A stretch of DNA of 64,000 bases from TPA_inf: Saccharomyces. Taxonomy: Eukaryota. The stretch covers positions 384,001 to 448,000 of the forward strand of contig BK006947.3 in assembly GCA_000146045.2 (NCBI GenBank), given 5' to 3'. The notes beneath the pieces are model-generated. The model was given only the letters and a program-made list of their open reading frames with translations. It ran no database searches and was not told the DNA's origin. The translations under genes and the position numbers were made by a program. Each line of letters begins with the position of its first letter. Position 1 is the stretch's first letter. Positions 1 through 64,000 of the stretch are shown here, in pieces.

Positions 1-2848
1 AAGATCTCATTCCAAAGGCCCCATTATAAGGTCTGTGTCTTTAGAAGATCTTAAGAGAAACTCTAGTTTCAAAGGCAATCTAAAGTACAAAGATGAAGTC
101 ACTTCACATAAAGAACCACAGGTCGGAACATTGAGCAACGAAGAACTGCTAAAAGATTTGGACAACATGTTGCGCGGTAAACTGAACATGGGAAGAAACA
201 GTTTTCATGCCGATAAAAGAAATAAATCAGATGGAAATATCAGTGCCTTAACCTTCAAGGCAAGATCAGGTCTTGAGGGAGATATTCGTACCATAGATAT
301 ACAGCAAGATAGTAGTGATGAAAATGATAATTTTAAGTTCAGTGATGATGGCGTTAATAAGGATAGAAATAATGAGAAAGATAATAATACTGATAACGCC
401 GTTGAATTTCAAGACGATGCTGAAGAAGCTGAAGAGGAGAATGAGGATGAATCATTTGCTAATGTAGATGAACTGGATGGCTTTGATTTGAATAAGGTTT
501 CTGATGGCAAGCATGTTCCTATCAATGAAAAGGGCGAAGTTGATTATAATATGCCGGTAGATAAAGAATTTCAGAAATCACTTGACCAGTGCGCAGCTTC
601 ACTTGAGGAAAGATCAAGTGCACCTTATGCTTTACAAAGAGCAGTGGACTGGGAATTGAAGATGTTTTATTCTTTGGAAGATGAACTGTCGGAATGGTTT
701 TGCAGCTCTGATTATATGCATTTTGGACAGACACAGACTCTGTTTAAACAGAAAATTACGCAACCACAATTATTCTTTGATGATGAAAACTATGCTGCGA
801 GCGTAGTTGAATGTTTAATTGAAGACATCCCCAATTCTTTAGCATCTAATTTACTCGCATTATCATATATTTCTATGGGATGCTTTGCGTTTACGAATAG
901 CAAAAGTGAGCATACAAAGATTATACGACGCAACAATTTAATGCTTGTTCCTCATATTCAAGAAATTGTTCATGCCTTCAAGAAGATTGCAATAAGTTGT
1001 AGGGATGACAACAGAAATTTAAAGAAACAAACAATTTTGCTATTTCATTCGTCAACAATCCTATACTTCATATGCAGTATTTGTATAGAAGGTAGAGGAG
1101 AAAATCCGGAAGCAGTAAATGTTGTTATCGACGCTTTTGAGAAAACAGATTTGTTGGAATTTTTAACAAAGTATATTGAAAATTGGAGGTGGAATAGCAG
1201 ATTAGCTATGCGCATAAGAAATATGATTTCTTTGCTCTTCAAGCTTATTGTATTACAATTTGGTGACAGTTCTGTCTACAAACAGACCAAATCATCTATT
1301 TATAATCTCCATGGCTTAACATATCCATCAAAGCATCCAGAAAAGCTTTCTATCTCCCCATTACATTATCAAGCATTCAGGGAGGACATTACTTCCCGTT
1401 TTCCTGATTACAATATGCCCAGTTCTGGCTTACCTAAAGATGTTGACAAATCAGAATCTCTTTCCCAGTTTCTGGAAATTCCTCGTCCAAAATCAAAGAA
1501 TCCTCTAAATATGGCGCTCATTGTTCCTGAAAAACATATTGCTACACCTGCTCCTTCACCGCCAAGCTCTCCACAATTAATGCATTTAGGTGAAGGTCCT
1601 AGACCTCGTAAATCTTTCCAAACAAACATGGCATATCCGTGTTTGTATCCATCTGATAATGAAGGATCTGAAGATGACACTCTGGAAGATAGGATAGATT
1701 TAAATATAGAGAGAAAACCTGATAACGATATAGTTATTCCATTCAGTACCGAAGAGGCAGCGAGAATATTAAGCGAGAGTTTAGAAATTAAGCTGAGTAC
1801 AAAACAACTTTGGTACGAAAGGGACTTATTCATGATAACTGAACGTGGTTGGAAACAGCAATTAGAAAATGAGCCATATGATTATGCCGCGCTTAATCAT
1901 GATGCAAACTCTTCAAAAGAGGAAAAAAGTGCGATTTGCATTATGCAGCGAATTGACAAATATTATAAGAGCTGCCTTTCGAGCTTTAACTCTCTTGTTT
2001 TTGTCTTACTGCAAACAATGGAATCAAGCTTGACAAATAACTTTCATAGGAAAAGTGAAGTCTCCGATAAAAATCTTCTAAATATGCTGACACCCCAATT
2101 GGAGATCGTGAGAGCTAAGGAATTGTCCCTAAAGTCAGCAGCGGGCATATTACATGCGTTATTGAAGTGGTTTAAGTTAAGCCATATTTTGAAATTTGAA
2201 CACTTGGCGGTAGTTATTCACGATTCGCGATACATCAACACATGCGCATCTATTTTAAGCAAATATTCTGAGGTTTATCCAGAGAGGGTTTTCAATAAAT
2301 ATGTACAAACCCCGAATTCATTTTGGAAGGAGTGTTCTCTCTCTAACGAGTCTTATCGTGAATCCTATTCAGTAGATGACTCAGGAGAGGTCGACACGGA
2401 GATTATGCCTTCGTTTGCATATCTGTTAAGAATCTTGAGAAAAGTCACAGGGAATAAAACACAAAGGTTAAAGGAGCTGCCCCTCTCCATCGGCATTCTA
2501 TTTAAACGCTATTATCGGCTCTTCAACCTTGACATGTATCATCCAATATTGAAAATAACAAGAGAACTCACACCATTCAAAAACAAGAGGTGGAAATCCG
2601 AGCATATGGAATTGATATCGGGGGTTTACCTTTATGAAAAGCTGGAGTTAACTGATAATTGGGTAACAGGGAAGGATATATCAGGAGAGTTGAGCGATGC
2701 TTGTGGTCAAGAAATTGCACTCCGGGCCTTGCTTCAATTTTACAATTTTCAACACTATGAAATATCTATGGAGGACCTTGGATATGGACACCGTAATAGT
2801 TCCAGCCAAGATCTGTTAAACAAGGAATCCGAGTATTTGAATATTTAA
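1..2848 (+). CDS. FAR11: FAR11 (YNL127W), 5'-truncated by the window edge. Open frame from nt 2 with TAA at 2846-2848. The track's 'M' at nt 35 is a GTG codon, an artefact of the ORF caller.
   Basis: 948 codons lie in the window. FAR11 is 953 aa as I remember it, so about 5 codons fall upstream. Identity rests on position (immediately upstream of SPC98), length and recollection. Confidence 0.75.
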   Translation, partial: RSHSKGPIIRSVSLEDLKRNSSFKGNLKYKDEVTSHKEPQVGTLSNEELLKDLDNMLRGKLNMGRNSFHADKRNKSDGNISALTFKARSGLEGDIRTIDIQQDSSDENDNFKFSDDGVNKDRNNEKDNNTDNAVEFQDDAEEAEEENEDESFANVDELDGFDLNKVSDGKHVPINEKGEVDYNMPVDKEFQKSLDQCAASLEERSSAPYALQRAVDWELKMFYSLEDELSEWFCSSDYMHFGQTQTLFKQKITQPQLFFDDENYAASVVECLIEDIPNSLASNLLALSYISMGCFAFTNSKSEHTKIIRRNNLMLVPHIQEIVHAFKKIAISCRDDNRNLKKQTILLFHSSTILYFICSICIEGRGENPEAVNVVIDAFEKTDLLEFLTKYIENWRWNSRLAMRIRNMISLLFKLIVLQFGDSSVYKQTKSSIYNLHGLTYPSKHPEKLSISPLHYQAFREDITSRFPDYNMPSSGLPKDVDKSESLSQFLEIPRPKSKNPLNMALIVPEKHIATPAPSPPSSPQLMHLGEGPRPRKSFQTNMAYPCLYPSDNEGSEDDTLEDRIDLNIERKPDNDIVIPFSTEEAARILSESLEIKLSTKQLWYERDLFMITERGWKQQLENEPYDYAALNHDANSSKEEKSAICIMQRIDKYYKSCLSSFNSLVFVLLQTMESSLTNNFHRKSEVSDKNLLNMLTPQLEIVRAKELSLKSAAGILHALLKWFKLSHILKFEHLAVVIHDSRYINTCASILSKYSEVYPERVFNKYVQTPNSFWKECSLSNESYRESYSVDDSGEVDTEIMPSFAYLLRILRKVTGNKTQRLKELPLSIGILFKRYYRLFNLDMYHPILKITRELTPFKNKRWKSEHMELISGVYLYEKLELTDNWVTGKDISGELSDACGQEIALRALLQFYNFQHYEISMEDLGYGHRNSSSQDLLNKESEYLNI

Positions 2849-3226
2849 ATCTCTACTTACGGATACCGAGGCTCGGGGCGCGATGTTATTGTCATTAACA
2901 ATCTCCTATCCCTCCCTATGTTTATATAGTTTTCAATGGAGGAGCATGAAAACCCCTTAAATAGTGTTTATTTGATCGCGCAATGGTGATGATTGGATCT
3001 TCATATCACAAGTGGGATACTAGGACAACCGTTGTTGGATTTCTATTATCATAATATATACGGGTAACGATTTTTGATGCGTCGCGTTTGTAAACAAAAC
3101 TAAACAAAACAAACAAATATACTCATTTGATGGCTTCATCTGCATATAAGAAATAGAAGAGCCAGAATACTAAGCATAACCATAATATATATTACAGTCT
3201 ATTTCAGTTGTAGCTGAAAAATCAAT

Positions 3227-5767
3227 ATGGAACTAGAGCCCACTCTTTTTGGTATAATAGAGGCATTGGCTCCTCAATTATTGTCGCAGAGTCATTTGCA
3301 GACATTTGTATCTGATGTAGTCAATTTACTGCGATCATCCACCAAATCGGCAACTCAATTAGGCCCTTTAATTGATTTTTACAAATTACAATCACTAGAT
3401 TCGCCTGAAACAACAATTATGTGGCATAAAATTGAGAAATTTCTCGATGCTTTATTTGGAATCCAGAACACCGATGATATGGTAAAGTACCTCTCTGTCT
3501 TTCAATCTTTGCTTCCATCAAATTACAGAGCAAAAATTGTCCAAAAATCATCTGGGCTCAATATGGAGAACCTTGCTAACCATGAACATTTACTTAGCCC
3601 AGTGCGGGCTCCAAGTATATATACAGAAGCTTCATTTGAAAACATGGACCGATTTTCTGAAAGAAGGTCCATGGTATCTTCGCCTAATCGTTACGTTCCC
3701 TCTTCAACCTACAGTTCTGTTACTTTGAGACAGTTGTCAAATCCTTATTATGTGAACACTATACCCGAGGAAGATATCCTAAAATACGTATCATATACAT
3801 TATTAGCTACGACATCGGCACTATTTCCGTTTGATCATGAGCAAATACAAATTCCGTCTAAGATACCCAATTTTGAGAGTGGACTTTTACATTTAATATT
3901 TGAAGCGGGTTTATTATATCAAAGTTTGGGTTATAAAGTGGAGAAGTTTAGGATGTTGAATATATCTCCAATGAAAAAAGCATTGATTATAGAAATTTCA
4001 GAAGAATTACAAAACTACACAGCATTTGTGAACAATCTGGTCTCTTCAGGGACAGTAGTGTCATTGAAATCGTTATATCGTGAAATATATGAAAATATAA
4101 TAAGGCTTCGAATATACTGTAGGTTTACAGAACACCTTGAAGAATTGAGCGGAGATACATTCTTGATTGAATTAAATATTTTCAAATCCCACGGAGATCT
4201 TACTATAAGAAAAATAGCAACGAATTTGTTTAATTCAATGATTTCTCTTTATTATGAGTATTTAATGAATTGGTTGACTAAAGGTCTACTCCGAGCTACT
4301 TATGGAGAATTCTTCATTGCTGAAAACACTGATACAAATGGTACAGACGATGATTTTATTTACCACATTCCTATAGAGTTCAACCAAGAAAGAGTTCCGG
4401 CCTTCATACCGAAAGAGTTGGCATATAAAATATTCATGATCGGCAAATCGTATATCTTCCTAGAAAAGTACTGTAAAGAGGTTCAATGGACAAACGAATT
4501 TTCTAAAAAGTATCATGTCCTGTACCAGAGCAATTCTTATCGGGGAATATCAACGAACTTTTTTGAAATTATAAATGATCAATATTCTGAAATTGTTAAT
4601 CATACTAATCAAATTCTAAATCAGAAGTTTCATTACAGAGACGTGGTATTTGCGTTAAAGAATATTCTTCTCATGGGTAAATCTGATTTTATGGATGCTC
4701 TTATAGAAAAGGCCAATGATATTCTCGCGACACCATCGGATTCATTGCCAAATTATAAGTTAACAAGGGTTTTACAGGAAGCCGTGCAGCTTTCTTCCTT
4801 AAGACATTTAATGAATAGTCCCCGTAATAGTTCTGTCATTAATGGATTGGATGCGAGGGTACTCGATCTTGGACATGGATCCGTGGGTTGGGATGTTTTT
4901 ACTTTAGATTACATCCTCTACCCCCCTTTGAGTTTAGTATTAAACGTAAATCGTCCTTTTGGCAGGAAAGAGTATCTACGAATTTTCAATTTTTTATGGA
5001 GATTTAAAAAGAACAATTATTTCTATCAAAAGGAAATGTTGAAGAGTAATGATATAATCAGATCATTCAAGAAAATCAGAGGTTACAACCCGCTCATCCG
5101 TGATATTATCAATAAACTTTCTAGAATCAGTATACTTAGAACTCAATTCCAGCAATTCAACTCGAAGATGGAATCTTATTATTTGAACTGCATTATAGAG
5201 GAAAATTTTAAAGAAATGACCCGGAAACTGCAACGCACAGAGAATAAAAGCCAAAACCAATTCGACTTAATTAGATTAAATAATGGCACCATAGAATTAA
5301 ATGGGATTTTAACCCCAAAAGCTGAAGTACTAACAAAGTCTTCAAGCAGTAAACCCCAAAAACACGCAATCGAAAAGACGCTGAATATTGATGAATTAGA
5401 AAGTGTACATAACACGTTCTTGACGAATATTCTTTCTCATAAGCTTTTTGCAACTAACACAAGTGAAATAAGCGTTGGTGATTATTCTGGGCAACCATAC
5501 CCAACTTCATTGGTTTTACTTTTAAATTCGGTTTACGAGTTCGTCAAAGTTTATTGTAATTTGAACGACATTGGATACGAAATCTTCATTAAAATGAATC
5601 TCAATGATCACGAAGCATCTAACGGATTATTGGGAAAATTTAATACGAATTTAAAGGAAATTGTTAGCCAGTATAAAAATTTTAAAGACAGACTGTATAT
5701 TTTTAGGGCAGATTTAAAGAACGATGGCGATGAAGAGCTTTTCTTATTGAGCAAATCGCTCCGTTAA
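3227..5767 (+). CDS. SPC98: SPC98 (YNL126W), gamma-tubulin complex component of the spindle pole body, 846 aa
   Basis: Length is exact. The N-terminus reads MELEPTLFGIIEALAPQLL. Synteny fits. Confidence 0.85.
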   Translation: MELEPTLFGIIEALAPQLLSQSHLQTFVSDVVNLLRSSTKSATQLGPLIDFYKLQSLDSPETTIMWHKIEKFLDALFGIQNTDDMVKYLSVFQSLLPSNYRAKIVQKSSGLNMENLANHEHLLSPVRAPSIYTEASFENMDRFSERRSMVSSPNRYVPSSTYSSVTLRQLSNPYYVNTIPEEDILKYVSYTLLATTSALFPFDHEQIQIPSKIPNFESGLLHLIFEAGLLYQSLGYKVEKFRMLNISPMKKALIIEISEELQNYTAFVNNLVSSGTVVSLKSLYREIYENIIRLRIYCRFTEHLEELSGDTFLIELNIFKSHGDLTIRKIATNLFNSMISLYYEYLMNWLTKGLLRATYGEFFIAENTDTNGTDDDFIYHIPIEFNQERVPAFIPKELAYKIFMIGKSYIFLEKYCKEVQWTNEFSKKYHVLYQSNSYRGISTNFFEIINDQYSEIVNHTNQILNQKFHYRDVVFALKNILLMGKSDFMDALIEKANDILATPSDSLPNYKLTRVLQEAVQLSSLRHLMNSPRNSSVINGLDARVLDLGHGSVGWDVFTLDYILYPPLSLVLNVNRPFGRKEYLRIFNFLWRFKKNNYFYQKEMLKSNDIIRSFKKIRGYNPLIRDIINKLSRISILRTQFQQFNSKMESYYLNCIIEENFKEMTRKLQRTENKSQNQFDLIRLNNGTIELNGILTPKAEVLTKSSSSKPQKHAIEKTLNIDELESVHNTFLTNILSHKLFATNTSEISVGDYSGQPYPTSLVLLLNSVYEFVKVYCNLNDIGYEIFIKMNLNDHEASNGLLGKFNTNLKEIVSQYKNFKDRLYIFRADLKNDGDEELFLLSKSLR

Positions 5768-6145
5768 GAAATGATCCCGTCCCGTTTTTCATTTATAATA
5801 AATTTCCTCCACGCAGGTTTAATGTATAAGTTGTAATGGTAGCAAATGATTTACAGATTTATTTGCAAGTAAAGAGACTCTTTTTTCGTTTTGTTTTTCC
5901 TGGATCCGCAACACAAAGTGTATTACATATGGATACATGGAATATCTTTACAGTGCTAAATATATTAGGTTAAAAAAAGGTCGTTTTCTGTAAAGAATGC
6001 TTTTTCAGCGTTAACTTTACGTCTTTTTGATAATAAAGAAATTTAATTAGGTGAAGCGGAGATATTGAATATTATGTACTAATGATATGATGAGTAGGCG
6101 ACGTAACTATCGCGTATATAACATGAATCAGGTCGTCGAAAAGAA

Positions 6146-8167
6146 CTAGACCTTCATTGGATATACCATTCTTAGGAAGTATTTTTTAATGCCCGGACCT
6201 AAAAGAAGGTCATATTTAGTCTTTCTTTCTTTTAATTTACCCCAATCTTCATCGGCAGAATCGGTATCGTATTCGCTTGCCTTCCATTCTTTTAACTTCT
6301 CGTTTGTCATAGCTTGTCTTTCCGTTAATTTCATCCTGATAGAATATTCACGAAGGATAGAAATTAAAATTAGTGCGGCAATAAAGCAGCAACCGCAAAA
6401 AATTTGTGCATGTAAGTAAGGATTGCTCTTATCTTTCTCCACCGTCAATGCCTGGGCAATCACCTCACAAACCAATAAGAAAGGCGCACCACAGTAGTTG
6501 ACGAAGGCCCAAGCGGGCAAAAACTCTTCTGGTTTAACCATATCGGCAATCAGAACGGTATTCATGACGTTGGCGACACCAACGCATGAGCCAACTAGAA
6601 TTGAAAAAAAGATGAGTTGAACAAACGTATGAGCGGGGATCCAGAACGCAAACATATATATTGTTAACAAAGTGGTTAATACGATCGTTACGTTTGCCCT
6701 ACCAAACTTATCTCCCGCTAAACCCATCAGAGGTCTTCCGATGGATTGCGAGCCGTTCAAAATGGCAGTCAATGTGGAAGCGTCGTGCGATGATAATCCT
6801 TTCGAGATTGCGTATGAAGATAAAGTAAAAACCATCATATTGTAGGCAAATAATGCGAACATGAACCATAATGCAATAAGTACCACAAATGGCTTAGTTA
6901 TAACCTTTAATGAAAACATTGCTTTGAGCTGTTCAAACATGGCCCGAGGCGATTTCAATCCTATGGCAGGTGTAGGGTTTCTTTCTTTTAAGAGCGCAAT
7001 AGCAACTAGAACACTTATGCTACACGATATGCCTATGATACGAAGGCACCACCGGGTATTTCCAAAGTCAGAAAGCATTTTGTTTGTAGCCAAACCGTAA
7101 ACGACACCACCAGCACCGGTACCCAATAATGAGACACCCATTGCGACAGCTCTTTTTTTCAAGAACCATCCTGGTAAGACGGTTGTTGCTGGAACGAAAA
7201 TCAGTGATATTGAACAACCGACCATAAAACCTTGGGTGACATACAATTGCCATAACTTGGTAGTAAAGGAGGCCAAGAGATATGCGGCAAGCATTACAGC
7301 ATCACCAAAAAGCATGGTGGTCCGCAGACCAATTATTCTCATCAGTGCCATCACAAGGGGGGATAAGAGTTGACCGAGAAAGACAGTTAGGCCAGCAATT
7401 AAGGCATAATCGTACTTCGAAGCACCAGGGTAAGTATCATGGTTTAAGTAGTAGGCAAGGTCGACACCGAAGGATGCGTTGCAGCCCCACGTGGAAAACA
7501 TGGTCAAGAACACACAGAATGTCACGACCCAGCCATAACCACCGTCGGGGGGCAGTTCCAGCTGCCCGGTAGACTTGTTGGTGAATACTTTTTTTACAGT
7601 CGGTTCATCAGGCTCGAATTCGGTTATTCCTTGGGCCTCAAGATCCTTACCGGAGTGTTTCGTGGAAGCCGGATATAGTCTATTCCTCATGAGTTTGGAG
7701 TCCATGGAAGCTTTATGTTCTGTAGTATCATTTTGAATAGAAGAAGCAGAGAAAGCAGAGGAAGATGGTGCCGACAACGAGGCGCCTGCAGTCGTGGTGT
7801 GTGTGACTGGGATGTTTAACTTTGACTGGACTGACTCATTGTGCTGTAGCCTAATGGCATCGGCCACGTCAAATCTAGATTCTAATATTTTATTAACGTC
7901 TGCGGAATTTTCTTCCGTCTGCAAGTTGTCGTCATCGACAGCCTTTTTAATGTCGTTGAGCCGATTAGTTAACGTCCTACTAATAGACAATTTTCTCGAT
8001 GCATCGTTCGACTTGGTGCTGTGTAGATCAGAGCATGGAACCGGAGCAGCAATAGAAGCCTTAGAGAATGATACAGGCTGTGAAGAGTTTATCGAAGAAA
8101 CCTCGGACGATGTCTCAGAGACCATTCCGGAAGAAGCAGAAAAGTAGTCGTTTGAGTGCGTTGACAT
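6146..8167 (-). CDS. ESBP6: ESBP6 (YNL125C), monocarboxylate-transporter-like MFS permease, 673 aa
   Basis: Length is exact. The C-terminal two thirds is a multi-pass hydrophobic region typical of the major facilitator superfamily. The N-terminus is S/T-rich. Confidence 0.8.
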   Translation of the reverse strand: MSTHSNDYFSASSGMVSETSSEVSSINSSQPVSFSKASIAAPVPCSDLHSTKSNDASRKLSISRTLTNRLNDIKKAVDDDNLQTEENSADVNKILESRFDVADAIRLQHNESVQSKLNIPVTHTTTAGASLSAPSSSAFSASSIQNDTTEHKASMDSKLMRNRLYPASTKHSGKDLEAQGITEFEPDEPTVKKVFTNKSTGQLELPPDGGYGWVVTFCVFLTMFSTWGCNASFGVDLAYYLNHDTYPGASKYDYALIAGLTVFLGQLLSPLVMALMRIIGLRTTMLFGDAVMLAAYLLASFTTKLWQLYVTQGFMVGCSISLIFVPATTVLPGWFLKKRAVAMGVSLLGTGAGGVVYGLATNKMLSDFGNTRWCLRIIGISCSISVLVAIALLKERNPTPAIGLKSPRAMFEQLKAMFSLKVITKPFVVLIALWFMFALFAYNMMVFTLSSYAISKGLSSHDASTLTAILNGSQSIGRPLMGLAGDKFGRANVTIVLTTLLTIYMFAFWIPAHTFVQLIFFSILVGSCVGVANVMNTVLIADMVKPEEFLPAWAFVNYCGAPFLLVCEVIAQALTVEKDKSNPYLHAQIFCGCCFIAALILISILREYSIRMKLTERQAMTNEKLKEWKASEYDTDSADEDWGKLKERKTKYDLLLGPGIKKYFLRMVYPMKV

Positions 8168-8774
8168 TTTTCAGATTTATTTTCAGAAGCCCCGTAATTA
8201 TACCTAAAGAAAAAGTAAAGAAAAGTGGAGAAAACAAAAGAAAAAGATAAAACTTTTAAATATGTGGTGTGACAAATGCAAAATACTATTCTGACTCGCA
8301 CATTTAACTAACAAAAGAAAATTTGTCTAAGTCTAGCAGCTTTGGTAGAATATAGAAGAAACAGTCTAGTTTTGGCTCCGATATGAGTGGACAAAGCATC
8401 AAGATCTAAGGAATGCCAAGTATTTATCCAGGTTCTCCCGAAGACTTTTCTTCAATAGCGGCGGGGGTTTTTTTTTTTTGCAGATTGCCGAGATAGCCCG
8501 CGGCAAAGATACGTTATCTCGGTTATCGTCGGCAAGCGCTATTGTAACTAGATATAGGAAACTGTGGTCTGCAAAGATGCGGTATAAGGCCTCCGTCTGT
8601 TCTTACTGCGTTATCAGCCTTTGACAGTTTTAGTTCGTCAGGGTCTTTGACCAAATGATAAATTCCCTGGTTTACATTTTCACTAGTTTGTTCTCGAGCA
8701 ATGCTTAGTTGGCACATAAATGAGTCAGGCACTACCACTCGGGTAACGGTCTGCGCGTTTCTTTTTGCGGCCAT

Positions 8775-8796
8775 GAAATTTTTCAGGCGATGAGCT
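8775..8796. promoter_or_regulatory. An RRPE-like element (GAAATTTTTCA, 8775-8785) next to a perfect PAC (GCGATGAGCT, 8787-8796), about 95 bp upstream of NAF1
   Basis: The PAC consensus is GCGATGAGMT and the RRPE consensus is TGAAAAATTTT (reverse complement AAAATTTTTCA). NAF1 is a ribosome-biogenesis factor. Confidence 0.5.
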
Positions 8797-8891
8797 TAAA
8801 GGTAAAGGAAAAAGATGGTAGGATGATAGGTAGGATGAAGCGGTATGAAAGTGGAAGAAGCACAATATAGCACGTCGAAACAGTGCTAATC

Positions 8892-10370
8892 ATGAGCGAT
8901 GACTTGTTTTCTAAGGCTTTGGAGAATCCCGACCAGGACTTGAACGTGGAATTGCCCAAGGATGATGTTGATTTAGGTCTTTTAGGTGATGGTGGGAACG
9001 AGAGGAAGACCGATGAACCGGTAGCAGACGCAGAAAGATCAACAGGCCTAGGATCCGGCTCTTCTGAATCCGAATCAGATTCCGGTTCTGATTCTGATTC
9101 TGATTCTGGCTCTTCAGGTAGTGAGGATGATTCTGCAGATCAGGACGTTGAAGGAGAGGACGAAGGTGGTGACGCGATTGAAAATGAAGACGAAGACGAA
9201 GACCCTTCACCTTCCGGTCCTATACTATCGAAGAACGAAATACTAGAGGAAACTGTTCCTGAACTACCGGAAGATTATGAAATTTCAGAAAAAACGATCA
9301 TCACTCCTATTGGTGTTTTGAAGTCTGCATTTGAAAATAATATAATCATTCACGCCACGATGTCGGGCGAAAAGCGTGTTTTAAAAGAGGGTTCCATTTT
9401 CTGTCTCGAGGATAGAACTTTGATCGGGATGTTGACGGAGGTGTTTGGACCCTTGCAAAACCCATTTTATAGAATTAAGTTGCCCGATTCAAAAAAAAAC
9501 TTATTCGATGAATTAAAAGTGCGTTTGGGTGAGAAAGCCTTTATAGTCACCCCTGATGCCCACTGGATAGATACTTTCGAGTTAAAGCGCAACAAAGGTA
9601 CTGATGCGTCTAATGGGTACGATGAAGAATTACCTGAAGAGGAACAAGAATTTTCCGACGACGAAAAAGAGGCCCTTTTCAAGAAAATGAAGAAACAGCA
9701 ACGGCAACGAAAGAAAAGGGACAACCGCAAACTAGCCAACGATAGTGACAATGTCAAGGTAAAGAGAGCTCGGCAGCCCAAGGCCAACAGTTTACCTAAA
9801 CTGGTACCGCCGTTGGGCATGAGCAGTAATGCTCCGATGCAACATGGGTACAAATCAAGAAACGCACGTGAAAATATCAAGCGTGAATCCAGTGCTACCT
9901 CTAATCGGAATGGCTCCTCCCCAGTGCCAATCACACAGCACCACCAACAACAGTTTTCTGCAAATAATTATCCCTTCCCTCAACAACCAAACGGTATGCC
10001 TTATCCACCATACTCACCTTTCCCTCAGCCGACTAACTTCCAGTATCCACCTCCACCATTTGGGCAGGCGACACCGGCCCAATTCTCCAACACTGTTCCA
10101 TATGGTAGCTTACCTCCCGCATACAACAATATGTCGCCGCCAACACAGCAGTCGTTCATGCCAATGACCCAAAGTCAACCGCCACTTCCATATGGCGTAC
10201 CTCCCATGAATCAAATGCAAAACCCAATGTACATCCAACCGCCACCTCAAGCACCTCCTCAGGGAAATGGTAATTTCCAACAAGTAATGGAATTACATCA
10301 AATACTTTTGCAGCAACAGCAACAGCAACACCAGTATCAGCATCAGCATCAGCAAGATCCAAGAACCTAG
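8892..10370 (+). CDS. NAF1: NAF1 (YNL124W), H/ACA snoRNP assembly factor, 492 aa. The start was moved to the MSDDLFSK Met. The track ORF begins 3 codons earlier at 8883.
   Basis: The N-terminal region is acidic and Ser/Asp-rich. The C-terminus is P/Q-rich with a poly-Q/H tail (QQQQQQHQYQHQHQQ). Length matches memory. Confidence 0.8.
   Translation: MSDDLFSKALENPDQDLNVELPKDDVDLGLLGDGGNERKTDEPVADAERSTGLGSGSSESESDSGSDSDSDSGSSGSEDDSADQDVEGEDEGGDAIENEDEDEDPSPSGPILSKNEILEETVPELPEDYEISEKTIITPIGVLKSAFENNIIIHATMSGEKRVLKEGSIFCLEDRTLIGMLTEVFGPLQNPFYRIKLPDSKKNLFDELKVRLGEKAFIVTPDAHWIDTFELKRNKGTDASNGYDEELPEEEQEFSDDEKEALFKKMKKQQRQRKKRDNRKLANDSDNVKVKRARQPKANSLPKLVPPLGMSSNAPMQHGYKSRNARENIKRESSATSNRNGSSPVPITQHHQQQFSANNYPFPQQPNGMPYPPYSPFPQPTNFQYPPPPFGQATPAQFSNTVPYGSLPPAYNNMSPPTQQSFMPMTQSQPPLPYGVPPMNQMQNPMYIQPPPQAPPQGNGNFQQVMELHQILLQQQQQQHQYQHQHQQDPRT
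9087..9107. repeat. (TCTGAT)x3.5 hexanucleotide repeat that encodes the (SD)n run in NAF1
   Basis: Read directly from the sequence. Confidence 0.8.
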
Positions 10371-10684
10371 AGTCACGATTGAAATATTTAATAATAAATG
10401 CTATGTATCATAGATAAACTAGAAAGAGGCAAGAAAAATTTAACAAGTTTCTTAATTGAATATTATTTTACTGTCACTACCATTATTAGACGCCATCTCA
10501 GCGTGTGACATGATAATTTTTCTTTTTTTCTTTTTTTTTCCTCAAGGCGATGATATGAAACTTTCAAAAAATTTATATGTAAATAAAAAAGTTCTACGAG
10601 GGTTTAAATACGGAAGTTTATTTAGAAGATATTTATACTCTGAATACACACGTAGAGTACAGTAAAGGTTTTTTAGATCTACTA

Positions 10685-22357: not shown

Positions 22358-24022
22358 ATGGTTAAGGTCAGTTTGGATAACGTCAAATTACTGGTGGATG
22401 TTGATAAGGAGCCTTTCTTTAAACCATCTAGTACTACAGTGGGAGATATTCTTACCAAGGATGCTCTAGAGTTCATTGTTCTTTTACACAGAACTTTCAA
22501 CAACAAGAGAAAACAATTATTGGAAAACAGACAAGTTGTTCAGAAGAAATTAGACTCGGGCTCCTATCATCTGGATTTCCTGCCTGAAACTGCAAATATT
22601 AGAAATGATCCCACTTGGCAAGGTCCAATTTTGGCACCGGGGTTAATTAATAGGTCAACGGAAATCACAGGGCCTCCATTGAGAAATATGCTGATCAACG
22701 CTTTGAATGCTCCTGTGAACACCTATATGACTGATTTTGAAGATTCAGCTTCACCTACTTGGAACAACATGGTTTACGGTCAAGTTAATCTCTACGACGC
22801 GATCAGAAATCAAATCGATTTTGACACACCAAGAAAATCGTACAAATTGAATGGAAATGTGGCCAACTTGCCCACTATTATCGTGAGACCCCGTGGTTGG
22901 CACATGGTGGAAAAGCACCTTTATGTAGATGATGAACCAATCAGCGCTTCCATCTTTGATTTTGGTTTATATTTCTACCATAATGCCAAAGAATTAATCA
23001 AATTGGGCAAAGGTCCTTACTTCTATTTGCCAAAGATGGAGCACCACTTGGAAGCTAAACTATGGAACGACGTCTTCTGTGTAGCTCAAGATTACATTGG
23101 GATCCCAAGGGGTACAATCAGAGCTACTGTGTTGATTGAAACTTTGCCTGCTGCTTTCCAAATGGAAGAGATCATCTATCAATTAAGACAACATTCTAGT
23201 GGGTTGAATTGCGGACGTTGGGACTATATTTTCTCTACAATCAAGAGATTAAGAAATGATCCTAATCACATTTTGCCCAATAGAAATCAAGTGACTATGA
23301 CTTCCCCATTCATGGATGCATACGTGAAAAGATTAATCAATACCTGTCATCGGAGGGGTGTTCATGCCATGGGTGGTATGGCTGCGCAAATCCCTATCAA
23401 AGACGACCCGGCAGCCAATGAAAAGGCCATGACTAAAGTCCGTAATGATAAGATTAGAGAGCTGACAAATGGACATGATGGGTCATGGGTTGCACACCCA
23501 GCACTGGCCCCTATTTGTAATGAAGTTTTCATTAATATGGGAACACCAAACCAAATCTATTTCATTCCTGAAAACGTTGTAACGGCTGCTAATCTGCTGG
23601 AAACCAAAATTCCAAATGGTGAGATTACTACCGAGGGAATTGTACAAAACTTGGATATCGGGTTGCAGTACATGGAAGCTTGGCTCAGAGGCTCTGGATG
23701 TGTGCCCATCAACAACTTGATGGAAGACGCCGCCACTGCTGAAGTGTCTCGTTGTCAATTGTATCAATGGGTGAAACACGGTGTTACTCTAAAGGACACG
23801 GGAGAAAAGGTCACCCCAGAATTAACCGAAAAGATTCTAAAAGAACAAGTGGAAAGACTGTCTAAGGCAAGTCCATTGGGTGACAAGAACAAATTCGCGC
23901 TGGCCGCTAAGTATTTCTTGCCAGAAATCAGAGGCGAGAAATTCAGTGAATTTTTGACTACATTGTTGTACGACGAAATTGTGTCCACTAAGGCGACGCC
24001 CACTGATTTGAGCAAATTGTGA
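22358..24022 (+). CDS. MLS1: MLS1 (YNL117W), malate synthase, 554 aa. The start was taken at the [12 protein letters not shown] Met. The track ORF is extended 35 codons upstream to 22253.
   Basis: The malate-synthase family is recognisable and the protein ends in SKL, a PTS1 peroxisomal signal. The length of 554 matches memory. Confidence 0.8.
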
Positions 24023-24340
24023 TCTCCCTTGCCCCAGTGTACACATATATAAAAATATATTCATGCCTATATGATTATGTATCGGAATCCAAAAACTTAT
24101 CTTTATATTGCTTCGTTTCGTAGTTAGCAATGAATCATCTTATCATGATTCCTTTTTTTGTTTTGGCCAGATTAATGTATCACGGTCGACGGCGAAGGCA
24201 TCAACCATTGTTGTGGAATTTCAAACACAATACTTGATGACTCCAAACGTGGGCATATATTTTGATTTGAAAAGAAGTCGAGAAAGTATAGCAACGCATT
24301 GTATACGTTTGAAGCTTTCAGCAAAGGATATACCGTGGAA

Positions 24341-25909
24341 ATGTACACGCCTATCCCTGCTAATACCCCTGCTCCCACTGCACCAACTTCATCGATGACG
24401 TCCAACTCTTCATCCGCATCAAATGCCAACACCACTAGCAGTAGTGGCATAAACCCAAGGAACAGAGCCAGTGGTACTCCATCCAATGAGCGGGCTCGTC
24501 CGGCGTCGGGTATCAGTTCGTTTTTGAATACCTTCGGAATTAGGCAAAATAGCCAGACAGCTTCTTCTTCTGCGGCTCCTGATCAGCGTCTATTCGGCAC
24601 AACCCCATCTAACTCACATATGAGTGTGGCCATGGAAAGTATCGATACCGCTCCGCAACAGCAGGAACCACGTCTGCATCATCCTATACAAATGCCTCTG
24701 TCGGCCCAGTTCCACGTTCATCGCAACTATCAACTCCCCATCTCCATATCTCTCACTGCCCCTACAACCACAGACCACCAGCAATCATCTGCGCATAATT
24801 TCGAAGGCAACAATGTTGGTAACGTTCAAGAGTCTTTGAATCAGCGGCAGCCTAACGGTACTAACAATACCACAACCTCGATAATTTCCATGGCGCCAGC
24901 GGCTACAACGAGAAATATAGTCGGTGGTGCAGATGGATCTACTATTGTTAACAACAGTCAGGAAATGTATAAGAATTTACGTCACTTGATATATGCTGCA
25001 AACCAGCCAAATGGGACCGAAATTTTACATTTGGATTTACCTGCAACAAGTGCAGAGGAGTCAAACAATATGTTCAATGTAGATGAGGTCACTTTGAAGC
25101 AAAGGAAAGATAAGCATGGTCTTTTTAGTATAAGACTAACCCCATTTATTGATAGTTCGTCCACGACAAATCAAGGTTTATTCTTTGAACCGATTATAAG
25201 AAAGGCTGGCCCTGGATCCCAATTGGTTATTGGCCGCTATACTGAGCGTGTTCGCGATGCAATTTCTAAAATACCTGAACAATATCATCCAGTTGTATTT
25301 AAATCCAAAGTTGTTTCAAGGACACATGGTTGTTTTAAAGTTGACTCTCAAGGTAACTGGTATATAAAGGATGTGAAATCATCTAGTGGAACTTTCTTAA
25401 ATCACCAAAGGCTCTCACCCGCTTCCTCTTTATCGAAAGATACCCCTCTTCGTGATGGTGATATTTTACAGTTAGGAATGGATTTTAGAGGTGGCACGGA
25501 AGAAATCTATCGTTGTGTAAGGATGAGGATTGAGCTAAATAGATCATGGAAACTAAAGGCAAATTCGTTCAACAAAGAAGCTTTACAGCGTTTGCAGAAT
25601 TTACAAAAATTAACTACAGGTATTGAAGAAGAAGATTGTTCGATTTGCCTATGTAAGATCAAACCGTGTCAAGCAATTTTCATATCACCATGCGCACATA
25701 GCTGGCATTTCCGTTGTGTAAGAAGATTGGTCATGCTCTCATATCCGCAATTTGTTTGCCCCAACTGTAGATCAAGTTGTGATTTGGAGGCCTCCTTTGA
25801 AAGTAGTGACGAGGAAGATGAAAGTGATGTGGAAAGTGAAGGTGATCAACTGGTGGATCAACTTAGCGTCTTAATGGAAACTTCAAAGGATGTTGATAGC
25901 CATCCTTAA
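24341..25909 (+). CDS. DMA2: DMA2 (YNL116W), FHA plus RING E3 ubiquitin ligase, 522 aa. The start was taken at the MYTPIPANTP Met, 14 codons inside the track ORF.
   Basis: An FHA-like core and a C-terminal RING (CSICL...CAHSWHFRC...CPNCR) are present. The N-terminus is S/T/N-rich. Confidence 0.75.
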   Translation: MYTPIPANTPAPTAPTSSMTSNSSSASNANTTSSSGINPRNRASGTPSNERARPASGISSFLNTFGIRQNSQTASSSAAPDQRLFGTTPSNSHMSVAMESIDTAPQQQEPRLHHPIQMPLSAQFHVHRNYQLPISISLTAPTTTDHQQSSAHNFEGNNVGNVQESLNQRQPNGTNNTTTSIISMAPAATTRNIVGGADGSTIVNNSQEMYKNLRHLIYAANQPNGTEILHLDLPATSAEESNNMFNVDEVTLKQRKDKHGLFSIRLTPFIDSSSTTNQGLFFEPIIRKAGPGSQLVIGRYTERVRDAISKIPEQYHPVVFKSKVVSRTHGCFKVDSQGNWYIKDVKSSSGTFLNHQRLSPASSLSKDTPLRDGDILQLGMDFRGGTEEIYRCVRMRIELNRSWKLKANSFNKEALQRLQNLQKLTTGIEEEDCSICLCKIKPCQAIFISPCAHSWHFRCVRRLVMLSYPQFVCPNCRSSCDLEASFESSDEEDESDVESEGDQLVDQLSVLMETSKDVDSHP

Positions 25910-26118
25910 GGTCAAAGAAAATACACAGTTTGAAAAATAAAGAAAAACCACCGAACTCCACATCTCGTACCTTAATATTATTTTAATTATTCTCTTAGTA
26001 TTTATATATTTGCGCCGTTTACATATTTGACTTATTGTTTTCAGGAATACAATACCTCCATCGTTGGCAGTCAATTTTGCTTTCACATATAAAACTAAAA
26101 AAAAAGTAAAGAACTCGG

Positions 26119-28053
26119 TTAATCCTCGGTTAGTTTGCCAAGCTCACCTATTAATCTTAATAGGACTTCTTGAGTTTGTTGTTTGCCCAGACCATACTTA
26201 TATATTTCATGCCCACCTTCAACTATTTTCCATTCTTGAGTCTTGTGAGAAATTTTGGTCAAATCTCTTTGCCAATCGCCCCATAATGCCGACTTCTTCA
26301 CCATTTCCTTAGAGCTAACGATGCTTGTCTTCACATTTTGCAAAGATTCTGCATTGTTTGTCACATCTCTGTAACTTAGAATTGAACTCGTCACGCTTTC
26401 CAAAAACTTGGAACGCAAGAAACGTCCTTGATATTTCATATCACGCCCATATATACGTTCTTTAGACCCATGATGAGCTAGTAACCATGAAGTCTGTAAT
26501 CTCCATCCTAAACTCGACCAAATGCCTTTCCACCATAATCTAAATTCGTTATGCCTTTCTATCTCCGAAGGTAACCAAGTCTTATCATGGTTGCGGCCAT
26601 CCCCATCATTACCATTGCCATCGTCGCCATCGTCGCCATCACCACGGCCTGGAGGTAGTAATCTTTGAATGTAGTTTTTTAACAATAGTTCTTCATGCCA
26701 TGATTCAACAAGCATCATGCTATCCACAATATCGACATTCTTGGCGGTAAATACTCTTGTAAATAGCCCGCCAAGGTCGTATCCTACTGTAGTGAAGGGA
26801 CCTTTAATTTTTGCATCTTTGATCAATGCGTACCTTAAAGATTCCGCAACCATCGCAATAGAGATTGGGGCGGGAGGAGAATCGCTCAACCCGTACCCTG
26901 GTCTATCGTATAGACAATATCTTTGAATTTTGTCTAAATGATATAGTTCCTCAATCCAGGTGGCAGAAAGGTAACCAGTATCATAACCTCCGTGTTCAAA
27001 CAAGATGATAGGTTGCTTCTTATTTTCAGACAAATCTGTGTTGTTTTCTTGATCAAATACGTCACCATAACAAGTTATATGCAACTGATAGGTTTTAGCG
27101 GCATCTACGTAATGGAACGCCTCGTACGAGGGCGACTGAACGGTTATTGGTAATTTGTGAGTCAATCTGTAGGTATCCAATGTCGTTAAAAGTGTATTCA
27201 GGGTGAATAAAGCGAAGAATATTAAAATTAAAAACTTAATAGTATTCCTGAACCCAATGGATACCCATTCTGTCAATGTATGTTTGTTTTGGACCAGCTG
27301 CGAGCGGTGGGTGGGGGTTGGCGACCCAGAGCCATATTGGCTTCTGTCCCTGTTTTCGGTACTATTTGTATGGTTTTCGTTGAAAGTACTAATATTAGCA
27401 TCATCAATTCTGCGTTCCTCCAATGGCTCATTTATTGAGTTGTTGTAAAACAAGAGATACCAATCTAATATTGCCCCAATAAAAAATGAAAACGAAGTCC
27501 ACAAATATGTAAACGTGCCCACAAAGCCGATTCTTTGCCTAGTGTATTTAATTAGATAGGTCAATGCTAGATTGAACAACGTCAAAACACAGAGAGTTAC
27601 ATTTAAGCTGTAATCTAAAGCTGAGTACAGTCCCAGCTTATTAAACCAGAGATTGAAAGAATTAGCTATGATCGAGATGAATATTAAAGTCAAGTCGTTA
27701 AAACTTGCGTACCTGTTACTGAATCCGAAAAGAATATTGATATTGAAAAAGAAATCTGAAATCAAAGTGGTGACTAGCCAGATGGTGTTAATTAGAATTA
27801 GGATATTTAATATCCATTTGGAGTTATGAATAAAGATTCTATAACCTTTGCGAATTTGAAAGAGACTATCTTTGATGAACCCATCGGATTCAATGTCACG
27901 ACCTTCATTAACTGCTGGGCCATTCGCGGATCCTGCACCAAGGGTCCGGTGGTTGTTGTTCAGCAACGGTTGCGCTTCTGGGTGTTCACTATCTATATCT
28001 GTTCTTTCCATTCCCGTCCTTGCCGGATCATTATCTAAACCATTAGCCTTCAT
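26119..28053 (-). CDS. YNL115C: YNL115C, uncharacterised membrane protein, 644 aa. A multi-pass hydrophobic N-terminal half is followed by a C-terminal alpha/beta-hydrolase-like region.
   Basis: Hydrophobic segments span roughly residues 75-200 and 265-295. The C-terminal region carries HGG (354-356), a G-Y-D-L-G-G elbow (D426) and GGHE (H615). There is also a Gly/Asp repeat GRGDGDDGDDGNGNDGDG. Confidence 0.7.
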   Translation of the reverse strand: MKANGLDNDPARTGMERTDIDSEHPEAQPLLNNNHRTLGAGSANGPAVNEGRDIESDGFIKDSLFQIRKGYRIFIHNSKWILNILILINTIWLVTTLISDFFFNINILFGFSNRYASFNDLTLIFISIIANSFNLWFNKLGLYSALDYSLNVTLCVLTLFNLALTYLIKYTRQRIGFVGTFTYLWTSFSFFIGAILDWYLLFYNNSINEPLEERRIDDANISTFNENHTNSTENRDRSQYGSGSPTPTHRSQLVQNKHTLTEWVSIGFRNTIKFLILIFFALFTLNTLLTTLDTYRLTHKLPITVQSPSYEAFHYVDAAKTYQLHITCYGDVFDQENNTDLSENKKQPIILFEHGGYDTGYLSATWIEELYHLDKIQRYCLYDRPGYGLSDSPPAPISIAMVAESLRYALIKDAKIKGPFTTVGYDLGGLFTRVFTAKNVDIVDSMMLVESWHEELLLKNYIQRLLPPGRGDGDDGDDGNGNDGDGRNHDKTWLPSEIERHNEFRLWWKGIWSSLGWRLQTSWLLAHHGSKERIYGRDMKYQGRFLRSKFLESVTSSILSYRDVTNNAESLQNVKTSIVSSKEMVKKSALWGDWQRDLTKISHKTQEWKIVEGGHEIYKYGLGKQQTQEVLLRLIGELGKLTED

Positions 28054-28641
28054 GATCTGTTCGCTCTGATGCCTACAGTTCTTTCTTCAATGGCTTTCCT
28101 TTCCTTTCCTCCTTATAGAATATAGCAAGGCATCTAACTTTTAGTTTTTCTCTCATCCCTTTAAACTGCACGATGGTTAAAATTAGGGGTCCGAATAGCC
28201 TTGCAAGGAATAGATTAAAGAACACTATATATGCATAGCCACTTCAAAACGTGCTGAGAACATGCCATCAAGGTTGACCAATACGATTGCTGATTCGACA
28301 ACTTCTACATTACATAGGCATATACATATCAGAAAAACGTGCTTTATAGGTACATTTTTTAATTCCTTAAACATAACTTGCTTCTATTTTGGGATAGTTC
28401 CTTTTCTTTGAACTACGTTTTTTGGGCAGAAATATAAAAAAAAACCGAAAAAAACGGCACGCAAGAAAGCTTATTCAAAAAGACGCAACAATATCATAGA
28501 TTATTCTAAGTACCAACAACGTGATAAACTTTGTTCTAATAAAGCTACATCTTATCTCTTCTGTACAGCTTTATTGGGGTGAATCATATTTACTTCAATC
28601 CGGGTAATGGTAAACGTAACAAGTGATAGAAATATTCACCT

Positions 28642-28651
28642 GCGATGAGCT
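28642..28651. promoter_or_regulatory. A perfect PAC (GCGATGAGCT) about 120 bp upstream of RPC19, followed by an A13 run and AAAAATTTCA at 28661-28670, which is RRPE-like
   Basis: The motif matches the consensus. RPC19 belongs to the ribosome-biogenesis regulon. Confidence 0.5.
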
Positions 28652-28770
28652 GGAAAAAAAAAAAATTTCAAAAGAAAACCATACTAATGCTGAGGTATAA
28701 AGTAACGAATTGGGGAAAGGCCATCAATCCAAAGTCGGAAAAATTGAACTTCACATAAAGTACCAGGCAA

Positions 28771-29199
28771 ATGACTGAAGACATCGAACAAAAAAAGACC
28801 GCTACAGAGGTAACACCACAAGAACCAAAGCACATCCAAGAAGAAGAAGAACAGGATGTTGATATGACTGGCGATGAAGAACAGGAAGAGGAACCAGACA
28901 GGGAAAAAATTAAGCTTCTCACACAGGCAACATCTGAAGATGGAACTAGTGCCTCTTTTCAAATTGTAGAGGAGGATCACACGCTTGGAAATGCCCTTCG
29001 TTACGTTATAATGAAAAATCCAGACGTAGAATTTTGTGGTTACTCGATACCTCATCCTTCTGAAAACCTATTAAATATCAGAATTCAAACCTACGGTGAA
29101 ACGACCGCGGTGGATGCTCTTCAAAAAGGGCTAAAGGACTTGATGGATTTATGTGACGTTGTAGAATCTAAGTTTACTGAAAAAATCAAGAGCATGTAG
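28771..29199 (+). CDS. RPC19: RPC19 (YNL113W), shared subunit AC19 of RNA polymerases I and III, 142 aa
   Basis: Length is exact. An acidic N-terminus precedes an RpoL/Rpb11-like core. Confidence 0.85.
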   Translation: MTEDIEQKKTATEVTPQEPKHIQEEEEQDVDMTGDEEQEEEPDREKIKLLTQATSEDGTSASFQIVEEDHTLGNALRYVIMKNPDVEFCGYSIPHPSENLLNIRIQTYGETTAVDALQKGLKDLMDLCDVVESKFTEKIKSM

Positions 29200-29448
29200 A
29201 TGTTACGGATCGACTCAAAGACCCTCTGTCACTCTGAAATTTCTAATAATTATGCACACCACGCTAGTATAGATACAGCTTGATTTGTGTATCCCGTTTA
29301 TAGTCGTGCTATTTAAAATCTATGTATAATATAACCAGATAAAAATACACCTTCGTACAAGGTGCTAATAATGTTGAGAATTCGAAATTCCTTTTTAAAG
29401 GCGTATTCCGTATTGAATGATTGAAAAATTTATTTCTTTTTTTATTTC

Positions 29449-29474
29449 TTTTTTTTTTTTTTTTTTTTTTTTTT
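29449..29474. repeat. A (dT)26 homopolymer inside a T-rich block (29428-29474) in the DBP2 promoter
   Basis: Counted directly from the sequence. Confidence 0.9.
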
Positions 29475-29483
29475 ACGCCGATG

Positions 29484-29502
29484 CTCATCGCAGAAAATTT
29501 TT
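29484..29502. promoter_or_regulatory. A PAC in reverse orientation (CTCATCGC, 29484-29491) plus an RRPE-like element (GAAAATTTTT, 29493-29502), about 140 bp upstream of DBP2 and immediately after a (dT)26 tract
   Basis: The motif pair is typical of ribosome-biogenesis promoters. Confidence 0.5.
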
Positions 29503-29620
29503 CCTTCAGTTTATTTGTCTTATAAAAAGACTGTCCTACGCTCAAATAACTTATACTTTTCTGTATCTCATTCAAATTATTTTCTTGTCAACAACCTGTA
29601 ACAGAATTAAGCACTATTAA

Positions 29621-32281
<2,661 letters not shown>

Positions 32282-32939
32282 AGTCAAAGTGATTCAATTC
32301 ATTCATCTCTATTAATAATAATTATATAAGTTGACTGCACCTTATTTCTTCAATGCATGATAAAATTTTATTTGCTGTATACTACATTTTTAATATTTTA
32401 AAGCTCTTCGTCACACTTTTTCTTTAATACTCCTAAGTTTTTGGGTGAACGGTGGCAACTGGATTGAAGTTATTTCGCATAACGCTTAGTGTGCCGTAAA
32501 ATAATAGGACAGACACTTTTCTTTGTTCTCGTACAACCCTGGGGCCGATGTTAAACGAATGATTTTCAAAAAAACAGTAGACTTACAAAGAAGTCGTGCA
32601 CTAGCGCTTATGGGTCATTTTAGAATGAGCGAAATGCACGACAACCAGGTTGATCGTATTGAAGTAAGAGCAGAGCTTTATTTGCCTTTTTTTTTTTTAT
32701 CTAAGACGATGATTTTTAGCCATACACAAAGATAAGTATATACATATTAATTTATAATAATTCTATCTGCCAGGCAGATTCTATGATACAGTGACATACT
32801 TCTATGCGATATAGTAGCATAAGTTAATGTTGTAAGACATTAATTTGGCCTTGATTGCTTGTAAATAAATAATTTAATAAACTGAAACGAAAAATTCAAT
32901 TGAGTTTGGAGAAGAGTGTGGGCTATTCTGGAAGAAAAA

Positions 32940-33302
32940 TTATTCGTTCAACAAATAATAAGCAACACCTAGCATTAAAATGGCCAATATGACAACCAAT
33001 GTACCACTACCTTTACTTTGGTTTTCAGAGGTAGATACCTTTTCCACAGAAACGCGCTCACTGGTCTTGTCAACGTCACCAATGTATAAACCTTTCAGTA
33101 GTCTCAATGCTTCGTCAGAATGACCGATATCGACAAAGCTTTCTGTAGCATCTTGTCCACCCAAATCCATTATAATTTCATCACCACCTGGATGTTCATC
33201 TTTGAATTGAGAAACATCGTAAACTTTGTCATCGATGATAATCCAGAAATTTTCTGGGCCATTGTGTTCGGCAACTTCTTGGTAACTGTAAACTTTAGGC
33301 AT
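32940..33302 (-). CDS. CYB5: CYB5 (YNL111C), cytochrome b5, 120 aa
   Basis: The heme-binding HPGG motif (EHPGGDEI) is present, with a C-terminal transmembrane tail. Confidence 0.85.
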   Translation of the reverse strand: MPKVYSYQEVAEHNGPENFWIIIDDKVYDVSQFKDEHPGGDEIIMDLGGQDATESFVDIGHSDEALRLLKGLYIGDVDKTSERVSVEKVSTSENQSKGSGTLVVILAILMLGVAYYLLNE

Positions 33303-33825
33303 GATTGTTTGATATTTTATGTTGTAGTTGATTGATTTTCTTTACTATGAAGAAAATGAAAATCGAATTTAAATATTAACGAGGAAGCCTGAACGAAAAT
33401 TTTTGAGAAAGTTTCAAAAGCTTCTTGTTCTTTATATAGTTATTGGAAAAAGGACAATATATATATTTGTTATTTATTGATATAATAACAATGCTTCTCA
33501 AATATCGCTTTTTGGCCACGAATGCGACAAAAATTTTCTCGTTATGCTAACCTCTCTCACTATCTCGATCTCGTATAGCTTTCTTTTTTGCAGCTATTGT
33601 TCTTTTTCTGGGCCGTTAAATTTTTCATCCGGAAACTCCAGGCTATTACCCGCTCCGTGATTTTGGTCGTTGAATCTTCGTAAAAGCAATCATGTAAATA
33701 TCATTGAATACGGACAAACGGAACTATATTGCTGGAATTAATGATATAAATGGTTTCCCAAGTTTGCTATATCTCCTATTCTATCTTACAAAACCCTTTT
33801 CTCAGGGTGGATGAGAAGTGACAAG

Positions 33826-34488
33826 TCACCATTTGAATTCGATACCTGACTTGGCTAATTTTTTTATCCTTTCTTCATGTTTTTGCTTCATGTTATCCTT
33901 TAGCTGTTTTACTGGTTTGGTGATACCTTTCTCTACTAGAACTCTCTTCTTGTATTTGTACAATTTCTCGATTTTAGCTCCTTTTGGTAATACACGCACT
34001 TGTAGTAGATGACCCATCAACAAGTAATTGTTCATAGATTCTTGGGCGATCATTGCATCCTCTTTATTAACGAATTCTAAGAAGCCATAATGTCTGGAAT
34101 TTCCAGTTTTCTTATTACGTGCTAATCTCACTTCTTTTAAATCACCGAATTGAGCAAAATATTTACTTAATTCCTTTTCGTGGAACCCATGTGGCAGTCT
34201 ACTCACATAAATAATCCCAGAATACTCTTCAAGTGTCTTTTTATCTTTCGACTTTTTTTCATTAGCCTGCTTCTTAGGATTCAATCTTTTAATCTTGTGT
34301 GTACCGCTCTGCTCATCATCAGAAGCGGCTAAACCTTCAATTTCATCTTCATCTTTTTCGTCTTCTTCATCTGAACTGCTAGACGATGTTTCTAGAGCCA
34401 ACTCTTCTTTCTCCTGTATAGGTTTTTCTTCGGTGGGTTGTTTGGTTACTGTTTCCTTGGTGGAAGTTTTGCTTGTTGACTTTACCAT
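33826..34488 (-). CDS. NOP15: NOP15 (YNL110C), nucleolar RRM protein of 60S biogenesis, 220 aa
   Basis: An acidic, serine-rich N-terminus precedes an RRM (IIYVSRLPHGFHEKELSKYFAQFG). Confidence 0.8.
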   Translation of the reverse strand: MVKSTSKTSTKETVTKQPTEEKPIQEKEELALETSSSSSDEEDEKDEDEIEGLAASDDEQSGTHKIKRLNPKKQANEKKSKDKKTLEEYSGIIYVSRLPHGFHEKELSKYFAQFGDLKEVRLARNKKTGNSRHYGFLEFVNKEDAMIAQESMNNYLLMGHLLQVRVLPKGAKIEKLYKYKKRVLVEKGITKPVKQLKDNMKQKHEERIKKLAKSGIEFKW

Positions 34489-34586
34489 ATCGATCTCTTT
34501 CCTCTGTTATTTTATCTCTAGAACTTAACCCTATAGAAAAGGTAGTTAATGAAGTTAAAAGTAATGGTAATCGTCTTCAAATTAAG

Positions 34587-34643
34587 TGATGAGATGAGAT
34601 GCGATGCACTACTTCATTTTTTCTTATGGCGGAAAATTTTTCA
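34587..34643. promoter_or_regulatory. PAC-like GTGATGAGATGAGATG with two GATGAG cores (34587-34600) and an exact RRPE reverse complement AAAATTTTTCA (34633-34643), 100-155 bp upstream of NOP15 on the minus strand
   Basis: The motifs match their consensus sequences. NOP15 is a ribosome-biogenesis gene. Confidence 0.45.
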
Positions 34644-35013
34644 TAGTGAAAAGAAACAGGCAAAATCTGGGGGGTAACCGCATACGTCTCTGCTATGCCG
34701 TCTGTAATGAGGATGCTAAAGTTGCAATAGCTGCTATGCACATTAGAAAGGGTTTAGCAGGATAATGAGTTTTCAGAGATAGCACAAAACTCGAAAGGTT
34801 TCGGTACTACTACCTAGACAGCTCATCTTTCAATCGTTGAACCTTGAATTTTGAAGTTTAGGGATATTAAAAGATACTGTTAATTCTATCAATTTACACT
34901 AGACTTTGACATATGTATATATATATATATATTCACACAGCTTCATCATGAAATAAAAATCAAATGCAGAAGTGTATAATGAGAAGTACAGAATTCAAGA
35001 CTCACTTTAGTTT

Positions 35014-35826
35014 TCACTCCATTTTTAGTTTTCCGCTCTCAGCTGCTCTTCTCGCTTTGATATCAGCGTCTGAACCAGCCTCAAAGGCATTCATAAACGT
35101 CCAATTCATTTCTTCCCCATTAGTTAAAAAGGAGGTGTTGCCATTCATTGTAAGTTTCCACTCTCTCTCTTCAAATGGTATACTTTCATTTTCTCCTTTC
35201 ACCAGCTCAAATTTATCAATAGCACAACTTCCATTTCTTATAAAGGTGCCTTTGTTATCAATGGGCTCTTTGGCACTGGAGAATTTCAACAAGTTCATAC
35301 CAAGAGCGGATTTAGTGGCTGCGTGGGTAACTATCATAATGGTCTTTACATTTGGAAATTTTCTCTCCACTCTGTCAATAAAGACAGGCCAGAATTTATG
35401 GCACCTCTCAAAAATATCTTCTTCTGTTTCACCCTTATTACTAGGAATAATACTAGGTTCCCAGTCTGGAGAGATCATGCTTGGAAAAAACTTACTCATA
35501 ACTTCATGAGTAGCAGGCTCCGGGATAATGGGTCTATCAGGCTTATACCATTCTCCTACACCACGATCGACATATAATGGAATCTTTAAAGCCTCCACTG
35601 TGGGTTTACTAGTTTCTAAACAGCGGTAAAATGGGGAGGAGAAAATCATTTCTGGTTTGACATCTAATTTAGAGATATAGTTCGCCAGTTCATGTGCCTG
35701 TTCAACACCGTGTTCCGAAAGCGGGACATCGTTATCAATACCGGTGGGCGGTGGTGGATATGGTCCCTTTGGTAGCCAGTTTGACCTGTAACCATGTCTG
35801 GCAATGTATATATTTTCGATAGCCAT
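35014..35826 (-). CDS. YNL108C: YNL108C, histidine-phosphatase (phosphoglycerate-mutase-like) family protein, 270 aa
   Basis: The RHG catalytic motif sits at the N-terminus (IYIARHGYR). Confidence 0.75.
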
Positions 35827-36097
35827 AATTTATAGCACTATTTTAACCTCTTGTACAACTAATTGAACGTCTTACATATTGAACGAAACTGCTTTACTTC
35901 TAGGATTGTTTTCAAAGCTTTTTTATAAATTTCGAAATATCCGCTATTCGGATGACGTGATGACGCTTCGGCACCATTGATTATTTTTCCAGAGTTTAGA
36001 TGTCTTCTATGTGCAACTGAACAAGTAGCCTTCGAAAGCTAGAGGGATAGATACATTACTTGTGACCACCTATTTACGGCATCACAAAGAAAGCGAG

Positions 36098-46086: not shown

Positions 46087-49000
46087 ATGTCTTCTAAAAG
46101 TGAAAAATTAGAAAAATTGAGAAAGCTGCAAGCCGCTCGAAATGGTACATCCATCGATGATTACGAAGGTGACGAATCAGATGGTGACAGAATATACGAC
46201 GAAATCGACGAAAAAGAATACAGGGCCAGAAAGCGCCAGGAATTGCTGCATGACGATTTTGTTGTAGATGACGATGGTGTAGGCTACGTCGATCGTGGTG
46301 TCGAAGAAGATTGGAGGGAAGTTGATAACAGTTCAAGTGATGAAGACACTGGAAACCTTGCTAGCAAGGATTCTAAAAGGAAGAAGAATATAAAAAGGGA
46401 GAAAGACCACCAGATTACAGATATGCTGCGAACTCAACATTCCAAATCAACACTGCTAGCACATGCAAAAAAATCCCAAAAAAAAAGTATCCCCATCGAT
46501 AATTTTGATGACATTCTTGGTGAGTTTGAATCTGGTGAAGTAGAAAAACCCAATATTTTACTGCCATCCAAATTAAGGGAAAATTTAAATTCTTCGCCGA
46601 CTAGTGAATTTAAATCGTCAATAAAGAGAGTTAACGGAAACGATGAGTCAAGTCATGATGCCGGTATTTCTAAAAAAGTCAAGATTGATCCAGATTCAAG
46701 TACTGATAAATATTTAGAAATCGAATCATCACCGTTAAAATTACAAAGCAGGAAACTGCGCTACGCAAATGATGTACAGGATTTATTGGATGATGTGGAA
46801 AATTCCCCAGTAGTAGCCACAAAGAGACAGAATGTACTTCAAGATACGTTACTAGCAAATCCACCATCCGCTCAAAGTTTGGCTGATGAAGAAGATGATG
46901 AAGATAGTGATGAAGATATTATTCTGAAAAGAAGAACTATGAGAAGTGTGACAACAACTAGACGCGTGAATATAGACTCAAGAAGTAACCCTTCAACTTC
47001 ACCGTTTGTCACAGCACCCGGAACGCCAATCGGTATTAAAGGACTAACTCCAAGTAAATCTTTGCAGAGCAACACCGATGTTGCTACACTTGCGGTTAAT
47101 GTCAAAAAGGAAGATGTGGTAGATCCGGAAACTGATACTTTCCAAATGTTTTGGTTGGATTACTGTGAAGTGAACAACACTTTGATTTTATTTGGTAAGG
47201 TTAAACTAAAGGATGATAATTGTGTGTCAGCCATGGTTCAAATCAACGGTCTCTGTAGAGAGCTATTTTTCCTTCCAAGAGAGGGTAAAACACCTACCGA
47301 TATACACGAGGAAATAATTCCGTTACTGATGGATAAATATGGACTGGATAATATCCGCGCTAAACCTCAAAAAATGAAATATTCGTTTGAGCTTCCTGAC
47401 ATTCCATCTGAAAGTGATTATTTGAAAGTCTTACTTCCATACCAAACACCGAAGTCCAGTCGAGACACCATTCCATCGGATTTATCTAGCGATACCTTTT
47501 ATCATGTTTTTGGTGGGAATTCCAATATTTTTGAAAGTTTTGTTATTCAAAATAGGATTATGGGACCATGCTGGTTAGATATAAAGGGAGCAGATTTCAA
47601 TTCAATTCGTAATGCTTCTCACTGTGCGGTTGAAGTTTCGGTAGATAAGCCTCAGAATATCACGCCTACTACAACAAAGACAATGCCTAATCTGAGATGT
47701 CTATCTTTATCGATTCAGACGTTAATGAATCCCAAGGAAAATAAGCAAGAGATTGTTTCGATAACGTTATCAGCATATAGAAATATCTCGTTGGATTCAC
47801 CGATACCTGAAAATATAAAACCAGACGACTTGTGTACTTTAGTAAGGCCGCCTCAGTCAACTAGTTTCCCATTAGGTTTAGCTGCACTGGCAAAACAGAA
47901 ACTACCCGGTAGAGTCAGGTTGTTCAACAACGAAAAGGCCATGCTATCTTGTTTTTGTGCTATGTTAAAAGTGGAAGACCCAGATGTTATCATAGGCCAT
48001 CGTTTGCAAAATGTCTACTTAGATGTTTTAGCTCATAGAATGCATGATCTCAACATTCCAACGTTCAGCTCTATTGGCCGTCGTTTAAGAAGGACTTGGC
48101 CTGAAAAATTCGGTAGAGGAAATTCGAATATGAACCATTTTTTTATTAGTGACATTTGCTCTGGTAGGCTGATATGTGATATCGCCAATGAAATGGGTCA
48201 ATCATTAACACCCAAATGTCAAAGTTGGGATCTTTCAGAGATGTATCAAGTTACATGTGAAAAGGAGCATAAGCCGTTAGATATTGATTATCAAAATCCA
48301 CAATACCAAAATGATGTAAATAGTATGACAATGGCCCTACAAGAGAATATTACTAATTGTATGATTTCTGCTGAGGTGTCTTATAGAATTCAATTATTAA
48401 CCTTGACTAAACAGTTGACAAATTTGGCTGGTAATGCATGGGCCCAAACGCTAGGCGGTACAAGAGCTGGTAGAAATGAGTATATCTTACTACATGAATT
48501 TTCAAGAAATGGTTTTATTGTTCCTGACAAAGAAGGCAATAGAAGTAGAGCTCAGAAACAAAGACAAAATGAAGAAAATGCTGATGCACCAGTTAATTCT
48601 AAAAAGGCAAAATATCAGGGTGGTTTAGTTTTTGAACCTGAGAAAGGTCTTCATAAGAATTACGTTTTAGTCATGGACTTTAATTCTTTGTATCCATCTA
48701 TTATCCAGGAATTTAATATATGTTTTACCACCGTTGATAGAAATAAGGAAGATATCGATGAGTTACCAAGCGTACCTCCTTCAGAGGTGGATCAGGGTGT
48801 TTTACCAAGGTTATTAGCTAATCTGGTGGATCGTCGACGTGAAGTTAAGAAGGTGATGAAAACTGAAACTGATCCCCATAAGCGAGTTCAATGTGATATT
48901 CGTCAACAAGCTCTAAAATTGACTGCCAATTCTATGTATGGTTGTTTGGGTTATGTTAACAGTAGATTTTACGCAAAGCCGCTCGCCATGTTAGTCACTA

Positions 49001-50493
49001 ATAAGGGTCGTGAGATTTTAATGAATACAAGACAACTAGCTGAAAGTATGAATCTTCTTGTAGTTTATGGTGATACAGATTCGGTCATGATAGATACCGG
49101 TTGTGATAATTATGCGGATGCAATTAAAATTGGCTTGGGATTTAAAAGGCTAGTAAATGAGCGCTATAGATTATTGGAGATTGATATTGATAATGTTTTT
49201 AAGAAGTTACTATTACATGCCAAGAAAAAGTACGCTGCTTTGACTGTAAATTTGGACAAAAATGGTAATGGAACTACTGTTCTAGAAGTTAAAGGGTTGG
49301 ACATGAAGCGTCGTGAATTTTGTCCACTTTCGAGGGACGTTTCTATACATGTTTTAAACACCATCCTGTCAGATAAGGACCCAGAAGAAGCATTGCAAGA
49401 AGTGTATGATTACTTAGAAGACATCAGAATAAAAGTGGAAACCAATAACATTAGAATTGATAAATATAAGATCAATATGAAGCTTTCAAAAGATCCCAAG
49501 GCCTACCCAGGTGGTAAAAACATGCCTGCAGTCCAAGTAGCTCTAAGAATGCGTAAGGCTGGTAGAGTTGTTAAAGCTGGCTCTGTCATCACTTTTGTGA
49601 TCACAAAGCAGGATGAAATAGACAATGCAGCGGATACGCCGGCTCTTTCTGTGGCTGAACGTGCCCATGCATTGAATGAGGTAATGATTAAAAGTAACAA
49701 TTTGATACCTGATCCACAATATTATCTCGAGAAACAAATATTCGCGCCGGTAGAAAGGTTGTTAGAAAGAATTGATAGCTTCAACGTGGTGCGTTTGAGT
49801 GAAGCGCTTGGTTTAGATAGTAAAAAGTATTTTAGAAGAGAGGGCGGTAATAACAATGGAGAAGATATTAATAATTTGCAACCCTTAGAAACAACAATTA
49901 CAGACGTTGAAAGGTTTAAGGATACTGTAACATTAGAATTAAGTTGCCCATCATGCGATAAAAGGTTTCCATTTGGTGGTATTGTATCTTCAAATTACTA
50001 TCGCGTGTCATATAATGGTTTACAGTGCAAGCATTGTGAGCAACTTTTTACTCCTCTTCAATTAACTAGCCAAATAGAGCATTCTATAAGGGCACACATT
50101 TCCTTATATTACGCAGGGTGGTTACAGTGTGATGACAGCACATGCGGTATAGTTACAAGACAAGTCTCCGTTTTTGGTAAGCGTTGTTTGAATGACGGCT
50201 GCACGGGTGTCATGAGATACAAATACAGTGACAAGCAATTGTACAATCAACTTTTATATTTCGATTCTTTATTCGATTGTGAAAAAAATAAAAAGCAAGA
50301 ATTGAAGCCAATATATCTACCCGATGATCTCGACTACCCCAAGGAACAGCTGACAGAATCATCTATTAAGGCTTTAACAGAACAAAACAGAGAACTAATG
50401 GAAACCGGCCGGAGCGTTGTTCAAAAATATTTGAACGATTGTGGACGTCGCTACGTTGATATGACTAGCATATTTGATTTCATGCTAAATTAG
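46087..50493 (+). CDS. POL1: POL1 (YNL102W), DNA polymerase alpha catalytic subunit, 1468 aa
   Basis: B-family polymerase motifs DFNSLYPSII and YGDTDS are present with C-terminal Cys clusters. Length is exact. Confidence 0.9.
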   Translation: MSSKSEKLEKLRKLQAARNGTSIDDYEGDESDGDRIYDEIDEKEYRARKRQELLHDDFVVDDDGVGYVDRGVEEDWREVDNSSSDEDTGNLASKDSKRKKNIKREKDHQITDMLRTQHSKSTLLAHAKKSQKKSIPIDNFDDILGEFESGEVEKPNILLPSKLRENLNSSPTSEFKSSIKRVNGNDESSHDAGISKKVKIDPDSSTDKYLEIESSPLKLQSRKLRYANDVQDLLDDVENSPVVATKRQNVLQDTLLANPPSAQSLADEEDDEDSDEDIILKRRTMRSVTTTRRVNIDSRSNPSTSPFVTAPGTPIGIKGLTPSKSLQSNTDVATLAVNVKKEDVVDPETDTFQMFWLDYCEVNNTLILFGKVKLKDDNCVSAMVQINGLCRELFFLPREGKTPTDIHEEIIPLLMDKYGLDNIRAKPQKMKYSFELPDIPSESDYLKVLLPYQTPKSSRDTIPSDLSSDTFYHVFGGNSNIFESFVIQNRIMGPCWLDIKGADFNSIRNASHCAVEVSVDKPQNITPTTTKTMPNLRCLSLSIQTLMNPKENKQEIVSITLSAYRNISLDSPIPENIKPDDLCTLVRPPQSTSFPLGLAALAKQKLPGRVRLFNNEKAMLSCFCAMLKVEDPDVIIGHRLQNVYLDVLAHRMHDLNIPTFSSIGRRLRRTWPEKFGRGNSNMNHFFISDICSGRLICDIANEMGQSLTPKCQSWDLSEMYQVTCEKEHKPLDIDYQNPQYQNDVNSMTMALQENITNCMISAEVSYRIQLLTLTKQLTNLAGNAWAQTLGGTRAGRNEYILLHEFSRNGFIVPDKEGNRSRAQKQRQNEENADAPVNSKKAKYQGGLVFEPEKGLHKNYVLVMDFNSLYPSIIQEFNICFTTVDRNKEDIDELPSVPPSEVDQGVLPRLLANLVDRRREVKKVMKTETDPHKRVQCDIRQQALKLTANSMYGCLGYVNSRFYAKPLAMLVTNKGREILMNTRQLAESMNLLVVYGDTDSVMIDTGCDNYADAIKIGLGFKRLVNERYRLLEIDIDNVFKKLLLHAKKKYAALTVNLDKNGNGTTVLEVKGLDMKRREFCPLSRDVSIHVLNTILSDKDPEEALQEVYDYLEDIRIKVETNNIRIDKYKINMKLSKDPKAYPGGKNMPAVQVALRMRKAGRVVKAGSVITFVITKQDEIDNAADTPALSVAERAHALNEVMIKSNNLIPDPQYYLEKQIFAPVERLLERIDSFNVVRLSEALGLDSKKYFRREGGNNNGEDINNLQPLETTITDVERFKDTVTLELSCPSCDKRFPFGGIVSSNYYRVSYNGLQCKHCEQLFTPLQLTSQIEHSIRAHISLYYAGWLQCDDSTCGIVTRQVSVFGKRCLNDGCTGVMRYKYSDKQLYNQLLYFDSLFDCEKNKKQELKPIYLPDDLDYPKEQLTESSIKALTEQNRELMETGRSVVQKYLNDCGRRYVDMTSIFDFMLN

Positions 50494-50998
50494 GTAAGTA
50501 TTTTGTATGTGTTGTGTGATCTCATGAATATTCTATATAGTAAGAAAAGAATACAACTGTACATACGCATCCTACTAGATACCTAATGTACAGACATCGG
50601 AAGGAGCGCTAGGAAGCTTTTATTATTGAAGGTTTTCAGCGATATTCTGAGAATGTTTTTTCGGCTCTGGTGATCAGTTCTCACATGCATCATCCTTTAA
50701 TAAACCCATGCATTAAGATTCGCCTTATCAGCAAGATCAGATAAGCGAACAGCTTCATCAATGAAATAGAATGCTTAAATCTTGTGAAGCACTGTCATAA
50801 GCCAGTTTGATAAAAGCAATACCCACAATATAGTTGGATATCATTTACCTTGATCTGCTCTTGCTTTCGAGGTGACATAGCATTTTTAGCCATCTGATTC
50901 CTTAGGTTCAAAGGCACTCATCATTCCTCCTCTAAAACACATTTCAACGTCATTCATAATCTGGAATCAACATAACAATATCCTAGAACACATCATCA

Positions 50999-53140
50999 AT
51001 GGTCACTAACAATGGAGATGGTGAGCACCTTGGGATCCGAAGAAACGGAAATTTAAGGCATCCTTCCAATAATATGAAAATTCCCAGAAGGGCTCAATCA
51101 ACAGTTCTCAATTCAAACCCATTTTATAGTAGGAAGTATTCTATGTCTACCTTAACGCCGAGGGATATATGTCGAAGCGTTGATTCTAGAGTATTTGTGG
51201 ATATGTCTTCTCCCAATTTTCAGACTCTGGAGGATCCCCACAGAGATGAGATTATAAACAGTGTACGGCTTAACTACTTGAACAGTAGCAAAAGAAGTTC
51301 CGTCTCTCATGGAAATGAAGCAATCCCTAGGGTTAATCCGACTAAGAATTCTTCAGCAAGTACCATAGCTGCAGCAAATGTTGATAGTGATGACGATGAG
51401 ACTAACCTGAGTAGCGCTGGAGGCGACATAACGCATGATATTTACAAGTTGGTTAAAGCAGAGGATCCTAAACGGCTCAGACGCCCTCGGTCCATGGAAA
51501 ATGTAACACCTAAAATTGAGCACCATACTAAATTGTCATCAGCAAGTGGTTTAAATGTCCCCGGTGGCTTCAGAAGGGAATTTATTGTCAACAAAAAAAG
51601 GCAAGAACATCAATTAAATGATTCCGCTAGCTCAGACTTCACTTCGCATGAAAGCGATTCGATTAACCAGTCATCTCCATCTTCTAACCAAGATATCGAT
51701 AAGGTCCCCTTTTTAACAAGAAACTTTTTGGAATTTCTATACGTGTTTGGACATTTTGCTGGTGAATCCTTCGAGGATGATTTTATCCCTGATAGCTCAA
51801 ACATGATGATACGCGGAGAAGATGAAAGGAGTGCATTGCTGTCTCGGCCTGACCATATGAAAGTATTACCTTCAGCCAAAGGTACGACTTCGACAAAGAA
51901 GGTTTTTTTGATATTGCTTAAATCTTTCATTGGAACTGGCGTTTTATTTTTACCTAATGCCTTTCATAATGGTGGTTTGTTTTTCTCAGTAAGTATGCTG
52001 GCCTTTTTTGGAATTTATTCATACTGGTGTTACTACATATTGGTGCAGGCCAAATCTTCATGCGGTGTATCCTCCTTTGGTGATATTGGTTTAAAACTGT
52101 ATGGACCTTGGATGAGAATAATAATTCTTTTCTCCCTAGTAATAACTCAAGTTGGATTCTCTGGAGCTTATATGATATTTACTGCAAAAAATTTACAAGC
52201 TTTTCTTGATAACGTATTCCATGTGGGCGTCCTACCTTTATCTTACCTGATGGTCTTTCAAACGATCATTTTTATTCCACTTTCGTTTATTAGAAACATT
52301 TCGAAATTGTCACTACCATCTTTACTAGCAAATTTTTTCATCATGGCTGGTTTAGTCATTGTCATTATTTTTACAGCCAAAAGGTTGTTTTTTGACCTGA
52401 TGGGGACCCCAGCAATGGGTGTCGTCTATGGCTTAAATGCAGACCGTTGGACGCTGTTTATCGGGACGGCAATATTTGCTTTCGAAGGAATCGGGTTAAT
52501 TATTCCTGTTCAAGACTCAATGAGAAATCCTGAAAAATTTCCTTTAGTACTTGCTTTGGTGATTCTAACGGCAACCATACTTTTCATTTCCATAGCTACA
52601 TTGGGATATTTGGCATACGGCTCAAATGTTCAAACGGTTATACTGTTGAACTTACCTCAAAGTAACATTTTTGTAAACTTAATCCAGCTGTTCTATTCCA
52701 TCGCAATTATGTTGTCCACACCTTTGCAGTTGTTTCCAGCTATTAAAATTATTGAAAATAAGTTTTTTCCAAAGTTCACTAAAATATATGTCAAGCACGA
52801 TGATCTAACAACAAGAGTCGAATTACGTCCTAATTCAGGAAAGCTGAACTGGAAAATTAAATGGCTGAAGAACTTTATTCGTTCTATAATCGTAATCATT
52901 GTTGTATCAATTGCTTACTTTGGGTCTGATAATTTAGACAAGTTCGTTTCAGTTATAGGATCCCTCGCCTGTATTCCTTTGGTATATATATACCCATCGA
53001 TGCTGCATTTACGGGGCAATAGCCTTCCAGAGACTAAAGGGGAATTTTGGAGATTCAAACCAATGTTAGATACCATTTTAATTTTCTTCGGTATTGCAAG
53101 CATGCTTTATACGTCTTACCAGAGTATATTCGGTGTCTAG
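50999..53140 (+). CDS. AVT4: AVT4 (YNL101W), vacuolar amino-acid transporter (Aa_trans family), 713 aa
   Basis: A hydrophilic N-terminus of about 290 aa is followed by about 11 transmembrane segments. Confidence 0.8.
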   Translation: MVTNNGDGEHLGIRRNGNLRHPSNNMKIPRRAQSTVLNSNPFYSRKYSMSTLTPRDICRSVDSRVFVDMSSPNFQTLEDPHRDEIINSVRLNYLNSSKRSSVSHGNEAIPRVNPTKNSSASTIAAANVDSDDDETNLSSAGGDITHDIYKLVKAEDPKRLRRPRSMENVTPKIEHHTKLSSASGLNVPGGFRREFIVNKKRQEHQLNDSASSDFTSHESDSINQSSPSSNQDIDKVPFLTRNFLEFLYVFGHFAGESFEDDFIPDSSNMMIRGEDERSALLSRPDHMKVLPSAKGTTSTKKVFLILLKSFIGTGVLFLPNAFHNGGLFFSVSMLAFFGIYSYWCYYILVQAKSSCGVSSFGDIGLKLYGPWMRIIILFSLVITQVGFSGAYMIFTAKNLQAFLDNVFHVGVLPLSYLMVFQTIIFIPLSFIRNISKLSLPSLLANFFIMAGLVIVIIFTAKRLFFDLMGTPAMGVVYGLNADRWTLFIGTAIFAFEGIGLIIPVQDSMRNPEKFPLVLALVILTATILFISIATLGYLAYGSNVQTVILLNLPQSNIFVNLIQLFYSIAIMLSTPLQLFPAIKIIENKFFPKFTKIYVKHDDLTTRVELRPNSGKLNWKIKWLKNFIRSIIVIIVVSIAYFGSDNLDKFVSVIGSLACIPLVYIYPSMLHLRGNSLPETKGEFWRFKPMLDTILIFFGIASMLYTSYQSIFGV

Positions 53141-53612
53141 ACGATATATGTTGTTGCTTCATAAAGAATTTATTTGGAATCGAGGAACACTATTTTGCCA
53201 TTGTCGCCATTGACAGCTTGCAGTTGCAAACGTCTTCTTAATTCACTTTATATAAACAAGGACCGCCAGGTCACAGTATTATTCGCACGAAATTATGTAG
53301 TAGGTAAAAAACACTAAAAGCATTACCCCTATATTGTTATTTAATGTTCCATCTACGATTAGTAGGTGGTGAGCATGTCTGAATATACACAATTTCATAT
53401 TTATTATCAAGTTCAAGATTGCCAGAATTTTATTTTTTTTTCCAATCTGCGAATAAGCTTGATCCGATTACTCCGCTTAATGCCCCGACAACCTGAGAAC
53501 TTTTAAACATATCAAGGAGTAGAGTGGGATTAATGACAATGTGATAGTTTCATAATTAAAGTAAGCAGTCAAAGACAGAAGCAGCACACCATTTACCAAT
53601 ACAGCTTCCAAA

Positions 53613-54317
53613 ATGGTAAATTTTTATGATGACGTGGATGAGTCGAAATCACACGGTGAATTCCCATTAATACCCGTTGTGCTTCAAAATTCATCAGAGC
53701 TATCAGTCAGAACTATACCTACCGGGAATGAAATCATTGAGTCAGTGCACCTGACCAAATGGTTACGGAAATATAGAAACGCACTTGCCAGTCAACTAGA
53801 TCGTTATGAGAAGGGGTGGCAATCCAAGATAGCCAACTTTAGGCTCCAGGTCCAACATGTTATCAATTATTCGAGAAAGAATATTTTCAATGTTGATTCT
53901 GAAAATAAACATACTGTGGTCCCGGGGTCATTAATAGCGTTAGGTGCCTTTTTTGCTGGAAGCATAGCTGTGAACAGGTCTAATTGGGGAGCTAAAAGGT
54001 TGATATTTGGTCACAAATCTAGTATCCTCGAGAAACTATGTACGTCATTGCCATCTAGGATATTGTTACCATGGGTATTGGCAGCAGCTACATTCAAGTA
54101 TTGGGCTCCACAGACATCACAGAATTTGGTCAATGCCACTGAAAATGATTTACTGCCAGCTGATTTCGTCAAGTCATATCACAATACTTGGAAACGAATT
54201 TATGAGGAAGGATATGTTGCCAAGAAATGTGATTTAAAACGTCAAATCGATCAGACATTACAAAAAAATATAAGGTATGCAAGGGAACAGCTTTATGAAA
54301 AGTTGGAGCAAGCATGA
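53613..54317 (+). CDS. MIC27: MIC27 (AIM37, YNL100W), apolipoprotein-O-like subunit of the MICOS complex, 234 aa
   Basis: Length is exact and the central hydrophobic hairpin is present. Confidence 0.75.
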   Translation: MVNFYDDVDESKSHGEFPLIPVVLQNSSELSVRTIPTGNEIIESVHLTKWLRKYRNALASQLDRYEKGWQSKIANFRLQVQHVINYSRKNIFNVDSENKHTVVPGSLIALGAFFAGSIAVNRSNWGAKRLIFGHKSSILEKLCTSLPSRILLPWVLAAATFKYWAPQTSQNLVNATENDLLPADFVKSYHNTWKRIYEEGYVAKKCDLKRQIDQTLQKNIRYAREQLYEKLEQA

Positions 54318-54566
54318 TATCAAGCGGATATCTTTTTTTGTTCATTATCATGTCCATAGTAAGTATGTCCATATATAAATCGGATAATTAATATTCTATA
54401 AAATTACCCATTAAATAAATTTCATTTATTTTGAATTTCATTTCGTGTGATCTTTAGAAGTTGGTTCGCGAATGGGCCGTGCATCCTGAAACATTTCAAA
54501 CTTTAGGTAAATGGTCATAAAGCTCAGTGCTTTTTCTTTATCTTTTGCATTTTTTTTTTCTTGCCT

Positions 54567-55283
54567 CTACTCCAAAGCTGTCAGTAACCAACTTGGTGCT
54601 TTATTTTTGTCTATTTTTACTAAATTAGTGTCGAAAGCTTCTATAAGCAACTCTACAAGAATTCTACCACCTCTGCTACCAGTAAAGCGTCTATATTCTT
54701 CGGATACACTGGCTAAGTTCCAACCCATTATTCTTCTGAGACATCCAATGACTGTCCCAGTCCTATGTCTTCCCATACCACAGCACACTAGCAAGGGATA
54801 ATTCTCTTGAGTGACGATCGTTTGTAGTACATTAATTATAGAATGTTCAGTGAGACCGTCCCATGGATTATCGTCCTCACCGGCATCCGGGTTGATGGCT
54901 GCGAATTGTAAGTTTATTCTATGAGTATCACAAAACTCTAGGAGGGTATCTTGAGGTTCTTCGTTAGACAGCCATATAATTGTTTTCAGTTTTAGGTTTA
55001 GTAAAAAGGGGAAATTCACAGGTGAAGGCTGACCAGATCTATAGAGGTATCTTTCAACGGGACAGAAATTCAAAGGTGGAACGATACGTTCTTGTGGGGC
55101 ATGTGATACCAAGACCTTTTCGCGACCAGATTCTGTTTCTTCATTGATATATATATGATCATCATCGTCGTCTTCTTCCTCGTCTTCGTCTTCTACTTCT
55201 TCTTCAGGTACGGATACGTTCTCTTCTGTGAGGCGGGACTCATCCTCTGGAACGTCCTCATATTCACCAACTTTAGATGTCAT
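54567..55283 (-). CDS. OCA1: OCA1 (YNL099C), protein-tyrosine-phosphatase-like protein, 238 aa
   Basis: A CX5R motif ([10 protein letters not shown]) is present, with an acidic D/E-rich N-terminus. Confidence 0.8.
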
Positions 55284-55601
55284 TCTAAGGGGAAAGAGAA
55301 GCTTGTTATTCCAGGTGGAACACCTCTTTCTTGTGAAAATGGATGTGATTGATGACTCTCTGCAATGTCCAATTTTATGTTATAGCGATGTTGTTTGTTT
55401 TTTCCTTTACCCGGCAACCATATGATATTGCCCAAAGTTTCCAATGTTAACAAGAATGAAACGGAAATAGCAAATGGCAATAAGCAATATAAAAACAGTC
55501 ACTTTTTTATTTACTTTTGTATATATTTATAAATGTGTGTACTCGTTTCAACTTTATAGAGTTCTTTTCGTCTTAGCGTTTCTACAACTATTTCCTTTTT
55601 A

Positions 55602-56570
55602 TTAACTTATAATACAACAGCCACCCGATCCGCTCTTGGAGGCTTCACTGGTGTTACCGCCGGGTGCAGCTTGCTGCTTCCTAGCCTGTTTAGCATTTGA
55701 AACTTGACCGGCCTTACTATTATTATTTACACGATTATTAACCGTATTAGCGCTTTGAGCGTTGGCCTGACCAGCTTGGCCCGTGGAATTGTCTATATTG
55801 GTGCGATCAGTTTGTGTCTTACCATTTGTCGCCTGGTTGCCTGCCAACCCTGTCTTACTCTCTATGCTTGCATTCCTGGCATTCACGACAGTTGTGCTAC
55901 TGTTCACATTTTTACCGTTGGCAGCATTGCTCATCTTCCTGTGGCCACCGCTATTTCTAGGCACAGAGTTGGCACCGCTCCCTTTTGTATCTTGAGAAGT
56001 TTGCTTGGAGTTGTCATTTTCCGTCAAAGTCTTGTTGTACTTGCCGCCTTCGTCTCTAACTAAACGTGCTAGAGTGTAAAACGCCTCTTCCACGTTGATT
56101 GCTTGCTTAGCAGATGTCTCCAAGAAAGGAGCGTTCATTTGCTTTGCCATGTTCAACCCGTCCTGGTAAGAGACCTGTTTTTCGTTTTCTAAATCAGATT
56201 TGTTACCAACAACCACAATTGGAACATAGTCGGTATCTTTGACTCTCAATATCTGTTGATAGTAAGTCATAAGCTCATCAAGAGACGACTTGGACGTTAT
56301 AGAGTAAACCAATAGGAATCCTTCGCCGTTGCGCATGTATTGTTCCCTCATAGCAGAGTATTCTTCCTGCCCTGCAGTATCCAAAATGTCCAATATAGAC
56401 ACTTCATCATCAATCACCACTTGCTTCCTGTATGAATCCTCAATTGTGGGATCGTATTCATCTACAAAGTGCGATTGGGTCAATTGTATGGTCAAAGCAG
56501 ATTTACCAACACCACCACCACCAACGACGACTAGCTTGTACTCTCTTATGTTCGACTTGTTCAAAGGCAT
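55602..56570 (-). CDS. RAS2: RAS2 (YNL098C), Ras GTPase, 322 aa
   Basis: The G1 box (GGGGVGKS), DTAGQE, NKSD and a C-terminal CCIIS CaaX box are present, with an N-rich hypervariable region. Confidence 0.9.
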
Positions 56571-56992
56571 TTTTTTTTCTGTATATCTCCTTTCAATTCG
56601 AAAACGGTTAACTTGGTTTTTTTATCCGTAATTCTCTCGTATCTTTCTGCTCAAGTAATTTTCTCCTAGTTGATTAATATAGTGCAGAAGAGTCAGATAA
56701 AGAGTGGATGAATAAAATGGAAAAAAAACAAAAGCCGGATTGCGTTACGCTTGAAATGAGCGATTCTAGGCGATAAGAGAAGACAACGGCTAAAACTTAA
56801 GATGTTGGGGTACTATAAATGTTTACCCAGATTTTCGGTAGAAATGTTTGCTGATGTGAACCTTGTTTCCCGTTTTCCCAGATCCCCTTATTCCAGCTTT
56901 GTTTCGTCTTTGCTGTCATGTTCCGTTTAATTTCTGAAGGCCTGCCTAGCTTCACCGTCCTAAATGTCACGCTCCAGGCAGAGACATGGCGC

Positions 56993-57041
56993 AGGGGCGA
57001 GGCCAGGGGCAAAGGGGTCAGGCAGGAACCTCCAAGGGGGG
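56993..57041. promoter_or_regulatory. Four AGGGG motifs (the STRE CCCCT on the other strand) made of four G4-G6 runs, 425-470 bp upstream of RAS2
   Basis: G-runs are at 56994-56997, 57006-57009, 57014-57017 and 57036-57041. Such G-rich islands are unusual in the AT-rich intergenic DNA of yeast. Confidence 0.4.
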
Positions 57042-57268
57042 CGAGGTGAATGAAAAGGTCCTTCTGAATAAAAAGCCTAAGCGATTAGCCACACCACCCA
57101 CTGTACGGCGATTAGACTGAGCTGCTGGCGCTGCTACGCCGTGACAAGTCATTTCATCATTTATTACGTTTTATCGTGCCGTCATCACCATCGATTTGAA
57201 TATTTTATCTAGACCGGTAGGGCCCAAGTATCTTGCAGATCCATTGATACGGCCACGCCCGTTAAAAC

Positions 57269-57310
57269 GCTAAGATATATATATATGTAGCTAAGATATA
57301 TATATATGTA
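57269..57310. repeat. A tandem duplication of the 21-bp unit GCTAAGATATATATATATGTA, which contains (TA)n, in the PHO23 3' flank
   Basis: Read directly from the sequence. Confidence 0.85.
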
Positions 57311-57365
57311 TATATTCGGTATTTAGTAGATATTTCCTTAAGGCGATATTCGCCCGAGAGCTATT

Positions 57366-58358
57366 TCACAGTTTTTTTTTGCAGTCGTCGCAATACCACT
57401 TGCCCTTAGGTAGAGTTTCGAGTCCAATACATGGCAAATGGAACCATTCTAGCTCACAGTCTGCGCCATCACACCCCACCATTTCCCCGTATGCCACTTG
57501 GTTACAGTAGCAGTAGAGCGGTTCGCCGTAGTCGTTGGTTTTTGGTCTTGATATCCTGCTGTTGTTGCTGTTTCCGACGCTGCTAACTCCCCTGGACGCT
57601 GTAGATGTACCTATCCTGCCATTATTGACGGCAGTTGCCGTGCTGATAGTGCTTGGTGAAACGGCTGTGGTGGCAACTCTCCTCTTGCGTTTTTTGGTCT
57701 CTGGATCGGCGTTGTTGGTATTGGCAGCGTTGGCTCTTTTTCTTGAGTTTGTGTTGTTACCAGTGTGGTCTTGGCTCTCGTGCCTGCTGCCTCCGTAGTT
57801 TGCGTCGTTCTTTGAGTCGTCTTGTTGGTGTGTGCTGGCGGAGTAATGTTCGCCCTGCCTCCTGTTGGCAGCCATGGCTTCTCTTCTTGATTCGCTCTTC
57901 AGTGCCTGCGACGATTTGCTGTTTGATTTGCTCTCTATTTTTTCCATTAGTTCATGATGGAGGTGCATTGCTGGATGGTTGTCCACACCCAGTCTTAAAC
58001 CTCTAGGAATTTCTGTGTTCTTGATTGCGACTTCATACGCCAATTCTAACCGGGACGTCAATCTGTCTAGATTATCCAGCATAATGGATGAGACATGCAT
58101 TTTCTCCTCCAGCGATGGCATCAGTTCTTCATAAATCTTGTTGATATTATTGAGCAGTCTTACTTGTGTTTGGTGATCTTTATTGAAGTCTTTCTTCAAG
58201 AACTTATCTATCCTCTCGTTCAAATTCGGCATAGAATGCACACATTTTGCATCTATTTCGTGTAGTAATGTTAAATATCTGGAGGTGGCCAGTGGGAATT
58301 CCTCCAGCACGTCAGTTATGTCGTTTAATCCAGGGAATAGGTTCGCTGGTGAACTCAT
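57366..58358 (-). CDS. PHO23: PHO23 (YNL097C), ING-family PHD-finger subunit of Rpd3L, 330 aa
   Basis: A C-terminal PHD finger is present (YCYCNQVAYGEMVGCDGADCELEWFHLPCI...WYCDDC). Confidence 0.85.
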   Translation of the reverse strand: MSSPANLFPGLNDITDVLEEFPLATSRYLTLLHEIDAKCVHSMPNLNERIDKFLKKDFNKDHQTQVRLLNNINKIYEELMPSLEEKMHVSSIMLDNLDRLTSRLELAYEVAIKNTEIPRGLRLGVDNHPAMHLHHELMEKIESKSNSKSSQALKSESRREAMAANRRQGEHYSASTHQQDDSKNDANYGGSRHESQDHTGNNTNSRKRANAANTNNADPETKKRKRRVATTAVSPSTISTATAVNNGRIGTSTASRGVSSVGNSNNSRISRPKTNDYGEPLYCYCNQVAYGEMVGCDGADCELEWFHLPCIGLETLPKGKWYCDDCKKKL

Positions 58359-59005
58359 TTGTACGTATTTCAGACTATGAACGTGGTTGCTGTTTGTGAT
58401 ACTGCAAGACTACAAACTTTTCTCCTTCCGGGTTCGTCCTGTTGTAAACGCCTAACTCTTTTCCTTAGGCTCCTTTTTCGTTTTTTCCCTAGCTCTTTCT
58501 TTCTTCTTCATGTGCATGCACTCTTTCCTACATATTTTTTTTTCAAGGGCATTTTTAACTTTCTTCGGAAATCGTCTAAGAATTGTAAACTATAATTGCA
58601 AATACGCGATTAGCTCTATCTAGAATACCGAAAAAAAGGTTTGCCACTCACAATTGGACGTGCCTCAATTATTTCAAGTATACGTCATTTGGGCTTTTGA
58701 CTTGTAAAATATACTCAAATGAAATTCTGATTATACAAAGTTGAAACACGTAACACGCCATGTCAAGGTACGCGTAGAGGTAAGCAGATAATGCATGGAC
58801 AATGTGCTGGGCGAAGAGGCGGATCTAATTACACATACTTGGGATCATCTAAGATTTCAGATGGTTATGTTAATGCTCACTTGTTCCACGCCTTTTTCCT
58901 TTCCTTCAGATAAGTAATCCGCATATCAATGTGAAAGAACTAACGGTTGTTGATGGACGTATCGTTGTCTAGCGATAAATAATGCTTTTTCTTCAACAAA
59001 TAAGT

Positions 59006-59119
59006 GGTTGTTTGGCCGAGCGGTCTAAGGCGCCTGATTCAAGAAATATCTTGACCGCAGTTAACTGTGGGAATACTCAGGTATCGTAAGATGCAAGAGT
59101 TCGAATCTCTTAGCAACCA
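59006..59119 (+). tRNA. tL(CAA)N: tRNA-Leu(CAA) gene. Anticodon CAA is at 59050-59052. A 32-nt intron spans 59054..59085.
   Basis: The sequence reads GGTTGTTTGGCCGAGCGGTCTAAGGCGCCTGATTCAAG, then the intron, then CTCAGGTATCGTAAGATGCAAGAGTTCGAATCTCTTAGCAACCA. An A box (TGGCCGAGCGG) and B box (GGTTCGAATCT) are present and the 7-bp acceptor stem pairs. The total is 114 nt, made of 82 mature plus 32 intron. Confidence 0.85.
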
Positions 59120-59122
59120 TTA

Positions 59123-59130
59123 TTTTTTTT
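59123..59130 (+). terminator. Pol III terminator, a T8 run 4 nt after the tRNA 3' end
   Basis: tttttttt lies immediately downstream of tL(CAA). Confidence 0.7.
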
Positions 59131-59397
59131 CCTTTTTATCTGATTGCAGCGAGAACTTGGGAAATCAACCCAATATGTATTCCAAAATGTCAAAACACCA
59201 ATTAAAGCATCTCTATATTGACAGATACAAAATATATTTAAGTATACATTCATAATTATTTTACTCGAATTAAAAAAGCCCACTTTTTGGAAACCTCCTT
59301 TTGTATTCTCATAACTATGTTTCTTTTTTTATTATTTTTTCTTAATATTATTTTCTTTAAGTATGACAAATGATGAGAATGATAGTTATCTCACTAT

Positions 59398-60315
59398 TTA
59401 GTTGGTCTGGCTTGGAATTTCAAAAACAATTTGTTTGCCAGTCAACTTGTTGTAGACAGCTTGGAAAGATTCCAACTTGTAGTCGATTTGTTGAACATCC
59501 TTGGAGTCTAACAAAACCTTTTGGATCTTGTTACCACCAACCAAATATCTAACTCTTTTACCGACAATTTCAGTTGGGAAAACCATGTCTTCCAAAACCT
59601 TGTCGTGAACAGCAGTCAAAGTTCTGGATCTTGGTCTCTTTTGGACTTGTCTAGATGTTCTAGATGGTTTTGGCAAGATTCTTCTTTCAGCCAAGAAAAT
59701 AACATGACGGTCAGGGAATTTCTTTTCCAATTCACGGGTCAATTTGGTTTGGACCTTATGGTATGCAGACAAAGCTGGAACTGGGACAAAAAGGACTAGT
59801 GCTTTCTTACCACCGGTGACATCAATCTAAACAATAAGAATCAAGCAGCGTTGAAATAAAGTTAGTAACTGAATTGGTTCATTCATAACAAAAAAGGGTT
59901 TGTGATTCTTCTCCTTGGGGTAAGGTCTTTTTCGCGTGCTTCTATTTTATTCATCGATATTGGTACTGACCAAGGAGGCCTTTATAGTTCAAAGGCTCAT
60001 CGCAACGTTCATGGTATTGACAGCTCTCGGAATTACTATTTTTCTCGAACACATGAAAATTTCATACAGATACTGCTCAAAATCACTCTTTTTTGAAAAA
60101 ATTACTGCAAAGAACCCCTTTAGAAGAAATCACAATGTTGCTGCTTCCAAATTATATAACTTTTAACATACTTCTCTGATAGATTTGATTTGCAATGGTC
60201 TCAAGTCAGCCTTTAGTTCTGGAGAGGAGCTTTCTAGATCGATGAAGGTCTTGGCGACTTGTAATTCCAACTCACTTGGAGCTTGGGATAAGATCTTGGA
60301 TTGGACAGAGGACAT
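59398..60315 (-). CDS. RPS7B: RPS7B (YNL096C), ribosomal protein eS7, spliced as join(complement 60172..60315, 59398..59826), 190 aa
   Basis: Exon 1 encodes [48 protein letters not shown]. On the minus strand the 5' splice site GTATGT is at 60171..60166, the branchpoint TACTAAC at 59867..59861 and the 3' splice site TTTAG at 59831..59827. Exon 2 continues [26 protein letters not shown]... The track ORF 59398..59772 is the 3' part of exon 2. Confidence 0.85.
59827..60171 (-). other. RPS7B: RPS7B intron, 345 nt
   Basis: Canonical yeast splice signals as listed for the RPS7B CDS. Confidence 0.8.
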
Positions 60316-60911
60316 TGGTCAGTTATGTGTCTAGTCTTTAGTGTGTTGGTTTCTCTTCTGTTTGTATATACAAAGTCAAATAACACATATTTTAACCATA
60401 ATCAATAGCATTTGGTATTTCCCCCTCCGCGTATTATGAACGCCTAGTGAGCCCATTCTTCCCTAAAGCCAGGCTGGAAACCCAAACTGTGTGGAACGTG
60501 ACTGAATTGCATTTGGTGAGTTACCAAGCAAAGGCTCGCAGGCTTGAACCACATTTTACCAGGGCGCTCGCTTTTTCCGAAATATTGAAATTAAGCAAAA
60601 CAATAATGTACGGATTTAAAGAGGTACGGATGGAGACCGTAGAAAATTGACTTTTTTTTTTTTTTTGTTATTTTCTGTGCCTTTCGTAACTACTACTATG
60701 CAGAATGACAGGTAGTTGTTGTTTCGAATTGCTACTTTCACGCATTCAACTTGATCAACATTTCTCTCTGATGAAAGGTTGTGGAAAGTTTGGTCGTGTC
60801 TATAAGTAGGTGTTTTTTATTAGTTCTATATAAAAATGGAGAATGTTAATTTTAACCCACCCTAAAACAGTGATTAGGAGTGGTAATAATTTTTTGTTTA
60901 ATGGATTAAAA

Positions 60912-62840
60912 CTAAAGGTTCATCTGTACTTTCAGAAAGTAAGACACTAAAAATGGCAAGCTAACAACCATTAGCGGGTATTGCAGCATTAAGAAAAATG
61001 AAACACACTCCATTTGGATTGGCGCAGTTGTTTCTGGCGGCGTAAAACTGGCGGTGAAATATATAAGGGTAGTCATCGTTGGCAAGTTCCAGCTGATTGC
61101 TATAACAAATAGTAGCATTCTATCATCTTGCCAATTAACCCATCCAGCTTTCACTAACCGATCACACCATAGGACACCAAAAATTGGCATGACACATTGT
61201 CTCAAAATGACGAGTGTCACAGCGGCTTTCCAAAATCCAGGATAAAGGTTGCCAATCTTTAATCTTCCTAAAGTTGCTCCTAATAATATCAACCCAAATG
61301 GAACACATGCGGCACCGACATAACCTGTAAAATCCATGAAAAAGCTTAATGGTGGTGCATTGTCAGGAGCTTGGCTTATGTGAGGAGTATTAGCGGTAGT
61401 CACGAACAAAGCCTTGACCCATGGGATAAATGCAACAGTTAGGGCGATGATCACGGCCATAGAGCACGGTCTCAAACAATTCTTTAGGAAAAACACAAGT
61501 AATGGAGTTAATGAAAATTTTCTCATCCACTGTGGTAATGATTCGCCGGATGTTTCAATATCCTTTTTACTTACAGTGGCATCTGATGTTAAGATCCTGG
61601 TTAGGTTAGCAGTTTTTATAGTCTGTAAAGTGGAATTTGAGCTAATTGAATGCACATCATTCATATCAGCGCCGCGTAAACTGGAATTCCTCCTTTGATG
61701 ACCATACTGGTCAACGTTGGAGTACTCTCTGATAAGATGGTGTATATTTTGAGAAGGTAATGCACGCATATCAATGGAGCGGATAGGTTCCAATGCCGCC
61801 ATAGACATATTTTTTGGGCATTTTTCATCTAAACAGTTCTCTTCTAGGAGTGTGGTAGTATTGTAAGCTCTCGGCTGGCTCGCGGTTCTACGTGCTCTCA
61901 TAGTATCTATGCTACTCTCATAACTCTCTGACGTATTATAAGAATGTATTGTTGAAGCAGATGATTGGCTATCTAATGGATTTGAACCACGAGTTGCCTG
62001 TGACTCTTCGCTTTGAGTGCACGCAATAGTATTTCTTGCCTTCACCTGAACTGGTTTTGTAATCTTTGAATTCGAAGAAGTGTCTGGTAGTGACAGGGGA
62101 GCTATACTATTTGTTGATCTCCTTGAAATTGGTGGTACGTCTGCGTTTTCACCCTTTGTACCTATAGCTTCAGTGAGACTATCGCGAGCGGTGTACTTAT
62201 TGTTGAAAAGCTGTTGTTCGTTTGAGAAGAAACGCTCGCTAGTATCTGTATTAGTTGTGTTTGCACTTACTGCGGGCTGTGTCTTTGTCGTTTCTGAAAC
62301 CCTAACGGCGCTTTCATCGTCGTTGTACTCGAAATCGCTTTCAATCAGTCGAAACCCCCCCAAATTGAAAATGCAAATTAGAAACATTGTCAGAAATATA
62401 ATGACGTTAGCCACACCTTTGTTACCTTCTTCTTCCGAAAATACAAGCCCTTGGTCCATAGATTGTAAATATGCAATTGGTAAATCACTTATATTTGGAA
62501 ACATACCACCGGCAAGAATACCACCGTACCATTGTTTAGGAACAGGCAGGAATAGCCTAACAACGTATGCAAAAAAGAACCCAGAACCAAATATTAGGAG
62601 GGCAGACAGACAGATAATTCCCACAGATTTGATGTCTTTATCTTCAATATTAGCGACAATCTTGTTGAATGACAGAGAGGGTAGTAAAACTGTTAGCACG
62701 ATATCAGAAATAATTCTTGTTGCTTCAACCGTAAGAATTCCCATTTTAGCCATCAGAAAGCCGACTCCTATAATCAAATAAATCTTGATTATCGGCTTAA
62801 CTGACACCCATATCGCTTGACCCAGAGTAATGTGCACCAT
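60912..62840 (-). CDS. YNL095C: YNL095C, putative membrane transporter of the auxin-efflux-carrier-like family, 642 aa
   Basis: Transmembrane blocks at both the N- and C-terminus flank a long hydrophilic S/T-rich loop. Length is exact. Confidence 0.75.
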   Translation of the reverse strand: MVHITLGQAIWVSVKPIIKIYLIIGVGFLMAKMGILTVEATRIISDIVLTVLLPSLSFNKIVANIEDKDIKSVGIICLSALLIFGSGFFFAYVVRLFLPVPKQWYGGILAGGMFPNISDLPIAYLQSMDQGLVFSEEEGNKGVANVIIFLTMFLICIFNLGGFRLIESDFEYNDDESAVRVSETTKTQPAVSANTTNTDTSERFFSNEQQLFNNKYTARDSLTEAIGTKGENADVPPISRRSTNSIAPLSLPDTSSNSKITKPVQVKARNTIACTQSEESQATRGSNPLDSQSSASTIHSYNTSESYESSIDTMRARRTASQPRAYNTTTLLEENCLDEKCPKNMSMAALEPIRSIDMRALPSQNIHHLIREYSNVDQYGHQRRNSSLRGADMNDVHSISSNSTLQTIKTANLTRILTSDATVSKKDIETSGESLPQWMRKFSLTPLLVFFLKNCLRPCSMAVIIALTVAFIPWVKALFVTTANTPHISQAPDNAPPLSFFMDFTGYVGAACVPFGLILLGATLGRLKIGNLYPGFWKAAVTLVILRQCVMPIFGVLWCDRLVKAGWVNWQDDRMLLFVIAISWNLPTMTTLIYFTASFTPPETTAPIQMECVSFFLMLQYPLMVVSLPFLVSYFLKVQMNL

Positions 62841-63610
62841 CTGATGAAAATTTGAGGTTTCAATCCCTTTCTCTGTTTGATTCTATAACTTCTCCAAAAA
62901 AATTGCGCTGACGCTAATTAGTCACTGTTTATATCTTTTTTAGCGATGATTTGTAACAATATGCCATAAAAGCGTTCTCTAACTGCGGAAGTGATGAGAA
63001 TTGAATAGTTTTATTCAGAAGGCAATATATCCTAATATGGCACAAAAAGGCAACTTGTATGCACAAAATGAGCATAAGAGTTCAGGCAGAACGTTGTGCT
63101 CTTGATCCAAAGGTTAAAAGTCATCGAGTAGGAAGATATTGTAACCTTCGCGCAAACCGCAGCCGCAGCGGGTCACGTGGTCGCGCAAATGATGATGAGG
63201 GCGCGGTCTAACTTTCCAAACGAGGTTACCAACAATTCTCGGACAGATAAAGCATTAGAATAGGGTGGCAACGCCTTTACGGTTAGCTTGTTCATTGTGA
63301 TTGGTTTGTGTATCTTTTCTTGGCTTTTTATGCCCACGAGACATAAAGTATACGAAGCTGTTATACTATTCGTGATCCAGGGCAAAAATTTAGCATCATT
63401 AAGGCATATATATCGCAAATAGTGGGTTGCACAAGGCTTTCAATAAACAGTGTCATATGTTTCTCTAGCTCTGTCGGTTTGTTGGCTATAAAGAGTTTGT
63501 CTAGTAATCGCCGTCTTTTCTTGGGACCATTAACACAGACAAGGACATTGAAACTTGGCTATAAGTTCCGTCAAAGGGGGAAAAAATTGCTTTGGAGAAG
63601 GAATAAAAAG

Positions 63611-64000
63611 ATGAATAGTCAAGGTTACGATGAAAGCTCTTCCTCTACTGCTGCTACTAGCGGTCCTACTTCTGGAGACCCACGAATGGGTAAGAAACAA
63701 CGGTTTATGAATCTCATAAGAACCACAAAGGATGTTTATATTCCTAACCTGACGTCATCCATTTCTCAAAAGACAATGGATGGCATCAGGAGCACTACGA
63801 ATTCCTTCGAAGGTTATAATGACTTGCCTATGGAATTGCCACATAATACCACGATAACATATTTTCCAACGTATACCACAACTAATTTGGTTGACCCTGA
63901 CGGTTTGAGTGCGCCTCGGAAAGATTTTGAAACTACTGTCAGATGTGCTGTTTCTTATCCAGGAAATCCTACAAGCAGGAGAAATAGGTGGTTGCTTTCT
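63611..64000 (+). CDS. APP1: APP1 (YNL094W), phosphatidate phosphatase, 3'-truncated by the window edge. The first 130 codons are present.
   Basis: The ATG at 63611 opens a frame with no stop to the window end. It begins MNSQGYDESSSSTAATSGPTSGDPRMGKKQRF. Confidence 0.65.
   Translation, partial: MNSQGYDESSSSTAATSGPTSGDPRMGKKQRFMNLIRTTKDVYIPNLTSSISQKTMDGIRSTTNSFEGYNDLPMELPHNTTITYFPTYTTTNLVDPDGLSAPRKDFETTVRCAVSYPGNPTSRRNRWLLS

Follow-up and report, generated by a model that had tools for sequence, protein, structure and literature searches.

Haloalkane dehalogenases (HLDs) carry a halide-stabilizing Trp directly after the nucleophile Asp, together with an Asn (in HGNP) or a second Trp. The animal proteins EPHX1 (microsomal epoxide hydrolase), EPHX3/4, and MEST/PEG1 join a membrane anchor to an alpha/beta-hydrolase domain with an Asp elbow; the MEST elbow (S-H-D-Y-G-D) resembles G-Y-D-Y-G-G, and the animal proteins have a single N-terminal anchor, not a five-TM module. 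Epoxide hydrolases are characterized by an H-G-X-P oxyanion motif with an aromatic X and a cis-Pro; Cif has His128 before the nucleophile and Glu153, Cfl1 has Arg122 and Asp147, and the nucleophile-to-acid spacing is 24 (PMC8244358).

When we compared the yeast protein YNL115C with these systems, the best Foldseek matches were HLDs of subfamilies II and III (DmxA 5mxp, HLD-III 8ooh, and DatA; E ~2e-8). The Cif-like epoxide hydrolases (Pseudomonas aeruginosa Cif, Acinetobacter nosocomialis aCif, and Burkholderia cenocepacia Cfl1 and Cfl2) were 12 to 17% identical to YNL115C, and EPHX1, EPHX3/4, and MEST/PEG1 were absent from the PDB and profile match lists. The closest sequence relatives outside the family belonged to an unnamed clade of Ser hydrolases of ~300 to 350 aa (E 1e-13 to 1e-19 with the family profile), which is marked by GHSxGG, R-V-C-x-Y-D-R-A-G-Y-G-W-S-D, and L-V-D-S-S-H-E-D and has counterparts in Mucoromycota, Chytridiomycota, and Dictyostelia. 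This clade shares with the YNL115C family a Cys pair, the DRxGxGxS loop, an acid after beta6 with H-E-D behind it, and a hydrophobic anchor at the N terminus, but it differs in having a Ser nucleophile (73 of 78 aligned sequences) and no DUF2417 bundle. The clade is also uncharacterized, and its members carry the generic source label "pimeloyl-ACP methyl ester carboxylesterase."

The YNL115C protein and its membrane topology

The window, which is the whole 64,000-nucleotide stretch of Saccharomyces DNA that was analyzed, contains YNL115C as a complete ORF. The ORF is a member of a 100%-identity cluster (P0001), and orthologs in S. arboricola and Z. parabailii bear the name YNL115C. Its main parts are as follows.

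26119..28053, minus strand: complete YNL115C-type ORF, ATG-to-stop frame of 644 aa
27070..27978, minus strand: Pfam DUF2417 region (residues 26-328), spanning the tail, all five TM helices, and the first part of the lumenal domain
26197..27012, minus strand: alpha/beta-hydrolase fold domain (residues 348-619), Pfam Abhydrolase_1

The DUF2417 profile (PF10329) was covered entirely by residues 26-328 (225.6 bits, E 7.6e-67), and the Abhydrolase_1 profile (PF00561) was covered from position 1 to 242 of 245 (109.1 bits versus a cut-off of 25.8, E 3.8e-31). Both domains were present in 59 of 59 close homologs. For architecture and evolution taken jointly, we are highly confident that the ORF encodes the representative in S. 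cerevisiae of an endomembrane family that is found across Dikarya and combines DUF2417 with Abhydrolase_1. The first-pass annotation, made from the sequence alone, had called the fusion of a membrane module to a hydrolase an architecture that was not well described; the fusion is already in Pfam and is found across Dikarya, although it is functionally uncharacterized. In a literature search on YNL115C, the gene was named only in lists or localization data and no functional study was found, a search on "DUF2417" returned no papers, and an NCBIfam search with the protein assigned no family.

The multi-pass membrane region that had been proposed was upheld: hydropathy indicated five hydrophobic helices, and the same helices were present in the AF2 models. 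The features of this part of the protein, along with two Cys residues that bear on topology, are listed below.

27820..28053, minus strand: N-terminal hydrophilic tail (residues 1-78), disordered in the model (pLDDT <50 for residues 1-56)
27961..27978, minus strand: acidic di-leucine-type motif E26-A-Q-P-L30-L31, nearly invariant
27928-27930, minus strand: phosphosite S42 in the tail, published phosphopeptide, position confirmed
27745..27819, minus strand: TM1 (~residues 79-103), from hydropathy; helix 51-101 in the AF2 model
27637..27702, minus strand: TM2 (~residues 118-139), containing invariant N131; from hydropathy, alignment, and the AF2 model
27544..27609, minus strand: TM3 (~residues 149-170), from hydropathy and the AF2 model
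27454..27531, minus strand: TM4 (~residues 175-200)
27268..27453, minus strand: hydrophilic loop (residues 201-262), pLDDT <50 for residues 220-255
27322-27324, minus strand: phosphosite S244 in the loop, published phosphopeptide, position confirmed
27172..27246, minus strand: TM5 (~residues 270-294), hydropathy maximum 2.23; helix 260-298 in the AF2 model
27070..27072, minus strand: C328 in strand beta2, half of a near-invariant Cys pair
26914..26916, minus strand: C380 in strand beta4, within R-Y-C-x-Y-D-R-P-G-Y-G, the partner of C328

In the model, TM1 to TM4 form a four-helix bundle. Helix 5 begins as an amphipathic segment with a conserved K-H-T-L-x-E-W sequence (H258, T259, E262, and W263 are conserved), and TM5 would then lead the chain across to the lumenal side. 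Residues E26, P29, and L30 of the tail were each at least 90% conserved in homolog alignments. [DE]xxxL[LI] is a known class of sorting motif, and E26-A-Q-P-L30-L31 may thus act as a vacuolar sorting signal.

The Cys pair was conserved well beyond close orthologs. C328 was invariant in two of the alignments (A2 and A3) and was Cys in 188 of 201 aligned family members, with the exceptions being mostly misalignments; the C380 position was Cys in all 209 aligned family members and in 72 of 79 outgroup sequences. Most apparent mismatches between the two positions were alignment artifacts, and there was one clean double absence (P0144). The pair also occurs in relatives with signal or anchor sequences, and a C328-C380 disulfide probably braces the hydrolase domain.

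Four TM helices lie between phosphosites S42 (PMC6528989) and S244, and the fifth follows S244. In published GFP tagging, the N'-GFP fusion localized to the vacuole membrane and the C'-GFP fusion localized to the vacuole. Because of the phosphosites, the GFP tag data, the number of TM helices, and the near-invariant Cys pair, we infer that the hydrolase domain faces the vacuole lumen and that the tail (residues 1-78) and the loop at 201-262 are cytosolic.

Hydrolase fold and candidate active site

The fold begins at about residue 309 with a beta1/beta2 hairpin, and the AF2 model had pLDDT values of 85 to 95 in the hydrolase domain. The candidate active-site elements, and a low-complexity loop that interrupts the domain, are as follows.

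26986..26994, minus strand: HGG (residues 354-356) after strand beta3, at the oxyanion-loop position
26767..26787, minus strand: V-G-Y-D426-L-G-G, the nucleophile elbow, which links strand 420-425 to helix 428-438 in the AF2 model
26689..26706, minus strand: E450-S-W-H453-E454-E455 directly after strand beta6 (443-449), with E450 as the candidate triad acid
26596..26649, minus strand: Gly/Asp low-complexity loop GRGDGDDGDDGNGNDGDG (residues 469-486), inside the cap insertion
26206..26217, minus strand: G-G-H615-E, at the canonical site of the catalytic His, in the loop that follows strand beta8 (605-611) in the AF2 model

The motif positions given in the first-pass annotation (HGG at 354-356, VGYDLGG at 423-429 with D426, and GGHE at 613-616 with H615) were exact, and its observation of an alpha/beta-hydrolase-like region with an Asp elbow was confirmed; its interpretation was upheld in part. 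The motifs were not chance occurrences, given the Abhydrolase_1 match, and D426 (codon GAC, nt 26776-26778) aligned on the nucleophile Ser of Ser hydrolases, including Est1, RtxA, and PhaZ, in every PDB sequence alignment. These PDB searches, with the single domain or the family profile, gave weak matches (E 3e-5 to 5e-3) confined to beta3-beta6 of Ser hydrolases, which fixed the register of the elbow but did not assign a family. The protein has the central beta-sheet and the strand-turn-helix elbow (sm-x-Nu-x-sm-sm) of the alpha/beta-hydrolase superfamily as well as structural similarity to solved members.

In the case of the oxyanion-like HGG motif, the position after beta3 held and G355 was family-invariant, but H354 occurred only in Saccharomycetaceae and relatives have E-[G/S/A]-G. 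The E450 position was Asp or Glu in 209 of 210 family sequences, and the H615 position was His in 188 of 199 aligned family members. In outgroup sequence P0139, the Asp equivalent to E450 aligned with the Glu of "FMEAML" in the HLD DmxA (5mxp), which we take to be the catalytic acid of HLD-II enzymes. Judging from their topological positions in the AF2 model, D426, H615, and E450 are predicted to lie near one another in three dimensions.

The Gly/Asp repeat had been placed after the hydrolase domain; instead, it sits inside the domain, between beta6 (443-449) and the first cap helix (503-513), within a loop of pLDDT <50 in the AF2 model (residues 460-492). Its length and composition differ among orthologs, and it coincides with a 9-nt x2.7 DNA repeat at 26617-26640. 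A function for the repeat, for instance in binding metal, was considered and rejected, since the segment is disordered and variable, is absent outside Saccharomycetaceae, and is encoded on a short DNA repeat.

The domain had also been likened to epoxide hydrolases and HLDs. Both D426 at the nucleophile position and H615 are present, the D426-to-E450 spacing of 24 is the same as in Cif and Cfl1, and the arrangement of Asp, His, and a Glu after beta6 (E450, after strand 443-449) is that of HLD-II enzymes. Unlike the Cif-like enzymes, YNL115C has a cap that is broken by the disordered Gly/Asp loop, and its hydrolase domain is fused to the five-TM DUF2417 module. The H-G-X-P motif was sought in YNL115C and its relatives and was absent, with E-H-G-G-Y-D and no Pro in YNL115C and E-G-G-Q, E-S-G-H, or E-A-G-E in relatives. 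Cap residues Y461 and Y561 were at least 90% conserved in Saccharomycetaceae; CTG and Phaffomycetaceae sequences lacked a residue equivalent to Y461, Y561 was Phe in several Asp-type (CTG) yeasts and absent in Gly-type members, and neither Tyr was conserved beyond Saccharomycotina. Across the family sequences, neither a Tyr/Tyr or His/Tyr pair for ring opening nor a halide-binding pair could be recognized as conserved. At residue 427 the family has I, V, L, Y, or M, in no case the Trp of HLDs, and the HGNP Asn or a second halide-binding residue is lacking. Among NCBIfam HLD models searched with the protein at E <=0.01, none matched; only an enol-lactonase model (31.8 bits versus a cut-off of 255.85) and BioH appeared, far below cut-off. 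For these reasons, and because the lineage runs from Ser- and Gly-type ancestors rather than from either enzyme class, we consider it very improbable that YNL115C is a genuine epoxide hydrolase or haloalkane/haloacid dehalogenase.

History of the elbow position and possible roles of the domain

Among 215 sequences, position 426 was Asp in 149 and Gly in 58. Asp was found in crown budding yeasts only, Gly was found in Basidiomycota, Taphrinomycotina, Pezizomycotina, Lipomyces, Tortispora, and Yarrowia, and the GHSxGG elbow with Ser was found in bacterial-like and early-fungal relatives. D426 and H615, as well as G424 and G428, were invariant in 55 Saccharomycetaceae sequences (40 to 94% identity). 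D426 was not family-wide; most fungi outside the budding yeasts have Gly, and ancestral-type relatives have Ser. Naumovozyma dairenensis, which lies within Saccharomycetaceae, has a G-F-G-Y-G-G elbow in an otherwise intact protein.

The Gly-type proteins that combine DUF2417 with an alpha/beta-hydrolase domain include Yarrowia YALI0F18656p, an S. japonicus "hydrolase," and proteins of Saitoella, Ascobolus, and Dacryopinax. They share with YNL115C the two-domain architecture, the Cys pair, the beta6 acid followed by H-E-D, the His, and the cytosolic E-x-x-x-L-L motif. They differ in having Gly for the elbow Asp, His for the preceding Tyr/Phe, and Leu for Trp452, and they are shorter (~510 to 560 aa) and lack the Gly/Asp loop. 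The hydrolase domain very probably goes back to Ser hydrolases that were membrane-anchored or secreted and formed a clade with GHSxGG and a triad acid after beta6 (L-V-D-S-x-H-E-D). The nucleophile Ser very probably changed to Gly in the Dikarya ancestor, and this Gly to Asp in crown budding yeasts, where the Asp is secondary. Each change in the codon path AGY>GGY>GAY is a single step.

In our preferred reading, to which we give a little less than an even chance, YNL115C would be a lumenal hydrolase that re-established its triad with Asp. D426, H615, and E450 would re-form a nucleophile-base-acid triad, with positions and spacing as in Cif-type epoxide hydrolases and HLD-II enzymes. In the most likely chemistry, the D426 carboxylate would attack an electrophilic carbon of a lumenal substrate, probably lipid-like, and the resulting ester (alkyl- or acyl-enzyme) intermediate would then be hydrolyzed by water activated by H615 and E450. 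At the elbow of alpha/beta-hydrolases, where the backbone position is strained, any residue other than Gly is costly, and the long-term retention of Asp there suggests that it has a function. Asp was retained in 120 of 127 nonredundant members of the Asp-type clade, and Asp and His co-occurred in 145 of 146 sequences, while 7 of 49 Gly-type sequences were without the His. Against this reading stand the Gly elbows of other fungi and of N. dairenensis. In addition, none of the residues by which known Asp-type enzymes activate their substrates could be recognized, with no D-W, no HGXP, and no cap Tyr conserved beyond Saccharomycotina.

A noncatalytic role is a real possibility that we nevertheless doubt on balance. 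Here, the domain would be a pseudoenzyme, that is, a ligand-binding, sensing, or scaffolding module on the TM bundle, with D426 as a ligand-contacting or structural residue specific to its lineage. Pseudoenzymes are recognized by the loss of a triad residue, and the YNL115C protein has D426, H615, and E450 complete. A dead site would be expected to keep the His and the beta6 acid far less well than is seen, also among Gly-type members, and Asp is strictly kept over hundreds of sequences in budding yeasts despite the strain. Inside the Asp clade, the His also tends to vanish together with the Asp, as in several lineages that secondarily changed D>G or D>N (P0265, P0278, P0279, and P0070). The presence of Gly at the elbow across other fungi, with His and acid conserved, means that the conserved function of the family may not involve covalent catalysis. 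We considered family-wide noncovalent catalysis, in which the H615/acid450 dyad, possibly with H453 and E454, would serve as a general base on water or a substrate group and the elbow residue, be it Gly or Asp, would do no more than adjust the pocket; cofactor-free dioxygenases, MenH, and hydroxynitrile lyases make comparable use of alpha/beta-hydrolase triads. This would account for the persistence of His and acid where the nucleophile is gone, and the His, D/E450, H453 (166 of 210), and E454 (179 of 208) show conservation in members of all three types (Ser, Gly, and Asp) as well as in the Ser-type outgroup (L-V-D-S-S-H-E-D). However, the H453/E454 motif may be structural because it is also in ordinary Ser-type relatives, and strict conservation of Asp in budding yeasts is left unexplained. 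We rate noncovalent catalysis as improbable.

Within the favored proposal of a rebuilt Asp triad, a more specific history can be drawn, which we regard as somewhat unlikely: a pseudoenzyme lineage, having lost Ser to Gly in the Dikarya ancestor and survived in that state for hundreds of millions of years, would have regained covalent catalysis in budding yeasts via Asp and converged on Cif-type/HLD-II machinery in the vacuole lumen, tethered by five TM helices. If so, it would be a natural pseudoenzyme-to-enzyme reversion with a nucleophile switch and probably a switch of reaction class. The natural Ser/Gly/Asp series at one elbow, on a scaffold that is otherwise conserved, makes such a regain with a different nucleophile testable.

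YNL115C is one of the remaining uncharacterized yeast membrane proteins, and it has orthologs in pathogenic Candida species, C. auris among them. Should D426 prove catalytic, the protein would be an Asp-nucleophile hydrolase in the vacuole lumen, and we know of no such class described for yeast vacuoles. Should the domain prove noncatalytic, a tetraspan-like bundle would bear a conserved module for ligand binding in the lumen, a case that is likewise unexplored.

We also compared Gly-type and Asp-type proteins by their scores against an HMM of the Ser-type outgroup. The medians were 98 versus 130 bits, but the ranges overlapped fully, with the Gly-type Saitoella protein scoring 162 bits, and we rejected the comparison as evidence that the Gly type is more degenerate. 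One DUF2417 protein, P0114, was Ser-type, and its nearest named relatives were Gly-type proteins of Sordariomycetes (~30% identity).

Two-module architecture of YNL115C

When the YNL115C ORF was re-read, the first-pass coordinates of the HGG motif, the elbow with D426, the G-G-H-E motif, and the Gly/Asp repeat were all exact. The features were as follows.

26119-28053 (-): YNL115C ORF, 644 aa, ATG to stop
Residues 26-328: DUF2417 (PF10329; Pfam, E 7.6e-67)
Residues ~79-103, 118-139, 149-170, 175-200, and 270-294: five hydrophobic helices (hydropathy)
Residues 348-619: Abhydrolase_1 (PF00561; Pfam, E 3.8e-31)
Residues 354-356 (-): HGG
Residues 423-429 (-): V-G-Y-D-L-G-G nucleophile elbow; D426 = nt 26776-26778, codon GAC
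Residues 469-486 (-): Gly/Asp repeat
Residues 613-616 (-): G-G-H-E

The five helices agreed with the proposed multi-pass membrane region, and the profile check identified the C-terminal region as alpha/beta-hydrolase-like. The results firmly established a conserved two-module architecture with an alpha/beta-hydrolase fold, and the elbow and motif pattern is real rather than a chance match. A 121-member cluster was 100% identical to the YNL115C protein, and the relatives at 85-94% identity were Saccharomyces proteins, some bearing the name YNL115C. The architecture had been thought not well described; it is not new as such, since databases already list the gene together with its domains. Our literature search found no functional study of YNL115C. 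The new points are the assignment of E450 as the putative acid, the argument for lumenal topology (we infer that the hydrolase domain faces the lumen), a Cys pair, and the Ser-to-Gly-to-Asp history of the elbow residue.

The Gly/Asp repeat was reported to follow the domain; instead, it lies within it, in the cap insertion located after beta6 and ahead of the first cap helix. Residues 460-492 were disordered in the predicted model (pLDDT < 50), and the orthologous loops were variable or absent. A perfect 9-nt x2.7 DNA repeat (26617-26640; unit GCCATCGTC on the + strand) underlies the loop. Because the orthologous loops differ in length, replication slippage is suggested, and the best reading of the loop is an acidic linker prone to slippage.

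Distribution and history of the elbow residue

When the family profile was run exhaustively with HMMER against 1.84 billion representatives, 46 proteins reached E <= 1e-30 and 425 reached E <= 1e-10; every retrieved sequence was aligned to the family HMM for residue counts. Of 215 family members, 149 carried D at position 426 and 58 carried G; S occurred in 2, and N, A, and V in 1 each. Outgroup proteins without the DUF2417 module, mostly ~300-350 aa long and bearing a hydrophobic anchor at the N-terminus, had S in 73 of 83 cases and carried the motifs R-V-C-x-Y-D-R-A-G-Y-G-W-S-D, L-V-G-H-S-x-G-G, and L-V-D-S-S-H-E-D. Among named taxa, Ser-type relatives came from Umbelopsis (Mucoromycota), Dinochytrium (Chytridiomycota), and Tieghemostelium (Dictyostelia), among others.

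Gly-type proteins were found in Basidiomycota (Dacryopinax), Taphrinomycotina (Saitoella, Schizosaccharomyces japonicus), Pezizomycotina (Ascobolus, Calycina, Berkeleyomyces), and early Saccharomycotina (Lipomyces, Tortispora, Yarrowia). Asp-type proteins were found in Saccharomycetaceae, Phaffomycetaceae (Wickerhamomyces, Cyberlindnera), CTG yeasts (Candida, Metschnikowia, Candidozyma auris), Komagataella, Kuraishia, Pachysolen, Babjeviella, and Sugiyamaella. Neighbor-joining and Fitch parsimony gave a single Asp clade (127 non-redundant sequences, D in 120) and put the Gly-type sequences basal to this clade. When the states are mapped on the accepted fungal phylogeny, a Gly root needs ~4 changes and an Asp root ~8. 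Asp is lineage-specific and derived, on a scaffold once Ser-type and later Gly-type, and the likely path ran from Ser (AGY) through Gly (GGY) to Asp (GAY). With this history, the odd elbow becomes a case in which a possible return of catalysis can be tested.

Within the Asp clade, secondary forms with Gly or Asn occurred in Naumovozyma dairenensis, in a Saccharomycopsis-like group, and in additional copies from Wickerhamomyces. Two related proteins, P0070 (Wickerhamomyces mucosus) and P0110 (W. pijperi), were strongly divergent, with Asn or Gly at the elbow and the His lost, unlike the ordinary Asp-type orthologues of W. anomalus and W. ciferrii; they may represent additional paralogues on which constraint has relaxed. 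Another relative, P0114 (574 aa), is a true DUF2417 member (Pfam E 1.6e-42) with a complete Ser/Asp/His set (G-H-S-W-G-P, F-L-D-P-L-H-E, T-G-H-A-V-F). Its nearest named relatives were Sordariomycete Gly-type proteins (~30% identity), and its Ser is either a retained ancestral residue or a Gly-to-Ser reversal.

The triad and its possible chemistry

The S. cerevisiae Asp-His-Glu triad (D426, H615, E450) is complete by position and arranged as in the epoxide hydrolase Cif and HLD-II dehalogenases. His615 was present in 188 of 199 aligned sequences; it accompanied the elbow Asp in 145 of 146 and was missing from 7 of 49 Gly-type sequences, and several secondary Asp losses went together with His loss. 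These counts, which are small and not phylogenetically independent, hinted that D and H cooperate wherever D is present. The [D/E]-x-x-H-E-[D/E] motif after beta6 (residues 450-455), which supplies the putative acid, was conserved from the Ser-type outgroup to fungal proteins of the Gly and Asp types; of ~210 sequences, 166 had H453 and 179 had E454.

We tentatively favor the reading that YNL115C is an active Asp-nucleophile hydrolase, which would react through an ester intermediate, because the Asp is strictly conserved in a strained position, is coupled with His, and exactly mimics a geometry known to work. A serious and quite possible rival is a non-catalytic binding module, since most fungi manage with Gly at the elbow and even the close relative N. 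dairenensis went back to Gly. Family-wide His/acid general-base chemistry with a dispensable elbow residue would account for the survival of His and the acid in Gly-type lineages; we consider it unlikely.

The first-pass resemblance to the epoxide-hydrolase/haloalkane-dehalogenase type did not extend to membership, and a literal enzyme of either kind is very unlikely. YNL115C has E-H-G-G-Y in place of H-G-X-P with its cis-Pro, and H354 was restricted to Saccharomycetaceae, with E-G-G-Q, E-S-G-H, or E-A-G-E elsewhere in the family alignment. Unlike haloalkane dehalogenases, it has no Trp directly after the elbow Asp (none was found anywhere in the family alignment) and no match to the curated HLD models of NCBIfam, where its only matches, enol-lactonase and BioH, were far under cut-off. 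The cap tyrosines Y461 and Y561 were conserved within Saccharomycetaceae; among CTG and Phaffomycetaceae yeasts, Y461 had no counterpart and Y561 was replaced by Phe in several.

Localization and the adjoining ORF

E-A-Q-P-L-L (residues 26-31; 27961-27978, -) was nearly invariant in the cytosolic tail, with conservation of 90% or more at E26, P29, and L30; in Gly-type relatives the site reads E-R-T-P-L-L or E-T-T-P-L-L. Judged by sequence, this putative signal matches the [DE]xxxL[LI] class of acidic di-leucine sorting signals and accords with localization to the vacuole membrane. In the related protein P0098 (Calycina marina, 1222 aa), DUF2417 and the hydrolase module follow a long N-terminal extension whose annotation reads "FYVE-type domain-containing." Such domains bind endosomal/vacuolar PI3P, and this fusion agrees with an endolysosomal role for the family.

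The Saitoella and Ascobolus orthologues are annotated "mitochondrial integral membrane protein." In the supplementary tables of PMC5947560, the quoted gene description places a GFP fusion in mitochondria, but the table's own score is vacuole. The GFP description probably lies behind the orthologue labels, which are most likely propagated annotation.

The adjoining ORF (24299-25909, +; 536 aa from an upstream TTG), without evident link to the YNL115C finding, is rich in Ser/Thr/Asn at its N-terminus and carries a RING-like, Cys/His-rich segment at the C-terminal end (CSICL...CAHSWHFRC...CPNC). By these features, it resembles an FHA-RING ubiquitin ligase of the DMA2 type.
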